A stretch of DNA of 51,991 nt, taken from Candidatus Micrarchaeota archaeon (lineage in GTDB: Archaea; Micrarchaeota; Micrarchaeia; Anstonellales; Bilamarchaeaceae). The stretch lies in NCBI GenBank assembly GCA_040757035.1, contig JBFLYM010000005.1, positions 1 to 51,991 of the forward strand, read 5' to 3'. The position numbers and the translations under genes were made by a program. The first letter of the stretch is position 1. The number at the start of each line of letters is the position of its first letter. The notes below the pieces were generated by a model. The model was not told the origin of the DNA, searched no databases, and worked only from the letters and a program-made list of their open reading frames with translations. This document shows, one piece after another, positions 1 through 51,991 of this stretch.

Positions 1-121
1 ATGAAAAATCTGAAATGTAAAGTCTATGATGAAGAAATCCTTATAAGTGAATTAACAAAAGAGCAGAAGGCCATTATTGAGAAAACTAATGTCATAGTGC
101 CTAAAACCTTGGGAATTTAGG
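1..121 (+). mobile_element. 3' end of a probable IS transposase (IS1634/IS4-like) plus right terminal repeat
   Basis: Frame 1-120 reads MKNLKCKVYDEEILISELTKEQKAIIEKTNVIVPKTLGI*, resembling archaeal DDE transposase C-termini. The stop lies inside GGAATTTAGG (rc CCTAAATTCC), an IS-end-like sequence. Confidence 0.5.
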
Positions 122-269
122 ATTTTAGATCTGTCATATATCCACCTTTTATTATTAATAATAACAAATTATTATACAAAGAGTTTTTAAACCTATAGGA
201 CACTGTTCCATGCATTTTACGAGAAAATCTTTATATATCACTATTTCGTTAAACATTTAGGGAAAATAA

Positions 270-3194
270 ATGGCTAAGCGAATTGAAGTGAAATTCAAGG
301 AACAGATAAAAGATCCGCGCGCAGAACATTTGACCGCAGTTTTATGCGCGGAGTTCGCAATAAAAATAAATCAAATTAGAATAATAGACGTTTACAATAT
401 AGACGCTGATTTGGACGATAATGAACTTAAATTTCTCTGCAATGAAGTTTTCAGCGATAAAATCGTTCAGGAATACTCGTATTCAAAGCCTTTTTTTGAG
501 CATTGCTGGCGCATAGAAATCGGTTTTCATCCTGGCATTACCGATAACATTGGGAAAACCGCAAAAGATGGAATAAAGGACGCGCTCGGAAAGGAAATAG
601 AAGTATATTCAAGTACTGTTTATGCAATAAGCGGAAATGAAATCGAAGAAGAGATTTGCGAAAAACTCGGAAAAAGAATCGCAAACAGTCTGATACAAAA
701 AATAATTGTGCGCGCACCGTTTTCAGACAAATTTGAACCATATATTCCAAAAGTCGTTTTAATGCAGGAAATAAAAGTTGAAACAATAGAAATTCCTTCA
801 AAAGAAAACGCGCTCAAACAGCTTTCAAAAATGCGCCTGCTTGCGCTTAGTGTAAACGAAATGAAAGCAATAAAAAAATATATTGCGCGCGCATTAACCG
901 AAAGAAAAAAGGTCGGACTTGGGGAAAAAATAACCGATGTAGAACTCGAAGTTATCGCGCAAACATGGAGTGAGCACTGTAAGCACAAAATTTTCAATGC
1001 AGAAATAGAATACAATGAAAACGGAACCCATTATTCCATTGATTCGCTCTTCAAAACGTTTATATGTGGCGCAACCGAATGCGTTAAAAAACCCTATATA
1101 ATTTCTGCGTTCAAAGACAATGGCGGAATAATAAAATTCAATTCTGATTATAATATCGCAGTAAAGGTTGAAACGCACAACGCGCCGAGCGCTTTGGATC
1201 CTTATGGTGGAGCGCTTACAGGCATTTTGGGAGTGAACAGAGATATAATCGGTACAGGACTCGGCGCATATCCGATCGCAAACACAGATGTATTATGTTT
1301 TGGAAATCTTAATGAAAAAAAAATTCCCGAAGGTGTTCTTCACCCAAGGAGAATTTATCAAGGAGTGATTGAAGGAATACGGGATGGAGGGAACAAAAGC
1401 GGAATTCCCACTGTAAACGGCTCAATTATATTTGAAAACGGATTTTGCGCAAGACCGATTATTTATTGCGGAACAATTGGTTTAATGCCAGATGAAATAA
1501 AAGGAAGAAAAACAGTAGAAAAAAAAGTTGAACCCGATTATCTCGCAATAATGGTTGGAGGAAGGGTTGGCAAGGATGGAATACATGGTGCGACATTCTC
1601 GTCGCAGCATCTTGAAAGCAACATTCCCACAAGCGTAGTTCAGATAGGAGATCCGATAACGCAAAAGAAAGTGCTTGATTTTATAATGGAGGCGCAACGC
1701 ACGCTACTTTACGAATCAATCACTGATAACGGTGCCGGCGGACTTTCATCAAGCATAGGAGAAATGGCTATTCAGAGCAATGGGTGCGAAATATGGCTTG
1801 ATGCAGTTCCGCTTAAATATCCTGGACTTCAGCCATGGGAAATCCTTGTTTCTGAGAGCCAAGAACGCATGACTCTTGCAATAAAAAAAGAAAACTTGGA
1901 AAAATTAACCGAACTCGCAAAAAGGCATGAAGTTGAAATTTCTGTAATCGCCAAATTTACAAACACAGGAAAATTTCATGCGCTTTATAAAGGGAATAGT
2001 GTCGCTTATTTGGATATTAGTTTCCTTCATAAACCACCGCGCATGAAACTTGTAGCAAAATTAGGAAAAAAAACGTTTTTAGAGCCGAATCTACCAAAAA
2101 GCGAGGAGCTAAGCGACGTGTTGTTAAGCGATGTATTGAAAAAATTGCTTGCATGTCCGAACATAAGTTCTAAAGAGCATACAATAAGACGCTATGACCA
2201 CGAAGTTCAAGGAAAGAGTGTGATAAAACCGCTTATGGGAAATAACGCACCTTGCGATGGAGCGGTACTCAAACTTCTTTTTGATAGTTGGGAGGGTATT
2301 GTTGTTTCGCATGGAATATGTCCAAAATGCGAACAAGACAGTTATGACATGGCGACAATAGCGTTTGATGAAGCGGTGAGAAACGCGCTCGCTGTTGGCG
2401 CGAAGTTTGGCTATCTTGCTGCGCTTGATAATTTTTCCTGGCCAGATCCAGTTCAAAGTGAAAAAACACCTGATGGCGAATACAAACTCGCTCAGCTTGT
2501 ACGAGCATGCATTGGCGTTTATGATTATGCGGTAGGTTGTGAAATTCCTATTGTTTCGGGCAAGGACAGCATGAAAAACGATTATTATGGAAAAGATGGA
2601 AAATATTCGATTCCGCCAACGCTTTTAATCACTGTGGTAGGAAAAATAAATGATGTTAGAAATGCGATAAGTTCTGAATTCAAATGCGAAGGCGATGCGA
2701 TTTATATCATCGGAATTACGCGCGATGAATTGGGCGGAAGCGAATACTATAAATTATTTGGAGGTATTGGTAACAATAATCCTAAAATAAATACCAAGGA
2801 AGTGTTTCAGCTTTATAATGTATTTTCAAAAGCATGCGAATTCGGACTTGTAAGATCCGCGCACGACATTTCTGATGGCGGTTTTTGTGTAGCGCTTGCT
2901 GAATGCAGTTTTTCATCAGCATTTGGAGCTGAGGTTGATATTTCTAAAATGCCTGGAGCTAGGGAAATGCAAAATGAGAGCGCTCTGCTTTTTTCTGAAT
3001 CTGGTGGAAGGTTTGTAGTCAGCGTTGCACAAAAAAATTGCGAGAAATTTGAAATGGTTATGCGCGGCACAAAATTCGCACGCATCGGAAGAGTGCGCGG
3101 AGATAAAAGATTTGTAATCAAAAAGTCAGAAACAATACTAATAAACGAAGACATTCGCGATCTTAAAACAATATGGAGTAGCATAAAATTGTGA
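270..3194 (+). CDS. purL: Phosphoribosylformylglycinamidine synthase PurL with N-terminal PurS-like extension
   Basis: QTWSEHCKHKIF, KVETHNAPSALDP, DNGAGGL, SESQERM, SGKDSM, HDISDGG motifs. Confidence 0.96.
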   Translation: MAKRIEVKFKEQIKDPRAEHLTAVLCAEFAIKINQIRIIDVYNIDADLDDNELKFLCNEVFSDKIVQEYSYSKPFFEHCWRIEIGFHPGITDNIGKTAKDGIKDALGKEIEVYSSTVYAISGNEIEEEICEKLGKRIANSLIQKIIVRAPFSDKFEPYIPKVVLMQEIKVETIEIPSKENALKQLSKMRLLALSVNEMKAIKKYIARALTERKKVGLGEKITDVELEVIAQTWSEHCKHKIFNAEIEYNENGTHYSIDSLFKTFICGATECVKKPYIISAFKDNGGIIKFNSDYNIAVKVETHNAPSALDPYGGALTGILGVNRDIIGTGLGAYPIANTDVLCFGNLNEKKIPEGVLHPRRIYQGVIEGIRDGGNKSGIPTVNGSIIFENGFCARPIIYCGTIGLMPDEIKGRKTVEKKVEPDYLAIMVGGRVGKDGIHGATFSSQHLESNIPTSVVQIGDPITQKKVLDFIMEAQRTLLYESITDNGAGGLSSSIGEMAIQSNGCEIWLDAVPLKYPGLQPWEILVSESQERMTLAIKKENLEKLTELAKRHEVEISVIAKFTNTGKFHALYKGNSVAYLDISFLHKPPRMKLVAKLGKKTFLEPNLPKSEELSDVLLSDVLKKLLACPNISSKEHTIRRYDHEVQGKSVIKPLMGNNAPCDGAVLKLLFDSWEGIVVSHGICPKCEQDSYDMATIAFDEAVRNALAVGAKFGYLAALDNFSWPDPVQSEKTPDGEYKLAQLVRACIGVYDYAVGCEIPIVSGKDSMKNDYYGKDGKYSIPPTLLITVVGKINDVRNAISSEFKCEGDAIYIIGITRDELGGSEYYKLFGGIGNNNPKINTKEVFQLYNVFSKACEFGLVRSAHDISDGGFCVALAECSFSSAFGAEVDISKMPGAREMQNESALLFSESGGRFVVSVAQKNCEKFEMVMRGTKFARIGRVRGDKRFVIKKSETILINEDIRDLKTIWSSIKL

Positions 3195-3198
3195 AAAT

Positions 3199-4008
3199 AT
3201 GGACGCAAAGGCAGCGGTATTTTATGGCTATGGAATAAACTGCGACTACGAAACAGAATACGCTTTGCGCATAGCCGGTGCGCAAGCAAACCGCGTGCAT
3301 ATTTATGATGTTATTGCGAATCCAAAAATGCTTGAAGAATTTAATTTACTCGCATTTCCAGGCGGTTTTTCCTATGGCGATGATATTGGAAGCGGTAAGG
3401 TACTCGCAAATAAAATGAAATTTAAACTCAAGGAACAGATAGAGCAATTCGTTAATGAAGGCAAATTAGTAATCGGAATTTGCAATGGTTTTCAAATAGT
3501 TGTAAAAATGGGACTGCTTCCGTACAACGATTTTGTCCAAAAAGCCACGCTTACGTTTAATCATTCTGGCAAATTTGAGGATCGCTGGGTTTATCTAAAA
3601 ATAAATCAAAAATCGCCATGCGTATTTACGCGTGACATGGACGAACTTATGCTTCCGGTTAGACACGGAGAAGGAAAGTTTATCACTGATGATGATACGC
3701 TCAACGACTTGATTTTAAAGAATCTCCTAGTAATGCAGTATGTAAACACTCACAATGAACTTGGGGCTTATCCATACAACCCGAATGGTTCAATGCTCAA
3801 TATCGCTGGTATTTGTAATGAAAAGGGAAATGTGTTTGGACTAATGCCGCATCCAGAAGCATACAACACGGTGCTGAACAATCCATTTTGGCCAAATATA
3901 AAAAATTCTGAAAACTACAAAAATTACATAAACAACACGGATAATTTAAAGGGGCCCGGAATAAGAATTTTTGAAAATGCAGTAAGTTATTTAAATGAAA
4001 GGTTTTGA
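3199..4008 (+). CDS. purQ: FGAM synthase glutaminase subunit PurQ
   Basis: PGGFSYGD, GICNGFQ, GLMPHPE motifs; directly follows purL. Confidence 0.96.
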   Translation: MDAKAAVFYGYGINCDYETEYALRIAGAQANRVHIYDVIANPKMLEEFNLLAFPGGFSYGDDIGSGKVLANKMKFKLKEQIEQFVNEGKLVIGICNGFQIVVKMGLLPYNDFVQKATLTFNHSGKFEDRWVYLKINQKSPCVFTRDMDELMLPVRHGEGKFITDDDTLNDLILKNLLVMQYVNTHNELGAYPYNPNGSMLNIAGICNEKGNVFGLMPHPEAYNTVLNNPFWPNIKNSENYKNYINNTDNLKGPGIRIFENAVSYLNERF

Positions 4009-4017
4009 TAGTTCTTT

Positions 4018-4548
4018 ATGGTAAAAGCAATTGTTGTTATCGCTCCTAAAAATTTTCAGGACTATGAATTTTTGCAGACTATAGAAGAACTGAAAAAAGC
4101 TGGAGTTGAAGTTGAAATTATTAGTACAATAAAAGGAAAATGCATAGGCGTGGGTGGTTCTGTTGTGGAAGCCAAAACCATTTCAGACATAAAAACCAAT
4201 GAATTTGATTCTTTAGTGTTTATAGACGGTTCTGGCACACCGGTTGTAAGAGCTGATAAAAAAATGATTGCACTTGCCGAAAAATTTTTCATGGACGGCA
4301 AAATAATCGGCGCAATATGTTTTGCGCCTACAATTCTTGCAAAGGCCGGAATTCTAAAAGGAAAGCAAGCTACTGTCTGGATAGGTTTTGACCCCGAATA
4401 TTCAAAGACTACGGATTATGTACTTAGAGAAGCTGGAGCAATATTAATGAATTTACCTGTTGTTGAAGACAAAACAATAATAACAGCAAATGGCCCACCA
4501 GCTGCGCGTGCATTTGGAAAAAAACTCGCGGAAAAAATAAAAAGATAG
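4018..4548 (+). CDS. DJ-1/PfpI family protein
   Basis: FQDYE, GAICFAP nucleophile elbow, ITANGP. Confidence 0.9.
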   Translation: MVKAIVVIAPKNFQDYEFLQTIEELKKAGVEVEIISTIKGKCIGVGGSVVEAKTISDIKTNEFDSLVFIDGSGTPVVRADKKMIALAEKFFMDGKIIGAICFAPTILAKAGILKGKQATVWIGFDPEYSKTTDYVLREAGAILMNLPVVEDKTIITANGPPAARAFGKKLAEKIKR

Positions 4549-4617
4549 AGAATAGATAACGAAAAAATAGCAAAAAAGATAGCAAAGAAAAGATAGAGAA
4601 ACATAAAGGATTTGGAA

Positions 4618-5619
4618 ATGATAAACATAGCAATTTCTGGTTTTGGAAGAATAGGTAAAATGTTTCTCAGGGCAGCAATAGCACAGGATGTACTCGGCAA
4701 AGATTTTGAAGTCGTTGCAATAAACACTCGTAGCGCGCTTGATATACATGCCCATCTTTTCAAATACGATTCATCGCTAGGAAGATTTGAAGGAAATATA
4801 GAGGCAAGTAACGGGTTGCTCATAGTAAATGGGCATAAAATAAATTGGATACAAGAAACCGATCCATTAAAACTTCCGTGGAAAGAAATGAATGTTGACT
4901 TGGTACTTGAGAGTAGTGGTGAATTTCGAAAAAGAGAAGATTTGGAGAAGCATTTAATCGCCGGGGCAAACAAAGTGCTTTTATCAGCGCCGAGTGCAGA
5001 GTGCGACGCAACCATTGTTATCGGAGTAAATGAACACATAATTAATAAAGAACATAGGATATTTTCAATGGCGAGTTGTACAAGCAATTGTCTTGCACCG
5101 ATACTAAAAACAATTGACGAAAATTTTGAAATAGAAAAAGGATTCTTAAGCTGCGTGCACGCATACACCAATGATCAGCGGGTCTTAGATGGAAGCCATA
5201 GCGATTGGAGAAGAGCGCGCGCATGCGCAGTCAACATTATTCCAACAACCACCGGCGCAGCAAAAGCAATAGGAGAAGTACTTCCAAATATGCAAGGAAA
5301 AATGGATGGAGTTGCGTTTAGAGTACCGGTGATAAACGGTTCTCTCAATGATATAACGCTTTTGCTGAAAAAAGAAACAAACGTAAAAGAAATTAATGCT
5401 GTGATCAAAAAGGCGAGCGAAAACGAACTTCGCGGGATAATGGCTTATACAGAAGAACAAATCGTATCATGCGATATAATCGGAACAAAGGAAAGCGCAA
5501 TTGTGGACGGTACATTAACAAGGGTTATTGGAAATCTGGTAAAGATTTCTGCATGGTACGACAATGAATTTGGATATTCAAATAGGCTTGTTGATTTAAT
5601 CAAAAAATTATCAAAATGA
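4618..5619 (+). CDS. gap: Class I (bacterial-type) glyceraldehyde-3-phosphate dehydrogenase
   Basis: GFGRIG, ASCTSNCL, TTGAAKA, WYDNEFGYS; ATG at 4618. Confidence 0.96.
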   Translation: MINIAISGFGRIGKMFLRAAIAQDVLGKDFEVVAINTRSALDIHAHLFKYDSSLGRFEGNIEASNGLLIVNGHKINWIQETDPLKLPWKEMNVDLVLESSGEFRKREDLEKHLIAGANKVLLSAPSAECDATIVIGVNEHIINKEHRIFSMASCTSNCLAPILKTIDENFEIEKGFLSCVHAYTNDQRVLDGSHSDWRRARACAVNIIPTTTGAAKAIGEVLPNMQGKMDGVAFRVPVINGSLNDITLLLKKETNVKEINAVIKKASENELRGIMAYTEEQIVSCDIIGTKESAIVDGTLTRVIGNLVKISAWYDNEFGYSNRLVDLIKKLSK

Positions 5620-5646
5620 TTCTGTGGTGAGTTCTTGGAAAAGAAA

Positions 5647-6414
5647 ATGAAAATTATACCCTCTCATATTGCTATCATCCCTGATGGAATTTAAAATATT
5701 TGAAATTAAAATATTTGAAATTGAACAATAAAAACATAAAAAACCATAAACAGGAGATGGGCAAGAAAGCACAACATAACCATTGTAGAAGGTTATGATA
5801 GAGGAATCAGAAAAATACGCGATGTGGTTGAGTGGTGCAAAGAATTCGATGTGCATACTTTAAGCATGTGGGGATTTTCAACCGATAATGCAAAAAGAGA
5901 TTCAGATGAAATTGAAAAACTTTTTGGGCTTTTTAAAAAATATCTGGACGAAATAATCAGTAGGAGCAGTAAAAAAAGAAGTAATAAAGAAAAAAAAGAA
6001 TACGATGTTAGAATTAAATTTTTAGGGAGAAAAACACTTTTTCCAAACGAGATACAGCTAGCAATGAATAAGATAGAGGATTTCACAAAAAATAATAAAA
6101 AATATACACTTAATCTTCTTCTTGGATATGGTGGAAGAGAAGAAATAATAGATACAATAAATGCGATAATCAAAAAAGGAATTAAAGAAGTAGATGAAAA
6201 AACAATCAGCGAAAACCTTTATACCGCTGGAATTGATGATCCAAATATTATAATAAGAACAAGTGGGGAACAAAGGCTTTCAGGACTGATGCCATGGCAA
6301 AGTGTGTATAGCGAATTCTATTTTTCTAAAAAGCTTTGGCCCGATTTCTCAAAAAAAGATTTTGAACATGCGTTGAAAACATATGAAAAAAGAAAAAGAA
6401 GGTTTGGAAAATAA
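5647..6414 (+). CDS. uppS: cis-prenyltransferase UppS in two exons (5647-5689 and 5750-6414); spliced product 235 aa
   Basis: Exon 1 encodes MKIIPSHIAIIPDG, exon 2 continues NRRWARKH...FSTDN...YGGREEI...IRTSGEQRLSG. The ORF track only finds 5824-6414. Confidence 0.9.
5690..5749 (+). other. Candidate BHB intron in uppS mRNA (60 nt, contains in-frame TAA)
   Basis: CCTG 5680-83/CAGG 5751-54 outer helix, ATGG 5684-87/CCAT 5744-47 central helix, 3-nt bulges AA^T and AA^A. Confidence 0.85.
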
Positions 6415-6440
6415 CCAGGATTCTTGTTTGGGATTGAAAA

Positions 6441-7787
6441 ATGTTAGGATGGAAAATTACGAAAGGAGGTGAATATAAAATTGATTTGCCACCCTTAAGT
6501 GCGGATGAAGAGAGAATGATTGTTGCCGCAGAAGAGACTTTTAGGCTTGCCGCAAGCGAAAAAAAAATAGATGCAGGCAATATAGAACGCGAACTCGCTT
6601 CTGCAATAATGAAAAATGCTGACAAAGAAGAGATTATACTTGATTCGGATCAAAAAAAATATCTCACAATATACGCAAAAATGCATATTTATGGATTTGC
6701 ATTCCTTGATGAACTTGTGCAAAACGACAATATAGAAGAGATAAGCATAATTGGGATAGGGAAGCCCGCCTATGTCTTTATTAGAAAAAAAGGCTGGTGC
6801 ATGGTAAACGCGCTTTTTGAAGATGAAAAAACGCTCATGGATGTGATAAATAAAATGTCTCAAGGAATCGGAAGAAGAATTACGCTTCAGCATCCGAGAC
6901 TTGACGCCATGCTTCCAGATGGTTCGCGATTGCATGCGTCGCTCCATCCTATTTCAGGGGGCGAAATAACAATAAGAAAATTTAGGAGCACACCGTTTTC
7001 ACCAACAGAAATAGTACAACTCGGCACAATAAATTATAAAGCAATGGCATTTCTTTCTATGCTCATGCAAACGGATAGTTCGGTACTTGTTTCTGGAAAT
7101 ACCGCAAGCGGAAAAACAACTACCCTGAACGCGTTGTTTGCGTTTGTTCCGAAAAACGAGCGCGTGCTTATTACTGAGGAAACACCAGAAATATCAATTC
7201 CGCATGAGCATCAGATACGCCTTGTTGCAAATAAGGATATGGGAATAACATTGAAAGACTTGGTTTACGATAGTCTGCGCATGCGTCCTGATAGAATGAT
7301 TGTTGGTGAGGTGCGCAATCGCGAAGAAGTTGAAGCGCTCTTTGATGTTTTACTCGGAGGACAGGCACGTGGTGCGTATGCAACTTTTCATGCGCAAGGC
7401 GCCAATGAAGCCTTACTCAGATTGAAAAAATTCGGAATAGATGATATGGATTTGGGCGCGATAGATGCGATAATCGTGCAAAGAAGATTGCTTCTTTACG
7501 ATGCGAAAAAGAAAAGCGCGACCGAAGTAAGGCGGATAATTGAAATCGCAGAAATTGATAATAAGGAAACCAATAAAGAAGCGAAGTGCATTTTTTCATT
7601 TTTACTGTCTGAAAATAGTTGGAAATATAAAGAAGGCGAATTGTGCAGAAAGATTGCAGATAGTTTTGGAATGAATTTAAGCGAGTTCAAAACAGAATTG
7701 GACATGCGGGAGAAATGGTTGGCAAATGCAGGTGCAGATCTTTACGATTTTTTTGACAAAGCGCAAAAGAAATTTTATCATTTTTGA
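6441..7787 (+). CDS. Type IV pilus/secretion ATPase (VirB11/TadA-like)
   Basis: GNTASGKTT Walker A, LRMRPDRMIVGEVR, ATFHA. Confidence 0.92.
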   Translation: MLGWKITKGGEYKIDLPPLSADEERMIVAAEETFRLAASEKKIDAGNIERELASAIMKNADKEEIILDSDQKKYLTIYAKMHIYGFAFLDELVQNDNIEEISIIGIGKPAYVFIRKKGWCMVNALFEDEKTLMDVINKMSQGIGRRITLQHPRLDAMLPDGSRLHASLHPISGGEITIRKFRSTPFSPTEIVQLGTINYKAMAFLSMLMQTDSSVLVSGNTASGKTTTLNALFAFVPKNERVLITEETPEISIPHEHQIRLVANKDMGITLKDLVYDSLRMRPDRMIVGEVRNREEVEALFDVLLGGQARGAYATFHAQGANEALLRLKKFGIDDMDLGAIDAIIVQRRLLLYDAKKKSATEVRRIIEIAEIDNKETNKEAKCIFSFLLSENSWKYKEGELCRKIADSFGMNLSEFKTELDMREKWLANAGADLYDFFDKAQKKFYHF

Positions 7788-7864
7788 GCGTCAGGATCCA
7801 TAGATTTTTCGGGAGAAGTCTGTACGCGCTTTGGCTTAAAAACCTAACTGCGGAATAGAGACTA

Positions 7865-9226
7865 ATGTTGGCATTCTTAAAATCAAAATCGCACATTCGC
7901 ATATTGGAAGCTGAAATGCCATTGGTACTAAGAACGTTTGGCATGTTATTGGATATCAATGTTCCTTTTGTGCGGGCGTTGGAAATTGTTGCGAAGGAAG
8001 GAGAAATTGGGAAAGAACTTTCAAAAGTAGTTGATGAAATAGAAAATGGCGCGAGCGTTCCAAAAGCGCTTGCTAAATTTGCTGAAAAAACCGAAAGCGG
8101 TATAATAAAAAAATCAATTGCGCAACTTATTAGCGCATACGAACACGGTGCACGCGGAACAGAGATAATACAGATTGCAGATGATTTGATCTCGTTTCAG
8201 CAATATGGAATGCGGAATTTTGTTTCAAAGAGTTCGCTTTTCGGACTTTTGTTTGTAATTTTTTCCGCAGTTGCGCCAACGTTTTTTCTTGTTTTTGCGA
8301 CTGCTGGAAAATTCGCGCTTGAAATAGAAATAGGGAAAGAAACTTTTTTGCTGATTTTTCTTATATTATTTCCGCTTATAAATGCGCTGCTGCTCGCAAC
8401 TTCTGATGCGCAAATGCCTCCAAATATTTTTCGGATTAGTGGAAGAAGCGAAAGAAAAAATATTTATATATTTTTTGCAATTGTGATAACGCTCGCACTT
8501 GTTATGCTTATTGATTTGGATTTGGTAATAAGGATTGTTTTGGTTTTTGCGGTAGTATTTTTATCGTATATACTCTTCAAAAATGATTTCATAGAAGAAC
8601 GCAAAACTGAAAAAATTGAGGCTGCGCTTCCGAACGCATTACTCAGCGTTTCCGGACTTCCGAAAAATTATGGAATAGAAAAAATATTTGAAAAGATAGC
8701 CAGCGAAAAAAACGAACTTGGATTTGAAATTAAAAAAATGCTCATGCAATTGCGCGCGAACGTGAGTATGGAAAATGCACTAATGGATTTGTGGAAGCGC
8801 AACAATTCCTTTATGCTTAGACGTATGAGTGAACTTGTACTTAATTCGCACATTGCAGGAGCGAACATCTCCGAAAAAATGCATGAAATGGCTGAAGATT
8901 TGCTTAAATTCGGTGAATTACAACGGGAAAGAGAAAATGCGCTTTCAATGCAAAAATATACATTAATCATGGGCGCCTTTATAGTGCCGCTTATATTAAC
9001 TTCTTCGCTTTCGTTGGTTGCGCAAATTTCTTCATTTATGGATATTGGTAGCAATAATGAGGTGCTGAAAATTGCGCCAAATGCAATAAGTGCATATATT
9101 ATAATTTATTCCGCGCTTGCTGCATTTTATATCTCAAAGACAAGCCAAAGGAGTTCGCACATTGTTAGCTATTTTGCGATTATGAGTATTGCCGGTCTTG
9201 CTGGTTTTTATCTACTCTTTCATTGA
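7865..9226 (+). CDS. Type II secretion system F-domain membrane platform protein (TadB/TadC-like, two domains)
   Basis: Two T2SSF-like repeats (EAEMPLVLR, EAALPNALL) with TM helices; follows the ATPase. Confidence 0.8.
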   Translation: MLAFLKSKSHIRILEAEMPLVLRTFGMLLDINVPFVRALEIVAKEGEIGKELSKVVDEIENGASVPKALAKFAEKTESGIIKKSIAQLISAYEHGARGTEIIQIADDLISFQQYGMRNFVSKSSLFGLLFVIFSAVAPTFFLVFATAGKFALEIEIGKETFLLIFLILFPLINALLLATSDAQMPPNIFRISGRSERKNIYIFFAIVITLALVMLIDLDLVIRIVLVFAVVFLSYILFKNDFIEERKTEKIEAALPNALLSVSGLPKNYGIEKIFEKIASEKNELGFEIKKMLMQLRANVSMENALMDLWKRNNSFMLRRMSELVLNSHIAGANISEKMHEMAEDLLKFGELQRERENALSMQKYTLIMGAFIVPLILTSSLSLVAQISSFMDIGSNNEVLKIAPNAISAYIIIYSALAAFYISKTSQRSSHIVSYFAIMSIAGLAGFYLLFH

Positions 9227-9375
9227 AACATTCACTGAGGCAATATGCACTGAGGCAATATGAATAGAATATAGATAGAATACGAATAAATAAAGTAGGC
9301 AACGTAGATAAAGTAGGCAAAGTAAATGATAGGTAAAATAAGTAAACTAGGTAAACTAGATGAGGTAAATAAATA

Positions 9376-9885
9376 ATGGATAAAATTACATTTTTAATAT
9401 CGCATTTGGATGTATCGCTTATAACTAATATTGCAATATTTCTGGATAATGATGTTAATTTAATAATGACAATATTATTACTCGTAGTTTTAACCGAGCA
9501 GAGGATGAATAAAGTTGGAAAAATAATATTTGCAATAATATTAGCAACATTGATTGGTGCAATGTTGAAGCAAGTAATACAATTTGAGAGACCATGCGTT
9601 TCTAATCCTGCAAAAATTGTCTGTCCGTCTTCATTTTCATTTCCAAGCGGCCATACATTATTGGTATTTACTGTGTTTCTTGCATTCCTCAACAAAAAAT
9701 ATTTTCCGATTTATCTGGCATTTGGTATTTTTGTTGCATTTAGCCGAATTTATCTAGGTGTACATTCTCTTGAAGATATTGCCGGAAGTATAGCACTTGC
9801 GCCTTTAGTGTATTACATTACAGATGGAATGTGGAATTTTATTGGAAAGACGTTTGAAAGAAATCTTGCTATACCGATCCACTAA
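9376..9885 (+). CDS. PAP2 family membrane phosphatase
   Basis: K-x6-RP, FPSGH, SRIYLGVHSLEDI motifs. Confidence 0.9.
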   Translation: MDKITFLISHLDVSLITNIAIFLDNDVNLIMTILLLVVLTEQRMNKVGKIIFAIILATLIGAMLKQVIQFERPCVSNPAKIVCPSSFSFPSGHTLLVFTVFLAFLNKKYFPIYLAFGIFVAFSRIYLGVHSLEDIAGSIALAPLVYYITDGMWNFIGKTFERNLAIPIH

Positions 9886-9966
9886 AAAAACGTGGATCGC
9901 ATATACGCAACCCATCGAGATAAAACCTAGAAAACAAAACCGGAAAAACTTAGTTGGTTGCGTATA
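9870..9966. repeat. 97-bp two-hairpin repeat, copy 1
   Basis: 94/97 identical to 11777-11873; stems CGATCCAC/GTGGATCG and TATACGCAACC/GGTTGCGTATA. Confidence 0.92.
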
Positions 9967-10011
9967 AGATTAAAAAAATGAAATAAAATGAAATAAAATG
10001 AAAGTGGAATT

Positions 10012-10584
10012 ATGCGTTTAGAAATCAGCCCAAATAACGAAATAAACAGGAAGATATTGCACATTTTTAGCGGTGTTATTTTATTGATATTTTTACTTGT
10101 CTTTGGAAGAACTGCGTTTATGGTTTTACTTATCCTAATGCTCATTGCCGGCGCAATGATAATCAATATGTTGTTTATTGGATGGAAATTTCTATTTAGT
10201 GACTGGTTTATAAGAAATTTTGAGCGTCCGGAAATAAAATTTCCAGGATATTCAACTGCGTGGTATTTGGCCGGTTTATTGATAGCAACAAGCGTGCTTC
10301 ATTCTCAAAACGAAATAGCGGCAGTAATATGCGCGCTTGCGTTTGGAGATGGGTTTTCAACACTTTTTGGTGCGCGCGGAAAGATTAAGCTTTTTTATAA
10401 TACAAACAAAACACTTGAAGGAGTTGGTATATTCGCAGCTGCCACAATTTCCGCAATTATTTTTATCGGCTGGATAGCAATACCATTTGCAATTATTATT
10501 GCGATATTGGAAAGCATTCCTCTTAAGATAGATGATAATTTTAGCGTTCCTGTTTTTGGGACAATATTTTTTTCTTTGATGTAA
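10012..10584 (+). CDS. Dolichol/phytol kinase-like membrane protein
   Basis: RKILH, GDGFSTLFG, KTLEG, IDDNFSVP motifs. Confidence 0.85.
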   Translation: MRLEISPNNEINRKILHIFSGVILLIFLLVFGRTAFMVLLILMLIAGAMIINMLFIGWKFLFSDWFIRNFERPEIKFPGYSTAWYLAGLLIATSVLHSQNEIAAVICALAFGDGFSTLFGARGKIKLFYNTNKTLEGVGIFAAATISAIIFIGWIAIPFAIIIAILESIPLKIDDNFSVPVFGTIFFSLM

Positions 10585-10603
10585 TTTTCTTTGAGGTGAT
10601 TTT

Positions 10604-11830
10604 ATGATTTTCGCGCAAAAACATATCCCAAAAAAGATTGATGATGTTGCTGGAAATGATGAAGCAAAATCGCACATAAAGCAATGGATTCTTAATTGGC
10701 TACGTGGCGTGCGGCAAAAACCATTGCTTATTTATGGACCGACCGGTATTGGCAAAACAACGATCGCTTACGCGCTTAAAGCAGAATTTGATCTTGAATT
10801 GATAGAGATAAATGCGAGCGATTTGCGCAACGCTGCGCAAATAGAAAAAATACTTGTGAATGCAGGATGTTCATTCTCGCTTTCCGGGAAAAACAAGCTT
10901 CTTTTAATTGATGATGTTGATGCGCTACAACGAGAAGATGTTGGTGGAGTGCGCGCAATCTCTACCGTACTAAAAAATGCCATGGTTCCAGTACTCCTCA
11001 CTGCTGAAAATATTTGGGATAAAAAAATTGCGGGAATAGTGAATGAAGCGCGTGCAATTGCGTTCAGGCGAGTATCAAAATCTTCGGTGTTGAAAGTACT
11101 GAAAAAAATCGCTTACGCTGAAAAGATTGAGATAGATGATACGAAATTAGAATTTATTGCGGAAAATTGCGGTGGAGATTTGCGCTCTGCGATAAATGAT
11201 CTGCAAGCCGGCATGAGCGGAATGCGCAATCGCGAAAAAGATGTTTTTGAACGAATGAAAATTGTTTTCAAATCAACATTATACAAAGAGGCAAGAGAAG
11301 CTGCTTGGGGCGATATTGAACACGAATTTCTCAAGCTCTGGATAGATGAAAACATCCCCTATGAATATGAAAAAAAAGACGATATCGCTTATGCATATAA
11401 CATACTTTCGCGTGCAGATATATTTGATGGACGCATAATTAATAGACAATACTGGGGATTTCTGCGTTATTCTAATGATCTTATGACCGCAGGCGTTTCA
11501 TTGGCGAAAAGAGAGCGATATATAAAATTTGTTCGTTATCAATTCCCTAACTATCTAAGACAAATGAGTGCTTCTTCTGCAAAAAGAGCGACACTTAAGC
11601 GAATAGGGCTTAAAATAGGCGCAAAGGTTCATTGCAACTGGAAACAATCTTTGTTGTATTTGAATGTAATAAAACAGATGCTTCTCGCAATTCCGGAGTG
11701 TGCTGAATTTTATTTGTTTGAAGATGATGAAGTGTCATTAATATGCGGACTTTCGGTTTTAGATTTAAAAAAAGAATATACCGATCCACTAAAAAAACGT
11801 GGATCGCATATACGCAACCTGTCGAGATAA
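10604..11830 (+). CDS. rfcL: Replication factor C large subunit
   Basis: GPTGIGKTT, IEINASDLR, GDLRSAINDLQ, WIDENIP; last codons come from the 97-bp repeat. Confidence 0.93.
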   Translation: MIFAQKHIPKKIDDVAGNDEAKSHIKQWILNWLRGVRQKPLLIYGPTGIGKTTIAYALKAEFDLELIEINASDLRNAAQIEKILVNAGCSFSLSGKNKLLLIDDVDALQREDVGGVRAISTVLKNAMVPVLLTAENIWDKKIAGIVNEARAIAFRRVSKSSVLKVLKKIAYAEKIEIDDTKLEFIAENCGGDLRSAINDLQAGMSGMRNREKDVFERMKIVFKSTLYKEAREAAWGDIEHEFLKLWIDENIPYEYEKKDDIAYAYNILSRADIFDGRIINRQYWGFLRYSNDLMTAGVSLAKRERYIKFVRYQFPNYLRQMSASSAKRATLKRIGLKIGAKVHCNWKQSLLYLNVIKQMLLAIPECAEFYLFEDDEVSLICGLSVLDLKKEYTDPLKKRGSHIRNLSR

Positions 11831-11873
11831 AACCTAAAAAACAAAACCGGAAAAACTTAGTTGGTTGCGTATA
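11777..11873. repeat. 97-bp two-hairpin repeat, copy 2
   Basis: Matches 9870-9966; lies between converging rfcL and rps10. Confidence 0.92.
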
Positions 11874-11878
11874 TAGGT

Positions 11879-12187
11879 TTAATAAATAGAAATTTTTACG
11901 AATACATTGTCCGGTACTTTTATTCTAAGAATATTTCGTATGCTTCTTTCATCCGCTTCAATATAAAGGAGACGCTTGGAAATTCTTTTCTGCCAATGTT
12001 CGTAAGTATCGCTTCCATCGCCGCAAGGAGTTTTACGCGTGGTGATGCTTAGAATTTTCCTTGGTATTGGTATCGGTCCCCGAATTTTCATTTTGAAATT
12101 TTTCGCAAGTTCTTTTATCTGATTTACAACAGAAAGAATATTTTTGGGATGCTCTCCACTAAGCGTTATTTTTACTTTACTTGCCAT
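11879..12187 (-). CDS. rps10: 30S ribosomal protein S10 (uS10)
   Basis: RGPIPIP, TTRKTPCGDGSDTYEHW; downstream of EF-1alpha. Confidence 0.96.
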   Translation of the reverse strand: MASKVKITLSGEHPKNILSVVNQIKELAKNFKMKIRGPIPIPRKILSITTRKTPCGDGSDTYEHWQKRISKRLLYIEADERSIRNILRIKVPDNVFVKISIY

Positions 12188-12201
12188 TAGAAAACCCGGA
12201 T

Positions 12202-13473
12202 CTATTGTTTCTTTTCCACTACATCAAGGACAATACCAGCAGCAACTGTTCCACCCATATCGCGAATGACAAATCTTCCGAATGCTGGAAAATCTGAGAA
12301 TTTTTCAATAACAACAGATTTAGTTGGAGCAATCTTTATAATTGCAGTGTCACCAGTTTTAAGGAAATCTGGTTTACCAGGAATTGTTTGTCCTGTCTTT
12401 GGATCTTTTTTCTCCACAAGTTCAATAACTTTGCCAGGGAAATGTGTCGTGTGAGTATGTATAACAGGGGTATATCCGACTGAAATTGCAGTTGGATGAC
12501 CAAGTACTACAATTTGTGCAGTGAATTCTGACGCTACCTTTGGCGGATTACTTAGCGGTCCAATAACTTCACCTTTTTTAATATCGTTTTTTTCAATACC
12601 CTTTACATTAAATCCGATATTATCGCCAGGAAGCGCCTCATTTAATTCCTTGTGATGCATTTCAATCCGTTTTACCTCGCCTTTTTTACCAGATGGCATG
12701 AAAATAATCGGCATATTAACTAAAAGTTTTCCTGTTTTAACTTCTCCAACCGGTACCACACCATGACCAGTAATAGAAAATACTTCCTGAACAGAGAGCC
12801 TGAGCGGTTTGTCTACCTCTTTTGCAGGGGATACAATGTTATCAAGAGCTTGGAGTAATGTTTGACCAGTATACCATGGCATATTTTCTGATTTTTTAGT
12901 GAGGTTATCTCCTTTATATGACGATGTTGCTATCCACTGAATATTTTCTAATTTGTATCCCATTCCTCTAAGAAGTATTTCGGCTTCCAATTTAACGACA
13001 TTAAATTTGGCTTGATCATAATTAACCGCATCCATTTTGTTCATATTTATTATGAGCTGATTAATACCTAATACTTTTGCAAGGAATGCATGTTCTCTAG
13101 TTTGAGCTTGAATTCCATCTTTTACCGAAATAACTAATACAGCAGCGTCGGCTTGGCTTGCACCCGTAATCATATTTTTAACAAAATCCTTGTGTCCAGG
13201 AGCATCAATAATTGTATAATGGTATTTATTGGTTTCAAATTCTCTATGTGAAATATCAATGGTAACTCCTCTTTCTCTTTCATCTTTGAGTTCATCCATA
13301 ACGAATGCAAATTCAAATGTTGCTTTTCCAACTTTGGCTGCTTCGTTTTTTAATTTTGTTAATGTTTGCTCGCTAATTGCTCCTGTTTCATAAAGTATCC
13401 TTCCAACAGTAGTTGATTTACCGGCATCAACATGGCCGATAAAAACTATATTTAAGTGTGGTTTTTTTGTCAT
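12202..13473 (-). CDS. tuf: Translation elongation factor EF-1alpha
   Basis: GHVDAGKST, ERERGVTI, DAPGH, NKMD, GRFVIRDMG; RBS GGAGGTG upstream. Confidence 0.98.
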   Translation of the reverse strand: MTKKPHLNIVFIGHVDAGKSTTVGRILYETGAISEQTLTKLKNEAAKVGKATFEFAFVMDELKDERERGVTIDISHREFETNKYHYTIIDAPGHKDFVKNMITGASQADAAVLVISVKDGIQAQTREHAFLAKVLGINQLIINMNKMDAVNYDQAKFNVVKLEAEILLRGMGYKLENIQWIATSSYKGDNLTKKSENMPWYTGQTLLQALDNIVSPAKEVDKPLRLSVQEVFSITGHGVVPVGEVKTGKLLVNMPIIFMPSGKKGEVKRIEMHHKELNEALPGDNIGFNVKGIEKNDIKKGEVIGPLSNPPKVASEFTAQIVVLGHPTAISVGYTPVIHTHTTHFPGKVIELVEKKDPKTGQTIPGKPDFLKTGDTAIIKIAPTKSVVIEKFSDFPAFGRFVIRDMGGTVAAGIVLDVVEKKQ

Positions 13474-13646
13474 GTTATTACACCTCCTAGATTGTTAATA
13501 GTATTAATATTCATTATTTATTCATTATTTAATAGTATTGATATCCGTTATCCTTTTTTAAATTTAATTTTTTTTATTCTTTATTATTTTTCATTATCTC
13601 TTATATTGAACATATTCTTTTTTTATTAAAGAGCGCAGTATTCTTT

Positions 13647-14216
13647 ATGTCGGAGAGGTTTTTAAAACCTTCCTTTCCAAATGTAATGATGGGGGCATAT
13701 AAATACATAAAAAAGAATTTCGAGAGAGAATATCATGAAAAAAATCCACTTTACAAACAGAGAATGATTGAGTGGAGAAATGGCAATGCAATTGAACGGG
13801 TCGGATATCCAATAAATCTCGCGCGCGCAAGAACTCTTGGATATAAAGCAAAAAATGGATATATAACAGTGCGCGTAAGAATTAGAAGAGGAAAGAGAAA
13901 AAGACAAAAACCTTTTGGAGGTAGAAAACCAAAACACAATTATAGATTTGTGCAATCACAGCTTTCGCTTCAAGCATTATGCGAACAAAGAGCTGCGCGC
14001 ATCTACAAAAATTTAGAGGTCCTGAATTCCTATTGGATCGGTGAGGATGGAAATTACAAATTCTTTGAAATAATCTTAGTTGATCCGACAATAGTAAAAG
14101 ATATTCCTATTTCACGCTTACATATAAGAGGAAGAGCATTCCGTGGATTAACCTCACAAGGAAAAAAGGCGAGATCGCTCCGCGCAATTGGAAAAAGAAA
14201 ACAGCGAGCTTTTTAG
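13647..14216 (+). CDS. rpl15e: 50S ribosomal protein L15e
   Basis: ARTLGYKAKNG, LEVLNSYWIGEDG, GRAFRGLTS. Confidence 0.96.
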   Translation: MSERFLKPSFPNVMMGAYKYIKKNFEREYHEKNPLYKQRMIEWRNGNAIERVGYPINLARARTLGYKAKNGYITVRVRIRRGKRKRQKPFGGRKPKHNYRFVQSQLSLQALCEQRAARIYKNLEVLNSYWIGEDGNYKFFEIILVDPTIVKDIPISRLHIRGRAFRGLTSQGKKARSLRAIGKRKQRAF

Positions 14217-14240
14217 AATATACGCTACTAACTATAGTTT

Positions 14241-14906
14241 ATGTTGTCAATAGCGATATTAATTCCTACATTTAATGAAGAAGAAGGAATAGGGGAACTA
14301 ATAGACCAAGTGCGAAGAATTTCCGGAGATAAATGGACTATTTATGTTGTAGATAGCCAAAGTACAGATCAAACGGTGGAAATAGCAAAACTAAAGGGAG
14401 TCAAAATAATCAATACCATTGAGCGAGGTAAAGGATTAGCGATAAACACAGCATTTCAAAAGATCGATGATGAATTTGTCGTAGTGATAGATGCGGATTT
14501 GAGCTATGATCCAAAAGATATTCCCAGAATATTGGAAAAATTAAATAAATACGACGTAGTTTTGGGCAGTCGCTTCAAAGGTAATATTGAGAATAATTCA
14601 ATGAGTGTAATCAATAAGTTCGGCAACTTCATGCTTAATGTATTAGCAAACATACTTTATTTTAAAAATGTTAGCGATGTGTGCACTGGTATATGGGGAT
14701 TCACCAAAAAGACCTACAAATCAATGGTGATAGATGCGCCACATTTTGAGCTTGAGGCTAATTTTTTTACCCAAGCAATAAAGAAAAAATTTACGATATG
14801 CGAAGTTCCGATTTCATACAAAAAGCGCGCTGGTATATCTAAACTTGGCATAATAGATGGTTTTAAAATTGCATTATACCTCATAAAAAGCAAAATGGGC
14901 CCGTAG
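14241..14906 (+). CDS. GT2 glycosyltransferase (Dpm1-like)
   Basis: IPTFNEE, DADLSY, R-x-G-x-SKL. Confidence 0.9.
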   Translation: MLSIAILIPTFNEEEGIGELIDQVRRISGDKWTIYVVDSQSTDQTVEIAKLKGVKIINTIERGKGLAINTAFQKIDDEFVVVIDADLSYDPKDIPRILEKLNKYDVVLGSRFKGNIENNSMSVINKFGNFMLNVLANILYFKNVSDVCTGIWGFTKKTYKSMVIDAPHFELEANFFTQAIKKKFTICEVPISYKKRAGISKLGIIDGFKIALYLIKSKMGP

Positions 14907-15036
14907 TCGAAAGCTCTTCGATAACAATAATTATCAGTAAGGCAATTGTTATTCAATCGTTATTGATAGAGTCGATAGTGGTTAAGACACCACTCTCACA
15001 CAGTGGGGATTCGCGGTTCAATTCCGCGCAGGCCCA
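14897..15036 (+). tRNA. tRNA-Val(CAC) with 65-nt D-loop intron (14913-14977, about position 16/17)
   Basis: GGGCCCG/CAGGCCC acceptor, CCACT-CT-CAC-AC-AGTGG anticodon arm, CGCGG-TTCAATT-CCGCG T arm; BHB TCGA/TCGA with bulges AA^G and TA^G, inner helix CTCT/AGAG. Confidence 0.88.
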
Positions 15037-15142
15037 ATGCTAATGTAAATTTATTTTTTCAGAAAACGCAAAAACTATAATTTGCTTCGAACTATAATTC
15101 GCTCCGCGAAAAAACAGTATTTGATTCTGTAATTGGGGTTTT

Positions 15143-16351
15143 ATGTCCGAATACAAAAAATACATGCAACTTGCCATTGCACTCGCAAAGAAAGGAACGC
15201 CGTCTCCTAATCCGTACGTCGGCGCAGTGATTGTAAAAAATGGAAAAATTATCGGTAAAGGATATCATAAAAAAGTTGGAATGCCTCATGCGGAGATCGA
15301 AGCGCTTCAAAGCTTAAAAAATCCAGAAGACGCGCGTGGAGCTGACATGTACATAAATCTTGAACCGTGTAATCATTATGGAAGAACACCGCCATGCACC
15401 AGCGCTATTATAAATGCTGGTATAAAAAGAGTAATTTTTGCGATGAAAGACCCTAACCCAAAGGTAAGTGGTGATGGTGGCGATGGCGAAAAAAAATTGA
15501 AAAAATATGGAATTCGCGTGGAAAAAGGACTGTGCGAAACAGAAGCGAAAAAACTTAATGAAGTTTTCATAAAATATTGTACTAGCGGCATGCCTTTTGT
15601 TGTACTTAAAATCGCAATGAGTATGGATGGAAAAATTGCAACGCGCACAGGGGATTCGCGATGGATCACTTGTGAAAAAGCAAGAAAATACGTGCACAAA
15701 TTGCGAAGTAAATACCGCGCAATTCTCGTTGGTGTGAATACAATTTTGAAAGACAATCCAATGCTTGATGTACGAACTATGCAAGCTATGCAAACTACGC
15801 GAGTTATGCGGGCCAATATTAGTGATATAACTAGGATAAATGAAGCGCAAAACAAAGCGCAAAAATCAGTAGAAATAAACCAAACAAACCAAATAGAAAA
15901 TCCAATAAAGATAATTCTTGATAATACTCTTAGAATTCCTTTAGACGCGAAAGTAGTAGATTCTAATTTGATTGTAGCAACGAGCGCAAAACATGATATA
16001 AAACAAAAGGCTAAACTTGAGCGAAAAGGCGTGAGAGTACTTGTTTGCGGAAAGAATAGAGTAGATTTGAAAATTCTTTTAAAAAAACTTGGAGAAATTG
16101 GTATAGATTCTATTTTAGTTGAAGGCGGTAGTGAAGTGCAAGGGAGTTTCTTTAGTGATAAATTAATAGATAAATTTATCCTTTTTTTTGCACCAAAAAT
16201 CATTGGTGGAAATAAAGCAAAAATTGCGATAGGAGGACGAGGAGTTGAAAAAATTTCGTTAGCGATGAAACTAAGCGGTAAAATAAAAAAAATAGGAGAA
16301 GATTTTATTTTTGAAGGTTACCACCCTATTTTTCCAATATTATCTCTTTAA
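15143..16351 (+). CDS. ribD: Bifunctional riboflavin biosynthesis deaminase/reductase RibD
   Basis: PNPYVG, HAE, LEPCNHYGRTPPC, SMDGKIAT, VEGG; ~35-aa low-complexity insert. Confidence 0.96.
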   Translation: MSEYKKYMQLAIALAKKGTPSPNPYVGAVIVKNGKIIGKGYHKKVGMPHAEIEALQSLKNPEDARGADMYINLEPCNHYGRTPPCTSAIINAGIKRVIFAMKDPNPKVSGDGGDGEKKLKKYGIRVEKGLCETEAKKLNEVFIKYCTSGMPFVVLKIAMSMDGKIATRTGDSRWITCEKARKYVHKLRSKYRAILVGVNTILKDNPMLDVRTMQAMQTTRVMRANISDITRINEAQNKAQKSVEINQTNQIENPIKIILDNTLRIPLDAKVVDSNLIVATSAKHDIKQKAKLERKGVRVLVCGKNRVDLKILLKKLGEIGIDSILVEGGSEVQGSFFSDKLIDKFILFFAPKIIGGNKAKIAIGGRGVEKISLAMKLSGKIKKIGEDFIFEGYHPIFPILSL

Positions 16352-16850
16352 TTGAAGCGTACGCCATTCTCTTTACACTTGGATTAGGATCATCATCAAA
16401 ATTATACCAAATTATAAAATAGCCTGCAAATTGCTGCCTCGCTGGAATTGATAAATCATTCGCACCTTTTTTACAAACTGTATCAAACACTACTGACTCT
16501 CCAGTTCGGATTGTATTATCTACTAAACTAGCATGACTTACTTCTACTTCAGCAGGCTGGGTAGTGGTACAAAGCACCTTTGAAACATTTATATCGCGTC
16601 CTTTATTATTATACAGCTTTATGCTGATATTATCTTTTTTGATACTCTTGTCATAATATATTTGTGGTAATGGATTGTTGCACGTAAAACCAATTTCCAT
16701 TTCGCATGCGCGTACGGTTGTTTGGGGTTGCGTCAACATATAAAGTGCTACCAAAACTATTGCAATTATCAAAATAGCCCAACCATAAGTCATTAAATAC
16801 TCAATGGCTGCTTGACCTTTCTTTTTATCAGATATTATATTTTTCACCAT
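16326..16850 (-). CDS. Archaeal pilin-like protein with class III signal peptide
   Basis: KKG^QAAIEYLMTYGWAILII. Confidence 0.88.
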   Translation of the reverse strand: MVKNIISDKKKGQAAIEYLMTYGWAILIIAIVLVALYMLTQPQTTVRACEMEIGFTCNNPLPQIYYDKSIKKDNISIKLYNNKGRDINVSKVLCTTTQPAEVEVSHASLVDNTIRTGESVVFDTVCKKGANDLSIPARQQFAGYFIIWYNFDDDPNPSVKRMAYASIKEIILEK

Positions 16851-16927
16851 TTTATCCCTTTTTATTTCTTTGTTCTTTTATCTTATAATTATTTTATAAT
16901 TATAGCTATATAACCATATTTATATAT

Positions 16928-17983
16928 TTATATAATCATACTTGAAAAAAATGATTCAAGTACTGCAGAAACCAAGAAATATATTAAATATGCGATTACA
17001 ATCATGAATGGAAAATATTTTAATCCCTGGTTTTTTGAACTTGTTCGCACCACTCCTACAATAAGCGATGAAATAAGCACAGTTATAAATATTGTTACAA
17101 GTGAAAAATAGAAAAAATCATTAGAAGTTACAAGCGGTGTAGATGGTTTTATAAACGACATTCCTTCAATAGTAGTCTGAACTTCAAACGAAAACGACTT
17201 CTCCAATATCCCAAGGAGTTTGTTCACAACTGCAAAAAGAAATGGCGCACCAAGCGTTGCGGAAAACAAAATGAATATCTCGTAAATAACCATTGAACTC
17301 GCAATATCTTTTCTAAGAACCGCGGTTTCGCGCGCATCTGTAGCGGTCATTTCTAATATTTTGGCGATCTCACCACCTGTAACCGAGGCTTGTTTTATAA
17401 GAGCGATAGTTCGTTCGAGTATCTTTGAATCAAAACGTTCATCCAATTTATCAAGTGTAGAACTTAGAGATTCACCACTAAACGTCCCCTTTATTACATT
17501 TTTTACTTCAACAGATAAAATTCCAAATTCTGGCTTTGCAGCATACCATATTGCTTGATCTAAAGTCATGCCGGCGCGTACATTTGCACTTATAAGAGTT
17601 AGGAAATCTGGAAGCATTGCTTCAACAGCATTTTTCCTTGCTTCGGTAAGTAATATGAGCGCTGCCGAAACTAATACATAGATTATAAATATTATGAATA
17701 AAAGCGAAAGAACAAAAATGGTTATAACTGCCATGATGTTGAGCGCAATTGGTTGCGAAATCAAGGGAGGTATAAAGGTTCCAATAAGCGAAAGGAAATA
17801 TTTTTGTGTTGCTGGAAGCAAAGAGAACATTACGGTAAGAAAAAACGTTGCAGTGAGTGATAATATAACTAAATAACCAGCAAAGGCTTCTGGCAATACT
17901 GTAACTCCTGCGGAATGTATTCTTTTTCTAAGTATTTGTATCCATTCTCTTGAGAATATTCTTCCAAAATTTTCAAATTTCAT
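16928..17983 (-). CDS. Type II secretion system F family protein (TadC-like)
   Basis: LPDFLTLISANVRAGMT, FGILSVE, TGGEIAKILE. Confidence 0.88.
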   Translation of the reverse strand: MKFENFGRIFSREWIQILRKRIHSAGVTVLPEAFAGYLVILSLTATFFLTVMFSLLPATQKYFLSLIGTFIPPLISQPIALNIMAVITIFVLSLLFIIFIIYVLVSAALILLTEARKNAVEAMLPDFLTLISANVRAGMTLDQAIWYAAKPEFGILSVEVKNVIKGTFSGESLSSTLDKLDERFDSKILERTIALIKQASVTGGEIAKILEMTATDARETAVLRKDIASSMVIYEIFILFSATLGAPFLFAVVNKLLGILEKSFSFEVQTTIEGMSFIKPSTPLVTSNDFFYFSLVTIFITVLISSLIVGVVRTSSKNQGLKYFPFMIVIAYLIYFLVSAVLESFFSSMII

Positions 17984-17987
17984 GGGA

Positions 17988-18869
17988 TCACAATACGTAT
18001 CTGGGTTTTGAAGATTCCATAATGCTTAGAAAAACAAATTGCACCATTGTGATGAATATGATTACATAAATAAGCGAAGCAGAACTTATTCCTAATGTTC
18101 CTCCACTTACAAGCATGAAAAGGATTATTGCAAATGCTACTCCTAACGAAGGAAAAATTATTCCAAATATCATAAAAAACATAACCATTGGATTGAGTTT
18201 GTGCCCGTATTCTTTGAGCGCGATCGCTTGCTCTTTTGCAATCTGATTTAATACAACTTCAAGCGAAGATGCTACATCAGCACCAGAAGATATCGCATTA
18301 GAAATCTGCATCATTATCCTTGAAAATGCATTACTTGGCGAATCAATACTGGATTCGCGTATCGCCTGTCCTATTGGCACACCAAGATTTACCTTTTCAA
18401 TTATTTTTCTAAATTCTTCACTTACCGTTCCATAACCTGAAGAAACACCTATAATTGAATCAAAAAGCGGCATACCCGCACGCAGCGCAATAAGTATATG
18501 TCTTCCAGCAAAAACTAATTCGCATTCTATATTTTTTTGTCTTCTGATTATTTTGACCTCAGGATAAAACATTAGATAAGAAAATAATGTTATTGCGATA
18601 AATGGAAGGACTAACAGCGTAAAAAATAGATTTATCTCCATCGCGTTGAGTCCTATTGCAACAAAAATCGCAATAGCGAGCGAAATATATACTGTTGAAA
18701 TTATTACTTTTTCTAGAAATTGCGTCGGGGTTTCAGAGCTATTTGCAAGATAAAGTTTTTTTTTCAAATCAGGAAAATAGATAAGAAACGGTTCTGCAAA
18801 TGACTGCCGGGATGTTTTTTTTCTCGGTCCAAATTGTTTTTGAACTTGAGATATAGTTTTTTCTTCCAT
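17988..18869 (-). CDS. Type II secretion system F family protein (TadB-like)
   Basis: LRAGMPLFDSI, YGTVSEEF, SGADVASSL; ATG at 18869 preferred. Confidence 0.85.
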   Translation of the reverse strand: MEEKTISQVQKQFGPRKKTSRQSFAEPFLIYFPDLKKKLYLANSSETPTQFLEKVIISTVYISLAIAIFVAIGLNAMEINLFFTLLVLPFIAITLFSYLMFYPEVKIIRRQKNIECELVFAGRHILIALRAGMPLFDSIIGVSSGYGTVSEEFRKIIEKVNLGVPIGQAIRESSIDSPSNAFSRIMMQISNAISSGADVASSLEVVLNQIAKEQAIALKEYGHKLNPMVMFFMIFGIIFPSLGVAFAIILFMLVSGGTLGISSASLIYVIIFITMVQFVFLSIMESSKPRYVL

Positions 18870-18994
18870 TGTATAACCATTTATATTCAAATATGCAGAC
18901 GAAAATTGTATAATGGATTTTTACTGCCTACAGATTTTTATACCTTTCTTTTTTTAAAGAGAAAGAGATATAGGAATTCAAACAAATAAAAAAG

Positions 18995-19237
18995 CGCTAG
19001 GGGGGAGATTTTCAATTTTTCCTTCCTCATTTCATCTTTATCCTCATGCTCTTAATTAGAGTAGGATGGTGGATGAGGAAGGATAATGTTGTACTTAATT
19101 TTCCTTCCTCATTTTGAACTCCCGGACGCTTTCGCGCAACAGGTTTCCGCTTGTCCCAGAATCAAGGACTGAAAACCGAAAACTGGAAACTAAAAACAAT
19201 AGCAACCTGCCGCCCTACCGGACTAGGCGACCCCAGC
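18995..19237 (-). tRNA. tRNA-Ser(GCT) with introns at 37/38 (19145-19199, 55 nt) and 59/60 (19009-19112, 104 nt)
   Basis: GCTGGGG/CCCTAGC acceptor, G73, long variable arm GCGC-GAAA-GCGT; BHB central helices TTGC/GCGG and TTCA/TGAA. Confidence 0.88.
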
Positions 19238-19361
19238 AATTAAACGATCTAAATTAAACAATCAATTAAACAATACTTAGTAAACCATATAAACCTTAAA
19301 CCCCTTTTTTATTTGAATTAAACACTCTGGGCTTTGACTCCTGGTTTGTAATGGTGATATT

Positions 19362-19757
19362 GTGAAGGAAATTACAGCAAGAACGAAAAATAGAGTAGGC
19401 GCGCTTGCAGATATTGCAGAACTTTTAGGTAATTTTGGAATTAATATAGAATCTATTTCTGCGTATGGTTCCGGTGAGGAAGCGATATTCAGAATCGTTA
19501 CCAACGACTCAACTACTGCAATGAAACATCTTGCAAAACTCCCCGGAGTTAAAGTAAGCGAATCTGATATTTTAATAATAGAAATGCCAAATAGACCTGG
19601 CGAACTTGGAAAAATAACGAGAAAACTGGCGAATAAAGGAATAGATCTAGACAGTGTATATCTAATTGGCAAACTAGTAGATACGACCCAGGTTATAATA
19701 AAACCCTCGCCAGAAAGTTTTAAAAAAGCAAAAGAAGTTCTGAATTTAAAGTCTTGA
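19362..19757 (+). CDS. Tandem ACT domain protein
   Basis: NRVGALADIAELLGNFGINI and NRPGELGKITRKLANKGIDL. Confidence 0.9.
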   Translation: MKEITARTKNRVGALADIAELLGNFGINIESISAYGSGEEAIFRIVTNDSTTAMKHLAKLPGVKVSESDILIIEMPNRPGELGKITRKLANKGIDLDSVYLIGKLVDTTQVIIKPSPESFKKAKEVLNLKS

Positions 19758-19776
19758 TTCTTGATCTTTTGATAAG

Positions 19777-20565
19777 ATGGTTTTTGATAAAATGGTTAGA
19801 GATATTAAAAAAATATTTCGTTCGCTTCATTATCCGAAGGAAAGTTCGCACAAAGGCCAAAATGGCAAATTGCTCATAATAGGCGGAAGCAAAATGTATT
19901 CTGGTTCGCCGCTATTTTCAATTTTGGCTGCAAGGAGATTTGTGGATTTGCTCTATTTTTATCCTGCCCAGTACGATTCGTTTCTTATTCAGGCAGTAAA
20001 GAATATTCCAGAAACTATAGTGATAGATGATTTGAACAAAATTAAAGAGGTGGATTGCGTACTTTTTGGTGGGGGGATGGGATTGGCAAAATTCAACACA
20101 TCAATACTTAAAGACGCAAAGAAAGTCGTAGTAGATGCGCAAGGTTTTGAATATTTGCCATACAAAATGATAAATTCTAATTACATTCTCACTCCGCATG
20201 TTATTGAATTTGAGCGTTATTTTAAAATTCCTGCAGATGAGAAAAATATAATTAGCATGGCTAAAAAGTACAAATGCACAATTTTGAAAAAAGGTACACC
20301 GGATATAATTAGCAATGGAAAAAAAATTTTTAAGAATGATACCCATAATCCAGGGATGACAAAAGGGGGAACTGGCGATACTCTTGCAGGTTTAGTTGCA
20401 GCACTCGCATGTACCAATCAAAATTTTGAAGCAGCAGTGGCTGGAACTTATATAAACGGTTTAGCTGGAAATATGCTCACCATTCGGTACGGATATAATT
20501 TTTGCGCTTCTGATCTTGCAAATACGCTTGCTAAAGCATATTTTAAATATCTTAAAACAATATAA
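19777..20565 (+). CDS. nnrD: ADP-dependent NAD(P)H-hydrate dehydratase
   Basis: SHKGQNGKLLIIGGS, LTPH, GGTGDTLAG. Confidence 0.9.
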   Translation: MVFDKMVRDIKKIFRSLHYPKESSHKGQNGKLLIIGGSKMYSGSPLFSILAARRFVDLLYFYPAQYDSFLIQAVKNIPETIVIDDLNKIKEVDCVLFGGGMGLAKFNTSILKDAKKVVVDAQGFEYLPYKMINSNYILTPHVIEFERYFKIPADEKNIISMAKKYKCTILKKGTPDIISNGKKIFKNDTHNPGMTKGGTGDTLAGLVAALACTNQNFEAAVAGTYINGLAGNMLTIRYGYNFCASDLANTLAKAYFKYLKTI

Positions 20566-20568
20566 ATT

Positions 20569-21513
20569 ATGGCATACTTTCTAAAAGATTGTATTTTTGC
20601 AGCTAAGTATCCGTTCAGTTCAAAAGCAAAGGAGATAATTCGAGATCAGAATATAGATGTGCATGAAACAATGGCTGAGCGCGGGTTTGAGCGATTGAGT
20701 TCTGCACTAAAAGGCAGAATAAAACGCAGAATATTTTTTCATAATGAAGATGGAATAAACGAAATAATGGCATATGCGTCTGCGAGAATGATACTTTCTT
20801 TTATGCGTAATCGGTTTCTCACGAACAAATACGCGATCGCCGAATCTAAAAAAACATTTTCTTATTTAAACGAGGAAAGCGATGAGAATATGCTTCTGGT
20901 TGCGAAGGAGCTTGGAATAAATTCGTTTTTTTCAGAGGATAATGAACACTTTGTTGGCGTTGCAGACTTTCTTTGTTATGCACCAAAAGACGTGCATTAT
21001 AAACTTATTGTTCGTGAGTTGAGCAACGGAGCGGTGCGCATTACTAAACATGAGCGCATGCGCCTGATTTCAGAAGCTGTAAAAAAATATATGGAAAAAA
21101 CTCCGGAAATGCAAAGTGTTCCACCGGCGATAAAAAAAATATCTGAAAAACTTTACGCTCTTCTTCCTAAAATAGAACCAAAAAAGATCTCTTTCAGAGA
21201 GGGTGAAAATCCACCGTGTATAGAAGCAATACTTGAACTTATAAATAAGCATGAAAATATTGGGCATAGCGGGCGATGGCTGCTCGCAGTTTATTTAATA
21301 AATCGCGGCATGGACAACGAGAATATGATGAAAATTTTTTCCAGCGCCCCAGATTTCAACGAAAAAATTACGCAGTATCAGATAGAACACGCGCGCAAGC
21401 GGGCGTATATAATGCCAAACTGTTCGTCCGTACTTAGTTATGGTTATTGCACCGTAAATTGTGGAATAATTAATCCGCTTAATTATAAAAAATCGCAAAA
21501 TAAGGCGTTATGA
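20569..21513 (+). CDS. priL: DNA primase large subunit
   Basis: AKYPF, PPCI, YQIEH, C-terminal Cys cluster and NPL. Confidence 0.92.
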   Translation: MAYFLKDCIFAAKYPFSSKAKEIIRDQNIDVHETMAERGFERLSSALKGRIKRRIFFHNEDGINEIMAYASARMILSFMRNRFLTNKYAIAESKKTFSYLNEESDENMLLVAKELGINSFFSEDNEHFVGVADFLCYAPKDVHYKLIVRELSNGAVRITKHERMRLISEAVKKYMEKTPEMQSVPPAIKKISEKLYALLPKIEPKKISFREGENPPCIEAILELINKHENIGHSGRWLLAVYLINRGMDNENMMKIFSSAPDFNEKITQYQIEHARKRAYIMPNCSSVLSYGYCTVNCGIINPLNYKKSQNKAL

Positions 21514-21568
21514 ACAATTATAGGCATATTATGAACGCATTATAAAGCCATTATCACAAGGCGAAAAT

Positions 21569-22681
21569 ATGGACAAAGAATTATCGTTTATATTAAAACG
21601 ATTTTCGCAATATTATTCTAGCGCTAATTTTTATATTTCTGAAATAGAAAAAAGAGAATTCGGCGTAGGAATTGAGAAAAAAATAGATTTAAGACATATG
21701 GGGTTCGGAAGCGAAAGCGAATTTAAATCATTTTTAGTGAACGATACTCCGCTTTATGTTTCCCATAGTGTTGCTTATTATAAGCTTCCGAAAGCCGCGC
21801 CAATGGAGCGGAAAGGCTGGCTTGGTGCTGATTTGGTTTTTGATTTAGATTGTGAAACAAAAACCAAATATCTCTCCAGAATTGATTTTGAAAAAATACG
21901 CGAACATACCATGCGACTTATAGAAGAATTTCTTGTTCCAGATTTTGGCATTTCAAAAGAAAAAATAAGTGTTAATTTTTCTGGTAATAGGGGGTTTCAC
22001 GTCTGGACATATGACGAACGTTTTAATCAACTTAAATCTAATGAACGCAAAGAAATTATAGAATATATAAAGGGGATTGGACTAAAATATTATTCTTTTT
22101 TTGCGCAAACAGACGTGCAAGGTAGGATACACGGACCATTGCCTAACGGAATTGGATATGCTGGTAAATTTGCAAAAAAAATACTTCACATACTTGAAAC
22201 CAAACCAGAAGAGATAAGCACAATATTCAAGAATGAAAAAGAAAGGCAAAACTTTATCAACGGAATAAAATCGGCAAATTGGAGTCTTGCAAAACGAACT
22301 CAAAATATTGAAAAGAAACTTAGAGAGATAGCTGAAACCGAACTGCCTTTAAGAGCTGTAAATATAGATTCTAATGTAACCCAAGATCCAAGCAAACTCA
22401 TACGCGTTGCGAATAGTATACACGGAGGGACGGGTCTATGCGCAAAAATTCTTGTGTTGGATAAATTGCATGAATTTGAACCATTGCACCATGCGCTTGT
22501 TTTTTCATCAACTCCATTAAAAATAATCGCACTGGAAGATATTCCGGAAATAGAGATTGGAGGCACTACTCAAGAAAAAATAGAAAAAGGAAAAATAAAA
22601 GAAGTTCCCGAATATTTTGCTTTTTATCTAAAGTTAAAGAAAAGCGCAAGATTATTGTTAACTACCTCTCTACCGAAATGA
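21569..22681 (+). CDS. priS: DNA primase small (catalytic) subunit
   Basis: REFG, DLVFDLD, FSGNRGFH, IDSNVTQD, LIRVANSIHG. Confidence 0.95.
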   Translation: MDKELSFILKRFSQYYSSANFYISEIEKREFGVGIEKKIDLRHMGFGSESEFKSFLVNDTPLYVSHSVAYYKLPKAAPMERKGWLGADLVFDLDCETKTKYLSRIDFEKIREHTMRLIEEFLVPDFGISKEKISVNFSGNRGFHVWTYDERFNQLKSNERKEIIEYIKGIGLKYYSFFAQTDVQGRIHGPLPNGIGYAGKFAKKILHILETKPEEISTIFKNEKERQNFINGIKSANWSLAKRTQNIEKKLREIAETELPLRAVNIDSNVTQDPSKLIRVANSIHGGTGLCAKILVLDKLHEFEPLHHALVFSSTPLKIIALEDIPEIEIGGTTQEKIEKGKIKEVPEYFAFYLKLKKSARLLLTTSLPK

Positions 22682-22709
22682 TCCACTAATCGAACTTTAA
22701 AATAAAAAA

Positions 22710-23126
22710 TTAATAATGATACTTTAAAAAATCAACCACATCTTTTGCATTTAGTGCAAGATTTACAAATTCTAGTTCTCCAACCGTTATCCATCTGCCT
22801 TCTTTGTGTTCTTCGGTTATTTTAAATTCATAACCATCTGCTTCTCCTTTATAAACGATGTAAACAGAATGCTTTTTTTTCCCATCTTTAAGATATACTG
22901 CCGAAGTTATGCCAAGCAATAAAATGTTTTTTACTCTAAGGCCAGTTTCTTCAAGTGTTTCTCTCGCTGCTGTCGTTTCAGGATGTTCGCCAAATTCAAC
23001 TCCTCCGCCTGGAAATTCCCAAAATTCATTCTTTCTTTTTAGAATAAGTATTTTTTCATTATAAAAGGGAACTAAATAGCTATTCAATTCTGGAGTATCT
23101 TGAAAAAGCAATATACTAATCACCAT
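22710..23126 (-). CDS. NUDIX hydrolase
   Basis: GGGVEFGEHPETTAARETLEETGL Nudix box. Confidence 0.93.
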   Translation of the reverse strand: MVISILLFQDTPELNSYLVPFYNEKILILKRKNEFWEFPGGGVEFGEHPETTAARETLEETGLRVKNILLLGITSAVYLKDGKKKHSVYIVYKGEADGYEFKITEEHKEGRWITVGELEFVNLALNAKDVVDFLKYHY

Positions 23127-23157
23127 TTTTATGTTTCTATTATGTTTCTTTTTTCAT

Positions 23158-23913
23158 TCATACATTTTCCTTTGTGTTCTTAACTTTTTTGAACTGCTCA
23201 AACATTTCATCATCCAACAAAATAAGCGATGAATTGCATATTTTGCATTTGAATAAACATTCGCTTGCAGTTTCAAAGTCCATTGTGCTTTCTAAACCAC
23301 ATTGCTTGCAAAAATAAAAAATACTGCCTTCCCGTGGTCTATACAAATTCTTATTTGCTTCTTTTTCTTTAATCCATTCAATTATTCTCTTTTCATTAAG
23401 CAGCCACATATATGAATACCATCCAGTTTCGCTGTTTTTATTGCGCAAGTAATCAACTAATCCAAAACCGTGCAGTTTATTGAGTACGGCGCGTATTTCT
23501 GAAACCTTTATTTTGAGTTTTTTTGAAAGTTCTTCATCATTTGGAGTGGTATTAAGGTTCATTATAACCTCCAGAGTATTCTCACCTCCAAGTTCAATAA
23601 TCCAATGTCGCACTTCTGAATTTAGAAACATATTTTTGAGCTCAGAAGAGATTTTCCTTACCGGCGTAGGTGTTTGAGTTTTGATCTTTTTTTTGATTAT
23701 TTTGATTTTTTTCTTGATTATTTTTGTTATTTTTTTTTCTTTAAGCATGTTTTTTCTCATTGTTTTAGTTTTATGCAAATTCTTTTTTCTTATGATAGAT
23801 TTTCCTAGTATTTTGAGTTTTTTTGATTTTCTTGCAACTGCACTTTTTATAGTTTTCTTTTTGCCAATTTTTTTCTTAAAAGATTTAGATTTTTTGATTT
23901 TTGTTTTTGCCAT
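23158..23913 (-). CDS. tfe: Transcription factor E (TFEalpha) with Lys-rich N-terminal extension
   Basis: DEELS...IRAVLNKL...GLVDY...TGWYSYMW winged helix; CKQC...CKIC Zn ribbon. Confidence 0.9.
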   Translation of the reverse strand: MAKTKIKKSKSFKKKIGKKKTIKSAVARKSKKLKILGKSIIRKKNLHKTKTMRKNMLKEKKITKIIKKKIKIIKKKIKTQTPTPVRKISSELKNMFLNSEVRHWIIELGGENTLEVIMNLNTTPNDEELSKKLKIKVSEIRAVLNKLHGFGLVDYLRNKNSETGWYSYMWLLNEKRIIEWIKEKEANKNLYRPREGSIFYFCKQCGLESTMDFETASECLFKCKICNSSLILLDDEMFEQFKKVKNTKENV

Positions 23914-24130
23914 AAAATCATTTGTATTATATTAATTATTAATTTGTACTATGTTATATTGCTACAATATATTAGCCCAATATACTATACTATATTGTAT
24001 TTATATTGTATATTATATAATTTTATATTTGTTGATAATTTTATATTGTTCTTAACAAAAGATGATAGAAAACTTAATTCTAGCGGCTTCCGCGCACCTG
24101 CGGCGTTTCAGTCAACATTTAGTGGGATAA

Positions 24131-25300
24131 ATGCACGCAAAAATAAGTTTTGAAGAACACAAAAAATGGCTGTTATCTTCAAAGATAATGCAAAGCATAA
24201 ATCTTAATTTTATACAATTACAAGAAAAAATGAAAGATTATGTGTTTGGGTCGGGAACGGATTTTTTTGTCGGAAGTAGAAATTATCCTGAAATCGCATG
24301 GGGTCCGATGGTAGCACTTGACGATGTAATACAAACGCGAGATCTCTATGGTTCTGATTACGAAACTATTATTAAGTCAAGAATCGCGCTTTTGCATGGA
24401 AGAAAATATCAAGGGATAACGCCATCTGGTCAATTTATAGAAAAAAGTCGTGAAATTGCAATGAGTACGGCTCCTATTGATACTGAGATTACATTTAGCA
24501 AAATCCCAAATCTGGAGATAAATTTTTCGTCAGTTACTCAACCAATCGGTGCTGGCGCGCCCATGAAAAAAATAAATATCACTGAAAATCCAAAAATTCC
24601 GAAAAGGGTTGATCAAATAATTGATGATAATTTGCTTGCGAACGATGCGATTTCTGAATTGATCGGACATGGATTTGACAATTATTATATCATTAAATTA
24701 TTGTCTGCGGGAATTCTTGGTAAAAAAAACAGAAAACTTGTCCCAACACGATGGAGTATAACCGCGTGCGATGATCTGATTGCAAAAAATTTGATGGAAA
24801 AAATTAGGAAATATAGCGAAATAAAAGAAATATTGGTCTTTTCAAATGAGTATTTATCTAATCATTTCAATATTCTTCTTATTCCTGGAAAATGGGAGTT
24901 TGAGAATTTTGAAGCATGGGCGCCAAACACAAGCTGGGGATTCAAAAATTCCGGATTTACAATTACTGAAGAATATGAGCCATATTCTGGAAGGACTACG
25001 TACGCCGAAAAACAAGTAGGCGGGTATTATGCCTCGCGAATAGGCGTTTGCGAATATCTTCATGCGCTAAAAAAGCAGGCGCGCGTGATAGTATTCAGAG
25101 AAATAGATGAGGGTTATCAAATTCCTGTTGGAGTTTGGGAAGTACGCGAAAACGTTAGGCATGCATTCAAAAATAATGGAAAGAGATTTTCAGATTTAAA
25201 TGGTGCACTTGCGCATTTAAAAACAAAATTAAGGGTTCCAGTAAACGAATATCTAAAACAAACAAGAATAATCTCACAAACGCGATTAATTGATTTTTAG
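24131..25300 (+). CDS. nreA: Nre family DNA repair protein
   Basis: RKLVPTRWSITACD, GGYYASR, PVGVWEVRENVR; C-terminal PIP box QTRLIDF. Confidence 0.9.
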   Translation: MHAKISFEEHKKWLLSSKIMQSINLNFIQLQEKMKDYVFGSGTDFFVGSRNYPEIAWGPMVALDDVIQTRDLYGSDYETIIKSRIALLHGRKYQGITPSGQFIEKSREIAMSTAPIDTEITFSKIPNLEINFSSVTQPIGAGAPMKKINITENPKIPKRVDQIIDDNLLANDAISELIGHGFDNYYIIKLLSAGILGKKNRKLVPTRWSITACDDLIAKNLMEKIRKYSEIKEILVFSNEYLSNHFNILLIPGKWEFENFEAWAPNTSWGFKNSGFTITEEYEPYSGRTTYAEKQVGGYYASRIGVCEYLHALKKQARVIVFREIDEGYQIPVGVWEVRENVRHAFKNNGKRFSDLNGALAHLKTKLRVPVNEYLKQTRIISQTRLIDF

Positions 25301-25555
25301 GCAGGGGTTGCTACATAAACAAAATCTATTTTCGTTCGCTACTACAAAATCAGTATTAATATAAATAACTTATCATCTAATTATATGTCATCTATACGTA
25401 TGATTAAATTTATTGAATATAAAATAGATAAAATTCGTTTAAGAAACCTTTTTAAATTTATCATATCTAAACATGATTATACTAATCAACTAAAAATGTC
25501 CATTCAATTCTAAAAATTTCAATAAGAAGGAACGAAGAAACGAAGTGAAATTTTT

Positions 25556-26938
25556 ATGCCTTTTTTCAACCGTGAAAACGAGCTAAATTTCCTTGAAGAA
25601 CGTTATATTCAAAGCAAACCACAACTCATAATCATTTATGGGAGGAGGCGCGTTGGAAAAACCGAATTAGTGCGCGAGTTCATCCGTAACAAACAGGCAG
25701 TTTATTTCCTAGCTGAAAAAGGGAGCATTGAAATAAATTTTGAGAGGTTTGTCCAAAGACTTGCACAATCTATTCACCAGGAAGGAATATTCTTCAAGGG
25801 CTGGGTAGAAGCATTTGAATACGTAAAAAAACAAAATAAAAAGTTCATTATCGTTATAGATGAGTTTCCTTACCTTATCCAAAGCGATAGTGCTATAACT
25901 TCAACATTCCAGAGAATTGCAGATGAAGTTTTACCAAATTCAAATCTTTTTCTTATTCTTTGCGGTTCAAGTGTTTCTATCATGGAGGACAAAGTATTAG
26001 CTTATCATAGTCCTCTCTATGGAAGAAGAACCGGTCAATGGCAGTTAAATCCTCTTTTTTTTAAGGAATCTCGCTTATTTGTTCCAGGTTATACTATCGA
26101 AAAACAAATTGAAATCTACGCTGTAGTTGGAAACATACCGATGTACTTACTTGAAGTTAATGATAGCTTATCTATAAAAGAAAATATAAGGAAAAAAATC
26201 CTTTCAAAGGGTTCCATTCTTTACGAAGAACCTAAGTTTGTTTTAAATCAGGAATTTAGTGAAGCAGGAATTTACTTCTCTATTTTTGGAGCATTAGCTA
26301 AAGGAAAGAATACAATCAAAGAGATAAGCGATGCTATTGGGGTAGATTCAAGAAACGTGAACAAGTATCTAAATGCCCTAATTCGTCTTCATTATGTCTA
26401 TAAAAATTATTCTCTATTCTATGAAAAAAACAAGAAAAGAGTTCGTTATCATATAAAAGATAATTTTTTTGATTTTTGGTTTAAGTTTGTGAATCCCAAT
26501 TTCTCAGATTTAGAAGTTGGGGATATAGAAAATGCAGAAAAGAAGATTTTTCCATATTTCAATGCATTTGTAGGTAGGAAATTCGAACAAATTGCACAGG
26601 AGGTTTTAGTTCAACTTAACAGAAAAGAGAAGCTGCCCTTTGAATTTGACAGAATCTCTAATTTTTGGGATAACACAAAAGAAGGAATTGCTGTGGAAAT
26701 AGACAGAATTGCAGTAAATGAAAAAGAAAAGAAATTGTTAATTGTTGAATGCAAATGGGAAGAAAATGTTTCAGTGAAAAAATTACTTTCCGATAGCCAA
26801 AAAAAGATAAAACTACTATCTTTGTTTGAGAAATATAAAATTTTTTATATTTTTTTTGCTAAGACTTTTAAGTACGATTTGAAAGATCCGTTCGTTATGT
26901 TGTTTGATCTAAAAACTATTGACAAAGCGATAGGGTAA
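25556..26938 (+). CDS. Archaeal ATPase (ATPase_2 + DUF234-like nuclease domain)
   Basis: FFNRENEL, YGRRRVGKT, IDEFPYL, SPLYGRRT, EID...ECKW. Confidence 0.9.
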   Translation: MPFFNRENELNFLEERYIQSKPQLIIIYGRRRVGKTELVREFIRNKQAVYFLAEKGSIEINFERFVQRLAQSIHQEGIFFKGWVEAFEYVKKQNKKFIIVIDEFPYLIQSDSAITSTFQRIADEVLPNSNLFLILCGSSVSIMEDKVLAYHSPLYGRRTGQWQLNPLFFKESRLFVPGYTIEKQIEIYAVVGNIPMYLLEVNDSLSIKENIRKKILSKGSILYEEPKFVLNQEFSEAGIYFSIFGALAKGKNTIKEISDAIGVDSRNVNKYLNALIRLHYVYKNYSLFYEKNKKRVRYHIKDNFFDFWFKFVNPNFSDLEVGDIENAEKKIFPYFNAFVGRKFEQIAQEVLVQLNRKEKLPFEFDRISNFWDNTKEGIAVEIDRIAVNEKEKKLLIVECKWEENVSVKKLLSDSQKKIKLLSLFEKYKIFYIFFAKTFKYDLKDPFVMLFDLKTIDKAIG

Positions 26939-26945
26939 TTGGTTC

Positions 26946-26982
26946 GCTGTCCGCCAACTCACTCGAATAAAAATAAAAAATA
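26946..26982. repeat. Left-end remnant of the 68-bp MITE at 49003-49070
   Basis: GCTGTCCGCCAACTCACTCGAATAAAAATAAAAAATA vs GCTGTCCGCTAACTCGCTTGAATAAAAATAAAAAATA. Confidence 0.75.
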
Positions 26983-27032
26983 GTGCAATTAATATACGAT
27001 AGATTTATATGATGTAGTCAATTTAGAAATAC

Positions 27033-27486
27033 ATCCCTTTTTCTTTTTCTAAAAGAAAAAGGTCTAAGGGGTTAACTGACACTGTGTTGACTAATGCCAC
27101 CTATTTTAAGAGGTAGGTAAATGCTACCAGTATTTGCGCTTTTTCCTGGTTGGCACATCGCCCAATATGTGCAACATAAAGGGCGATGCCCCGTTTTACT
27201 GGGTTAGTCACACAGTGTCACCCCAAAAAGAAAAGTGGGGGAGGGTCAGGAGGATATGACAAACCAACAAAGTAATATCAGAAAGTACCGAAGAATTACC
27301 ATGTGTTGGTTTGTTATATGTTCATGAACGAATCGTCGTTCATGACACCTCAAACTGTTCAAAACTGTTTGAGCACCCACCTAAAAAACATTCGAACGAT
27401 TCGTCGTTCGAAAATTTTTATTTTACTTTGTAAAATAAAAACCCCCAACCAGTTTTGGAGGGGGCGAAGCCCCCTCCGCGGTTCGG
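27033..27486 (+). mobile_element. Free-standing copy of the hairpin-rich element found in tRNA T-loop introns (core A, end type 2)
   Basis: Reverse-complement match to 39194-39454 over most of its length and to the end of 39455-39607; ends CCGCGGTTCGG. Confidence 0.88.
27077..27220. mobile_element. 144-bp MITE nested in the hairpin element
   Basis: TIRs TGACACTGTGTTGACTAA / TTAGTCACACAGTGTCA; interrupts GGGGTTAACCCC, which is intact in the copy at 39455-39607. Confidence 0.85.
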
Positions 27487-27502
27487 GTTTAAAGGAGATA
27501 TT

Positions 27503-28822
27503 ATGGAAAATATGGAAAATGAAACTGAATTTACATTTGAAACTAATATGGAAGCTAATACAGAAACTGATACAGAAACTAATTTAGAAAATGATAAAGA
27601 ATCTAATAAGGAAAATGGTATCAAAAGCAATACAAAATTAATTGATTCAGAACCGATTCTTATTGAAACTCCAGTTGAAATTTCAGAAGCCGAATCAACA
27701 GAATCAAATACAGAAGCTCAAAAAACAGATGCTCAGAAGATAAGTGAAATTGAAAAAATCACAGAACAAGTTACCGCGCCTGCGAAAAGCGATGACGAGA
27801 TGCTACTGGAATTTGTAGAACGATCTAAACCAAAAATATATGTTGTCGGAACTGGTGGAAGCGGAACAAATACTTTAAATAGATTGTTTGAACTTAGCGT
27901 GAAAGATGTATCGCTTATTGCAATGAATACTGACGCAAGACATTTGCTTAAAATAAGAGCGCACAAAAAACTTTTGCTCGGAAAAACTACTACAAAGGGA
28001 CATGGGGCAGGAAGCAATCCAGAATTAGGCGAAGCGGCAGCAAAAGAAAGCACTGGAGATATAAAAAATATTCTTAGCGATGCGAATATGGTTTTTGTTA
28101 CATGCGGGATGGGTGGCGGAACAGGAACGGGTTCGGCCGCGACGATTGCAGAGCAAGCGAAAACCACTGGCGCACTAGTGATAAGTGTAATTACGCTTCC
28201 TTTTGCATCAGAAGGGAAAATCAGATTTGAAAACGCATTGCGCGGATTAGAAAAATTGAAAAAACAATCCGATACAGTCATAGTAATCAAAAATGATAAA
28301 TTACTTACGCTCGCTCCGAATCTTCCGCTTAATACCGCCTTTAGAGTGTGTGATGAAGTGCTCGCAGGCGCAGTAAAGGGAATAGCAGAACTTGTTACAA
28401 AAACTGGTTTGGTAAATGTTGATTTTGCAGATCTAAAAACAATTCTTACTCAAAGCGGCTTTGCAGTAATTGGAATAGGGGAATCAAGCATGGACGCAAA
28501 GGCTGAAGATAGAGCAACGGTTGCGGTTGAAACCGCGCTTAACTCGCCGCTACTTGACGCTGATCTTAGTGGAGCTGACAGAGCACTTGTAAATGTTATT
28601 GGAGGCGAAGACATGACGCTTAAGGAAGCAGAACTTATAGTTTCAGAAACGGCAAAAAAGATACACCCAAATGCGCATATAATATGGGGGGCGCGCATTG
28701 AGTCCGCTAGCCAAAAATCCAGCATAAGAACAATGGTCGTACTTGCTGGAGTTAAATTTACAAAAGAAGATATGGGTGTTGGGTTTGGACTTGAGAGTCT
28801 TGACTTAGATTTAGTAGGGTGA
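27503..28822 (+). CDS. ftsZ: Cell division protein FtsZ with long acidic N-terminal extension
   Basis: GGSGTN, GMGGGTGTG, NVDFAD; ATG 27503 after RBS GGAG; ftsZ-secE-spt5 context. Confidence 0.96.
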   Translation: MENMENETEFTFETNMEANTETDTETNLENDKESNKENGIKSNTKLIDSEPILIETPVEISEAESTESNTEAQKTDAQKISEIEKITEQVTAPAKSDDEMLLEFVERSKPKIYVVGTGGSGTNTLNRLFELSVKDVSLIAMNTDARHLLKIRAHKKLLLGKTTTKGHGAGSNPELGEAAAKESTGDIKNILSDANMVFVTCGMGGGTGTGSAATIAEQAKTTGALVISVITLPFASEGKIRFENALRGLEKLKKQSDTVIVIKNDKLLTLAPNLPLNTAFRVCDEVLAGAVKGIAELVTKTGLVNVDFADLKTILTQSGFAVIGIGESSMDAKAEDRATVAVETALNSPLLDADLSGADRALVNVIGGEDMTLKEAELIVSETAKKIHPNAHIIWGARIESASQKSSIRTMVVLAGVKFTKEDMGVGFGLESLDLDLVG

Positions 28823-28828
28823 GACGTA

Positions 28829-28987
28829 GTGGATTTTGAAATTATAAAAAAAGCACTTAGAATAATTACTATCGCAAAAAAACCTGACAATGAAGAATTC
28901 TTAAAAATCGCAAAGATAACTAGTATAGGAATGATAATTATAGGTGTTATAGGATTTATAATTCTATTAATATTTGAATATTTATAA
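28829..28987 (+). CDS. secE: Protein translocase subunit SecE/Sec61gamma (52 aa, absent from ORF track)
   Basis: VDFEIIKKALRIITIAKKPDNEEFLKIAKITSIGMIIIGVIGFIILLIFEYL; conserved gene order. Confidence 0.92.
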   Translation: MDFEIIKKALRIITIAKKPDNEEFLKIAKITSIGMIIIGVIGFIILLIFEYL

Positions 28988-29056
28988 ACAAAAAATATGA
29001 AGTAAATGTAATGTGAAGTAAATATGGAGTAATTAAATATAACTGAACGTGATTGA

Positions 29057-29509
29057 ATGATATACATATTAAGAATAACTACAGGACAGGAAAGGATAGT
29101 TCTTGAAATGCTTGCAAAAAAAGCAAAGGATAATGGACTTGCGATATATTCACTTCTCGGAATAGAAAGTATAAAGGGTTACATATTCGTAGAAAGTGCG
29201 GACGAAAATGAAATAATTCAACTTGTACAAAAAATGAAAAATGTGAAAGGATATCTTAAGCAGCCGATAGAGATAAGTGAGATAGAAAAACTCATAAAAA
29301 TTATCGGTCCGCAGGTTTCAAGTATAAAAATTGCAGATATTGTAGAAATGACTTCAGGACCTTTTAAAGGAGAACGCGCACGAGTAATAAAAATAGATGA
29401 AGCAAGAGATGAACTCACCGTAGAATTAATAGAAATTGCTGTTCCTATCCCAGTCACGATAAAATCTAAAACTGCAAAATTATTACAAAAAGCAGAATGT
29501 AATCTTTAG
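29057..29509 (+). CDS. spt5: Transcription elongation factor Spt5
   Basis: TTGQE, KGYIFVE, SGPFKGERARV KOW motif, VPIPVTI. Confidence 0.96.
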   Translation: MIYILRITTGQERIVLEMLAKKAKDNGLAIYSLLGIESIKGYIFVESADENEIIQLVQKMKNVKGYLKQPIEISEIEKLIKIIGPQVSSIKIADIVEMTSGPFKGERARVIKIDEARDELTVELIEIAVPIPVTIKSKTAKLLQKAECNL

Positions 29510-29579
29510 CAGAATGTAACATTTGATTGTTGATTGACTGTTAGTTGATTATTATTTGGTTGTATACAAGGTTTATGAT

Positions 29580-30143
29580 ATGTCATTGATGAGTGATACT
29601 GATGTTATTGAAGCAATAAACAAAGGCGAAATTGGAATAAAACCTTTTGACAAAAAATTCCTCGGTCCTGATAGTTTGGATATAAGATTAGGAGATGAAA
29701 TGCTTGTTTCTAAAATAATTAAAAAAACCATAGACCCAAACAAACCCAAAAATTTTTTTGTAAGCAAAAAGATAAAGCACTCATTCATACTTAAACCTAT
29801 GCAGTTTGTACTCGGAACAACTTTGGAAAGAATTTCATTATCAAATAATATTGCGGCACAAATAGAAGGGCGTTCAAGTTTAGGAAGATTGGGAATAATG
29901 GTGCATATGACAGCTGGAATTATTCATGCTGGTTTTGGAGCAAAGGGACCAAGTACGCTCACGCTTGAAATTTATTCAGTAAATCCAAACGATGTTTATC
30001 TGCACGCTGGGATGAAAATTGCACAGCTTTCGTTCTTCAAATTAAACAGAAAAGTGAGTAAAGGATATGACTTTATATCTACAAGTAAATATCTAAATCA
30101 AAATGGGCCACGTGCACCAAAAGCTGAAAGGAAAGAAAGATAA
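29580..30143 (+). CDS. dcd: dCTP deaminase
   Basis: SLDIRLG, EGRSSLGRLG, TAGIIHAGF, LTLEI; start 29580 or 29589. Confidence 0.92.
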   Translation: MSLMSDTDVIEAINKGEIGIKPFDKKFLGPDSLDIRLGDEMLVSKIIKKTIDPNKPKNFFVSKKIKHSFILKPMQFVLGTTLERISLSNNIAAQIEGRSSLGRLGIMVHMTAGIIHAGFGAKGPSTLTLEIYSVNPNDVYLHAGMKIAQLSFFKLNRKVSKGYDFISTSKYLNQNGPRAPKAERKER

Positions 30144-30200
30144 ACCTCTACAGGATTTTTAAATTTTTATGTTTATTTTATATTATATTAAGGTGAATGG

Positions 30201-30944
30201 ATGAAAATAGTTGCTGCTGATGCTTCAAGTTTAAAATTTTCCATAGATGCGATAGCAAGTCTTGTGGAAGAAGGAATTTTTGAAATTACCAATACTGGAA
30301 TTCATCTTAAAGCGATCGATCCATCACAGATTTCAATGATATCATTTATTATGCCAAAGGAAAGCTTTTTGGAATATGAAATTAATGAAGAACGAAAAAT
30401 TGGCTTGGATATTGAGCAATTATCCAATGTGCTTTCACGTGGAACTAAAACTGAAAGGGCCGAGTTAGAGATTGAAGATGGAAGATTTGTAATTAAATTC
30501 GTTGGTGAGAAGAAAAAAAGAACATTCAAAATCCAAATTTTGGATATTGGGGAGGGAATACAAAAAGAACCTAGATTAGAATCAGGAAATTTTGTGAAGA
30601 TAAACGCTAGTACACTAAAAGAAATACTCAAAGATGCAAAACTTATTAGTTCGCATATTAGATTTTTACTTAGTGCTAACTATTTTATTGCGGAAGTAAA
30701 TGGAGACAGTGGTGATGTACACGCTGAATTTGAAAAAAATAGCGCAGAAATCATTGAAATAAAAACCACTAACGATATAAGAGCTACTTTTCCGCTTCAA
30801 TATCTTGAAGATATAATCAAAGCAAGTCCAAATAACGAAATAATAACAATGTATTTGGAAACTGACAAACCTCTTAAAGTTGAATATAATATTTTAGGTA
30901 CAGAAGTAAAATATTATCTTGCGCCTAGAATAGAAAGCGAATAA
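30201..30944 (+). CDS. pcn: Sliding clamp PCNA
   Basis: AIDPSQISM, DKPLKVEY, YYLAPRIE. Confidence 0.96.
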   Translation: MKIVAADASSLKFSIDAIASLVEEGIFEITNTGIHLKAIDPSQISMISFIMPKESFLEYEINEERKIGLDIEQLSNVLSRGTKTERAELEIEDGRFVIKFVGEKKKRTFKIQILDIGEGIQKEPRLESGNFVKINASTLKEILKDAKLISSHIRFLLSANYFIAEVNGDSGDVHAEFEKNSAEIIEIKTTNDIRATFPLQYLEDIIKASPNNEIITMYLETDKPLKVEYNILGTEVKYYLAPRIESE

Positions 30945-31046
30945 TTTTTATCTGATCTTTTTCGAGCGAAAGATTTGAAAAGATTAGTGGGTGGATTTAC
31001 TTTATACAAAAATAACTTTATAAACCTTTACAAAGAAACTTAATTC

Positions 31047-31256
31047 ATGGTTCATTCAAAAAAACATTTCCATGTTATTATTATACTTTTTATTGTTGCA
31101 TTAATTTTGGTAGTTGTATTTGTTGTAGTTGGTTTAACAAATAAACCTACTGAATCAACTGGTCAAAATGATATTGAGCGAAGTTATATGTATTGGAAAA
31201 ATGTCAGCCCGTTCTCAATTGAAGAGGCATATCTAAATACACAAAATGTTAGTTGA
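31047..31256 (+). CDS. Short pilin-like membrane protein
   Basis: N-terminal TM helix then SYMYWKNVSPFSIEE; paralogous to next ORF. Confidence 0.6.
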   Translation: MVHSKKHFHVIIILFIVALILVVVFVVVGLTNKPTESTGQNDIERSYMYWKNVSPFSIEEAYLNTQNVS

Positions 31257-31525
31257 TGTTGTTAATTTATGAAAAGGCCGGATTTATGTTTTGCACAATT
31301 AAACAAGATAAAAAAAATAAATCAAAAAAAGCACAAAGTTCTGCCGAATATCTTATAATTTTAGTTGTAGTTCTTGTAGTTGCGCTAATTGTGATAGGTT
31401 TGTTGGGAGGATTTTCTGGATTTGGAACAACAAGTGTTACAGAACAAAGTCATACATATTGGCAAGGTACAACTCCATTTTCAATTGAAGATATGGCAAT
31501 AGAAGAACAAAATATAAGTAGCTAA
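31253..31525 (+). CDS. Short class III signal peptide (pilin-like) protein
   Basis: KKA^QSSAEYLIILVVVLVVALIV, SHTYWQGTTPFSIED; start uncertain. Confidence 0.78.
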   Translation: MMLLIYEKAGFMFCTIKQDKKNKSKKAQSSAEYLIILVVVLVVALIVIGLLGGFSGFGTTSVTEQSHTYWQGTTPFSIEDMAIEEQNISS

Positions 31526-31551
31526 CCACAAGTTAATTTTCATTGGATGTT

Positions 31552-32511
31552 ATGATAAAAAATGAATTCCTTCCTTGGACAGAGAAATACCGTCCACACA
31601 AACTTGTTGAAATTACCGGTCAGGAAGAGATAATTAAAACTCTTAAAGCGTTTGTAAAATCCGAAAATGCTCCGAATATGCTTTTTGCCGGACCGCCAGG
31701 TGTTGGAAAAACAACAGCTGCGCTATCCTTTGCATATGAGCTCTATAGTAATAATCTGAAAGGCAATTTGCTTGAATTAAATGCAAGCGACGAACGCGGA
31801 ATAGATATAATAAGGGGTAAAATAAAGGATTTTGCGAGAAGTGTTGCAATAAGAGACGCCAAATTCAAACTCATTTTTTTAGATGAAGCTGATGCGTTGA
31901 CAACCGAAGCGCAACACGCACTCAGACGCACCATGGAGCTTTATTCAAATGTTACTAGATTTATACTTAGTTGCAATTATTCATCAAAAATAATTGAACC
32001 CATACAAAGTAGAACCGCAATATTCAGATTTCTAAAACTACAAAAAAAGGATATAGAAACTATACTCAAGCATATTGTAAAAATTGAGGATATTAAAATT
32101 GATGACGATGCGTATTCGATAATATATGATGTCAGTGAAGGCGATGTGCGAAAATCAATAAACATACTTCAGGGGACTGCAATACATTCCAAACATATTA
32201 CAAAAGAGATGATTTATAAAATATCATCTAGAGCCGAGCCAAAAGAAGTCCGCGAGATGATGGAGCTTTCTCTTGCAGGTAAATTTTTAGATGCAAGAAA
32301 AAAATTAGACGCGCTTATACTAAATTATGGACTTTCTGGTGAAGATATACTATTACAAATGTATCAACAAGTAGATAATTTGAATATTGATGAAAAAGAA
32401 AAAATCAAAATTATAGATAAAATTGGGGAATATAATTTCAGACTTGTGGAAGGTGCGAATGAGCGCATCCAAATAGAAGCGCTTCTTGCTCAATTTATAC
32501 TGTTTCACTAA
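31552..32511 (+). CDS. rfcS: Replication factor C small subunit
   Basis: PWTEKYRP, GPPGVGKTT, ELNASDERG, DEADAL, IIEPIQSR. Confidence 0.97.
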   Translation: MIKNEFLPWTEKYRPHKLVEITGQEEIIKTLKAFVKSENAPNMLFAGPPGVGKTTAALSFAYELYSNNLKGNLLELNASDERGIDIIRGKIKDFARSVAIRDAKFKLIFLDEADALTTEAQHALRRTMELYSNVTRFILSCNYSSKIIEPIQSRTAIFRFLKLQKKDIETILKHIVKIEDIKIDDDAYSIIYDVSEGDVRKSINILQGTAIHSKHITKEMIYKISSRAEPKEVREMMELSLAGKFLDARKKLDALILNYGLSGEDILLQMYQQVDNLNIDEKEKIKIIDKIGEYNFRLVEGANERIQIEALLAQFILFH

Positions 32512-32513
32512 AT

Positions 32514-32615
32514 TTATTTTAGAACAAATGTAGCTATAACAAAAATAACTAGCAACGCGATTAATGCAGCTGCTGTAATCCTTACTATTGAATATAAATC
32601 GCTCACATTTTCCAT
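32514..32615 (-). CDS. Putative 33-aa single-TM small protein
   Basis: MENVSDLYSIVRITAAALIALLVIFVIATFVLK; TTTATATA box about 25 bp upstream; fills the intergenic gap. Confidence 0.5.
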   Translation of the reverse strand: MENVSDLYSIVRITAAALIALLVIFVIATFVLK

Positions 32616-32685
32616 ACAAAAATATCTTACTTCAAATATATAAACTTATTTAATGTTTGATCCGACTAAATTGAAATAGTTCTTT

Positions 32686-33462
32686 GTGAATTTTATGGAA
32701 ATTGTGTTTTTAGGAACAGGTGGAGGTAGAATGAATCTGATTAAGCAGAACCGTTGGACAGGCGGATTCAGAATAAATGGTTCTCTGAATATTCATGTTG
32801 ATCCTGGTCCAGGTGCGTTAGTACATAGTTTGGAAATGAAACAAATTCCAACGGATTTGGACGCAATAATTGTTACGCATTCGCATATTGATCATTGTTC
32901 AGATGCAAATGTACTCATAGAAGCAATGAGCGGATATACATTGAAGAAAAGAGGTATAATAATAGGTAGCAAAAATTCTATCGAAGGCGATTATAAGGGC
33001 GATCGCGCATTTACTTTATATCATCTTTCTAGAGTAGATGAAGTTTATTGCGCAAAATGGAACGAAAAAAGAATATTTAAAACACTTGGCGGAACATTTG
33101 AAATTGAAATCACAAAAGCAAAACACGAGGAAACAACGTGTTTTGGTTTTAAACTTAGTATGGATGAAAAAATTGTGGGATACACCAGTGACAGTGAATA
33201 TTTTGATGGACTTCACGAACAATATAATTATTGTGATTGGCTGATTGTAAATACAATGAAACCAACAGCTGATGAATATAAAGGACATCTCACGATAGAA
33301 AGAACAATAGAATTGCTCAAAACCGCTAAACCGAAAATTGCAATTCTCACCCATGTGGGAATCAAAATGCTTCGCGAAGGTCCAGAAAAAGTGGCCGCAT
33401 ACATTGAAAAAGAGAGTGGAATACGAACAATCGCGGCACATGATGGAATGAAATTGTCTTAA
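32686..33462 (+). CDS. Metallo-beta-lactamase fold hydrolase
   Basis: FLGTGGGR, VDPGPG, THSHIDH, YTSD, GHL, LTH; ATG at 32695 also possible. Confidence 0.9.
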   Translation: MNFMEIVFLGTGGGRMNLIKQNRWTGGFRINGSLNIHVDPGPGALVHSLEMKQIPTDLDAIIVTHSHIDHCSDANVLIEAMSGYTLKKRGIIIGSKNSIEGDYKGDRAFTLYHLSRVDEVYCAKWNEKRIFKTLGGTFEIEITKAKHEETTCFGFKLSMDEKIVGYTSDSEYFDGLHEQYNYCDWLIVNTMKPTADEYKGHLTIERTIELLKTAKPKIAILTHVGIKMLREGPEKVAAYIEKESGIRTIAAHDGMKLS

Positions 33463-33517
33463 TCCAACTAAAAATTCAACAAAAATTCAACAAAACTGAA
33501 AAAAGAGGAGAGTATTT

Positions 33518-34696
33518 ATGGGAATTACTTTGTATTTAAATAGAAAAAACAATGAAATCGCGGTTAAAGAACCACAAGACGTAAGTTCGCTTGTAAATGG
33601 GTTTTATGGCGAAATGATCAAAGGAATAATTTATCTTCAGCCTGAAGAGGTCCTTTATTTAATAGATATACGAAATGCAAAATGCATTGATGAAGTTGGA
33701 AACACATGTATGTTCAATGACATTGCTACAATATTTCTGAAGAAAAAAAAATTACTCGCGCGCTATTTGACGTTCAAAGACTGGCGAGACAGGGGAATTA
33801 TTGCCCGCCTAAGTTGTGAAGCAAAAGGAAATTATGGTCGTTCGGTTGCAAAAAAATACAAAGGAGGAAATTTCAAAATTAATGCGTATTCTCTACAAGG
33901 CGTTTTCTTTTTTGATGATTTAATTACAATATTGGATGATGAAGCGAGCGGAAAAGAACTTTATGAAAAATATTGGATAGGGCAATTTGGAACGTACAAA
34001 GCGGCGCACCGCGGAAAAATCGCAAAACTAGATATTTATGAAACTATCTACATGCTCAAACACGGCAATCTCTCGCTCAAAAACGCAAAACTTGACGAAA
34101 TATTTTCCGAAGCCGATGATCGAATAAAATATTTTGGAGATATGTATTCTGTTTACGAGGATTGGAGAAATAAGGGTTATGTGCTCAAAACAGGTTTCAA
34201 ATTCGGAACCCATTTTAGGATTTATTTTCCTGGTGCGTCGCCAATAAAAGAGGATGATGAATGGATACATTCGCGACATGTTGTGCATATCTTTCCCAGA
34301 AAAAGTAAAATGCTAATTTCTGAATGGTCGCGCGCTATACGTGTTGCGCATTCTGTAAAAAAAACATTTATTCTTGCAATTCCTGGAAAAAAATTGGACA
34401 TAAAAATAAATCCGAAAAAACCAAAATCGGATTTTATACTTTATCATAGAAAAAAAGGTGGAATACAAACTCCAAAGGACGGCCAACCGCGGTTTTTTAT
34501 GTATTCGCTTTCAGAAGACGAATATCTTGGCGGCGAAGAGCTTGCTGAAGTTCTTTTTGAAGCAAAGCACTATGGTTTGGAAACGCTTTTAGCAATTACA
34601 GATAGAGAAAGTAGCGTTACTTATTATGTTGTAAAAAGAATAGAACTTCCTGCTAGCGATTACGAATATTACGAAATAGAATGGATGCAACCTTAA
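33518..34696 (+). CDS. endA: tRNA splicing endonuclease, three-unit (epsilon2/ARMAN-like)
   Basis: KTGFKFGTHFRIY (catalytic Tyr), HSRH, RVAHSVKK (catalytic Lys); extra N- and C-terminal units; 392 aa; WIGQFGTYK loop. Confidence 0.92.
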   Translation: MGITLYLNRKNNEIAVKEPQDVSSLVNGFYGEMIKGIIYLQPEEVLYLIDIRNAKCIDEVGNTCMFNDIATIFLKKKKLLARYLTFKDWRDRGIIARLSCEAKGNYGRSVAKKYKGGNFKINAYSLQGVFFFDDLITILDDEASGKELYEKYWIGQFGTYKAAHRGKIAKLDIYETIYMLKHGNLSLKNAKLDEIFSEADDRIKYFGDMYSVYEDWRNKGYVLKTGFKFGTHFRIYFPGASPIKEDDEWIHSRHVVHIFPRKSKMLISEWSRAIRVAHSVKKTFILAIPGKKLDIKINPKKPKSDFILYHRKKGGIQTPKDGQPRFFMYSLSEDEYLGGEELAEVLFEAKHYGLETLLAITDRESSVTYYVVKRIELPASDYEYYEIEWMQP

Positions 34697-34791
34697 ATTT
34701 CTGAATGGTCGCGCGCTATACGCGTTGCGCATTCTGTAAAAAAAACATTTATTCTTGCAATTCCTGGAAAAAAATTGGACATAAAAATAAA
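34696..34791 (+). repeat. 96-bp direct copy of internal endA segment 34315-34410
   Basis: One mismatch (CGTGTT vs CGCGTT). Confidence 0.93.
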
Positions 34792-34807
34792 CCTAAAGAT
34801 TGAAGGA

Positions 34808-35018
34808 TAGCGGGAGATGGAAATTCAGCTTCCAGCAAACGACGATTCTTTTGCTGTTTTGTTAGCTGTCTTGTTTGTCGTTTTTCAAATCTCGCAAGAT
34901 TTAAAAATTCTGTTTCTCGTTTTTGTTTTTCGGTTTTGAAATTTGGAATATAAAGCATTTGAACCAACGATCTCCGGGTTATGAGCCCGGCGGGCACTCC
35001 AAACTACCCTATCCCGCT
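34808..35018 (-). tRNA. Initiator tRNA-Met(CAT) with 136-nt intron at 59/60 (34822-34957)
   Basis: A1-U72 AGCGGGA/TCCCGCT, CCGGG-CT-CAT-AA-CCCGG; strict BHB TTCA/TGAA, bulges AA^T and TT^T, inner helix GCTT/AAGC. Confidence 0.93.
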
Positions 35019-35231
35019 ATTAATGATAATTAACAGTAAATCAGCAAATAAATAAAAAACCTCGCATTTCGGAATAAACTAGCCTTTATTCGAATTTGAG
35101 CTAGTGTTGTAAAAAATGTTCGGAATTACTGCAAAAGCGCAGAGTTAACTGTTTAAATATTTTTCTTGCGTGTAGTTAATTTTAATGGATCAGTATAATC
35201 AGTATAATGACCATATAACCAAGGTGAGAAA

Positions 35232-35738
35232 ATGGGATTACTTGATAAAATGCTTGATGATTTGTTGGGTGCTGAAAAAAAATCATATAAGGAAAAAATC
35301 TCTAAGGTATCTTCTTCAAGTTCAACTCCGGATTTGAATTCAAATACAGCTCCAAATTTGCAAAAAATACAAACTGCTCTTCCTATAAGCATGTCAATAA
35401 GATTCTTACCACTCAGACTCGCGGCAAAAAAGGATAATCGCGTTGACATGATTGTAACAATAACTAATAAAACCAACGAAAAACAGATCGTTTCATTTGA
35501 GGCACTGCTTCCAAAAACCGAAATGCTTGGTTTCAATAATACTATAATAATCAAACATGCTGAAAAAAAAGGTGTTTTAGAACCGAACGCACGCACTGAA
35601 TTTGCTATACCAATATATAGTACAACTCAGACCAAAGAAGGCAATTATACAATAAACGTTTCTGCGTATGTCCATTATCTAGATTACTCCAAGATAATAA
35701 ACTACATAAAAAGAACAATTTCGCTTAGAGTAGTTTAA
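35232..35738 (+). CDS. Hypothetical protein, probably beta-sandwich C-terminal domain
   Basis: 168-aa ORF with RBS GGTGA and genome-typical composition. Confidence 0.7.
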   Translation: MGLLDKMLDDLLGAEKKSYKEKISKVSSSSSTPDLNSNTAPNLQKIQTALPISMSIRFLPLRLAAKKDNRVDMIVTITNKTNEKQIVSFEALLPKTEMLGFNNTIIIKHAEKKGVLEPNARTEFAIPIYSTTQTKEGNYTINVSAYVHYLDYSKIINYIKRTISLRVV

Positions 35739-35778
35739 GATCTATATGCAATCTATATAATCTACGTTTTTTAGTGGA

Positions 35779-36036
35779 TTAATATAACTGTTTCTTTATC
35801 TCATCCAGAAGATTAGCGAGCGCTAAACCTTTTTCGGTTAATTTAACTATCTTTCTGTTTTTACATGTTTCTAAAATAACAAATCCTTTTTTTTCTAAAA
35901 TATTCATAAGCTTAGTTATGTATATGTATGTTGAATTAGATTGTCTGGCTATTTTTGAAAGATGCCAATTTACATTTTGATCTTTCAATAGAATAAATGC
36001 AGCAACCGATTTCTCTTTTAAGAAAAGCATGAGCAT
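35779..36036 (-). CDS. Small winged helix-turn-helix regulator
   Basis: LSKIARQSNSTYIYITKLMNILEKKGFV...VKLTEKG. Confidence 0.82.
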   Translation of the reverse strand: MLMLFLKEKSVAAFILLKDQNVNWHLSKIARQSNSTYIYITKLMNILEKKGFVILETCKNRKIVKLTEKGLALANLLDEIKKQLY

Positions 36037-36065
36037 ATTGGTGCGAATGGATTTATAAAACTTAA

Positions 36066-37739
36066 GTGAAATTATCGTTCATGACTTCTTTTGATAAATT
36101 TCATCTTCAAAAAATTATAGGTACTAATAGAAGTAATGATAATAAATACATAAAAATAGAATTGCCGCTTGTAGATTGCAATGGCAAAGCAGAAAAGTAT
36201 TTTGCTTTCGTTGAATTAGGCAAAACATTGCAGGACGAAATTTACCGTGTATTTCATGAAGATTCGCGCGGTCAATGCGTTCTCGCTACTTCTGTTATTG
36301 AAGGAAAAAATAGGACGTACATTCAAAAAATAGAATTCAATGGAACAGAATTCCAAAACATTCAAGTATATCCAATTCTTGAAAATTCAAGAGAGTATGG
36401 TCTTCCTTATGTAATAGTAAACGGCAAAGCCTATTTTCCTGGAGCAGATGAATTGAAAATTTCGCAGGATTTGGTGCGTATTGGCATTCAGGATGATACG
36501 CAATATGGCACTCAAGACCTCCCAGATTACATAAGATTTCATGGTGGTGGATGTTGTCCACTCACTGAACAAAAATCACTTGAACTCAAACTTGATAGAT
36601 GGAATACGATAACCGAATTAGAACTCAGTGCTTATAATGCAAATAATCTGCTAAATAATCTAAATTTTGATACAAATTTTGATATTTTTGATGTAAATTT
36701 TGATACAAATTTTAATATAGCAAAAGAGGAGCCTCCTCTTTCTTTTATACATGAATTGTCTGCTCTATCAATCTACCGGTCGCAATACGATAATGATGAA
36801 AGAGAATCATATTCAACAGATAGTACTGAAGGAATACCAGCAGTCACTATAAATAGTACAAGATTAAGGAGAGCTAGGAAAGGTAATGGGATAATACTAA
36901 CAGAAGCAGCAGTAAACGCAACAATGCAAGCTAATTTAACTACGTTGATGAGTGATACTGATGTTATTGAAGCAATAAACAAAGGCGAAATTGGAATAAA
37001 ACCTTTTGACAAAATAATAGACAAAAAAAATAAAACGGGCCCGAAGGGATTTTCAACCGAACCGCGGAAGGGGAAACCCCCTCCCCCAGTTTTTCTTTTT
37101 GGGGTTGATACAGATCTTGATCTTGTTGTATTATCATCAACATCTGTTTTTCTTTGGGGTGGACCCCCCAAACCTTTCTTTTTTTTAAAAAGAAAGGGAT
37201 ATGGGTTTGAACCCTCGACCTACGGATATCCTCGTTGCTTCCTAGGTAGTATTTCAAATTCTGCGCGTCGGACGCTTGAAACGCGAAACCAACGATCAAA
37301 AACTCAAAATCCAAAATCCAAAATCCAAAATCCAAAATGCGGAACTGAATCTTCAGATCTCGCAAGATTTGGAAAAATAGCAAACGAACCATTGTTTGCT
37401 GGAAGCATAAAAGTCCGCCGCTCTGGCCAAGCTGAGCTACAGGCCCTAAATAAAGGCACTAAAGATACAAGTAAAGGATATAATACAACAGAAATAAATA
37501 AAAAGGGTAATAATTCTTACAATGCTTTTGATATTCTCAAAACTTTGAAACAAAAAAAAGAAGCAGGAAAAAAGATAAAGAAGAAGACAGAAGAAAAAAC
37601 AGAAATCGCTTTTTTATCTCCGCATGAAAAAGCGCATCGGAATACAGCTACTCATTGGACTATCGCCACTATACCCGTTATATCTTTTTCCACCGCGTTT
37701 CAGAATCATCATCTTCCAGTGAAATACCAAATTGCTTAA
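36066..37739 (+). CDS. Hypothetical protein; frame stays open through a dcd fragment and antisense across tRNA-Lys
   Basis: First ~290 aa look like genuine coding sequence; the remainder is translated repeat and tRNA sequence, so the true end is uncertain. Confidence 0.5.
   Translation: MKLSFMTSFDKFHLQKIIGTNRSNDNKYIKIELPLVDCNGKAEKYFAFVELGKTLQDEIYRVFHEDSRGQCVLATSVIEGKNRTYIQKIEFNGTEFQNIQVYPILENSREYGLPYVIVNGKAYFPGADELKISQDLVRIGIQDDTQYGTQDLPDYIRFHGGGCCPLTEQKSLELKLDRWNTITELELSAYNANNLLNNLNFDTNFDIFDVNFDTNFNIAKEEPPLSFIHELSALSIYRSQYDNDERESYSTDSTEGIPAVTINSTRLRRARKGNGIILTEAAVNATMQANLTTLMSDTDVIEAINKGEIGIKPFDKIIDKKNKTGPKGFSTEPRKGKPPPPVFLFGVDTDLDLVVLSSTSVFLWGGPPKPFFFLKRKGYGFEPSTYGYPRCFLGSISNSARRTLETRNQRSKTQNPKSKIQNPKCGTESSDLARFGKIANEPLFAGSIKVRRSGQAELQALNKGTKDTSKGYNTTEINKKGNNSYNAFDILKTLKQKKEAGKKIKKKTEEKTEIAFLSPHEKAHRNTATHWTIATIPVISFSTAFQNHHLPVKYQIA
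36945..37014 (+). repeat. 70-bp identical copy of the dcd 5' region (29586-29655)
   Basis: TTGATGAGTGATACTGATG...CCTTTTGACAAAA at both sites. Confidence 0.93.
37036..37446 (-). tRNA. tRNA-Lys(TTT) with introns at 37/38 (37228-37407, 180 nt) and 59/60 (37050-37205, 156 nt)
   Basis: GGGCCTG/CGGGCCC acceptor, GCTC/GAGC D stem, GCGGA-CT-TTT-A^A-TCCGT, GAGGG-TTCAAA^T-CCCTT; BHB central helices CTTT/GAGG and TTCA/TGAA. Confidence 0.9.
37056..37204 (-). mobile_element. Hairpin element (core B, end type 1) forming the tRNA-Lys T-loop intron
   Basis: Plus strand ACCGAACCGCGG...GGGATATGG; closely matches 39455-39607. Confidence 0.88.
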
Positions 37740-39099
37740 GCCGTTTCCTTATTTCATCTGATGTTTTGAAATCTTTCTTTTTTCTCGCATTATTACGCAA
37801 TTCAATAATCAGTCTAACCAATTGTTCAATCAATTGTTTCGCTTTATCATCAGAATTTTTACTTTCATTTTTTAATTCTAATCCAAGTATATAAAGTGCA
37901 TTTTCCATCTCTTTTTTTATGAATTCAAACGCTTCGTAATCGTATGTCTTGTTATCAATAAGGGCGCTATTTGCAGATTTCATTATTGAAAATAAGTATG
38001 TCATCGCGGTTGGCATGTCAAAATCGTATTCCAAAAAATGATAGAAATTTTTGAATTTAGCCTTCATTTCGTTCATTAATTTTACATTACGCGCATTTCT
38101 CTTTTTTCTTTTCGTGATTGCGTTGTTAATATTGTCCATAAAATTAAATATGCGCGCAACTGTGGTTTCAGCCTGCTTTATTTGCACAGGATTGTAATCC
38201 ATTGGACTGCGGTAGTTTGCGAGTGCAAAAAACATGCGCACCGCATTCGGACTGTGCATGCTAAGCACATCTTTCAGCGTCACAAAATTGCCCAAACTTT
38301 TGCTCATTTTTTCTCCGCTTACAGTAAGAAAGCCGGTGTGCAACCAGTACTTTACAAATTGAACGCCGTTCGCGGTTTCGCTTTGCGCGATTTCATTCTC
38401 GTGATGCGGAAATATTAAATCTTTTGCTCCGCCATGAATATCCAGCGTTTTAGCATATTTTCCACTCATCGCACTGCATTCAATATGCCACCCCGGTCTT
38501 CCTTTACCCCACGGACTATTAAATTCAATTATCTCATCTTTTGTTTTTTTCCAGAGCGCGAAGTCTTCAGGATTTTTTTTGGTTTCGTCCAATTCCTTTC
38601 GCGTACCTGTACGTATCTCGCCCATTTTTTGGCCAGAGAGCATACCGTAGTTTTGGAATTTGTTCACTTCAAAATACACCCCTGTTTCGGTTTCGTACGC
38701 AAAACCTCTACTGATTAAAATTTTGATCATTTCTATAATTTCCGGGATGTGTTGGGTGACTTTTGGATAAACATCGGCATCCAGAATGCGCAGTTTTTTG
38801 AAGAGTTCAATTGCCTCCGAATGAAATTTTTTCGTTAATTCTTCAGGTTTTTGATTGGTTTCCTTAGCACGCGCAATTATTTTGTCATCAACATCCGTTA
38901 TGTTCTGAATATGAAAAATTTTGTATCCCTTAAGAATAAGAAAGCGCTTTAGCATATCAAAAGCGACATATGTTCTTGCGTGTCCAACATGTACATGATC
39001 ATAAGGTGTAAGTCCACATACATAGATATTTACTTTATCATTATTCAAAGGTTTGAACTCTTCAATCTTTTTCGTGAGCGAATTGTAAAATTTCATCAT
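37678..39099 (-). CDS. cysS: Cysteine-tRNA ligase
   Basis: YVCGLTPYD, HVGH, GRPGWHIECSAM, FPHHENE, KMSKS. Confidence 0.98.
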   Translation of the reverse strand: MMKFYNSLTKKIEEFKPLNNDKVNIYVCGLTPYDHVHVGHARTYVAFDMLKRFLILKGYKIFHIQNITDVDDKIIARAKETNQKPEELTKKFHSEAIELFKKLRILDADVYPKVTQHIPEIIEMIKILISRGFAYETETGVYFEVNKFQNYGMLSGQKMGEIRTGTRKELDETKKNPEDFALWKKTKDEIIEFNSPWGKGRPGWHIECSAMSGKYAKTLDIHGGAKDLIFPHHENEIAQSETANGVQFVKYWLHTGFLTVSGEKMSKSLGNFVTLKDVLSMHSPNAVRMFFALANYRSPMDYNPVQIKQAETTVARIFNFMDNINNAITKRKKRNARNVKLMNEMKAKFKNFYHFLEYDFDMPTAMTYLFSIMKSANSALIDNKTYDYEAFEFIKKEMENALYILGLELKNESKNSDDKAKQLIEQLVRLIIELRNNARKKKDFKTSDEIRKRLKQFGISLEDDDSETRWKKI

Positions 39100-39173
39100 A
39101 TTATCCGAATTTGTTTTCCGAATTTTAAGAATTTTGGCGATTAATGATTAACTAATGATCAATACAGATAAAT

Positions 39174-39710
39174 TGGGCCCGCGGAGATTCTCAACCGAAC
39201 CGCGGAGGGGGAAACCCCTCCAAAACTGGTTGAGGGTTTTTAGGTGGGTGCTCAAACAGTTTTGAACAGTTTGAGGTGTCATGAACGACGATTCGTTCAT
39301 GAACATATAACAAACCAACACACGGTAATTCTTCGATACTTTCTGAATTACTTTGTTGGTTTGTCATATCATCCTGACCCTCCCCCAACGAATCGTTTTT
39401 TCTTTGGGGTGGACCCCTCAGACCTTTCTTTTTTTTAAAAAGAAAGGGATATGGACCGAACCGCGGAGGGGGAAACCCCCTCCCCCAGTTTTTCTTTTTG
39501 GGGTTGATACAGATCTTGATCTTGTTGTATTACTATCAACATCTGTTTTTCTTTTTGGGGTTAACCCCTTAGACCTTTTTCTTTTTCTAAAAGAAAAAGG
39601 GATATGGGTTTGAACTCCGAACCTATGGCTAGCTCAGACAGTCATTTATTGTTTTGTATTAAAGGACGTCATATAAGACCATCGCTCTAACCTGGATGAG
39701 CTACGGGCCC
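39174..39710 (-). tRNA. tRNA-Ile(TAT) with introns at 37/38 (39631-39671, 41 nt) and 59/60 (39188-39608, 421 nt)
   Basis: GGGCCCG/CGGGCCC-A73, ATGGT-CT-TAT-A^A-GCCAT, CGGAG-TTCAAA^T-CTCCG; BHB central helices CTTA/TGAG and TTCA/TGAG. Confidence 0.88.
39194..39607 (-). mobile_element. Two head-to-tail hairpin elements (39194-39454 core A; 39455-39607 core B) inside the tRNA-Ile intron
   Basis: Both units run ACCGAACCGCGG...GGGATATGG on the plus strand; junction GGGATATGG|ACCGAACC. Confidence 0.9.
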
Positions 39711-39820
39711 ATGCCTTGCCTAAAGAGACATATCAATAGGTTATATAGGCTTTATAGGCTTTATGGTTTAATTGGTAGAGAGATTTAAAAGTTTGATGCA
39801 TATTAATATTTTAGATTATT

Positions 39821-40285
39821 ATGGTTGTGGAAATAAAAGATTCGTTTAGATCTTTCGCGAATCGGGTAATTCATGCTTTACGGATGGGTAGATCAAGTGA
39901 AAGAGATGTAAGAATAGTACAGAGATTGCTCGTAAGAATAAACAAGAAAAATCTAATTCTTGCACATGCGCTACTTTCTGCTATCACCAAAGGCGAACAC
40001 AGCGAACAAGATGTAAAAAAATTCGCATATCTTCTTGATTTAGCAAATAAGAGAATAATTGAGAATAAAGAACCATTTTCCACTGCGGAAAAAGAAGAAA
40101 TCGAAGAAATATTTAAAAGGCATTTGCTTTCAATAAAAGCTGCGAAAAAATTTACCTTAGGAATAGACGAACTTCTTGCTATGGAATTGAATTCTAAATT
40201 GGAAGAAAAAATACTTTTATCCGAAAAACAACAGGAGATTCATCAACAAAATAAAGATAGAGAAAAGGAAAAACAGGTATATTAG
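39821..40285 (+). CDS. Hypothetical protein
   Basis: 154-aa ORF, helical/charged, no recognised motif. Confidence 0.65.
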   Translation: MVVEIKDSFRSFANRVIHALRMGRSSERDVRIVQRLLVRINKKNLILAHALLSAITKGEHSEQDVKKFAYLLDLANKRIIENKEPFSTAEKEEIEEIFKRHLLSIKAAKKFTLGIDELLAMELNSKLEEKILLSEKQQEIHQQNKDREKEKQVY

Positions 40286-40311
40286 AATTATACTAGAATT
40301 ATGTTAGAGTC

Positions 40312-40854
40312 ATGTTGTTAAAATTTAAATTCAAATTGGCAAATCGGATTTCTATGAAAATAAAATTAACTCCAGAACTCTCTTTTATTATTGGTTTTTG
40401 GTCCAAAATTAGAAGTAAAGAAGGACTTGGAATTGAAGGTGGACGCGACCTTCAAGAAATCTTTGCCGAACAAGTGCTTGGCCAAAAGTTAACCGAAACC
40501 AACAAATTACTTTCTGAAAATAATCTGATTTATTTTTACCATGGAAAATACCGCAAATTCTTCCAACAGATAGAAAATGAAAAATTAGAGAGATATAAAT
40601 ATCTAAATGAATATTCTGCGAGTTATCTTGCTGGCATATTTGATGCAGTCGGTAAGATAAACGAGCGCGGAGTGATTTGTCTAGAAAAGGGGGGAAACAG
40701 CGACGAAATGCTTTTATTTAGGCTCGGTTTTCCCACGCGAAAAATAAATAGTACTTTAATAATATTAAAACCAAAAACATTTCTTCTATTCATAAAAAAT
40801 TATACCAGACGATTTAAGGATCATCCAATAATGAAATTACTGAAGAAGAAATGA
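40312..40854 (+). CDS. Degenerate LAGLIDADG-like domain protein
   Basis: LTPELSFIIGFWS and SYLAGIFDAVG helices; start may be the second Met. Confidence 0.6.
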   Translation: MLLKFKFKLANRISMKIKLTPELSFIIGFWSKIRSKEGLGIEGGRDLQEIFAEQVLGQKLTETNKLLSENNLIYFYHGKYRKFFQQIENEKLERYKYLNEYSASYLAGIFDAVGKINERGVICLEKGGNSDEMLLFRLGFPTRKINSTLIILKPKTFLLFIKNYTRRFKDHPIMKLLKKK

Positions 40855-41564
40855 TTGATCTCATGAATCTAAAATTTTGGATTATAGTTAATGGTTATAA
40901 AGACTGGGCAAAGCAAACCGCAAATGAAGTTGAAAATTTCATTATAGCCAAAAAACACACAGTTGAAAATAAAGAAAATCAAGATGTTTGCATAATTATT
41001 GGAGGAGACGGAACGATTTTTTATAATAAAGATAAAATACATGGAGCAATATTTGCCATAGGTGGTCCGCAGAGCAAAGTCTGTCAAGCTAAACAAGAAA
41101 ACTGGAAACCCATGCTTGAGAAAATATTGAAAAAACTTGTAGTGGAAGAAAGAGCAGCGCTTTCAGCAAAAATAAACGATGAATATGTCGGTTGGGCAAT
41201 AAATGATATCGTAGTGCATTCGCGCAAGCATAATTTTGTTGAATTGGCGGTTTCTTTTCAAAAACAAACTTACGAGTTTGGAGGAGATGGAGTTATAGTT
41301 TCAACGCCCACTGGTGCGAGCGGCTATGCATATTCAGCAGGTGGTTTTGTCTTAAACAAATCTGATTTTTTGGTTGAAATAGTTCCAATATGTCCATATT
41401 TGCGCAAATTCACTCCTAAACTTGTTTCTATAAATGCAGATATAAACATTACATGCAAAGGTGCAGCCGATCTTATTTTAGATGGTCAGCGGATTATAGA
41501 ATTTGAAGAATGCGATAAAATAACAATTTGCGGAGATAAAACAATAAATTTTGTAGTCGTATAA
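40851..41564 (+). CDS. nadK: NAD kinase
   Basis: GGDGT, AINDIVV, DGVIVSTPTGASGYAYSAGG, PICP. Confidence 0.93.
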   Translation: MIDLMNLKFWIIVNGYKDWAKQTANEVENFIIAKKHTVENKENQDVCIIIGGDGTIFYNKDKIHGAIFAIGGPQSKVCQAKQENWKPMLEKILKKLVVEERAALSAKINDEYVGWAINDIVVHSRKHNFVELAVSFQKQTYEFGGDGVIVSTPTGASGYAYSAGGFVLNKSDFLVEIVPICPYLRKFTPKLVSINADINITCKGAADLILDGQRIIEFEECDKITICGDKTINFVVV

Positions 41565-41619
41565 TCTGACTTTACAAAATCGGTATTATTTAGTTGGCGG
41601 AGTATATTTGATTGGAGCA

Positions 41620-42879
41620 CTATAAATAACTAAATGGCGCATAAAACAAATTCGTTTCATCTATTTTTTCTAAGGATATTTTATTTAAATTCAGGATAAA
41701 TGCTAATTGAGGTTTATACACAGTAATAAAACTCCTTAAAGAGCGTGTCAAAGAGGCGTTTGTGCTTTTAACTTCAAGAGGGGTAGTTTTATTGGGTAAT
41801 ATAAAATCTACTTCTGCTTTGGCAGTTGTTCTCCAAAATCTTGGGTTTGCATTGCGGAGGCAGTTGAATACATGATTTTCAAATAGAGCGCCCATTTCTG
41901 TAGCATTAAATTCAAAGCGAGTTAGAAGATAGTTCCGCAAACCCGTGTCAATAAAATATACCTTAGGATTCTTTCTAAGTTCGGTTATCATATTTCTATA
42001 AAAGGGTGAAACAAACGTAAGTATATAAGTGGATTTTAATATGTGTAGCATTTGCTTTAGATCCTTATAGCTAATATTAAGTTGGTTGCATAGTGAATTG
42101 TAGTTGATTATATCTCCTGTCACATTACTAAGGGTTTTTAAAAGGATGAGAAATTCATCGGAGTGCTTTATTCTATACAGTTTAATTACATCTTTCTCAA
42201 TATATGTCTGGACTAAATTCTTTAATAAGAATTTTTTATCTTCAGCGTTTTCTGATAAGCAAATGCGCGGATATCCGCCATAAATCAGATATTCTTTGAG
42301 GTATGAGTTTAACTTGTCCAAATATGCGGTTTTGGGAAGCTCTTGCCTATTTCCTGCTAAAATTTCTTTAAAAGAAGCCCGAATTTCCCGATATATTGAA
42401 GCAAGTGCTTTGTCCTTACTATCTAAAAATTCCGAAAAACTAAATGGAAATAGCTCAAAGAAAAGAATACGACCAACAAGATAAGAAGAGATCTCAACAA
42501 GGTCTAATGCGGATGACCCAGTTATTATAATTTTTATATTTTCATATTTGTCATACAGTAGTTTTAGAATCTTTCCAGCATTTTTAACGCACTGGATTTC
42601 GTCTATTAAGAAATAATGTCTACCATTCGCCTTTTTTAGATAGTATTCAACAATTTCTTTTGGCGAGGATTCAAATCGCATGCGTTCTTCATCATCCTCC
42701 ATAGATAACAGATGTACAGTATTATTATCTATATTGGTATTTCTAAGCATACCAACAATGCGCTTTAATAATGTTGTTTTGCCGCTTTGTCTTGGCCCAC
42801 GTATTGCAAGAATTTCCTTGGCATTTAGCCAATGATAAATATTTTTTTCTATTTCTCTTTCTATATATGTTTCAGTCAT
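41620..42879 (-). CDS. AAA_14 / DUF4143-type ATPase
   Basis: GPRQSGKTT, IDEIQ, TGSS, GGYP, KVYFIDTGLRN, EVDF...EVK. Confidence 0.9.
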   Translation of the reverse strand: MTETYIEREIEKNIYHWLNAKEILAIRGPRQSGKTTLLKRIVGMLRNTNIDNNTVHLLSMEDDEERMRFESSPKEIVEYYLKKANGRHYFLIDEIQCVKNAGKILKLLYDKYENIKIIITGSSALDLVEISSYLVGRILFFELFPFSFSEFLDSKDKALASIYREIRASFKEILAGNRQELPKTAYLDKLNSYLKEYLIYGGYPRICLSENAEDKKFLLKNLVQTYIEKDVIKLYRIKHSDEFLILLKTLSNVTGDIINYNSLCNQLNISYKDLKQMLHILKSTYILTFVSPFYRNMITELRKNPKVYFIDTGLRNYLLTRFEFNATEMGALFENHVFNCLRNANPRFWRTTAKAEVDFILPNKTTPLEVKSTNASLTRSLRSFITVYKPQLAFILNLNKISLEKIDETNLFYAPFSYL

Positions 42880-43064
42880 AAGAATAGCTAAAACGCTATA
42901 TATTTTTAAATTTTTGTAATTTTTATAGTGTTTTTATTACAAAAAATGCAATTTTTCTATCGCGTCCTTATAAAGAGCGTATCTGTATAATTTTATATAG
43001 TTGGCATAATCTATGTCTATGTAATAAATATCTATGTCTATGTAATAAATTTTGCTGGATTTTC

Positions 43065-46000
43065 ATGATAAACATAACGATATATATATCTAAAATAAAA
43101 ATGCGTGGCTTCAAATCATTCAAATTCGCAGAAATGGTATTCCCCAATGATTTTGCGTGTCTTGCTGGTCCAAACGGAAGTGGGAAAAGTAATGTTTGCG
43201 ATGCAATAAGATTTGCCTTTGGAGAAACAAGTCTAAAGGCTCTTCGCGCAAAAAAAGTGAAAGATTTAATTTCGCACAATGCAACAATGGCCGAAGTAAC
43301 TTTGACATTAGATGGAAGCGAAAAACATGAGATAAAAAGGGCGATAAGAAACGACGGTAAAATAATGTATCGGTTAAATGGAAAGAGAACAACTCGAACG
43401 TCTATTCTAAGTCTACTCAAAAAATTTAATATAGATGAAAGCGGTAGAAACACTATCGCGCAGGGCGAAATAAACCACATTATAACCATGAGCGCGAAAG
43501 ATAGGCGCGAAATAATAGATAGTATAGCCGGCATTTCTGAATTTGAGAACAAAAAACGCGAAGCCATGAAAGATTTGGAAGTAGTTGAAACAAGATTGCG
43601 AGAAACAGCACTTATCCTAGGGGAAAAAATAGGAATGCTCAATGAACTGGAAAAAGAACTTAAAATTGCGCTTGACTATCTTGAAAATAAAAAAAAGTTT
43701 AACAATGCGCGCGGTTCAATAATAAAGAATGACATTGAAAAATTCACAACCGAATTGGAGAAGGCAATTTGCGACATGCAGAAACTGAATAATTCAATAA
43801 AAGCAAAACAAATAGATCTCGCTGAACTTGAAACAAAAATCAATGCGCTTGAAGCGGAAAAAAAGAATTATTTGGACGAAATTCAGGCAAAGCAGCAACA
43901 AAGTGCGGTTATAAAAAAAATAGAAAATATTAAGCTTATCCAGGTAAAGGATGGGCAAGAAATGGAAGAGAAAAAAAATTTGGTTGCGAGGTTTGAATGT
44001 GAAATCTCGGCTCTTAAAGATGAAATGAAAAAAGAACGCGACGAACTCGCAAAAACAGAATGTGAATTCAAGAAGGCTGATGAAGAACTTAATTTATTCA
44101 AATCGCAACATGGAGAAATGAAGTTCATAAGCGAATCAAAATTGAGAGAGATAACAGAAAGCCAAAAGGCAAAACTTATTTCTTTGAATGAATCGCGCGT
44201 GCGCGTTGAAGCAGAGATAAATGCAAGCGAACAGCTTATCAACGAAAAAAAATGTTCGTTGACCGTTCAAACAAATATAGACAATAAAGCAACAAAAGAA
44301 AAAATTACAAACGAAGTTGAAATCCTTAAGGGAGAAATAAACCAGGCAAAGGAAGAGCTTGAAGCGTTTTTTGAAGAAGAAAAAGAAAAAAACGCCAAGA
44401 TTGCAGAATTGGATAAACAAATTCTTTCTCTAAGGGAAAAAATCGCCGCGCTAAAAGCGCAAAACCCGCGTCTCGCATCTAGTGCAGTAATGGGTTTCAT
44501 AAATCAAATAAAAATGAAAAAAAGAGATAAGGAGAAGGGAGGTGGAGGCGGCAGCGGAGTGCATGGCGCGCTTATAGATTTGATAAAATTTGATGCGAAA
44601 TACGCAAACGCAATAGAAGCTGCGGCAGGACCAAGACTTCTTTATATAGTTGTTGACAACGCTGATATTGCAACTAAATTGATAACACAGATAAAAGAGG
44701 CTGGAGTCGGAAGAGCAACGTTTATTCCACTCAAAGAAGTGAAAGCACATCAAATAATTTTGGAAGATGGAATGCACCAATTGTTGGACTATATAGACTA
44801 CGATTCTGAAATAGAAAAAGCGGTGCAATATGCGTTCGGGGAAACTTTGCTCGTTCCAAACATGGAACACGCTAAGAAAACATGGTTCGGGAAACAAAGG
44901 ATGGTAACATTAGATGGAGAAATATTTGAAAAATCCGGCGTAATCACCGGTGGAAAAACTGCTGGAATAGCAACGACAGGAGCGCTTTCCAAACTTGAAA
45001 GCGAAATCGCTGAACATAAATCTACAAGGGAAGCGATGTTTGCTGAATTAGCGCGCGTACGCGACCAAATGTCTTCAACAAGGGCGATGCGAACCGAAAA
45101 GGAGATACGTGCAAAATCATTAGAAATAGAATTAACAGCACTGTGCAGCGAAGATGAAAAATTAATGCATGAATATAATGAAAATGAAAAAAAGAAAGCT
45201 GAAATAGACGAATTAAAATCAAAAATCAAATCACTGTTCTTAAAAAAAGAGGAATTTGAAAAAGAGATCTCACTGCTTTCGGAAAAAATCGCAGCCAATG
45301 AAAAGAATTTGGCATTGGAAATCCAGCAGCTCTCAAAGCAGAATGAAGAACTTGCAAAAAGGCATGCCAACAATGCTGCAAGAATATCGTCATTAGAAAC
45401 AAAGCGCAATGGACTTTTTAATGAGATAGCGATAAGAAAAACAAACATTTACAAATTAGAACTTAGGATTAAGCAAACGTCCGAAGAAAAAAACTCTTAT
45501 CTGTCAAAAATTTATGAATTGGAGAGAAGAGTGAACAACCAAAAGGACGACCTCACAAAATACGAAGAAGAATTTGCTTCATCAAGCAAAGAATTAGAGA
45601 TATTGTTCAAAAAAATGAAAGAAAGCGAGGAAAAAACCATTGAACTCGGGAAACAAAAAGGCGCGATTTCGTTTGAGAATGATAAATTTAACAAAGAATT
45701 AAATTTGCTTAGTATAAAAAAAGCGACAAGCGAAACAAAGCTGATTGATTTGAAGACTGAGTTTGACTCTCTTAAAGAATTTGAGTTCATGGCTAAACCA
45801 AGAGAAGAACTCTTGGAAATTGCGAAAACAGCCGAAGCATTCCTTTCCACCAATCAAAATGTAAATCTTGCGTCAATAGAACTTTATGAAAGAAAAAAGT
45901 CAGAAATAGAGGGTGTAAAAGAAAAAATGGAAACACTCAGAAAAGAAAAAGGAGCAATTTTCAATATGATTGAAGAGATAGATCTAAGAAAAAAGGAAAC

Positions 46001-46460
46001 GTTCTTTAATACTCTTTATTCAGTAAACGATAATTTCAAAAAAATGTTCAAACACATCCCACATGTAGGTGAAGGATATGTCTATTTAGACAAGCCAAAT
46101 GAACCGTTTGAAAGCGGTTTATTTCTAAAAATAAAACGCGGAATAAAAGAAATTGGTATAGAATCGCTTTCTGGAGGCGAAAATTCTCTCGTTGCGCTTA
46201 TGTTTATATTTGCGCTTCAGTTTGTCAAACCGTCGCCTTATTACATACTTGATGAAGTTGATTCTGCATTGGACGAAGAAAATAGTAAGAATTTGGCAAA
46301 ACTAATTAAGGAAATATCCAAAAACAGCCAATTTGTACTTGTAACTCACAACAACATAATAATGACATTTGCGAGCGCTGTGTTCGGAGTGAGCAAAAGT
46401 GATGGAATTTCAAAAATAGTAGGAATTAAACTATCGGAATTAGAAAAAGATGGAGATTAG
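43065..46460 (+). CDS. smc: Chromosome segregation protein SMC
   Basis: GPNGSGKSN, hinge [22 protein letters not shown], long coiled coils. Confidence 0.96.
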
Positions 46461-48895
46461 TTGGTTGAATGTATCACAGCAAATGAAGCAGCATTTTCTC
46501 CTTCTACCAATCTAATTATGCGCACACCTTGGGTGTTTCTTCCTATAACTCTTATACCTTCAACTGGCGAACGAATAGTTTGACCCTTTGAGCTTATCAC
46601 AATTATTTCATCATTGTCATTTACGGATTTTACTCCGATTACTTTTCCTGTTTTGTCAGTGCAATCTATGTTTATTACGCCCATACCGCCGCGCGTCTGA
46701 AGACGGTATTCATTAAATTCCGTCCTTTTTCCATATCCATTTTCTGTTATTGTAAGCACTGCTGGTTTATCGCATGCTGTTGCGCCAATTACGCTATCAT
46801 TTTCACGCAACCGTATTCCGATCACTCCTTGTCCTGTTCTTCCAAGTTCGCGCGCATCGTTCTCATTGAATTTTATCGCATAACCCTCACGCGTAGCAAT
46901 AAGTATTTCATTGCTTCCATTTGTTTTTTTGACTTCAATAAGCGAATCGTTTTCTTTTAGAGTTATGGCAATTACTCCGCCTTTTCTCGGATTAGCGAAC
47001 GCATCCACGCCTATCCTCTTTATTATCCCATTTTTTGTAATCATTATCAAAAATTCTTTGTCTGAAAATGAATTTATACTTATCCACGCAGTTATTTTTT
47101 CGTCTTCAAGTTCAAGCATATTTGCTATTGGTTTTCCGCTCGCATACCTGGTTCCTTCAGGAATGTTGTACGCTTTAAGCCAGTGCACCCGTCCTTTATT
47201 TGTAAAAAATAATATATAGCTATGTGTTTTTGTAATTATAACATCTTCTACAAAATCTTCTTCTTTGGTTTCTGTGCCAATTACTCCTTTTCCTCCTCTT
47301 TTTTGCGTATGATACTCAAGAAGCGGTACTCTTTTTACATACCCTTTGTGGCTTATGAAAACTACGACTTCTTCATTCGGAACCAAATCTTCTATTGTGC
47401 ATTCATCACTGCTTTCAATTATTTTCGTTCTTCGCGCATCCGCGTATTTTTTTCTTATATCTAAAAGTTCTTCTTTGATTATGTTAAGTACCTTATTTTC
47501 ATCTCCAAGAACATCGCTAAGCCATGCGACAATTTTTTTAAGCTCTAGTAATTCCTTCTCTATTTTTTCCCTTTCCAAACAAGTAAGACGCTGAAGCTTC
47601 GTCTCCAAAATTGCTTCCGCCTGTTTTTCGCTAAGTGAATAGCTTTCCATAAGTCCTATTTTTGCAGTTTTTGGATCCTTAGACGATTTTATAGACATTA
47701 TTATTTCGTCTATTTTTCCTAATGCGATCATTAAACCTTCTAATACATGCGCTCTTGCTTCTGCCTGTTTCTTTTCAAAAATACATCTCTTTCTCACTAC
47801 CTCTTGTCTAAATTCAATAAAAAGTTTGAGCATGTTAAAAAGCGGCAACGTCTTTGGAGTATTATTTACTAATGAAAGATTGATTATTCCAAATGAAGAC
47901 TCTAAAGGTGTATGAACGTAAAGTTGATTAAGTACTATTTCTGGCATGGCGTCTTTCTTTAAGTCTATAATAACCTCCATTCCATCTTTATTGCTTCTGT
48001 CATGTATTCCACTTATTCCTTCTATTTTTTTATTTTTTATTCCATCTGCTATTGCTTCAATTATTGCAGTTTTGGTTACCTGATAAGGAATCTCTCTTAT
48101 TACAAGCCGATGTTTTTTTTCATCATTTCCATCATTTTTATTGTTTCTATCATTCTTATCATTTTCACCATTCTCTATTTTTGCTCTGAGGCGAATTATT
48201 CCTTTTCCTGTTTTGTAGGCTTCACATATCCCATTTTTGCCTACAATTATTCCTCCTGTTGGGAAATCTGGACCAGGAACAATTCTAAAAATTTCATTTT
48301 CCTCTGCTTTATCTATAACTGCAATAAGCGCGTCTACGATTTCTCCTAAATTATGGGGCGGAATGTTTGTCGCCATTCCAACCGCTATTCCAGAAGAGCC
48401 ATTAATTAACAGGGTTGGAATTTTTGAGGGGAGCACTGTTGGTTCTTTTAGAGTTCCATCAAAATTTGATACAAATTCTACAGTTTCTTTATCAATATCT
48501 GCGAGCATGTCTTCAGCAAGTTTTTTCATGCGCACTTCGGTATATCTCATTGCGGCTGCATTATCGCCATCAATTGAACCCCAATTTCCCTGGCCGTCAA
48601 CAAGACAATAGCGCATACTAAAATCTTGCGCCATTCTTACAAGCGAGTCGTATATTGCTATGTCGCCATGGGGATGAAATTTTCCCAGTGTTTCGCCAAC
48701 AATTCGCGCGCTTTTTTTATACTGTTTATCATGGGTGTTTCCCAATTCGCTCATTGCGTAAAGGATTCTTCTGTGGACTGGTTTTAAACCATCACGAACG
48801 TCAGGAAGCGCACGCCCAACAATTACACTCATCGCATAATCCAAATATGATTCTTTCATATCCTGCTCTATTGGTTGTTCTATTATTTCACTCAT
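46457..48895 (-). CDS. gyrA: DNA gyrase subunit A
   Basis: [21 protein letters not shown], GyrA box QKRGGKG, beta-pinwheel repeats. Confidence 0.97.
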
Positions 48896-49002
48896 CTTAT
48901 AAGCCCCTACAATTTTGGATTAGTATACTAATTAAAAACATAAAACATTGATAAAACATTGCGCGTTCGTGTTTAAAAAGAATTGTTTTGGCGCTCTTAC
49001 TT

Positions 49003-49070
49003 TAGGCTGTCCGCTAACTCGCTTGAATAAAAATAAAAAATATATTTTTAATTAATTAGCGGACAATATA
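49003..49070. mobile_element. 68-bp MITE with 8-bp target site duplication
   Basis: TIR core TGTCCGCTAA/TTAGCGGACA; TCTTACTT at 48995-49002 and 49071-49078. Confidence 0.8.
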
Positions 49071-49288
49071 TCTTACTTTGGGCGCATATTTTTAGTTTGG
49101 TCAGGATAAAAAAAGTCGTGCAATTAGTATATTTATGTATTTCAATGTGCGAGAACAAAATTATACTATTTAAATTTTAATAAAAATAATTTTTAGCTTG
49201 GCTGTTTTGAAAATTGAAAATAAAAACAGAAAAGCGAAGTGAGGGTTGGATGGAGCTTTGGCTGACCATCTACCCATTTTTCTTTATT

Positions 49289-49357
49289 AGTTTTTTCTTT
49301 GGGGTTGATACAGATTTTATTGTACTATTATCAATATCCGTTTTTCTTTTTGGGGTT
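49289..49357 (-). repeat. Diverged core-B fragment of the tRNA-intron hairpin element
   Basis: TTTGGGGTTGATACAGAT...TATCAATATCCGTTTTTCTTTTTGGGGTT matches the core of 37056-37204 and 39455-39607. Confidence 0.8.
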
Positions 49358-49369
49358 GAAACGCAAACA

Positions 49370-50461
49370 TCATAAATTCAGTTTGTCCACGACCATATCT
49401 CCAAATTCGCGCGTGCCTATAATTTTTTCTTTTTGTGTATTGTCCTCTGCCAAATCATTAGTGCAGTATCCCAAATTTAGTACTGAAAACATCGCATTCC
49501 ATATCGCTTTTGATTCTTTTTCAAGCCCAAATGCATATTCAAGCATGAGCGCAGTGCTTCCAATCATAGAATATGGATTTGCAGTATTTTGCCCTGTTCT
49601 GTGTGGCGCTGAACCATGAGAAGGTTCAAAATAAGATTTTCTTGGACCTATGCACGCAGAAGGTAATAAACCAAGTGAACCAATAATCCCTCCTCCTTCG
49701 TCGCTAAGAATGTCCCCAAACATATTCTCAAGCAGCATTGTATCAAATTGAGTGGGGTTTACCACTAATTTGTAAGCAGCGTTATCCACGAGCATATGCA
49801 TCAATTTTACATCTGGATAATCTTTGCTTACTCTATCTACGATTTCATTCCAAAATACGCATGTTAAAATAACATTGGATTTATGAATGTTGTGAAGGGT
49901 TTTGTTTCTTTTCCGCGCCACTTCAAACGCGAAACGCGCGATTCTCTCAACTTGACCTTCGGTATAATGCATCGCGTCCATTGAATAGCGTTCGTTATTC
50001 ACAATTCCTTGTTTTTTTTCTCCGAAATAAAGCCCACCGACAAGTTCGCGCACCATCATTATATCAACACCGTTGGGGATAAGTTCTGGTTTGAGCGGAG
50101 AGATGCGTTTAAGCGCTTTTGGAAGTATTATTGGTCTAAGATTTGCGTATGTTTGGTAGCGCGCGCGAAGCGGAAGTATCGCCCCTCTTTCAGGACGAAG
50201 ATTTACATCTGGAATATTATCGTATTGCGGTGCGCCAACAGGTCCTTTAAGAATGGCATCCGCTCTATCGCAAATTTTTTTAGTTTCTTCAGGAAAAGGA
50301 TGACCATGTTTATCGTATGCAATTCCTCCAAAATCAGCGTATTCTACATTAAATTCATGTTGATAAATTTTACTTATTGTATCAAGTACTTTAATCGCTT
50401 CATACGTAGTTTCCGGCCCTATACCATCGCCCGGCAAAACAGCAATAGTTTTTTTTACCAT
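49370..50461 (-). CDS. leuB: 3-isopropylmalate dehydrogenase
   Basis: LPGDGIGPE, RELVGGLYFG, HKSNV, NMFGDILSDE, EPSHGSAP; start at MVKK preferred. Confidence 0.95.
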   Translation of the reverse strand: MVKKTIAVLPGDGIGPETTYEAIKVLDTISKIYQHEFNVEYADFGGIAYDKHGHPFPEETKKICDRADAILKGPVGAPQYDNIPDVNLRPERGAILPLRARYQTYANLRPIILPKALKRISPLKPELIPNGVDIMMVRELVGGLYFGEKKQGIVNNERYSMDAMHYTEGQVERIARFAFEVARKRNKTLHNIHKSNVILTCVFWNEIVDRVSKDYPDVKLMHMLVDNAAYKLVVNPTQFDTMLLENMFGDILSDEGGGIIGSLGLLPSACIGPRKSYFEPSHGSAPHRTGQNTANPYSMIGSTALMLEYAFGLEKESKAIWNAMFSVLNLGYCTNDLAEDNTQKEKIIGTREFGDMVVDKLNL

Positions 50462-50561
50462 AAACATAATCATTTTTAGCGGGCTAGTATGCATCGCGTC
50501 CATTGCGCCAAGTGCGCCCGTTGAATAGTGTTCGTTATTCGTATTAAACTTTTTAAAGTTT

Positions 50562-51278
50562 TTAAATATTTTGAATCTTAAGAGCTAAATTAAGAGCTAA
50601 AAAATACCTTAATTCATTATTATAATCAATATGAATATTTTTTCCCCTATACTTCCCCGATATGATTTTGATAATTTCTGCGATAATTTTTGATAGTGCG
50701 CTATTTGCAACGACTTTTGACCGAAGCCCAAAGTCGTTGACGGTTGCATCCGTAGTCTCAACTTCAAAAATTATTTTTTTATCATAATTCTTTTCTCCAA
50801 CCAATACGCAATAATCCAACATTTCTGCAAGAAGATTTTCCTTGATTTTTTCTTCTGAATATTTCCTTTTTTGTAATCGTTTTTTCAATTCGCTTGGATT
50901 GCACCTAAGCACAAAAACAAAATTTGCCGGGAGAGAAATTTCGCATGCTACATGGCCTTCTACAAGAATAAGCGTTTTTGATGTTTTTAATGTCTTTGAT
51001 TTTTGATTTGCTGTTTTGTCATGTTTTGAGCATTTCGGATATTTGCTTGTGCCATCATACTGCGCATGCAGCATTTTAATTTTATTCATTAATTCTTTTT
51101 TCAATTTTTTTAAATCCACTAAGTTCTCATTTTTTGATTTGATAAAAAGTTTTTTTTGTTTAGCAAATTCGTGCAAGTGTATGATATGGATATTGAACTT
51201 TTTTTTAAGTCTCTTTTCTAACTGCTTTGATATTGTTGTTTTTCCTGTTCCAGGTACGCCAGTAATTATAATTAACAT
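50562..51278 (-). CDS. Archaeal adenylate kinase (AK6/Fap7-type) with two inserts
   Basis: ITGVPGTGKTT, VEGH, VLRCNP...RLQKRKYSEEKIKEN. Confidence 0.88.
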   Translation of the reverse strand: MLIIITGVPGTGKTTISKQLEKRLKKKFNIHIIHLHEFAKQKKLFIKSKNENLVDLKKLKKELMNKIKMLHAQYDGTSKYPKCSKHDKTANQKSKTLKTSKTLILVEGHVACEISLPANFVFVLRCNPSELKKRLQKRKYSEEKIKENLLAEMLDYCVLVGEKNYDKKIIFEVETTDATVNDFGLRSKVVANSALSKIIAEIIKIISGKYRGKNIHIDYNNELRYFLALNLALKIQNI

Positions 51279-51400
51279 GCTATAACATCACAATCCTTAT
51301 ATATAAAAATTCCATTTACATTGAGTGAAGCAATTTTCAGAGGCTCTAAATAATGGCAAAAGCAAAACTTTATTAGATGACCTAATTCATAAATAAAAAC

Positions 51401-51871
51401 ATGATTGATAGCTCAATCTTTTTAGAAAAATTTTTACAAAACTATCGCTTTAAGATGATTAAGCCATATCTAATTGGAGATGTGTTAGATTTTGGAGGAA
51501 ACGAGGGAGAATTAAAAAAGTTTGTGAAAGGCAAATACCTTGTCGTTAATTATGATCATTCTGCAATGGAAAATACTCATTTTGACACAATTGTAAGTTT
51601 AGCAGTTATAGAACATATAGAATTTGACGAAGTGTTCAAAATATTCCGTAAATTCAAAAAAATATTAAACAAAGGAGGGAGAATCCTTCTGACAACACCA
51701 ACCAAAATGGCAAAACCTGTTTTAGAATTTTGGGCTTTTCTCGGGATTGTAGATAAAAAGAATATTGTAGAACACAAACATTATTGGACTAAAAAAGAAA
51801 TATATCAACTTGCAGATAATACAGGTTTTATTGTGAAAAGGTTCAAGAGATTTCAATTTGGTTTTACTTGA
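51401..51871 (+). CDS. Class I SAM-dependent methyltransferase, possibly 3'-truncated
   Basis: VLDFGGNEG, FDTIVSLAVIEHI, LNKGGRILLTTP. Confidence 0.82.
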   Translation: MIDSSIFLEKFLQNYRFKMIKPYLIGDVLDFGGNEGELKKFVKGKYLVVNYDHSAMENTHFDTIVSLAVIEHIEFDEVFKIFRKFKKILNKGGRILLTTPTKMAKPVLEFWAFLGIVDKKNIVEHKHYWTKKEIYQLADNTGFIVKRFKRFQFGFT

Positions 51872-51991
51872 CCTTCCAATTCTATCCTAAATTCTAAACT
51901 CTAATTTTTTGATTTCTATTCGATAAAACAATATAATTATCGTTAAAGTAATCTGTATCCTAACTTTTCATAATTAAATTATGAGAAAGAT

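What the first reader, a model, noticed from the sequence alone, without database searches (positions are those of the whole stretch)
5647..5790. Candidate BHB-spliced mRNA intron in the active-site motif of uppS
Seen: the conserved cis-prenyltransferase motif IIPDG-NRRWA is split by 60 AT-rich nt (5690-5749) containing an in-frame TAA, so the unspliced RNA gives a 15-aa peptide. The junctions fold into a BHB: exon helix CCTG/CAGG (extended by CATC/GATG), 4-bp central helix ATGG/CCAT, 3-nt bulges AAT and AAA, and a short TT/AA inner helix. Cutting after the second nt of each bulge, the standard EndA rule, yields CCT GAT GGA A|AC AGG AGA TGG = PDGNRRW exactly. Established: archaeal protein-gene introns are rare, the classic case being crenarchaeal cbf5, also BHB-spliced beside a catalytic Asp. 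Inference: the EndA encoded at 33518-34696 splices mRNA in this lineage, and standard gene callers report such genes as truncated.
Basis: partly seen in the sequence, partly recalled or inferred. Interest (0 to 1): 0.95.

Follow-up and report, generated by a model that had tools for sequence, protein, structure and literature searches.

The report
Spliced intron inside archaeal uppS gene
A tiny archaeon's essential lipid-carrier synthase gene is broken by a short insert that has the shape cut out by the tRNA-splicing enzyme, and about thirty related genomes carry such an insert at exactly the same spot, making this a rare new case of messenger-RNA splicing in archaea.

Summary
In the window the only uppS (cis-prenyltransferase) gene of a 95%-complete, 985-kb Micrarchaeota-like genome is split between PDG and NRRW by 60 nt (5690-5749) with six in-frame stops. 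The flanks fold into a relaxed bulge-helix-bulge: a 4+5-bp exon helix, a 3' AAA bulge and a 4-bp central helix. The standard EndA cuts restore PDGNRRW.

Comparison with relatives is the main support.
- Inserts of 15-114 nt lie at the same site in 29 of 72 parsed uppS loci, and in two further genomes, one of them distant.
- All 29 break the reading frame and all 29 keep a start codon and ..HIAIIPDG upstream.
- All 29 keep the exon helix in one of two compensatory states (CCUG/CAGG 14, CCGG/CCGG 15), against 12 of 43 uninterrupted genes.
- In one genome only the bulge-rule cut gives the invariant Asn codon.

The genome encodes a three-unit (epsilon2) EndA, whose ARMAN-2 homologue cleaves relaxed motifs in vitro, and an RtcB ligase. 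Gene callers report N-truncated proteins for these genes.

No RNA data exist, so splicing itself is inferred. This is a new member of a known, very rare kind (crenarchaeal cbf5; Haloferax HVO_1309 5'UTR). My genome-wide scans found no convincing second mRNA intron, but they had no statistical power.

The parts
5647..5689 (+). uppS exon 1: ATG to GGA-A, encoding MKIIPSHIAIIPDG plus the first base of the Asn codon
   Evidence: An exon-1 ORF with a start codon and ..HIAIIPDG is kept in 29 of 29 intron-bearing relatives.
5690..5749 (+). 60-nt AT-rich intron with six in-frame stops. Its limits can slide by one base because A flanks both junctions.
   Evidence: Same-site inserts of 15-114 nt occur in relatives. 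No other copy exists in the genome (blastn-short).
5750..6414 (+). uppS exon 2: AC-AGG-AGA-TGG.. = (N)RRWA.. through to the stop
   Evidence: Pfam PF01255, E 2.1e-69, profile positions 5-219 of 219. It is the only uppS match in the genome.
5675..5683 (+). 5' strand of the exon helix: UCAUC (extension) plus CCUG
   Evidence: MFE folds. Paired in 29 of 29 relatives. Pair 12-137 is GC in 14 rows and UA in 13.
5684..5687 (+). 5' strand of the central 4-bp helix (AUGG)
   Evidence: Pair 15-131 is CG in 18 rows and UA in 9.
5688..5690 (+). 5' splice-site bulge or loop, AA|U (cut after 5689)
   Evidence: The second nucleotide is A in 29 of 29 relatives. Cut rule.
5693..5722 (+). Two copies of a 15-nt tandem unit inside the intron; a population variant has one copy fewer
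   Evidence: TRF period 15, 2.4 copies. The run X1 contig lacks 15 nt at 5691.
5744..5747 (+). 3' strand of the central helix (CCAU)
5748..5750 (+). 3' splice-site bulge, AA|A (cut after 5749)
   Evidence: AAA in 28 of 29 relatives. AG|A in G113.
5751..5760 (+). 3' strand of the exon helix: CAGG, an unpaired A, then GAUGG
33518..34696 (+). endA: three-unit (epsilon2-type) RNA-splicing endonuclease, 392 aa, the presumed cutting enzyme
   Evidence: PDB 4fz2_A, E 3e-138, residues 3-392 against 3-387. Pfam. Found in 95 of 99 genomes of the family, most matches spanning nearly the whole query; a few cut at contig ends.

Best explanation
The 60 nt at 5690-5749 are a bulge-helix-bulge-type (relaxed hBH/BHL) intron in the coding sequence of uppS.

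The proposed steps are as follows.
1. The gene is transcribed with the insert.
2. The exon codons on either side (AUC AUC CCU G.. and ..C AGG AGA UGG) pair into a 9-bp helix. This presents a 3' AAA bulge, a 4-bp central helix (AUGG/CCAU) and the 5' splice site two nucleotides beyond that helix.
3. The genome's three-unit epsilon2 EndA cuts between the 2nd and 3rd nucleotide at both sites.
4. RtcB joins the exons, giving ..CCU GAU GGA AAC AGG AGA UGG.. = ..PDGNRRW.., the intact substrate- and metal-binding motif of cis-prenyltransferase.
5. Unspliced RNA yields only a 15-aa peptide.

Shown here: the insert, the structure, its conservation and covariation across about 30 genomes, and the presence of both enzymes.

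Inferred: the cleavage and ligation themselves, and that EndA is the enzyme. Also inferred: the intron is old in this Micrarchaeota family and has been lost precisely many times.
For: (1) Same-site inserts. 29 of 72 parsed uppS loci carry 15-114 nt between GG(A/U) and AAC. G113 has 95 nt there, and the distant genome G176 has 18 nt.

(2) None can be read through. The lengths modulo 3 are 0 in 12, 1 in 5 and 2 in 12; all 12 in-frame inserts carry stops.

(3) Exon 1 is kept. 29 of 29 have a start codon and ..H(I/L)(A/V/G)(I/F)IPDG upstream.

(4) The structure is conserved.
- The 4-bp exon helix is fully paired in 29 of 29 (15 CCGG/CCGG, 14 CCUG/CAGG), against 12 of 43 uninterrupted genes.
- The 5-bp extension is fully paired in 29 of 29, against 12 of 43.
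- The 3' bulge is AAA in 28 of 29.
- On alignment A1, 96.9% of cells are paired, against 21-43% when partners are slid. Two pairs show compensatory change, and 0 of 500 shuffles reach the observed score.
- Single-sequence MFE folds contain all 4 exon-helix pairs in 28 of 29 and at least 3 of 4 central pairs in 27 of 29.

(5) The cut rule restores the Asn codon AAC in every case. In G113 the genomic junction codon is GAC, so only the bulge-rule cut gives Asn.

(6) The machinery is present. There is an epsilon2 EndA, found in 95 of 99 family genomes, and an RtcB at E 1.3e-173. The ARMAN-2 epsilon2 EndA cleaves strict and relaxed hBH/BHL motifs in vitro, including a 13-nt intron (PMC3239211 passages).

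(7) uppS is single-copy in a 95%-complete genome.

(8) The insert is present in an independently assembled contig.

(9) An exact-pattern scan of 185,579 species genomes found 19 stretches. 18 are titled Candidatus Micrarchaeota and one 'uncultured archaeon'. By my own estimate about 0.26 matches are expected by chance under uniform base composition.
Against: No RNA evidence of any kind exists. No RNA run holds the locus, so spliced mRNA, the circular intron and EndA cleavage are all unobserved.

The motif is not the strict hBHBh'. The inner helix is absent or only 2 bp in the window, and the 15-nt introns leave no room for one.

The central helix has a mismatch at pair 14-132 in 8 of 27 distinct rows and at pair 17-129 in 3 of 27.

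RNAalifold recovered the exon helix but not the central helix, and it placed the extension in a different register.

The rows are related, so the shuffle statistics overstate support. The uninterrupted comparison set mixes families and covers only part of the family's uninterrupted genes.

Motif-first scans of the genome showed no excess of ORF-restoring BHBs at the true cut offset (1596 against 1455-1688; 33 against 27-41; 251 against 229-267). There is thus no independent sign that mRNA splicing is common here.
Confidence: 0.85

Rival explanations
1. The gene is a decaying pseudogene, or carries a neutral insertion that is never removed. UppS activity is then dispensable or supplied by the host.
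For: DPANN archaea are reduced and host-dependent. Gene callers see only a truncated ORF. No RNA data exist.
Against: Both exons stay open and conserved in 29 of 29 genomes. Synonymous sites next to the insert are constrained to keep a helix: 29 of 29 against 12 of 43. The inserts sit at one exact site with no other damage. uppS gave a match above Pfam's cut-off in 165 of 176 genomes of the order.
Confidence: 0.04
2. The insert is skipped or removed by another mechanism. Candidates are ribosomal bypassing (as in T4 gene 60), a self-splicing intron, or a different nuclease-ligase pair.
For: A stop lies close behind the GGA codon and a hairpin follows, superficially like the gene 60 gap (recalled, not tested). 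The EndA assignment is itself inferred.
Against: No codon matching GGA lies in front of AAC as a landing site, and bypassing would not explain the conserved 3' AAA bulge and helix geometry. Inserts as short as 15 nt cannot be group I or II ribozymes, and Rfam found only a tRNA in the window. The geometry is exactly that of the EndA substrate.
Confidence: 0.05
3. A shorter UppS, translated from an internal start in exon 2, is the functional product, and the upstream 15-codon ORF is irrelevant.
For: Databases hold such calls of 196-222 aa.
Against: These products lack the IIPDG part of the motif, including the Asp. From recall of E. coli UPPS D26, not tested here, that Asp is needed for catalysis. 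Exon 1 is conserved at the protein level in 29 of 29 genomes. Exon 2 has no ATG, GTG or TTG at its start in the window; the first is GTG at 5824, and the 222-aa call starts at ATA.
Confidence: 0.03
4. The insert is an assembly or binning artefact.
For: The source is a metagenome-assembled genome. The insert is AT-rich and contains a tandem repeat.
Against: A separately assembled contig with 7 SNPs also carries the insert. 30 other assemblies carry inserts at the same site.
Confidence: 0.01

Closest known systems
cbf5 pre-mRNA intron of Crenarchaeota (Desulfurococcales and Sulfolobales; Watanabe 2002, reference list only; Yokobori 2009, PMC2738675, abstract and passages read)
   Same: Both are short BHB-type introns inside a protein-coding sequence. 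Both have a relaxed motif and sit in or next to a catalytic Asp codon. In both, some in-frame lengths still have to be removed. Both have a patchy distribution read as repeated precise loss. Both hosts have a broad-specificity EndA and many disrupted tRNA genes.
   Different: The gene differs (a cis-prenyltransferase rather than a pseudouridine synthase). The phylum differs (Micrarchaeota/DPANN). The endonuclease architecture differs (three-unit epsilon2 rather than heterotetrameric (alpha-beta)2). cbf5 splicing has been shown experimentally; this case has not. cbf5 itself is uninterrupted in this genome.
HVO_1309 5'UTR intron of Haloferax volcanii (PMC7714728 and PMC10485636, passages read)
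   Same: It is an mRNA substrate of the archaeal splicing endonuclease with a BHB motif.
   Different: It lies in the 5'UTR, not the coding sequence. The enzyme is an alpha2-type EndA. Removal affects expression level rather than restoring a reading frame.
Non-canonical hBH/BHL tRNA introns of ARMAN-2 (Ca. Micrarchaeum acidiphilum), cut by epsilon2 EndA (PMC3239211 and PMC12397907, passages read)
   Same: The enzyme family is the same (E 3e-138 to 4fz2). The relaxed motif class is the same: outer helix, one true bulge, a 4-bp helix, and the second site in a loop. Sizes are similar (13-25 nt there; 15-114 nt here).
   Different: Here the host RNA is an mRNA, and the outer helix is built from codons, so synonymous sites carry the structural constraint.
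HAC1/XBP1 unconventional mRNA splicing in eukaryotes (IRE1 plus tRNA ligase/RtcB; named in listings and abstracts only, otherwise recalled)
   Same: Both are protein-only, spliceosome-independent removal of a short intron from an mRNA, followed by tRNA-ligase-type joining that changes the reading frame.
   Different: The nuclease (IRE1) and the recognition motif (twin 7-nt loops) are different, and that splicing is regulated by stress. No regulation is shown here.

Membership tests
Archaeal BHB intron (EndA/RtcB-spliced) | Strict hBHBh' motif: two 3-nt bulges on opposite strands, separated by a 4-bp helix and flanked by helices on both sides | tested here: not met
   The inner helix h' is missing from the MFE of the window. 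The 15-nt introns leave no room for it. The 5' site lies in a loop or internal loop.
Archaeal BHB intron (EndA/RtcB-spliced) | Relaxed hBH/BHL motif: outer (exon) helix, a 3-nt bulge, a 4-bp helix, and the second cut site two nucleotides beyond that helix | tested here: met
   The exon helix is paired in 29 of 29, the 3' bulge is 3 nt in 29 of 29 (AAA in 28), and 89.8% of central-helix cells are paired. The window's own MFE contains all of it.
Archaeal BHB intron (EndA/RtcB-spliced) | Cuts between the 2nd and 3rd bulge nucleotide give a functional product | tested here: met
   The cuts restore the AAC (Asn) codon and the frame in the window, in 29 of 29 relatives, and in G113 and G176. G113 discriminates between possible junctions.
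Archaeal BHB intron (EndA/RtcB-spliced) | Structure maintained by compensatory change | tested here: met
   Pair 12-137 is GC in 14 rows and UA in 13. Pair 15-131 is CG in 18 rows and UA in 9. 22 cells show a double change against a shuffled mean of 9.3. The rows are related, so these are few independent events.
Archaeal BHB intron (EndA/RtcB-spliced) | Host encodes a splicing endonuclease able to cut relaxed motifs, and an RtcB ligase | tested here: met
   The enzyme's in vitro specificity comes from PMC3239211 and concerns the ARMAN-2 homologue, not this protein.
Archaeal BHB intron (EndA/RtcB-spliced) | Spliced RNA, an excised or circular intron, or in vitro cleavage observed | not testable with these tools
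   No RNA run was listed for the locus.
cis-Prenyltransferase (UppS, Pfam PF01255) | Full-length match to the family profile, including the N-terminal (I/V)(I/M)xDGNxRWA motif | tested here: met
   Exon 2 matches profile positions 5-219, E 2.1e-69. Exon 1 supplies HIAIIPDG. Uninterrupted relatives read IIPDGNRRWA. The joined protein was not submitted to any tool.
Epsilon2-type (three-unit) EndA | A single polypeptide of about 390 aa aligning over its whole length to the ARMAN-2 enzyme, with a catalytic C-terminal-type domain | tested here: met
   4fz2_A, E 3e-138, residues 3-392 against 3-387 of 395. PF01974 at 208-295 and PF02778 at 16-50. The ARMAN-specific loop residues were not checked.
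Self-splicing group I / group II intron | A ribozyme core of hundreds of nucleotides | tested here: not met
   The inserts are 15-114 nt. No Rfam intron family matched in the window.
Programmed translational bypass (T4 gene 60 type) | Matched take-off and landing codons flanking the gap | tested here: not met
   No GGA (or GGU) codon lies directly before the AAC at the 3' end in the window or in the relatives listed. The defining feature is recalled, not taken from a call.

The most novel reading that the evidence does not exclude
The uppS intron may be the visible tip of a wider layer of EndA/RtcB mRNA splicing in Micrarchaeota and other DPANN archaea that have epsilon2 endonucleases. On this reading, BHB introns settle repeatedly in coding hairpins ('proto-splice sites') formed by conserved motifs, which is why the same site is occupied in a lineage whose UppS is only 30-37% identical (G176). 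Splicing could then couple synthesis of the lipid carrier for the cell envelope to the cell's RNA-processing capacity.
Probability: 0.15. Interest if true: 0.88.

Novelty: new member of a known kind. Interest (0 to 1): 0.72.

Why it matters
According to a 2020 paper and a 2023 review read here, only two archaeal mRNAs are known to be spliced by the tRNA endonuclease, and only one of them (cbf5) within a coding sequence. The review expects more to be found.

This case adds three things: a second coding-sequence intron, the first in DPANN archaea, and the first tied to the epsilon2 enzyme. It comes with a natural series of about 30 variants (15-114 nt, two compensatory helix states, many precise losses) that makes substrate rules and intron gain and loss directly testable.

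It also has a practical side. uppS is mis-annotated as N-truncated in public records of these genomes. Metabolic reconstructions could therefore wrongly score the lipid-carrier pathway, and gene callers miss such genes as a class.

Tried and rejected
RNA evidence. The look-up of sequencing runs listed no RNA holder: three DNA runs of one groundwater-metagenome study. Expression and splicing could therefore not be examined.

Genome-wide census of BHB introns in broken genes. There were 54,801 motif hits with 4+4 bp helices. Candidates that restore an ORF showed no excess at the true cut offset compared with shifted cuts:
- 8074 against 7967-8102 with a loose filter.
- 1596 against 1455-1688.
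- 33 against 27-41 for GC-rich helices. That filter also wrongly excluded uppS itself, because of an 82-aa shadow ORF on the opposite strand.
- 251 against 229-267 with an extension helix of at least 4 bp.
I inspected eight of the better-looking hits. They were gene boundaries or non-coding frames; the C8 hit, for example, is a separate lipoprotein-like gene. The scans lack power in a 36%-GC genome. They neither show nor exclude further mRNA introns.

Within the window, Pfam on 10 ORFs that follow large gaps showed no N-truncated domain.

Intron mobility. A blastn-short search with the 60-nt intron against the genome found only the intron itself.

RNAalifold on the 29-row alignment did not return the central helix.

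Supplementary files of papers were not opened; those of PMC3239211 and PMC2738675 could list further substrates or introns.

Six of the 78 uppS loci (L001-L078) were not parsed and were left out of the 72-row counts.
- L003 and L031 were uninterrupted.
- L035, L037 and L038 were never parsed.
- L063 was resolved later as intron-bearing.

The 21 unlisted matches were not seen, so 'confined to one family within the order' holds only for the listed rows.

Literature searches returned no paper on an uppS intron or a Micrarchaeota mRNA intron. The library lacks most subscription journals.
Full report
WHAT IS THERE. The window is contig C5 of a 985,321-base genome in 50 contigs, 95.0% complete and 0.1% contaminated, with 35.7% G+C. 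Downstream of a GAPDH gene (4621-5619), an ORF starts at ATG 5647 and reads MKIIPSHIAIIPDG, then I and a stop (TAA, 5692-5694). In the same frame, after 60 AT-rich nucleotides with six stops, the sequence resumes as NRRWARKH.. and runs to 6414. The downstream part matches Pfam PF01255 (cis-prenyltransferase/UppS) from profile position 5 to 219 with E 2.1e-69. It is the only match in the genome. The insert thus splits the conserved N-terminal motif IIPDG|NRRWA.

THE FOLD. Minimum-free-energy folds of 121 nt and 95 nt around the insert both give the same core. It consists of helix CCUG/CAGG, extended by UCAUC/GAUGG across one unpaired A; a three-nucleotide AAA bulge on the 3' side; and a 4-bp helix AUGG/CCAU. 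The z-scores are -2.78 and -2.92, and 4 of 200 and 1 of 200 shuffles fold as well. The 5' splice site lies two nucleotides beyond the 4-bp helix. The motif is therefore the relaxed 'hBH' or bulge-helix-loop class, not the strict hBHBh'. Cutting between the 2nd and 3rd bulge nucleotide is the position seen in the ARMAN-2 EndA-RNA crystal structure (PMC12397907 passages). It removes 5690-5749 and gives GGA-AAC-AGG = G-N-R.

THE INSERT IS REAL DNA. A contig of a public DNA run spans 5425-6500 with 7 single-base differences. It keeps the insert but lacks 15 nt at 5691. That is one copy of a 15-nt tandem unit (TRF period 15, 2.4 copies). The core of the structure is untouched in this variant.

RELATIVES. 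Searching uppS in relatives showed that many matches start at profile position 5, as in the window, rather than at position 1.
- In the window's family, 94 of 99 genomes have a uppS match, and 30 of those start at position 3-5.
- In the rest of the order, every listed match starts at position 1. That search covered 176 genomes in all, and 21 matches were not listed.

I fetched 78 loci and parsed 72. Of these, 29 carry an insert at exactly the same place, 15 to 114 nt long, and 43 are uninterrupted. Three observations argue against translated inserts or decay.
- The lengths modulo 3 are 0 in 12, 1 in 5 and 2 in 12.
- All 12 in-frame inserts contain in-frame stops.
- All 29 keep an upstream ORF with a start codon ending in ..HIAIIPDG or a near variant.

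STRUCTURE CONSERVATION. In all 29, the four exon-helix pairs are complementary, in two compensatory states: CCUG/CAGG in 14 and CCGG/CCGG in 15. These are a Pro third-position change matched by a synonymous AGG/CGG Arg change. The five extension pairs are also complementary in all 29. Among the 43 uninterrupted genes, 12 have each of these features, and their codon choice is otherwise varied (CCU/CCC/CCA/CCG; AGA/AGG/CGN). The 3' bulge is AAA in 28 of 29. The second nucleotide of the 5' bulge is A in 29 of 29, which is what makes the spliced codon AAC.

On the 29-row alignment (27 distinct rows), 96.9% of cells form pairs, against 21-43% when partners are slid by 1-3 columns. Two pairs show double-sided changes: 12-137 with GC 14 and UA 13, and 15-131 with CG 18 and UA 9. 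None of 500 shuffles reaches the observed covariation score. The rows are related, so these represent few independent events. Folding each sequence alone recovers all four exon pairs in 28 of 29, and at least three of four central pairs in 27 of 29. RNAalifold recovers the exon helix and an extension in another register, but not the central helix. The central helix is the weaker element: 8 of 27 rows have an A-C or A-G mismatch at its first pair.

TWO FURTHER GENOMES.
- G113 has a 95-nt insert whose 3' bulge is AGA. Its genomic junction codon reads GAC (Asp). Only the cut after the second bulge nucleotide joins A to AC and gives the invariant Asn. This is an internal test of the cut rule.
- G176 came from an exact-pattern scan of 185,579 species genomes. 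The scan returned 19 stretches, 18 titled Candidatus Micrarchaeota and one 'uncultured archaeon'. I estimate 0.26 chance matches under uniform base composition.
- The 'uncultured archaeon' stretch (G176) has an 18-nt insert at the same site. Its UppS is only 30-37% identical to the 72 rows. It has a full-length three-unit EndA at 47% identity.

HISTORY. On a quick maximum-likelihood tree of the 72 exon-2 proteins, all intron-bearing rows fall inside the family clade (62 rows, SH-aLRT 93), but patchily. The tree needs 19 changes, and the well-supported branches force at least 9. The tree holds all intron-bearing loci I found but only part of the family's uninterrupted ones. Some uninterrupted sisters keep the exact helix-forming codons (L064 and L065 next to L058-L060). 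Long introns of four genera begin with related CAGUUUCC-type repeats (L046, L050, L055, L057). I read this as one old intron with many precise losses, as proposed for cbf5. Repeated gain at a pre-existing coding hairpin is not excluded, and G176 keeps that option open.

MACHINERY. The ORF at 33518-34696 (392 aa) aligns over its whole length to PDB 4fz2 at E 3e-138. I recall 4fz2 as the three-unit epsilon2 endonuclease of ARMAN-2; the tool calls it only 'tRNA intron endonuclease'. It carries PF01974 and PF02778. Homologues are found in 95 of 99 genomes of the family, most of them spanning nearly the whole query. The ARMAN-2 enzyme cleaves strict and relaxed (hBH/BHL) motifs in vitro, including a 13-nt intron (PMC3239211 passages). 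RtcB is present on contig C23 (E 1.3e-173). ARAGORN finds only 16 tRNA genes in the genome, and 11 of them have introns. This fits a lineage with heavily disrupted tRNA genes and a permissive endonuclease.

ANNOTATION. The protein collection holds several truncated calls for intron-bearing contigs:
- a 222-aa call 'MNRRWARK..' for the window's contig;
- 196-aa calls for two near-identical contigs;
- 218- and 222-aa calls ('MTGNRRW..', 'MVNRRW..') for other intron-bearing contigs.
Some are named polyprenyl diphosphate synthase. Uninterrupted relatives are 229-238 aa.

WHAT IS KNOWN. The sources read say the following.
- PMC7714728 (2020, passages): apart from tRNA and rRNA, BHB introns are known in cbf5 mRNA of Crenarchaeota and in the 5'UTR of Haloferax HVO_1309.
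- PMC2738675 (passages): the cbf5 intron lies in the catalytic Asp codon, has a relaxed motif, occurs in hosts with a broad-specificity endonuclease, and has been lost in some lineages.

Seven full-text searches found nothing on an intron in uppS or on mRNA introns in Micrarchaeota. cbf5 itself is uninterrupted in this genome.

VERDICT. What is missing is any RNA or biochemical observation. The finding is a new member of a known but very rare kind. It is of clear interest to people working on archaeal RNA processing, and of practical relevance for annotating DPANN genomes. I found no evidence that mRNA splicing is widespread in this genome, but my scans had no power.

Noticed in passing
window 34315-34410 and 34696-34791: A 96-nt direct repeat at 99% identity. 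One copy lies inside endA; the other starts at the last base of its stop codon, with a spacing of 381 nt. It also appears as a 34-aa second EndA match. It could be a partial tandem duplication or an assembly problem. The endA ORF itself aligns full length to 4fz2.
   Followed up: partly
window 14970-15028 (+): Rfam finds a partial tRNA (model positions 9-63 of 71, 32.6 bits) where ARAGORN finds none in the whole window. It may be a tRNA gene with a non-canonical intron, or a split tRNA.
   Followed up: no
G000, whole genome: ARAGORN detects only 16 tRNA genes in a 95%-complete genome, 11 of them with introns; one has an implausible 2670-nt 'intron'. Most tRNA genes are probably hidden by non-canonical or multiple introns.
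   Followed up: no
window 5693-5722: The intron holds two copies of a 15-nt unit that is itself partly palindromic. A co-occurring strain has one copy fewer, giving a 45-nt intron, so the intron interior evolves by repeat slippage while the BHB core is fixed.
   Followed up: yes
L063 (G113), minus strand, about 296-400 of the reverse complement: A 95-nt uppS intron with a 3' bulge of AGA. The unspliced junction codon is GAC (Asp), and only the EndA-rule cut gives Asn.
   Followed up: yes
L090 / L102 (G176): A distant 'uncultured archaeon' has an 18-nt insert at the same uppS site with the same exon helix. Its UppS is 30-37% identical to the others and its three-unit EndA is 47% identical. Its taxonomic place, and whether this is shared ancestry or a second gain, were not resolved.
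   Followed up: partly
L046, L050, L055, L057 (introns of 63, 114, 69 and 70 nt): Long uppS introns from four genera start with similar CAGUU(U)CC-type short repeats, which suggests the intron interiors are homologous across genera (listing; seen by eye, not aligned formally).
   Followed up: no
window 5611-5859 (-): An 82-aa ORF on the opposite strand spans the whole intron. It is probably a shadow ORF. It caused one of my scan filters to drop the true intron.
   Followed up: no
G000:C25:9644-9985: cbf5 (TruB_N), the classic intron-bearing gene of Crenarchaeota, lies in one open 310-aa frame here, with no insert.
   Followed up: yes

Follow-up and report, generated by a model that had tools for sequence, protein, structure and literature searches.

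How does one and the same repeat come to lie inside two tRNA genes in opposite directions? The question is raised by the window analysed here, the whole 51,991-nt stretch of the Candidatus Micrarchaeota archaeon contig JBFLYM010000005.1 (assembly GCA_040757035.1, positions 1 to 51,991), in which introns of the initiator tRNA (iMet) and of tRNA-Lys(UUU) share one repeat element. Read in reverse complement, the 136-nt intron at position 59/60 of iMet corresponds to the first ~100 nt, from the 5' end, of the 180-nt intron at position 37/38 of tRNA-Lys. The best explanation is that a non-coding DNA repeat with two hairpins is dispersed and common in the genus and family of this archaeon, and that the shared sequence represents a lineage-specific subfamily of it. 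We regard it as moderately probable that copies of this dispersed repeat landed, either way round, in tRNA genes or in mini-introns of older date.

The two host genes and their splice junctions

In the unspliced window, the iMet and Lys genes are missed by ARAGORN in default mode and by Rfam at gathering score. Their exon/intron models were therefore built by hand and then checked with ARAGORN on the spliced forms. The features are as follows, in window coordinates.

33518..34696, plus strand: gene of a 392-aa tRNA splicing endonuclease of the three-unit (ε2) type, directly upstream of iMet
34808..34821, minus: tRNA-iMet exon 2 (T60, 3' strand of the T-stem, 3' strand of the acceptor, discriminator A), from the ARAGORN call on the spliced form
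34821..34831, minus: 3' half of the iMet bulge-helix-bulge (BHB), from sequence reading and a constrained fold
34821-34823, minus: bulge TTT of the iMet motif, by sequence reading
34822..34957, minus: iMet T-loop (59/60) intron, 136 nt, body formed by the element in antisense (inverted alignments, covariance model)
34824-34827, minus: TGAA of the iMet central helix, pairing with T-loop TTCA, by sequence reading
34828-34831, minus: AAGC, 3' strand of the iMet closing helix, by sequence reading
34834..34855, plus (element orientation): hairpin 1 of the iMet intron, by alignment of copies
34887..34902, plus: hairpin 2 of the iMet intron, a palindrome with RNA loop UGCG, by alignment
34953..34956, minus: GCTT, 5' strand of the iMet intron-closing helix (sequence and fold)
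34958..35018, minus: tRNA-iMet(CAT) exon 1, tRNA positions 1-59; spliced form called by ARAGORN as tRNA-Met(cat), 75 nt
37036..37049, minus: tRNA-Lys exon 3 (ARAGORN, spliced form)
37050..37205, minus: Lys intron 2, at 59/60, 156 nt, of a different and very abundant repeat family (most of the 77 genome matches of the Lys gene region)
37206..37227, minus: tRNA-Lys exon 2 (ARAGORN, spliced form)
37228..37407, minus: Lys intron 1, at 37/38, 180 nt, element in sense (alignments, nhmmer, covariance model)
37237..37242, minus: GGAAGC, 3' terminal inverted repeat of Lys intron 1, partner GCTTCC at 37401-37406 (MFE fold)
37305..37338, minus: 7-mer tandem array in the T/G-rich tail of Lys intron 1 (tandem-repeat search)
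37355..37370, minus: hairpin 2 of Lys intron 1, loop UGCG (fold and alignment)
37379..37400, minus: hairpin 1 of Lys intron 1 (fold and alignment)
37408..37446, minus: tRNA-Lys(TTT) exon 1; spliced form called by ARAGORN as tRNA-Lys(ttt), 75 nt

The outer bounds given in the initial annotation proved exact: on the minus strand, which carries both genes, the iMet intron ends with base 34822 and Lys intron 1 begins with base 37407. The Lys gene region has 77 matches within its own genome, mostly to Lys intron 2, which lies outside our main finding.

Two more copies of the element occur in this genome, in tRNA-Leu(GAG) and tRNA-Leu(UAA), and in-silico removal of the introns turns all four host genes into canonical tRNAs by ARAGORN: Met(cat) and Lys(ttt) of 75 nt each, Leu(gag) and Leu(taa) of 86 nt each. 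When run without its intron mode the same program calls only 6 tRNAs in the whole genome, none of them one of the four hosts. At its junction iMet has a strict 3-4-3 BHB, in which the T-stem is followed by TTCA/TGAA, flanked by bulges AAT and TTT, and then by GCTT/AAGC; when folding is constrained to this motif the energy is -23.5 kcal/mol, 1.8 above the MFE of -25.3. Relaxed BHBs, present in the respective MFE folds, are seen in Lys (CTTT/GAGG with two G·U pairs and bulges of 2-3 nt) and in the two Leu genes (GGTC/GACC, bulge AAA). The GCTT/AAGC closing helix that had been proposed for both window introns forms in iMet, and its counterpart in Lys is the longer GCTTCC/GGAAGC, paired in the MFE fold. 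A genome search returns a single iMet match in the assembly, so this sole initiator tRNA gene must be processed, and from the sequence we infer that these introns are excised.

The machinery for excision is encoded in the same genome. The endonuclease adjoining iMet matches PDB 4fz2 chain A over its full length (E 3e-138) and carries the Pfam domains tRNA_int_endo and tRNA_int_endo_N, and an RtcB ligase gene is present on contig C23. According to the available text of the ARMAN-2 study, the ε2 enzyme of that organism cuts both strict and relaxed BHBs in vitro, a 59/60 intron included (PMC3239211).

Homology in opposite orientations

That the antisense of the iMet intron aligns with the sense of the Lys intron was suggested in the initial annotation and is borne out statistically. 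The local score is 63, as compared with 20.8±3.6 (maximum 39) for dinucleotide shuffles, and was reached by 0 of 1000 shuffles (z 11.8); a second run of the same inverted comparison gave z 13.3, again with none of 500 shuffles reaching the score. The alignment spans positions 2-98 of the Lys intron and 7-126 of the 136 positions of the iMet intron, with 77 of 120 columns identical (~64%). A covariance model detects the element in the iMet intron on the plus strand, at 34824-34935 (E 6.6e-19 with model R1, 3.5e-11 with model R2), the iMet gene itself being on the minus strand; the match to the Lys intron has E 3.2e-20.

The two Leu copies, which came out of the genome-wide search that had been called for, lie on another contig in the D-loops, both in sense. 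The iMet intron matches each of them in inverted orientation only (z 8.7 in both cases, 0/500 shuffles), whereas the Lys, Leu(GAG) and Leu(UAA) copies match one another in the same orientation only (z 6.6-19.4). A same-orientation score of 39 between iMet and Lys comes from the palindromic hairpin 2 alone, and this signal vanishes against Leu(UAA), where hairpin 2 has diverged and 118 of 500 shuffles reach the score. In the iMet copy the order of the modules is reversed, and the loop of hairpin 1 is asymmetric. The inversion is real, end to end.

A chance likeness between low-complexity, hairpin-rich, AT-rich introns, or an assembly artefact, is thus effectively refuted. Both introns are indeed T-rich or A-rich, and hairpin 2 gives a signal both ways, but the inverted score was never reached by shuffling, the hairpin 1 loop and the reversed module order have a direction, and the four copies are mutually consistent. 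As for an artefact, the two window copies are too diverged for assembly collapse, and their exons give valid tRNAs. One observation does count against our main reading: read as RNA, hairpin 2 has the loop UGCG in the Lys copy as well as in the inverted iMet copy, which simple inversion does not predict.

The homologous segment reaches as far as the closing helix, short of the splice sites. Both introns had been described as running on into T-rich repeats of ~7-mers. This holds for Lys, whose tail contains a perfect array of period 7 (4.9 copies, 100% matches, 37305-37338), and loosely for iMet, in which the tandem repeat has period 13 (2.2 copies, 86%, 34911-34938).

Distribution of the module and possible routes to the iMet site

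The shared core is a two-hairpin module consisting of TCCAG, hairpin 1, TGTCTCYCC, hairpin 2 and GARGATYC. By nhmmer and covariance model, the 985-kb genome has four strong copies, all within tRNA genes, and with model R2 all 7 module copies detected there fall inside tRNA introns. The element-bearing introns occupy three tRNA positions (the D-loop in both Leu genes, 37/38 in Lys and 59/60 in iMet) and are 97-180 nt long. Thus, one genome contains significantly similar introns in differing isotypes and positions, and the reverse-complemented iMet copy violates a shared orientation relative to the host tRNA. Short introns of paralogous genes, 20 nt in Lys(CUU) and 39 nt in Leu(CAA), resemble deletion derivatives, which suggests that part of the spread occurred by descent or gene conversion rather than by insertion. 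Other searches recovered little: a strict regular expression for the module had no match in this genome, an exact-pattern scan had none in metagenome contigs and one in genome contigs, in a Desulfotignum record, which we take as chance, and BLAST with the Lys intron against 40 relatives gave weak low-complexity matches only.

In relatives the module is widely dispersed. Model R1, for which the four copies of this genome were the sole input, has matches in 16 of 60 relatives at E<=0.1 (best: G007, 1.1e-7; G005, 2.9e-6; G004, 8.4e-6), and R2 finds 4-11 copies per genome in all eight genomes of the genus. Contexts in congeners include T-loop introns in sense (4 copies), the flank of an oppositely oriented tRNA at its 5' end (G003, G007) and the D-loop of a tRNA fragment lying beside an intact copy of that tRNA (G002). 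This last filled and empty pair shows a clean 49-nt insertion with no target duplication. Several other congener loci have no tRNA match by Rfam, which misses intron-rich tRNAs, so that apparently intergenic copies occur in sister species, though not in this genome. At two loci (L059, L066) the module stands antisense beside tRNA genes. Stop-to-stop open reading frames overlap many copies in GC-richer relatives; this comes from a rough table, which was excluded as evidence of coding context. The proposal that an intergenic copy in G003 is positionally orthologous to the iMet locus, raised by a similar N-terminus of the downstream open reading frame, was rejected, since tblastn revealed no synteny.

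Conservation of the stems raises the possibility that the module functions as a structured RNA, perhaps as a domain through which excised, circularised introns and small intergenic transcripts bind a protein or are stabilised. Its recurrence would then stem from selection on RNA genes and their duplication, and the iMet copy would be a by-product without function. Among 40 sequences, 94.4% of stem cells are paired and 158 cells have changed on both sides, as compared with 47.9±6.2 after shuffling (0/500) and 15-36 in slid controls; a set of 16 sequences agrees, with stems covarying across genera. Conservation extends to the single-stranded motifs, which are specific to one orientation; hairpin 2 often carries a UUCG-like tetraloop, a hint of selection at the RNA level; and outside iMet all seven intron copies with a known host are in sense. 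We nevertheless consider this explanation unlikely. The module has no Rfam match in the window (gathering score) or in 29 related loci (E<=1-5), its stems show no excess of G·U over A·C pairs (14 and 20, a count that is uninformative as a test of RNA- versus DNA-level selection), and some copies stand antisense to a neighbouring tRNA or, in iMet, inverted. Moreover, a function would leave arrival at new sites unexplained, and would thus complement DNA insertion rather than replace it.

How, then, did the element reach the iMet intron? The initial annotation had argued for insertion as DNA rather than reverse splicing, and most of the evidence agrees. Spread through RNA could proceed by reverse splicing of an excised intron into another pre-tRNA, or by its reverse transcription and integration of the cDNA; RtcB, present here, ligates excised archaeal introns into circles, and a double-stranded cDNA could integrate either way round. 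However, reverse splicing keeps orientation and therefore cannot yield an intron body in both orientations, no RVT_1 reverse transcriptase was found in this 95%-complete genome, and homology ends short of the splice sites. Together with the copies outside recognisable tRNAs in sister genomes, this leaves an RNA-mediated route very improbable. A rival is inversion in place: the element would have entered the iMet intron in sense, by whatever route, and recombination or replication template switching between its short terminal inverted repeats would afterwards have turned it round, the BHB at the base staying unchanged. Inverted repeats do bound the element (GCTT...AAGC in iMet, GCTTCC...GGAAGC in Lys), a flip would leave splicing intact because TGAA, which pairs with the exon, lies beyond these repeats, and every other intron copy seen is in sense. 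Yet the repeats measure only 4-6 bp, no sense-oriented copy was found at iMet 59/60 in 21 family genomes, and the antisense modules at L059 and L066 provide both orientations without local flipping; we judge a flip in place to be rather unlikely.

Orthologous tRNAs, to which the initial annotation had also pointed, include intron-free iMet and Lys genes in some congeners. The iMet 59/60 site is intron-free in 10 of 21 family genomes, congeners G004 and G005 among them, and has unrelated short introns in at least 10 of the 21. Among the Lys(UUU) genes, that of G005 has no intron at all, and those of G001 and G006 have none at 37/38. In iMet the 4-bp helix between exon and intron, TTCA/TGAA, falls outside the shared element, and the iMet mini-intron of G020 has a GCTTT start and a GAAGCTG-plus-4-nt end at the same offsets as the intron studied here. 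On the strength of the 12 positions shared with G020, the element may be nested in an older iMet mini-intron whose scaffold supplies GCTT/AAGC, and such nesting seems somewhat more likely than direct landing in the tRNA gene. Derivation of the intron from the other nine iMet 59/60 introns was rejected, the whole-intron alignments being not significant (same-orientation score against G020 reached by 170 of 500 shuffles; the best, G008, by 8 of 500). In metagenomes, a pattern running from the iMet anticodon to the T-loop found 37 loci, mostly from distant archaea, of which 36 have no post-T-loop intron and none represents a close relative.

According to the insertion model, which concerns both the DNA-level route and the order of events that we infer, the repeat would reach tRNA sites as DNA without regard to orientation, the iMet copy having arrived backwards. 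For splicing, the ε2 endonuclease encoded beside iMet, an enzyme of broad specificity, would require no more than a 4-bp exon-intron helix, the two bulges of 3 nt and, where the intron begins and ends, a closing helix. Since reverse complementation preserves Watson-Crick helices and everything else in the intron is loop, either orientation would be tolerated. The earlier idea that a self-pairing element makes a spliceable intron in either direction thus stands in part: the BHB tolerates orientation, but TTCA/TGAA of iMet lies outside the element and 59/60 mini-introns exist in the family.

The kind of element and comparison with known systems

As to the class of mobile element, multi-copy dispersal that includes apparently non-genic sites in genus genomes is a MITE-like trait. 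No direct repeat flanks any of the four copies in this genome as a target-site duplication, the terminal repeats are only 4-7 bp and differ by copy with their pairing kept (GCTTCC/GGAAGC, GTTTCAA/TTGAAAC, TCCATT/AATGGA), and the 5' flanks in element orientation (TTTTAT, AAATCT, GTCAAA, AATTCA, GGTAGA, GTTCAAA) contain no conserved target. No partner transposase end matching the module was found, and a classical MITE is not supported.

Elements of the IS200/IS605 type and their miniature PATE-type derivatives have hairpin-defined ends and need neither terminal inverted repeats nor target duplications. The module resembles them in being defined by hairpins, and in G020 the exact core of hairpin 1 is found in the left end of its only IS200-type tnpA, as well as in 13 other places. 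This genome has one intact tnpA. The module differs in having no conserved 5' tetranucleotide, and the tnpA/tnpB flanks of this genome are unlike it. A derivation of the whole module from IS200/IS605 ends was rejected, with one weak match in 29 tnpA loci and absence from the other 28, this genome's own among them, so that the link to IS200 may be taken only as a lead. The two window copies of opposite orientation are 2.4 kb apart, an arrangement unexpected for strand-specific insertion within one replichore. One may speculate that the two-hairpin module is mobile DNA, possibly moved in trans by an IS200-type single-strand transposase recognising hairpin 1, through which archaeal tRNA introns are seeded and enlarged, and that insertions in either orientation would be spliced out at once because the endonuclease reads only the two-fold-symmetric helix-bulge motif at the intron base. 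We hold this scenario as possible but doubtful. If it is true, tRNA genes and existing introns would be safe landing sites, and the long-unexplained gain of archaeal tRNA introns would have a concrete, testable route.

Families of transposed tRNA introns reportedly go back, through the papers that cite it, to a 2010 Mol Biol Evol study by Fujishima. In the available text on the Thermoproteales type, near-identical introns occur across isotypes and positions within one genome, and a DNA-level route is supposed (PMC4090602). The present case differs in phylum and endonuclease type, in having one reverse-complemented member, and in that the module is also found outside introns in sister genomes; that shared orientation is a defining trait of the published families is our assumption. 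Prokaryotic MITEs and small hairpin repeats (PMC11602168) are alike in being small, non-coding, multi-copy, hairpin-forming and largely restricted to a genus or family, and in lying between genes in both orientations, but unlike them the module has no target-site duplication, its short terminal repeats covary rather than being conserved, and no transposase end matches it.

The closest system is that of the BHB introns of ARMAN-2 (Candidatus Micrarchaeum acidiphilum; Fujishima et al. 2011, PMC3239211, PDB 4fz2), from the same phylum-level lineage and with the same endonuclease architecture. As far as the available part of that report goes, the likeness extends to introns at 59/60, at 37/38 and in the D-loop, several per gene, with strict and relaxed BHBs; the substrates there are short (13 and 25 nt) and no repeat families are described, whereas here a dispersed repeat, one copy of it inverted, makes up introns of 97-180 nt. 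In the literature surveyed, which represents the 2010 Mol Biol Evol study through papers that cite it, neither homologous tRNA introns in reverse complement nor BHB introns derived from repeats were reported. The case lends itself to experiment: the endonuclease is encoded by one gene, the tRNA is essential and single-copy, and the 136-nt intron can be flipped in vitro. A 2026 preprint that tested copying, mobile elements and reverse transcription in Asgard archaea left the route of intron arrival open (section 2.5). To the debate on the origin of archaeal tRNA introns, an intron body found in both orientations adds evidence based on orientation, and its occurrence as a dispersed repeat outside introns in sister genomes names a candidate donor. 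The forward and the backward copy together suggest that the introns of the two tRNA genes were built or enlarged by DNA landing in either direction.

Predicted tRNA introns beside a splicing endonuclease gene

The source genome (985 kb in 50 contigs, G+C about 35%, with the window as its contig C5) is metagenome-assembled, as are the other genomes studied, and splicing is a prediction throughout. ARAGORN called 6 tRNA genes in this genome without its intron mode and 16 with canonical introns allowed, and it detected no tRNA gene in the window. When exons were joined by coordinates, the iMet gene, the Lys gene and two Leu genes on contig C12 were all called by ARAGORN as full tRNAs. The assembly holds no iMet gene other than that of the window.

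Features of the window and module copies on contig C12
33518-34696, plus strand, three-unit ε2 splicing endonuclease gene, 392 aa (Pfam; full-length match to the ARMAN-2 enzyme, PDB 4fz2, E 3e-138)
34808-34821, minus strand, iMet exon 2
34822-34957, minus strand, iMet intron, 136 nt, T-loop 59/60
34958-35018, minus strand, iMet exon 1
37036-37049, minus strand, tRNA-Lys(UUU) exon 3
37050-37205, minus strand, tRNA-Lys(UUU) intron 2, 156 nt, at 59/60, of a separate, very abundant repeat family
37206-37227, minus strand, tRNA-Lys(UUU) exon 2
37228-37407, minus strand, tRNA-Lys(UUU) intron 1, 180 nt, at 37/38
37408-37446, minus strand, tRNA-Lys(UUU) exon 1
C12:577-677, sense (Lys) orientation, copy in the tRNA-Leu(UAA) D-loop intron
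C12:17799-17895, sense orientation, copy in the tRNA-Leu(GAG) D-loop intron

A gap of 111 bp separates the end of the endonuclease gene from the 3' end of the iMet gene, which is on the opposite strand. According to PMC3239211, the ARMAN-2 ε2 enzyme cleaves both strict and relaxed bulge-helix-bulge (BHB) motifs, a 59/60 intron among them. The genome also encodes RtcB, and contig C4 has another, smaller endonuclease-like ORF of 168 aa at 10612-10854.

Other repeats and a long open frame were noted in the window and elsewhere in the genome. The family of Lys intron 2 has internal tandem units of ~50 nt; the Lys gene region has 77 matches in the genome, many of them at contig ends, so that this family probably breaks the assembly. 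A 557-codon open frame (36066-37739, plus strand) runs antisense through the entire Lys gene and both introns. Its first 318 residues had no Pfam match, and its 3' part is probably non-coding, which makes the frame a trap for gene callers. The hairpin GAACGA-N4-TCGTTC is found at 19 places in the genome, in both loop orientations, and twice as a pair 68 nt apart (C5:27326 and 27394; C35:9971 and 10039).

The inverted element and its predicted splice sites

The initial annotation held that the antisense of the iMet intron aligns with the sense of the Lys 37/38 intron, and the alignment is indeed far beyond chance, with a score of 63 against 20.8±3.6 for dinucleotide shuffles, none of 1000 of which reached 63. 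It has 77 identities in 120 columns and spans nearly the full iMet intron, whereas in the same orientation the alignment is confined to the palindromic hairpin 2. The bounds of the annotated stretch coincide exactly with intron limits, 34822 with the end of one intron and 37407 with the start of another. A genome-wide search had been proposed, and one run with a profile added two copies, in the D-loop introns of Leu(GAG) and Leu(UAA), making exactly four strong copies. Pairwise, iMet matched each of the other three in inverted orientation only (z 8.7-13.3, 0/500 shuffles), and those three matched one another in the same orientation only (z 6.6-19.4). In the iMet copy the module runs in reverse order and carries the complement of hairpin 1's asymmetric loop, so that it is a true inversion of the Lys/Leu element and not a case of hairpin self-similarity. 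The T-rich ~7-mer repeats described for both introns form a perfect array in Lys but are only loose in iMet.

As RNA, the hairpin 2 tetraloop is UGCG in the Lys copy (37352-37370) and again in the inverted iMet copy (34884-34902), whereas plain inversion would predict CGCA in iMet. Possible causes are a pair of transitions, short-patch conversion involving the two palindromic copies, which are separated by 2.4 kb, or selection in favour of a UNCG-type loop.

The iMet junction forms a strict 3-4-3 BHB, in which TTCA of the T-loop pairs with TGAA of the intron, the bulges are AAT and TTT, and GCTT/AAGC makes the closing helix, the role that had been claimed for it and that the predicted fold upholds for iMet. 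The fold constrained to this BHB lies 1.8 kcal/mol above the MFE. The Lys and Leu junctions are relaxed motifs, present in the MFE folds. In every copy the homologous segment stops at the closing helix, the sequence of which varies from copy to copy with pairing kept, and the 4-nt exon-pairing strand lies outside the segment and is locus-specific.

The module in other introns and other genomes

Model R1, a covariance model based on nothing but the four copies of the source genome, matched 16 of 60 relatives, and its best matches fall in congeners. A second model, from 16 matches (R2), found 4-11 copies per genome in all eight genus genomes. Its seven copies in the source genome are the four strong ones and three sense-oriented ones within another T-loop intron type. 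In this third type a GC-rich hairpin comes first and the module follows in sense; it occurs in Leu(CAA), Lys(CUU) and one further tRNA.

T-loop introns of the third type with the module, source genome
C18:7679-8100
C11:19900-20150
C16:3550-4110

The module consensus consists of TCCAG, hairpin 1, TGTCTCYCC, hairpin 2 and GARGATYC; the loop of hairpin 2 is often UUCG-like. The stems covary: among 40 sequences, paired cells make up 94.4%, with 158 both-side changes against 47.9±6.2 in shuffles (0/500) and 15-36 both-side-changed cells in slid controls; the alignments are model-fitted and hence biased to pairing, yet the aligned rows plainly show compensatory changes. The 16-sequence set agrees. 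That the module is a functional RNA is a rival reading, and one compatible with spread at the DNA level.

Further copies lie in sense orientation in T-loop introns of the congeners G007, G001 and G002 (two in the last). In G003 and in G007 the module's 5' end abuts position 1 of an opposite-strand tRNA, which in G003 is intact, so that the antisense module would be the immediate upstream sequence of that tRNA.

Modules abutting a tRNA
Locus L059 (G003:C12), 1428-1585
Locus L066 (G007:C13), 1419-1587

In G002, the D-loop of a 5' fragment of tRNA(CGT) (locus L079, contig C30, 190-450) is cleanly interrupted by a 49-nt copy of the module, and the fragment also holds a separate 24-nt insertion. 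Immediately downstream of it the same tRNA is present as an intact copy with no intron, giving a filled/empty pair, and comparison with this twin revealed no target duplication at the 49-nt insertion. Several module loci in G002-G005, G020, G022, G042 and G047 had no tRNA match in Rfam, which often misses intron-rich tRNAs, so this 'intergenic' class is provisional. A weak match ~20 nt past the 3' end of a 23S rRNA gene (L045, G017:C7, 1501-1596, E about 0.001-0.016) may be chance.

Both introns are missing in some congeners, as a survey of orthologues, proposed at the outset, made clear. Ten of the 21 family genomes lack an intron at the iMet 59/60 site, the congeners G004 and G005 among them, and at least 10 have one there, of several unrelated types, including a 33-34-nt type in congeners G002, G003 and G007. 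Lys(UUU) has no introns in G005 and no 37/38 intron in G001 and G006; at that site G003 has 16 nt and G004 has 68 nt. Long introns that carry the module are thus specific to the lineage of the source genome, although the sites are old and often occupied. The 42-nt iMet intron of G020 shares with that of the source genome a GCTTT start and a GAAGCTG+4 nt end at the same offsets, and their whole-intron alignment is not significant. This weakly suggests that GCTT/AAGC of iMet is part of an older mini-intron in which the element became nested.

Within the source genome, tRNA-Lys(CUU) (C11) has a 20-nt 37/38 intron that joins 14 nt from the start of the long Lys intron to 6 nt from its end, and tRNA-Leu(CAA) (C18) has a 39-nt D-loop intron lacking both hairpins, at a direct repeat found in the Leu(UAA) copy. 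Both look like deletion derivatives. Spread inside the Lys set and inside the Leu set was probably by descent or gene conversion, and another route is required only for moves among D-loop, anticodon loop and T-loop.

Candidate routes into tRNA genes

The most likely reading is that a dispersed DNA repeat entered tRNA genes, or short introns already there, in either orientation. The endonuclease would recognise the intron base only, and helices persist through reverse complementation, so that a backwards copy would be spliced like a forwards one. The inversion had been taken to imply insertion at the DNA level. In favour of this, reverse splicing cannot yield a copy that is inverted, and a search of the 95%-complete source genome found no reverse transcriptase. 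Inversion in place, between terminal repeats of 4-6 bp, is a rival reading. The repeat does not look like a classical MITE, with neither target duplication nor long conserved terminal repeats found.

The exact 16-nt core of hairpin 1 occurs 14 times in G020 (reversed control, 0), once within the left end of that genome's only IS200-type tnpA. The full module is missing at 28 of 29 tnpA loci, and the source genome has one intact tnpA, on contig C41, the flanks of which differ from the module. The link of hairpin 1 to IS200 is offered only as a lead.

The literature searched reports no reverse-complemented intron homologue and no BHB introns built from dispersed repeats. Reviews and a 2026 preprint give the arrival route of tRNA introns as unknown. 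A Caldiarchaeum study proposes integration of a recombinase-bearing element, and in Thermoproteales, according to papers that cite Fujishima 2010, similar introns sit at different positions of different tRNAs.

What the first reader, a model, noticed from the sequence alone, without database searches (positions are those of the whole stretch)
37050..39608. Hairpin-rich mobile element living inside tRNA T-loop introns
Seen: the 59/60 introns of tRNA-Lys (156 nt) and tRNA-Ile (421 nt) are each C + element + TGA(A/G)AA. The element (tRNA sense CCATATCCC...CCGCGGTTCGGT) is a chain of stem-loops with no recognisable protein-coding ORF. Related copies lie outside tRNAs at 27033-27486 and 49289-49357. 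Inference: a non-autonomous element family made neutral by BHB splicing, either inserting into short pre-existing T-loop introns or travelling as an intron between tRNAs. The excised circles would be abundant structured RNAs. I do not recognise this as a described family.
Basis: partly seen in the sequence, partly recalled or inferred. Interest (0 to 1): 0.9.

Follow-up and report, generated by a model that had tools for sequence, protein, structure and literature searches.

The report
Repeat elements filling tRNA T-loop introns
In this tiny archaeon (Micrarchaeota) two essential tRNA genes carry large introns in their T-loops that are stuffed with copies of a hairpin-rich repeat family also scattered between genes, giving a rare direct view of how archaeal tRNA introns grow and spread.

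Summary
tRNA-Lys(UUU) (37036-37446, minus) and tRNA-Ile(UAU) (39174-39710, minus) each carry a 37/38 intron and a 59/60 T-loop intron of 156 and 421 nt. The T-loop introns are built from repeated stem-loop modules. In-silico splicing gives canonical 75-nt tRNAs, and no intron-less copy exists in the assembly.

The organism is a Micrarchaeota archaeon. Its broad-specificity epsilon2 splicing endonuclease lies in the same window, and RtcB is present.

Orthologous tRNAs in 11 relatives all have a 59/60 intron, but with different and mostly short content. The intron is therefore ancestral and its filling is recent.

The "element" is composite. Its 5' part (M1) is the genus' own T-loop intron family. 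Its 3' part (M3, about 60 nt, two hairpins, sequence-invariant) is a patchily distributed element of the phylum: 60 of 401 genomes, 0 of 6 congeners. M3 often sits at tRNA exon boundaries.

In this genome 44 loci carry modules: 19 in tRNA introns and 25 intergenic. One intergenic copy has empty orthologous sites.

No reverse transcriptase, integrase or DDE transposase was found. The Y1 transposase present has unrelated ends and is not co-distributed with M3. How the modules move is unresolved. I rate it a new variant of known kinds.

The parts
37036..37446 (-). tRNA-Lys(UUU) gene with two introns
   Evidence: Sequence reading. ARAGORN calls a 75-nt tRNA-Lys(ttt) after in-silico splicing. No other copy is in the assembly. 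Its exons are nearly identical to those of the syntenic G006 gene.
37050..37205 (-). 59/60 T-loop intron of tRNA-Lys, 156 nt: M1 (CCCATATCCC plus 2 hairpins), M2, short M3, then TGAAAA
   Evidence: Fold z = -4.6. It is 90% identical over 161 nt to unit 1 of the Ile intron.
37228..37407 (-). 37/38 intron of tRNA-Lys, 180 nt. It contains a tandem heptamer run and the hairpin GCTTCCAGCAAAC..GTTTGCT
   Evidence: ARAGORN intron call i(40,180). The syntenic G006 gene has no such intron.
39174..39710 (-). tRNA-Ile(UAU) gene with two introns
   Evidence: Orthologues are present in 11 relatives.
39188..39608 (-). 59/60 T-loop intron of tRNA-Ile, 421 nt. It holds two tandem units (39607..39455 and 39454..39194) followed by TGAGAA
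   Evidence: Fold z = -9.8.
39237..39387 (-). Nested modules M4/M5 inside the first hairpin loop of M3 in unit 2
   Evidence: 97-98% identical to 27236-27387. At least 12 further copies at 90-99% identity lie on other contigs.
27031..27486 (+). Intergenic composite copy (M1', TIR-bearing M7, M3 with M4/M5/M6). It lies between the TATA-like box and the start codon of an ftsZ-like gene
   Evidence: The orthologous leaders in G006, G003 and G002 lack it.
49289..49359 (-). Intergenic M2-type copy abutting a gene end
18942..18974 (-). Fragment like M1 hairpin 1, about 20 nt downstream of tRNA-Ser
18995..19237 (-). tRNA-Ser(GGA). Its 59/60 intron (19112..19009, 104 nt) belongs to a different sequence family and ends in TTGAAAA
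34808..35018 (-). tRNA-Met(CAU). Its 59/60 intron runs about 34957..34822 and ends in TGAATT. The 3' boundary is my own reading
   Evidence: The hairpin at 34828-34860 matches the Lys 37/38 intron (I6).
33518..34696 (+). epsilon2-type (three-unit) tRNA splicing endonuclease EndA, 392 aa
   Evidence: PF01974 match. Full-length match to PDB 4FZ2, E = 3e-138, residues 3-392 against 3-387. Orthologues are present in 386 of 401 genomes sampled from the phylum.

Best explanation
These are two essential, single-copy tRNA genes of a Micrarchaeota archaeon. Their ancestral 59/60 (T-loop) BHB introns have been enlarged in this lineage by a modular family of non-coding stem-loop repeats.

The T-loop intron is a safe harbour. 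It is cut out by the epsilon2 EndA encoded 2.3 kb away and the exons are rejoined by RtcB. Anything placed between the first intron base and the last six (TGARAA) is therefore harmless.

The 5' module, M1, is the genus' own T-loop intron sequence.

The 3' module, M3, is an independent unit of about 60 nt. It reads GGGGGAGGGTCAGGARGACCCTCAAACTGGGGAGGGG-loop-CCCCTCCGCGGTTCGG and is sequence-invariant. It is spread patchily through the phylum. In other genomes it lies between genes, at the very ends of tRNA genes, or in tRNA introns.

In this genome M3 joined M1. The M1-(M2)-M3 composite, with further modules nested in hairpin loops, was then copied in three ways:
- in tandem
- into the T-loop introns of many other tRNAs, always in the sense orientation
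- into the short spacers at gene ends

Shown: the gene structures, the ancestry of the intron, the copy numbers, one empty site, the distribution, and the absence of known mobility genes.

Inferred: that splicing actually occurs; that spread happens at the DNA level by copy-and-paste or gene conversion using host functions or an unidentified trans-acting enzyme; and that compact-genome selection explains why copies survive only where RNA processing or gene ends tolerate them.
For: Gene structure and necessity:
- Spliced sequences are canonical tRNAs, and no intron-less copy is found in the 95%-complete assembly.
- ARAGORN's other 'Lys ttt' call is a miscalled long-arm tRNA.

A 3-4-3 BHB can be drawn across each junction. 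T54-A57 pairs with TGA(A/G), and the bulges are AA|C and AA|T. By my reading, 14 of 17 complete T-loop introns have all four central pairs and 3 of 17 have three of four.

Enzymes present: epsilon2 EndA and RtcB. The ARMAN-2 epsilon2 enzyme cleaves a 59/60 intron in vitro (PMC3239211, passages read).

Ancestral intron: 11 of 11 relatives have a 59/60 intron in tRNA-Ile, with differing content of 38 to about 170 nt. The G006 tRNA-Lys has a 27-nt 59/60 intron and no 37/38 intron.

M1 as a genus intron family: the junction GTTCRAANNCATATCC occurs in 10 of 176 genomes of the order. That is 6 of 8 in the genus and 9 copies in this genome. M1-type introns of about 85-95 nt are present in several tRNAs of congeners.

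Recent spread:
- 44 loci of at least 60 nt: 19 are flanked by tRNA exon sequence and 25 are not.
- Of 40 M3 3' ends, 12 are followed by a tRNA 3' exon, 12 by the next M1 in tandem, and 16 by other sequence.
- All 18 T-loop copies are in the tRNA sense orientation.
- The ftsZ-leader copy is missing from 3 congeners.

M3 distribution: 22 exact core matches in 18 other MAGs. It is found in 60 of 401 genomes of the phylum, 28 of 155 genera and 0 of 6 congeners.

M3 and tRNAs: in 14 of 40 loci M3 is within 100 nt of, or inside, a tRNA that ARAGORN can call. In 9 of 40 its 3' end lies within 2 nt of an exon boundary. In 0 of 40 does its 5' end do so.
Against: - There is no RNA evidence that the introns are removed.
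- No agent of mobility was identified. Not found: RVT_1, phage integrase, Cas1, rve, DDE_Tnp_1 or IS110.
- The one Y1 transposase has ends unrelated to the modules.
- 0 of 24 intergenic clusters in this genome have flanking direct repeats of 8 nt or more. Insertion as opposed to other rearrangement is therefore shown at only one locus here.
- M3 is invariant in 19 copies from other genomes. It is 62 of 62 identical at an orthologous locus of two genomes whose flanks are only about 75-80% alike. That pattern fits a selected function as well as it fits mobility.
- 11 of 44 loci touch contig ends, so tandem arrangements may be mis-assembled.
Confidence: 0.75

Rival explanations
1. Retrotransposition, in the manner of SINEs. 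Excised intron RNAs or read-through transcripts that end in M3 are reverse-transcribed at nicked targets. M3 would be the 3' handle recognised by a reverse transcriptase.
For: - M3 has an exact 3' end and a variable 5' side: spacers of 13-36 nt lie between the upstream repeat and M3.
- Direct repeats flanking M3 vary in length from 13 to 30 nt. They occur in 7 of 42 loci outside this genome and in 0 of 42 displaced controls. One of the seven (L073) is explained by the T-arms of neighbouring tRNAs.
- Intergenic copies in this genome are colinear with the intron, including tails that resemble its 3' end, such as GGTTCGG(G)TTAGA.
Against: - No RVT_1 in this genome, which holds about 40 M3 copies.
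- RVT_1 occurs in 67 of 401 genomes. Only 14 of the 60 M3-bearing genomes have it, against 10 expected by chance.
- 0 of 24 intergenic clusters here have repeats of 8 nt or more.
- The spacer of one repeat-flanked copy matches no other locus in its genome.
Confidence: 0.08
2. Not mobile. All the T-loop introns descend from one ancestral intron and are kept alike by gene conversion. The intergenic copies are remnants of dead tRNA genes.
For: - M1 sits at the same position (59/60) in many tRNAs and in several genomes.
- Several intergenic copies keep AAACCC before CATATCCC and a tail like the intron's 3' end.
- The Lys intron is 90% identical to unit 1 of the Ile intron 2.4 kb away.
Against: - M3 and the inner modules were not found in the 6-7 congeners searched, yet they are present in other genera, families and orders.
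- The ftsZ-leader copy has empty orthologous sites and no tRNA remnant.
- In other genomes M3 lies inside 37/38 introns, in both orientations, and between protein genes.
Confidence: 0.07
3. M3, and perhaps M1, is a functional RNA or DNA signal kept by selection rather than a selfish repeat. It could be a processing or protein-binding site linked to tRNA genes, or a terminator module at gene ends.
For: - M3 is invariant across 19 copies from other MAGs.
- It is identical at an orthologous site whose flanks have diverged.
- It is strongly associated with tRNA gene boundaries.
- In this genome 14 of 24 intergenic clusters lie within 9 nt of an ORF end. The antisense strand offers a GC hairpin followed by a T-run.
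Against: - The distribution is patchy: 60 of 401 genomes, with 0 of 94 and 0 of 83 in two large families.
- First-look candidate counts per genome range from none to 39.
- It occurs in both orientations and inside introns that are discarded.
- There is no covariation to show an RNA structure under selection: 0 of 19 pairs covary.
Confidence: 0.07
4. A derivative of an IS200/IS605 element (PATE or REP-like), mobilised in trans by the Y1 (HUH) transposase.
For: - The modules are hairpins.
- M1 5' ends follow similar short motifs: TTCAAA, TTCGG(T/A), TTCAGA or CCAAA.
- One tnpA (C41:250-699) lies 140 nt from an M3-bearing tRNA.
Against: - The ends of the tnpA/tnpB elements, defined from three copies, share nothing with the modules.
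- Y1_Tnp is present in 141 of 401 genomes but in only 12 of the 60 that carry M3. It is 0 of 7 in a genus where M3 is 7 of 7.
Confidence: 0.03

Closest known systems
Non-canonical 59/60 tRNA introns and the epsilon2 EndA of Candidatus Micrarchaeum (ARMAN-2). Fujishima et al. 2011, PMC3239211 (passages read); structure PDB 4FZ2
   Same: Same phylum and the same three-unit endonuclease (E = 3e-138 over the full length). Same intron position, 59/60, with a strict or relaxed BHB. A high share of the tRNA genes are disrupted.
   Different: The ARMAN-2 59/60 intron that was tested is 13 nt. The introns here are 156 and 421 nt (up to 593 nt on contig C16). They are built from repeats that also occur outside tRNAs.
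[quoted passage not shown] Fujishima et al. 2010, known to me only through the reviews PMC4033280 and PMC4090602 (passages read); the paper itself is not held
   Same: Near-identical intron sequences in tRNAs of different identity within one genome. The mechanism is unknown, and the reviews suppose it acts at the DNA level.
   Different: A different phylum and a different EndA type. Here the shared sequence also lies in intergenic DNA. One module is shared across families of the phylum, and the intron positions pre-exist in relatives.
Prokaryotic MITEs, REP/BIME and PATE repeats (named from my own knowledge; only the titles and abstract openings listed were seen)
   Same: Small, non-coding, multi-copy and hairpin-forming. 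They sit at gene ends and nest into each other.
   Different: The composite has no terminal inverted repeats and M3 has none. Only the nested M7 module has a 17-nt TIR. There is no fixed target duplication, no parent IS with the same ends, and no co-distributed transposase.
tRNA-Thr gene disruption by a 1.8-kb recombinase-encoding element in Caldiarchaeum. Sugahara et al. 2012, PMC3293823 (abstract read)
   Same: A mobile element is linked to intron gain in, and fragmentation of, an archaeal tRNA gene.
   Different: That element encodes a recombinase. No recombinase was found here, and the units are 60-460 nt.
Transposon-derived introns in eukaryotes (introners; PMC11282704, search listing only)
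   Same: A non-autonomous repeat that survives because the host splicing machinery removes it from transcripts.
   Different: Those are spliceosomal introns in protein-coding genes. These are protein-spliced BHB introns in tRNAs.

Membership tests
Archaeal BHB (protein-spliced) tRNA intron at 59/60 | Removing the insert restores a canonical tRNA | tested here: met
   ARAGORN-nt tRNA-Lys(ttt) and tRNA-Ile(tat) after in-silico splicing.
Archaeal BHB (protein-spliced) tRNA intron at 59/60 | A bulge-helix-bulge motif, or a relaxed form of it, spans both splice sites | tested here: met
   A 3-4-3 motif can be drawn: T54-A57 pairs with TGA(A/G), and the bulges are AA|C and AA|T. By my reading, 14 of 17 complete T-loop introns have 4 of 4 central pairs. 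The unconstrained MFE fold shows a closely related pairing. The inner helix is weak.
Archaeal BHB (protein-spliced) tRNA intron at 59/60 | A splicing endonuclease of broad specificity and an RtcB ligase are encoded | tested here: met
   epsilon2 EndA at 33518-34696, a second 168-aa EndA homologue on C4, and RtcB on C23.
Archaeal BHB (protein-spliced) tRNA intron at 59/60 | The intron is actually excised from the RNA | not testable with these tools
MITE (miniature inverted-repeat transposable element) | Terminal inverted repeats | tested here: not met
   The ends CCCATATCCC and CCGCGGTTCGG are not inverted copies of each other. Only the nested M7 module (within 27077-27219) has a 17-nt TIR.
MITE (miniature inverted-repeat transposable element) | Target-site duplication of fixed length | tested here: not met
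   0 of 24 intergenic clusters in this genome have a repeat of 8 nt or more. Elsewhere 7 of 42 M3 loci have repeats of variable length, 13-30 nt.
MITE (miniature inverted-repeat transposable element) | An autonomous relative with the same ends that encodes a transposase | tested here: not met
   No DDE_Tnp_1, rve, IS110 or Cas1. The ends of the IS200/IS605 elements are unrelated. Only this genome was searched for such a parent.
IS200/IS605-derived PATE, or REP with RAYT | A Y1 (HUH) transposase co-occurs with the repeat and recognises its hairpin ends | tested here: not met
   Y1_Tnp is in 12 of 60 M3-bearing genomes against 141 of 401 overall, and 0 of 7 in genus g13 where M3 is 7 of 7. No end similarity was found.
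Intron transposition of the Thermoproteales kind | Highly similar introns in tRNAs of different identity in one genome | tested here: met
   The Lys intron and Ile unit 1 are 90% identical over 161 nt. The same junction occurs in 9 tRNA loci of this genome.
SINE or other retroelement | A reverse transcriptase is available, and insertions are 3'-anchored with variable target duplications | tested here: inconclusive
   No RVT_1 here and no co-distribution with M3. However, M3 has a precise 3' end, a variable 5' spacer and 13-30-nt repeats in a minority of loci.
Any Rfam family | A covariance-model match | tested here: not met
   Nothing at gathering score in the finding's region. The best E-values, from 0.97 to 4.7, are to unrelated families.

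The most novel reading that the evidence does not exclude
M3, and the M1-M3 composites built on it, may be a new kind of archaeal mobile element that needs no transposase of its own or of any known family.

On this reading its invariant 3' terminus, GCGGTTCGG, resembles the 5' half of a tRNA T-arm. That terminus is what becomes joined next to tRNA exon boundaries: the 5' ends of genes, their 3' ends in antisense, and the 37/38 and 59/60 splice sites.

The element would persist because tRNA processing enzymes trim it out of every transcript: epsilon2 EndA with RtcB, RNase P and tRNase Z. If so, this genome shows archaeal tRNA introns being enlarged and spread now. It would give the first sequence-defined handle on the unknown mechanism of archaeal tRNA intron transposition.
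Probability: 0.25. Interest if true: 0.85.

Novelty: new variant of a known kind. Interest (0 to 1): 0.68.

Why it matters
Reviews state that the way archaeal tRNA introns at non-canonical positions are gained and spread is unknown (PMC4090602, passage read).

In this genome the same repeat units are found in three settings:
- inside 59/60 and 37/38 introns
- in tandem arrays
- at ordinary intergenic sites

Related genomes supply the 'before' states: short ancestral introns and one empty site. One unit is shared across families of the phylum.

This turns a comparative inference into something that can be tested directly. One could measure cleavage of very long T-loop introns by the epsilon2 endonuclease. 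One could look for circular intron RNAs. One could catch new insertions in population data.

There is also a practical point. Standard tRNA finders miss most tRNA genes in such genomes: ARAGORN found 0 of the 5 in the window with the tool's bacterial settings, and 16 calls genome-wide with anticodon-loop introns allowed, at least one of them wrong. Apparent tRNA gaps in DPANN MAGs may be artefacts of this kind.

Tried and rejected
- IS200/IS605 parent. I defined the ends of the tnpA/tnpB elements from C41, C34, C10 and C2. They are unrelated to the modules, and an apparent TTCAAA target at C41 turned out to be a variant of the element's own end. Y1_Tnp is not co-distributed with M3.
- Reverse transcriptase. 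None in this genome, and no co-distribution with M3.
- Integrase, Cas1, rve, DDE_Tnp_1 and IS110. None found. The assembly is 95% complete, so absence is not proven.
- epsilon2 EndA as the explanation for M3's patchy distribution. Rejected, because the enzyme is in 386 of 401 genomes.
- A search for a BHB across the intergenic copies. I drew plausible 3-4-3 motifs for three loci, then estimated that a 4-bp helix within the positional slack is expected by chance several times per locus. I make no claim from this.
- Target duplications in this genome: 0 of 24.
- A donor for the 5' spacer of a repeat-flanked M3 copy in G170: none found.
- Viral contigs: 0 matches to the M3 core.
- Rfam: nothing.
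- Sequencing runs: no RNA holder was listed. Three DNA runs of one groundwater study are kept as contigs.
- The Fujishima 2010 paper is not held. I know it only through the reviews.
- Supplementary tables of the ARMAN papers, which list intron positions, were not opened.
- The tallies include the unpublished genomes G306 (all three) and G195 (only).

Full report
**1. What is at the coordinates**

On the minus strand lie two tRNA genes that ARAGORN and Rfam do not see as they stand.

tRNA-Lys(UUU) runs 37446..37036. It has a 180-nt intron at 37/38 (37407..37228) and a 156-nt intron between T-loop positions 59 and 60 (37205..37050).

tRNA-Ile(UAU) runs 39710..39174. It has a 41-nt 37/38 intron and a 421-nt 59/60 intron (39608..39188).

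With both introns removed, ARAGORN calls canonical 75-nt tRNAs. BLAST of these spliced sequences finds no second copy in the 985-kb, 95%-complete assembly. ARAGORN's other 'tRNA-Lys ttt' on contig C46 is a miscalled long-arm tRNA.

This wording fits a 3-4-3 bulge-helix-bulge. T54-A57 pairs with TGA(A/G). A58-A59 plus the first intron C form one bulge. The last two intron A's plus T60 form the other. The T-stem is the outer helix.

By my reading, 14 of 17 complete T-loop introns in this genome have all four central pairs, and 3 have three of four.

The introns fold far better than shuffles: z = -4.6 and -9.8. They hold only short ORFs, and these are not conserved between near-identical copies.

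**2. Which organism and which enzymes**

The 392-aa ORF at 33518-34696 matches the three-unit epsilon2 splicing endonuclease of ARMAN-2 (PDB 4FZ2) over its whole length, E = 3e-138.

Records that share the repeat are titled Candidatus Micrarchaeota in 15 of 18 MAGs.

RtcB is present. The epsilon2 enzyme is found in 386 of 401 genomes sampled from the phylum.

For ARMAN-2, the literature describes 59/60 introns and in vitro cleavage of a 13-nt 59/60 intron by this enzyme type (PMC3239211, passages).

Within the window, 4 of 5 tRNA genes have a 59/60 intron: Ser, Met, Lys and Ile. The fifth, Val(CAC) near 14890-15037, has an insert in the D-arm instead.

**3. The intron is old and its filling is new**

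The tRNA-Ile(UAU) orthologue in 11 of 11 relatives has an insert at 59/60. Seven of these relatives are in the same genus and four in other genera of the family. The content differs between them:
- a 50-nt hairpin with a textbook inner helix in G006
- M1-like sequences of about 90 nt in G002 and G005
- an unrelated module in G003 and G004
- 38 nt in G020

In G006 the gene order Ile, CysRS, Lys is kept. There tRNA-Lys has a 27-nt 59/60 intron and no 37/38 intron. Its exons are almost identical to those here.

**4. The element is a composite of modules**

- **M1.** CCCATATCCC plus two hairpins and an A-rich tail. It is the T-loop intron family of the genus. The junction GTTCRAANNCATATCC occurs in 10 of 176 genomes of the order: 6 of 8 in the genus, 3 of 3 in one other genus, and 1 of 23 in a genus of another family. 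This genome has 9 copies. The reversed control pattern has 2 hits. In congeners, M1-type introns of about 85-95 nt close on themselves, with CCCATATCCC pairing with a 3' GGGATATGGG-like stretch.
- **M2.** A 51-nt hairpin, repeated in tandem up to four times.
- **M3.** The two-hairpin unit ending in GCGGTTCGG.
- **M4, M5, M6, M7.** These sit inside hairpin loops of M3 or M1. M7 has a 17-nt inverted repeat.

I cannot tell insertion into hairpin loops from deletion of hairpin tips. The short M3 in the Lys intron looks like a deletion between GGGGGAGGG repeats.

**5. Copy number and places in this genome**

BLASTN gives 53 merged loci, of which 44 are at least 60 nt long and 11 touch a contig end or gap.

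By reading the flanks, 19 of the 44 lie in tRNA introns and 25 do not. Of the 19, 18 are at 59/60 and one is at 37/38. All 18 at 59/60 are in the tRNA sense orientation.

Nine of the T-loop cases were confirmed by ARAGORN after splicing.

Of 40 M3 3' ends, 12 are followed by the intron tail and a tRNA 3' exon, 12 by the next M1 in tandem, and 16 by other sequence.

The intergenic clusters fill the short spacers. 14 of 24 lie within 9 nt of an ORF end, and several overlap the stop codon of a convergent gene.

The copy at 27031-27486 sits between the TATA-like box and the start codon of an ftsZ-like gene. The orthologous leaders in three congeners lack it. This is the one clean empty site.

**6. 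M3 outside this genome**

The 29-nt core is found in 22 places in 18 other MAGs and in no viral contig.

A 62-nt query finds M3 in 60 of 401 genomes of the phylum and 28 of 155 genera. By group:
- 0 of 6 congeners
- 8 of 8 and 7 of 7 in two other genera of the same family
- 0 of 94 and 0 of 83 in two large families

Nineteen copies from other genomes are identical at every paired position, so there is no covariation.

In 40 loci taken from the top of that list, ARAGORN finds a tRNA in 15. In 14 of those, the tRNA is within 100 nt of M3 or contains it.

In 9 loci the 3' end of M3 is within 2 nt of an exon boundary:
- the tRNA 5' end on the same strand, in 2 loci
- the tRNA 3' end on the opposite strand, in 3 loci
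- a splice site at 37/38 or 59/60, in 4 loci

The 5' end of M3 is never that close.

Seven of 42 loci have direct repeats of 13-30 nt that start 0-2 nt after M3. The second copy lies upstream: 13-36 nt upstream in five loci and about 170 nt in two. One of the latter two is explained by neighbouring tRNA T-arms. None of 42 displaced controls has such a repeat.

**7. Mechanism**

The steps that are shown and those that are inferred are separated in the best explanation.

No known mobility enzyme accounts for the family. RT, tyrosine integrase, Cas1, rve, DDE_Tnp_1 and IS110 were not found.

The IS200/IS605 tnpA and tnpB present have their own, unrelated ends. Neither RT nor Y1 transposase is co-distributed with M3.

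I therefore commit to DNA-level copying by host functions or an unidentified factor. Strong selection in a compact genome would leave only the copies that lie in introns, at tRNA ends and in gene-end spacers.

The enrichment in tRNA introns (19 of 44 loci) is far above their share of the non-coding DNA. That share is a rough estimate of my own, of a few percent. Together with the 3'-end asymmetry of M3, this keeps a targeted mechanism alive. That is the novel case.

**8. Comparison and novelty**

Three things are known:
- 59/60 introns with the epsilon2 EndA in Micrarchaeota
- intron 'transposition' between tRNAs in Thermoproteales, by an unknown mechanism
- hairpin repeats of the MITE, REP and PATE kinds

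As far as five library searches show, the following are new:
- a defined repeat family shared between tRNA introns and intergenic DNA
- ancestral short introns visible in relatives
- a 60-nt invariant unit, present in many families of the phylum, that favours tRNA exon boundaries

It fails the defining tests for a MITE, a PATE and a retroelement. I file it as a new variant of known kinds.

**9. Cautions**

This is a short-read MAG with repeat-ended contigs. There is no RNA evidence. Many counts rest on my reading of printed flanks. The genomes sampled from the phylum are a sample, and related genomes are not independent.

Noticed in passing
window 34315-34410 and 34696-34791: A 96-nt piece from inside the EndA gene is repeated at 99% identity just after the EndA stop codon, next to the 3' end of tRNA-Met (D4).
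   Followed up: partly
window 29586-29655 and 36945-37014: The first 70 nt of a gene whose N-terminus looks, to my eye, like dCTP deaminase (no search run) are repeated at 100% identity about 20 nt from the 3' end of tRNA-Lys. Together with the EndA fragment, this suggests that gene fragments are captured beside tRNA 3' ends.
   Followed up: partly
window 9870-9966 and 11777-11873; more than 25 places genome-wide: A separate repeat family of about 100 nt (TATACCGATCCACTAAAAAAACGTGGATCG...). On C43 it lies next to a TnpB remnant. On C1 it lies beside a module cluster.
   Followed up: no
window 26946-26982 and 49006-49042; also C6:33901 and C2:23444: A repeated 37-nt motif (GCTGTCCGCYAACTC...AATAAAAATAAAAAATA) lies upstream of both intergenic copies in the window. 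At 49k it is part of a hairpin. Its nature is unknown.
   Followed up: no
window 37374-37406 and 34828-34860; C11 near 20116: A hairpin, GCTTCCAGCAAAC..GTTTGCTGGAAGC, is shared by three introns: the 37/38 intron of tRNA-Lys(UUU), the T-loop intron of tRNA-Met, and the 37/38 intron of tRNA-Lys(CUU).
   Followed up: no
window 37228-37407: The 180-nt 37/38 intron of tRNA-Lys contains a tandem heptamer run. The G006 orthologue lacks the whole intron.
   Followed up: partly
G000:C22:14393-14430: A (TTCGG)x5 microsatellite lies at the junction between the 3' end of M3 and the intron tail in one T-loop intron.
   Followed up: no
window 36066-37739 (+): A 557-aa open frame runs from a real-looking gene through the captured gene fragment and across the antisense strand of the whole tRNA-Lys gene. 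Beyond about 36944 it is probably a by-product of the T/G-rich strand.
   Followed up: no
L031, L032 (G074, another family of the order): Two tRNAs carry M1-type T-loop introns with the exact junction GTTCAAACCCATATCC. The other 22 genomes of that genus do not. Transfer between families is possible.
   Followed up: partly
L040 and L058: This is an orthologous M3 copy downstream of tRNA-Gly(CCC) in two genomes. M3 is 62 of 62 identical, while the flanking spacer is only about 75-80% alike by eye.
   Followed up: partly
L005 (G007), L011 (G017), L012 (G022): Relatives show further disruptions of the tRNA-Ile locus. There is a truncated 5' pseudo-copy followed by an M1-like piece (L005). There are extra introns in the T-stem (L011), and in both the D-loop and the T-stem (L012).
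   Followed up: no
whole genome G000: With anticodon-loop introns allowed, ARAGORN finds only 16 tRNA genes, and at least one of those calls is wrong. Most tRNA genes of this genome are invisible to standard finders.
   Followed up: partly

Follow-up and report, generated by a model that had tools for sequence, protein, structure and literature searches.

The tRNA-Ile gene described here raises the question of how an archaeal tRNA gene comes to hold, within its T-loop, a 421-nt intron made of two unlike units joined head to tail. The gene is located in a stretch of 51,991 nt of a Micrarchaeota archaeon (referred to below as the window), which belongs to a genome of 985 kb in 50 contigs that is 95% complete. 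The arrival and movement of archaeal tRNA introns are called unknown in the available parts of a 2014 review (PMC4090602) and of a 2026 preprint on Asgard archaea (10.64898/2026.10.13.758758).

The tRNA-Ile gene and its two introns

The minus strand at 39710..39174 carries a tRNA-Ile(UAU) gene with a 537-nt precursor. Exon 1 (39710-39672) ends with the anticodon UAU and A37, exon 2 (39630-39609) reaches position 59 of the T-loop, and exon 3 (39187-39174) provides T60, the 3' strands of both the T stem and the acceptor stem, and the discriminator A, giving 75 nt after splicing. ARAGORN retrieved no tRNA from the raw window; after in silico excision of 39188-39608 it called a tRNA-Ile(tat) whose 41-nt intron lies at the canonical position, and the 7-nt T-loop and the 5-bp T stem were restored. 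The exons are 86 to 92% identical to those of orthologues in four genomes of the same genus (G001, G003, G004, and G007), and matches were also found in G002 (81%, extending into the intron) and G006 (72%, taking in the upstream flank). The acceptor and T stems pair in the minimum free energy (MFE) fold of the precursor, and the 421-nt intron is far more stable than its shuffled counterparts (z = −9.7). The gene appears functional, and its splicing is predicted from the sequence.

The first intron (41 nt, 39631..39671, minus strand) was placed by ARAGORN at the canonical 37/38 position, where the splice motif, drawn by eye, shows a 4-bp central helix (CUUA/UGAG) between two 3-nt bulges. The second intron (421 nt, 39188..39608, minus strand) interrupts the T-loop at position 59/60. 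In its motif, likewise drawn by eye, UUCA (positions 54 to 57) and UGAG form a central helix with one G-U pair, AA^C and AA^U are the bulges, and the outer helix is the T stem. With an inner helix of only 2 bp, this is a relaxed bulge-helix-bulge; the MFE fold of the precursor takes a shifted register at 59/60 instead of the bulge-helix-bulge register. The 3' strand of the motif, whose UGAG pairs with UUCA of the T-loop, is part of the heptamer TTGAGAA (39188..39194, minus strand), which is the proposed insertion target.

Two U5 tracts are present on the sense strand of the intron, around 39586-39598 and 39433-39445 (minus strand). Runs of five U stop archaeal RNA polymerase, and synthesis of the full-length precursor is thus not assured. 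Searches with Rfam models at the gathering threshold retrieved, over the whole window, nothing except one partial tRNA at 14970-15028, and over 39100-39780 they gave a single chance-level match (E = 0.23), with no group I or group II intron and no match to the intron or its units.

An open reading frame (ORF) 4.5 kb from the intron (33518..34696, plus strand) encodes a three-unit (epsilon2-type) tRNA splicing endonuclease of 392 amino acids. It matches the ARMAN-2 three-unit enzyme, PDB 4FZ2, from end to end (residues 3 to 392, E = 3e-138), as well as the Pfam family tRNA_int_endo (E = 4e-28). The ARMAN-2 enzyme cuts a relaxed 59/60 intron in vitro, as described in the accessible text of the report (PMC3239211).

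All six orthologues of the tRNA-Ile(UAU) gene that were read in genomes of the genus also carry a 59/60 intron, with lengths of 50, 86, 108, 112, 115, and 159 nt, showing that an intron at this position is older than the tandem and ancestral in the genus. From this comparison of sequences, the tandem did not create the intron, which was enlarged to 421 nt in the present genome. Four of the six orthologous introns start with (G/C)(C/T)CATATC, a motif shared with the 5' module of the repeat family described below, and this start pairs, as judged by eye, with its counterpart immediately ahead of the 3' splice motif; the remaining two belong to a different intron family.

The two units and their repeat family

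The T-loop intron reads, in the sense direction, C, unit B (39607-39455), unit A (39454-39194), and TGAGAA, with zero spacer; with the units taken to their GGTTCGG ends (39456 in unit B and 39195 in unit A), it reads C, unit B, T, unit A, and TTGAGAA. Unit B (153 nt, 39455..39607, minus strand) consists of an L-type 5' module, a hairpin module, and a short 3' module, while unit A (261 nt, 39194..39454, minus strand) consists of a second L-type 5' module, a long core, and a 3' hairpin. On the plus strand, their joint reads GGGATATGG followed directly by ACCGAACC. The earlier note had described a 421-nt tRNA intron built as a head-to-tail tandem of units of 261 and 153 nt, and renewed reading of the sequence, together with ARAGORN after excision, bore out its coordinates, both joints, and the exact ends of the abutting units. 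At the sense 3' end, 25 nt are exactly the same in both units (39194-39218 and 39455-39479), and at the sense 5' end they have in common a 50-nt stretch of 82% identity (39396-39445 and 39547-39596). Their cores differ in the alignment, which agrees with the claim in that note that the tandem is not a slippage duplicate. An 18-mer of the shared end occurs four times in the window at up to three mismatches, against none expected (100 shuffles).

The ends of the units, CCATATCCC… and …GGTTCGG, are not inverted copies of one another. A hairpin lies 8 to 9 nt from each end, one composed entirely of A/T and the other entirely of G/C. The latter, at 39204..39221 (minus strand) in unit A, 8 nt before the 3' end, and at 39465-39483 in unit B, has a conserved stem and a variable loop among the copies in this genome and in other Micrarchaeota assemblies. 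Eight nucleotides of this hairpin and the tail after it, CTCCGCGG (39199-39206 and 39460-39467), also occur unchanged where the T stem meets the acceptor stem in exon 3 (39182-39189). The match may be due to chance, and the same bases are conserved in the copies of other genomes.

With the 421-nt intron as query, BLAST returned 96 matches in the genome, and iterated searches defined about 58 family regions totaling 8.9 kb, many of them at contig ends. The copies are 90 to 99% identical, with 37 intact 3' ends in about 1 Mb, and pieces of unit A are 95 to 99% identical to copies on contigs C1, C6, C12, C18, and C46. Units of the family span 120 to 260 nt. Their building blocks are a 5' module (about 60 nt), hairpin modules, a core that is either short or long, and the 3' hairpin followed by GCGGTTCGG. 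Every module finishes in a stretch of roughly 15 nt of the type CCCCAAA(A)GAAAAA, and smaller pieces are nested within the modules.

The family is prominent in T-loop introns. The first version of the intron finder produced 1207 mostly false candidates, which composition filters and ARAGORN reduced to 16; two of these were dropped, one being a tRNA-Phe whose 3' end is duplicated and the other a match inside the endonuclease gene, leaving 14 complete T-loop introns of 46, 57, 104, 119, 156, 166, 202, 239, 274, 298, 313, 383, 421, and 593 nt, among which that of tRNA-Ile is the second longest. The family is present in at least 9 of the 14, in tRNAs for Ile, Lys, Arg, Glu, Gly, Asp, and other amino acids, and thus in several isotypes of one genome. 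ARAGORN called 16 tRNAs in the raw genome sequence, and most tRNAs of such genomes escape ordinary tRNA finders. Two further genes of the window were missed in this way, namely, tRNA-Ser(GGA) (18996-19237, minus strand), with introns of 55 and 104 nt, and tRNA-Lys(UUU) (37037..37446, minus strand), with a 180-nt anticodon-loop intron and a 156-nt T-loop intron that contains a single unit (37056-37204).

The T-loop intron of tRNA-Lys(UUU) is the one-unit state at a paralogous site. Its unit lies 2.2 kb from unit B, with which it shares the hairpin and 3' part at 88 of 91 positions (97%), and the 5' modules agree at 50 of 62 (81%). This combination of a 97% identical inner and 3' part with unlike 5' modules suggests that the 5' part of the resident intron may itself be what now forms the 5' module of unit B. 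The tRNA-Lys intron has nothing in common with its orthologue in the closest relative, which indicates that whole-intron replacement or gene conversion also occurs.

The distribution of the modules among genomes is uneven. The core and 3' part gave 49 matches in this genome and no convincing match in 30 relatives, suggesting a recent, lineage-specific burst. The 5' module is present in multiple copies in all relatives of the genus, where it is found in T-loop introns, in canonical introns, beside duplicated 5' stumps of tRNA genes, and at a few gene starts. In three loci of these relatives (L042 and L066 in G007 and L059 in G002), it is located between a duplicated stump and a complete gene, the stump repeating the 5' end of tRNA-Ile (21 nt), the 5' end of a tRNA-Gly (11 nt), or the start of a protein gene (about 38 nt). 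It looks, from these sequences, as if insertion was followed by restoration of the 5' end of the gene. Furthermore, a core of roughly 57 nt ending in the same 16-mer occurs at no fewer than 27 loci in other named Micrarchaeota assemblies.

Several copies contain or adjoin other repeats. The copy at 27023..27486 (plus strand), outside any tRNA, contains a nested inverted-repeat mini-element and a 49-nt insert. The mini-element (about 145 nt, 27077-27220), with perfect inverted ends TGACACTGTG…CACAGTGTCA, occurs in seven more loci (C1, C7, C9, C22, C23, and twice C46) and is always nested at one point of the GGGG…CCCC hairpin of the 5' module (8 of 8 left ends). The 49-nt insert (27388-27435; also on C17 and C35) has its own palindrome and splits the TAAAAA stretch of the unit core, which flanks it on both sides. 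At C22:14393-14425 (G000), the 3' end of the element is followed by TTCGG repeats (five including the terminus) and then by the TTGAAAA tail of a tRNA-Gly T-loop intron, and a public contig of a related strain has an extra 5 nt at the equivalent spot of the Ile locus. At C1:38228-38525 (G000), a second copy of the T-loop and 3' end is found 183 nt downstream of tRNA-Phe and resembles the scar of an integrated or excised element.

Element ends, the flanking motif, and competing explanations

The 37 exact 3' ends (…GGTTCGG) fall into few contexts: another unit begins directly after 10, TGA(G/A)AAT comes after 11, 7 lie 0 to 1 nt from a TAA stop codon, and 9 have other contexts. Ten of the 11 ends with the TGA(G/A)AAT tail are in tRNA T-loops, and the remaining one, on C17, has no visible tRNA 3' end. 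The seven stop-adjacent ends face convergent ORFs of 245 to 775 codons. In four of four of these genes tested, the C terminus of the protein aligns to the last residue of its orthologues in the genus, showing that these four genes are not truncated. TTRRA occurs within 2 nt after 12 of the 27 nontandem 3' ends, against a background frequency of 2.6%. The motif beside the unit can be written as TT(G)A(G/A)A. In T-loop introns it is the 3' strand of the splice motif. At gene ends its reverse complement forms a stop context, T(C/T)TAA, for which the T-loop equivalent on the complementary strand is TT(C/T)TCAA.

An empty site is available at the transcription factor B gene, where CTCTAA is followed by TTTTTTT in the closest relative and by CCGAACC in this genome. 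The element end is therefore fixed to the base, and no bases are duplicated at this, the checkable (3') end. Terminal inverted repeats and fixed-length target duplications were not seen for the units, so that they lack the features of inverted-repeat MITEs, and by eye a 3-nt TTA duplication is absent at full-length copies. In other assemblies, 4 of 27 core copies have flanking direct repeats of 15, 15, 25, and 50 nt (L107, L121, L144, and L173, respectively), which start 0 to 1 nt past the 3' end, with 12 to 20 unrelated nt preceding the 5' end; the other 23 show no flanking direct repeats above a shuffled control.

The 5' ends are more varied. Eleven of 38 come after a T-loop, 11 after an element 3' end, 4 after TTCAGA or TTCGAA within copies, and 12 elsewhere; 26 of the 38 thus follow TTC-purine-purine, be it in T-loops, at element 3' ends, or at two distinct internal sites. 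Many copies outside tRNAs have no 5' module at all. Several arrays mix unit types, as judged by their hairpin loops, and in the five arrays at gene ends or between genes whose outer end is inside a contig, the unit on the motif side is full length and the outer unit has no 5' module. At three loci, a unit follows an internally truncated older unit with the joint …TTCAGA abutting C CCATATCC, which is not predicted by simple insertion beside the motif.

The reading that we favor, with a probability of roughly 0.55, is that the ancestral 59/60 intron was enlarged by two head-to-tail units of a small, nonautonomous, and recently amplified DNA repeat, inserted beside a motif that survives the insertion, and that the whole is spliced as one intron. 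Insertion of the units would take place at the level of DNA, in a single orientation and with no target duplication, immediately 5' of a TT(G)A(G/A)A-type motif, which in T-loop introns is fixed by the required pairing with the invariant T-loop. As the motif would survive beside the inserted unit, a later unit would land between the earlier unit and the motif, leading to spacer-free head-to-tail arrays of unlike units. Recombination at shared CCCCAAAGAAAAA-type stretches would reshuffle the modules, and the three-unit endonuclease would remove the entire array through the outer motif UUCA/UGAG with its bulges AA^C and AA^U. A more specific proposal, which we put forward tentatively and with the odds against it, is that a Micrarchaeota element recognizes the DNA sequence that gives rise to the 3' strand of the T-loop splice motif, together with look-alike T(C/T)TAA stops, which would account for repeated landings in introns that spare the gene. 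If true, this would be the first concrete mechanism to explain how the tRNA introns of archaea take up sequence, pass from one tRNA to another, and lengthen into arrays.

The driver in that case would probably be a single-strand (HUH-like) or other site-specific enzyme. None of the enzyme families searched for could be tied to the element. A Y1 transposase was considered and rejected as unsupported, because the sole intact IS200-type gene (C41:250-696) has flanks unlike the element and the two do not co-occur: Y1_Tnp is found in one of five other assemblies with the element core and in 7 of the 30 relatives that lack the core and 3' part. Some 150 nt upstream of this gene lies a tRNA with the element at the end of its T-loop intron. 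TnpB-like genes gave four matches, of which one is intact, and were likewise rejected, as their ends are unrelated to the element. Y2 and Helitron-type families gave no matches in the genome, but the control genomes gave none either.

Among the alternatives, the one that fares best, although we consider it unlikely, is that units integrate at the element's own 3' end, …GGTTCGG, as a mimic of the T-loop (GGTTCAAA), or that a circular unit integrates there, with the new 5' end joining after TTC-purine-purine. The pattern of 5' ends fits this explanation as well as it fits insertion beside a flanking motif, with 11 T-loops, 11 element 3' ends, and 4 internal TTCAGA/TTCGAA sites making up the 26 of 38 ends that follow TTC(A/G)(A/G). 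Moreover, the joint of a circularized unit would equal the tandem joint; for a putative DNA circle it would read …GGTTCGG(T) followed by CCATATCC…, and that of an excised circular intron RNA would read …GAGAA followed by CCCAUAUCC. However, the outermost units of gene-end arrays are 5' truncated with no TTC-purine-purine motif adjoining, it is the 3' ends and not the 5' ends that are base exact at stop codons and at the empty site, and the four internal cases represent only two distinct joints, one of them common to three loci. Repeated site-specific integration that grows an array, as suggested in the earlier note, remains the best-fitting account, with the same joint type at 10 to 11 loci and unlike units mixed in several arrays. 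Where that note placed the site at the element's own end, the evidence points instead to a recognized site outside the element, in the TT(G)A(G/A)A motif that adjoins the unit on its 3' side.

Recombination clearly acts too: hairpin modules stand in tandem, C11 carries a 135-nt period, and the Lys intron has been completely replaced relative to the closest relative. That it acted alone, through gene conversion and unequal crossing-over among preexisting T-loop introns that share 5' modules, A-rich stretches, and tails, without any transposition, appears decidedly improbable. The common CCCCAAA(A)GAAAAA finish of all modules speaks in favor of this explanation, as do the two to three tandem copies of hairpin modules at several loci, the 97% identical block behind different 5' modules in the Ile and Lys introns, and the array at C11:1594-1821 with its near-perfect 135-nt period. 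It leaves unexplained, however, the copies 0 to 1 nt after the stops of seven unrelated genes, the empty site in the sister genome, and the confinement of the burst to this genome.

An artefact of assembly, in which two alleles or loci were chained through shared repeat sequence, is very unlikely. Many contigs of the assembly do end within these repeats, public Logan contigs (three runs of one groundwater study) are short in the repeat and none spans the array, and a stretch of about 150 nt of unit A (39196-39346) is repeated at k = 77. At the same k, though, the unit joint and the sequence from 39347 to exon 2 are unique, and all but 1 of the 495 127-mers over 39100-39720 are unique within the assembly. 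This uniqueness argues against a collapse of two alleles in the sequence, without proving the join, and the same joint type is found inside 10 other loci with unique flanks. Least probable of all is a route through RNA, in which tRNA ligase joins excised introns together or into other pre-tRNAs that are then copied into DNA: the many 5'-truncated copies with fixed 3' ends and the direct repeats of 15 to 50 nt around 4 of the 27 core copies in other assemblies would suit it, but no RVT_1 reverse transcriptase was found in the 95% complete genome, the unit joints lack the TGAGAA plus C expected of ligated whole introns, and the element end at gene ends differs from the site of RNA cleavage.

Comparison with known systems

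Full-text literature searches retrieved no report of repeat-built or tandem-unit tRNA introns in Micrarchaeota. The present case adds an exact head-to-tail joint that recurs, a 3' end that is exact to the base and has an empty site, and a flanking motif common to tRNA introns and stop codons. The tandem intron offers a clue to the growth and spread of archaeal tRNA introns. The recent burst, the exact ends, the recognizable motif, and the empty sites and shorter introns of sister genomes make the question testable by population metagenomics and one recombinant enzyme.

The closest relative of the splicing system is that of ARMAN-2 (Candidatus Micrarchaeum acidiphilum), for which the available text of Fujishima et al. 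(2011, PMC3239211) describes noncanonical bulge-helix-bulge 59/60 introns, tRNAs with multiple introns, and the epsilon2 endonuclease. The tRNA-Ile gene resembles it in phylum, in the 59/60 position, in the splice motif (relaxed as drawn by eye), in the type of endonuclease, and in having multiple introns per tRNA. In contrast, the ARMAN-2 intron tested in vitro, as given in that text, has 13 nt, whereas the present one has 421 nt and is made of two units of a repeat that also occurs outside tRNA genes.

A second parallel is offered by the transposed tRNA introns of Thermoproteales, in which one intron family is found across isotypes at splice-permitting sites, with the mechanism described as unknown (Fujishima et al. 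2010, Mol Biol Evol 27:2233, as summarized in PMC4090602 and 10.64898/2026.10.13.758758). Both cases present one intron sequence family in tRNAs of different isotypes within one genome. The Micrarchaeota repeat differs from the Thermoproteales introns, as far as those summaries describe them, by its exact termini, its head-to-tail arrays, and its copies beside the stop codons of protein genes, and the empty site in a sister genome indicates, in distinction to them, insertion at the DNA level.

Among mobile elements, nonautonomous derivatives of IS200/IS605 include the palindrome-associated elements of haloarchaea and the REP elements with their tyrosine transposases. Like these, the units have no terminal inverted repeats, a hairpin near each end, and many copies just downstream of genes, and they are inserted in one orientation beside a short conserved motif, with no duplication at the checkable end. 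Unlike the IS200/IS605 type, the two hairpins of a unit are dissimilar, there is no co-occurrence with Y1, and the element bears no relation to the sequences that flank the resident IS200-type gene (C41) and the TnpB-like gene (C10). With rolling-circle transposons (the IS91 family and Helitrons), the units share a fixed 3' end that is preceded, at about 9 nt, by a G+C-rich hairpin, the variable or truncated 5' ends, the lack of target duplication, and the head-to-tail arrays; they differ from them in size, measuring only 120 to 260 nt.
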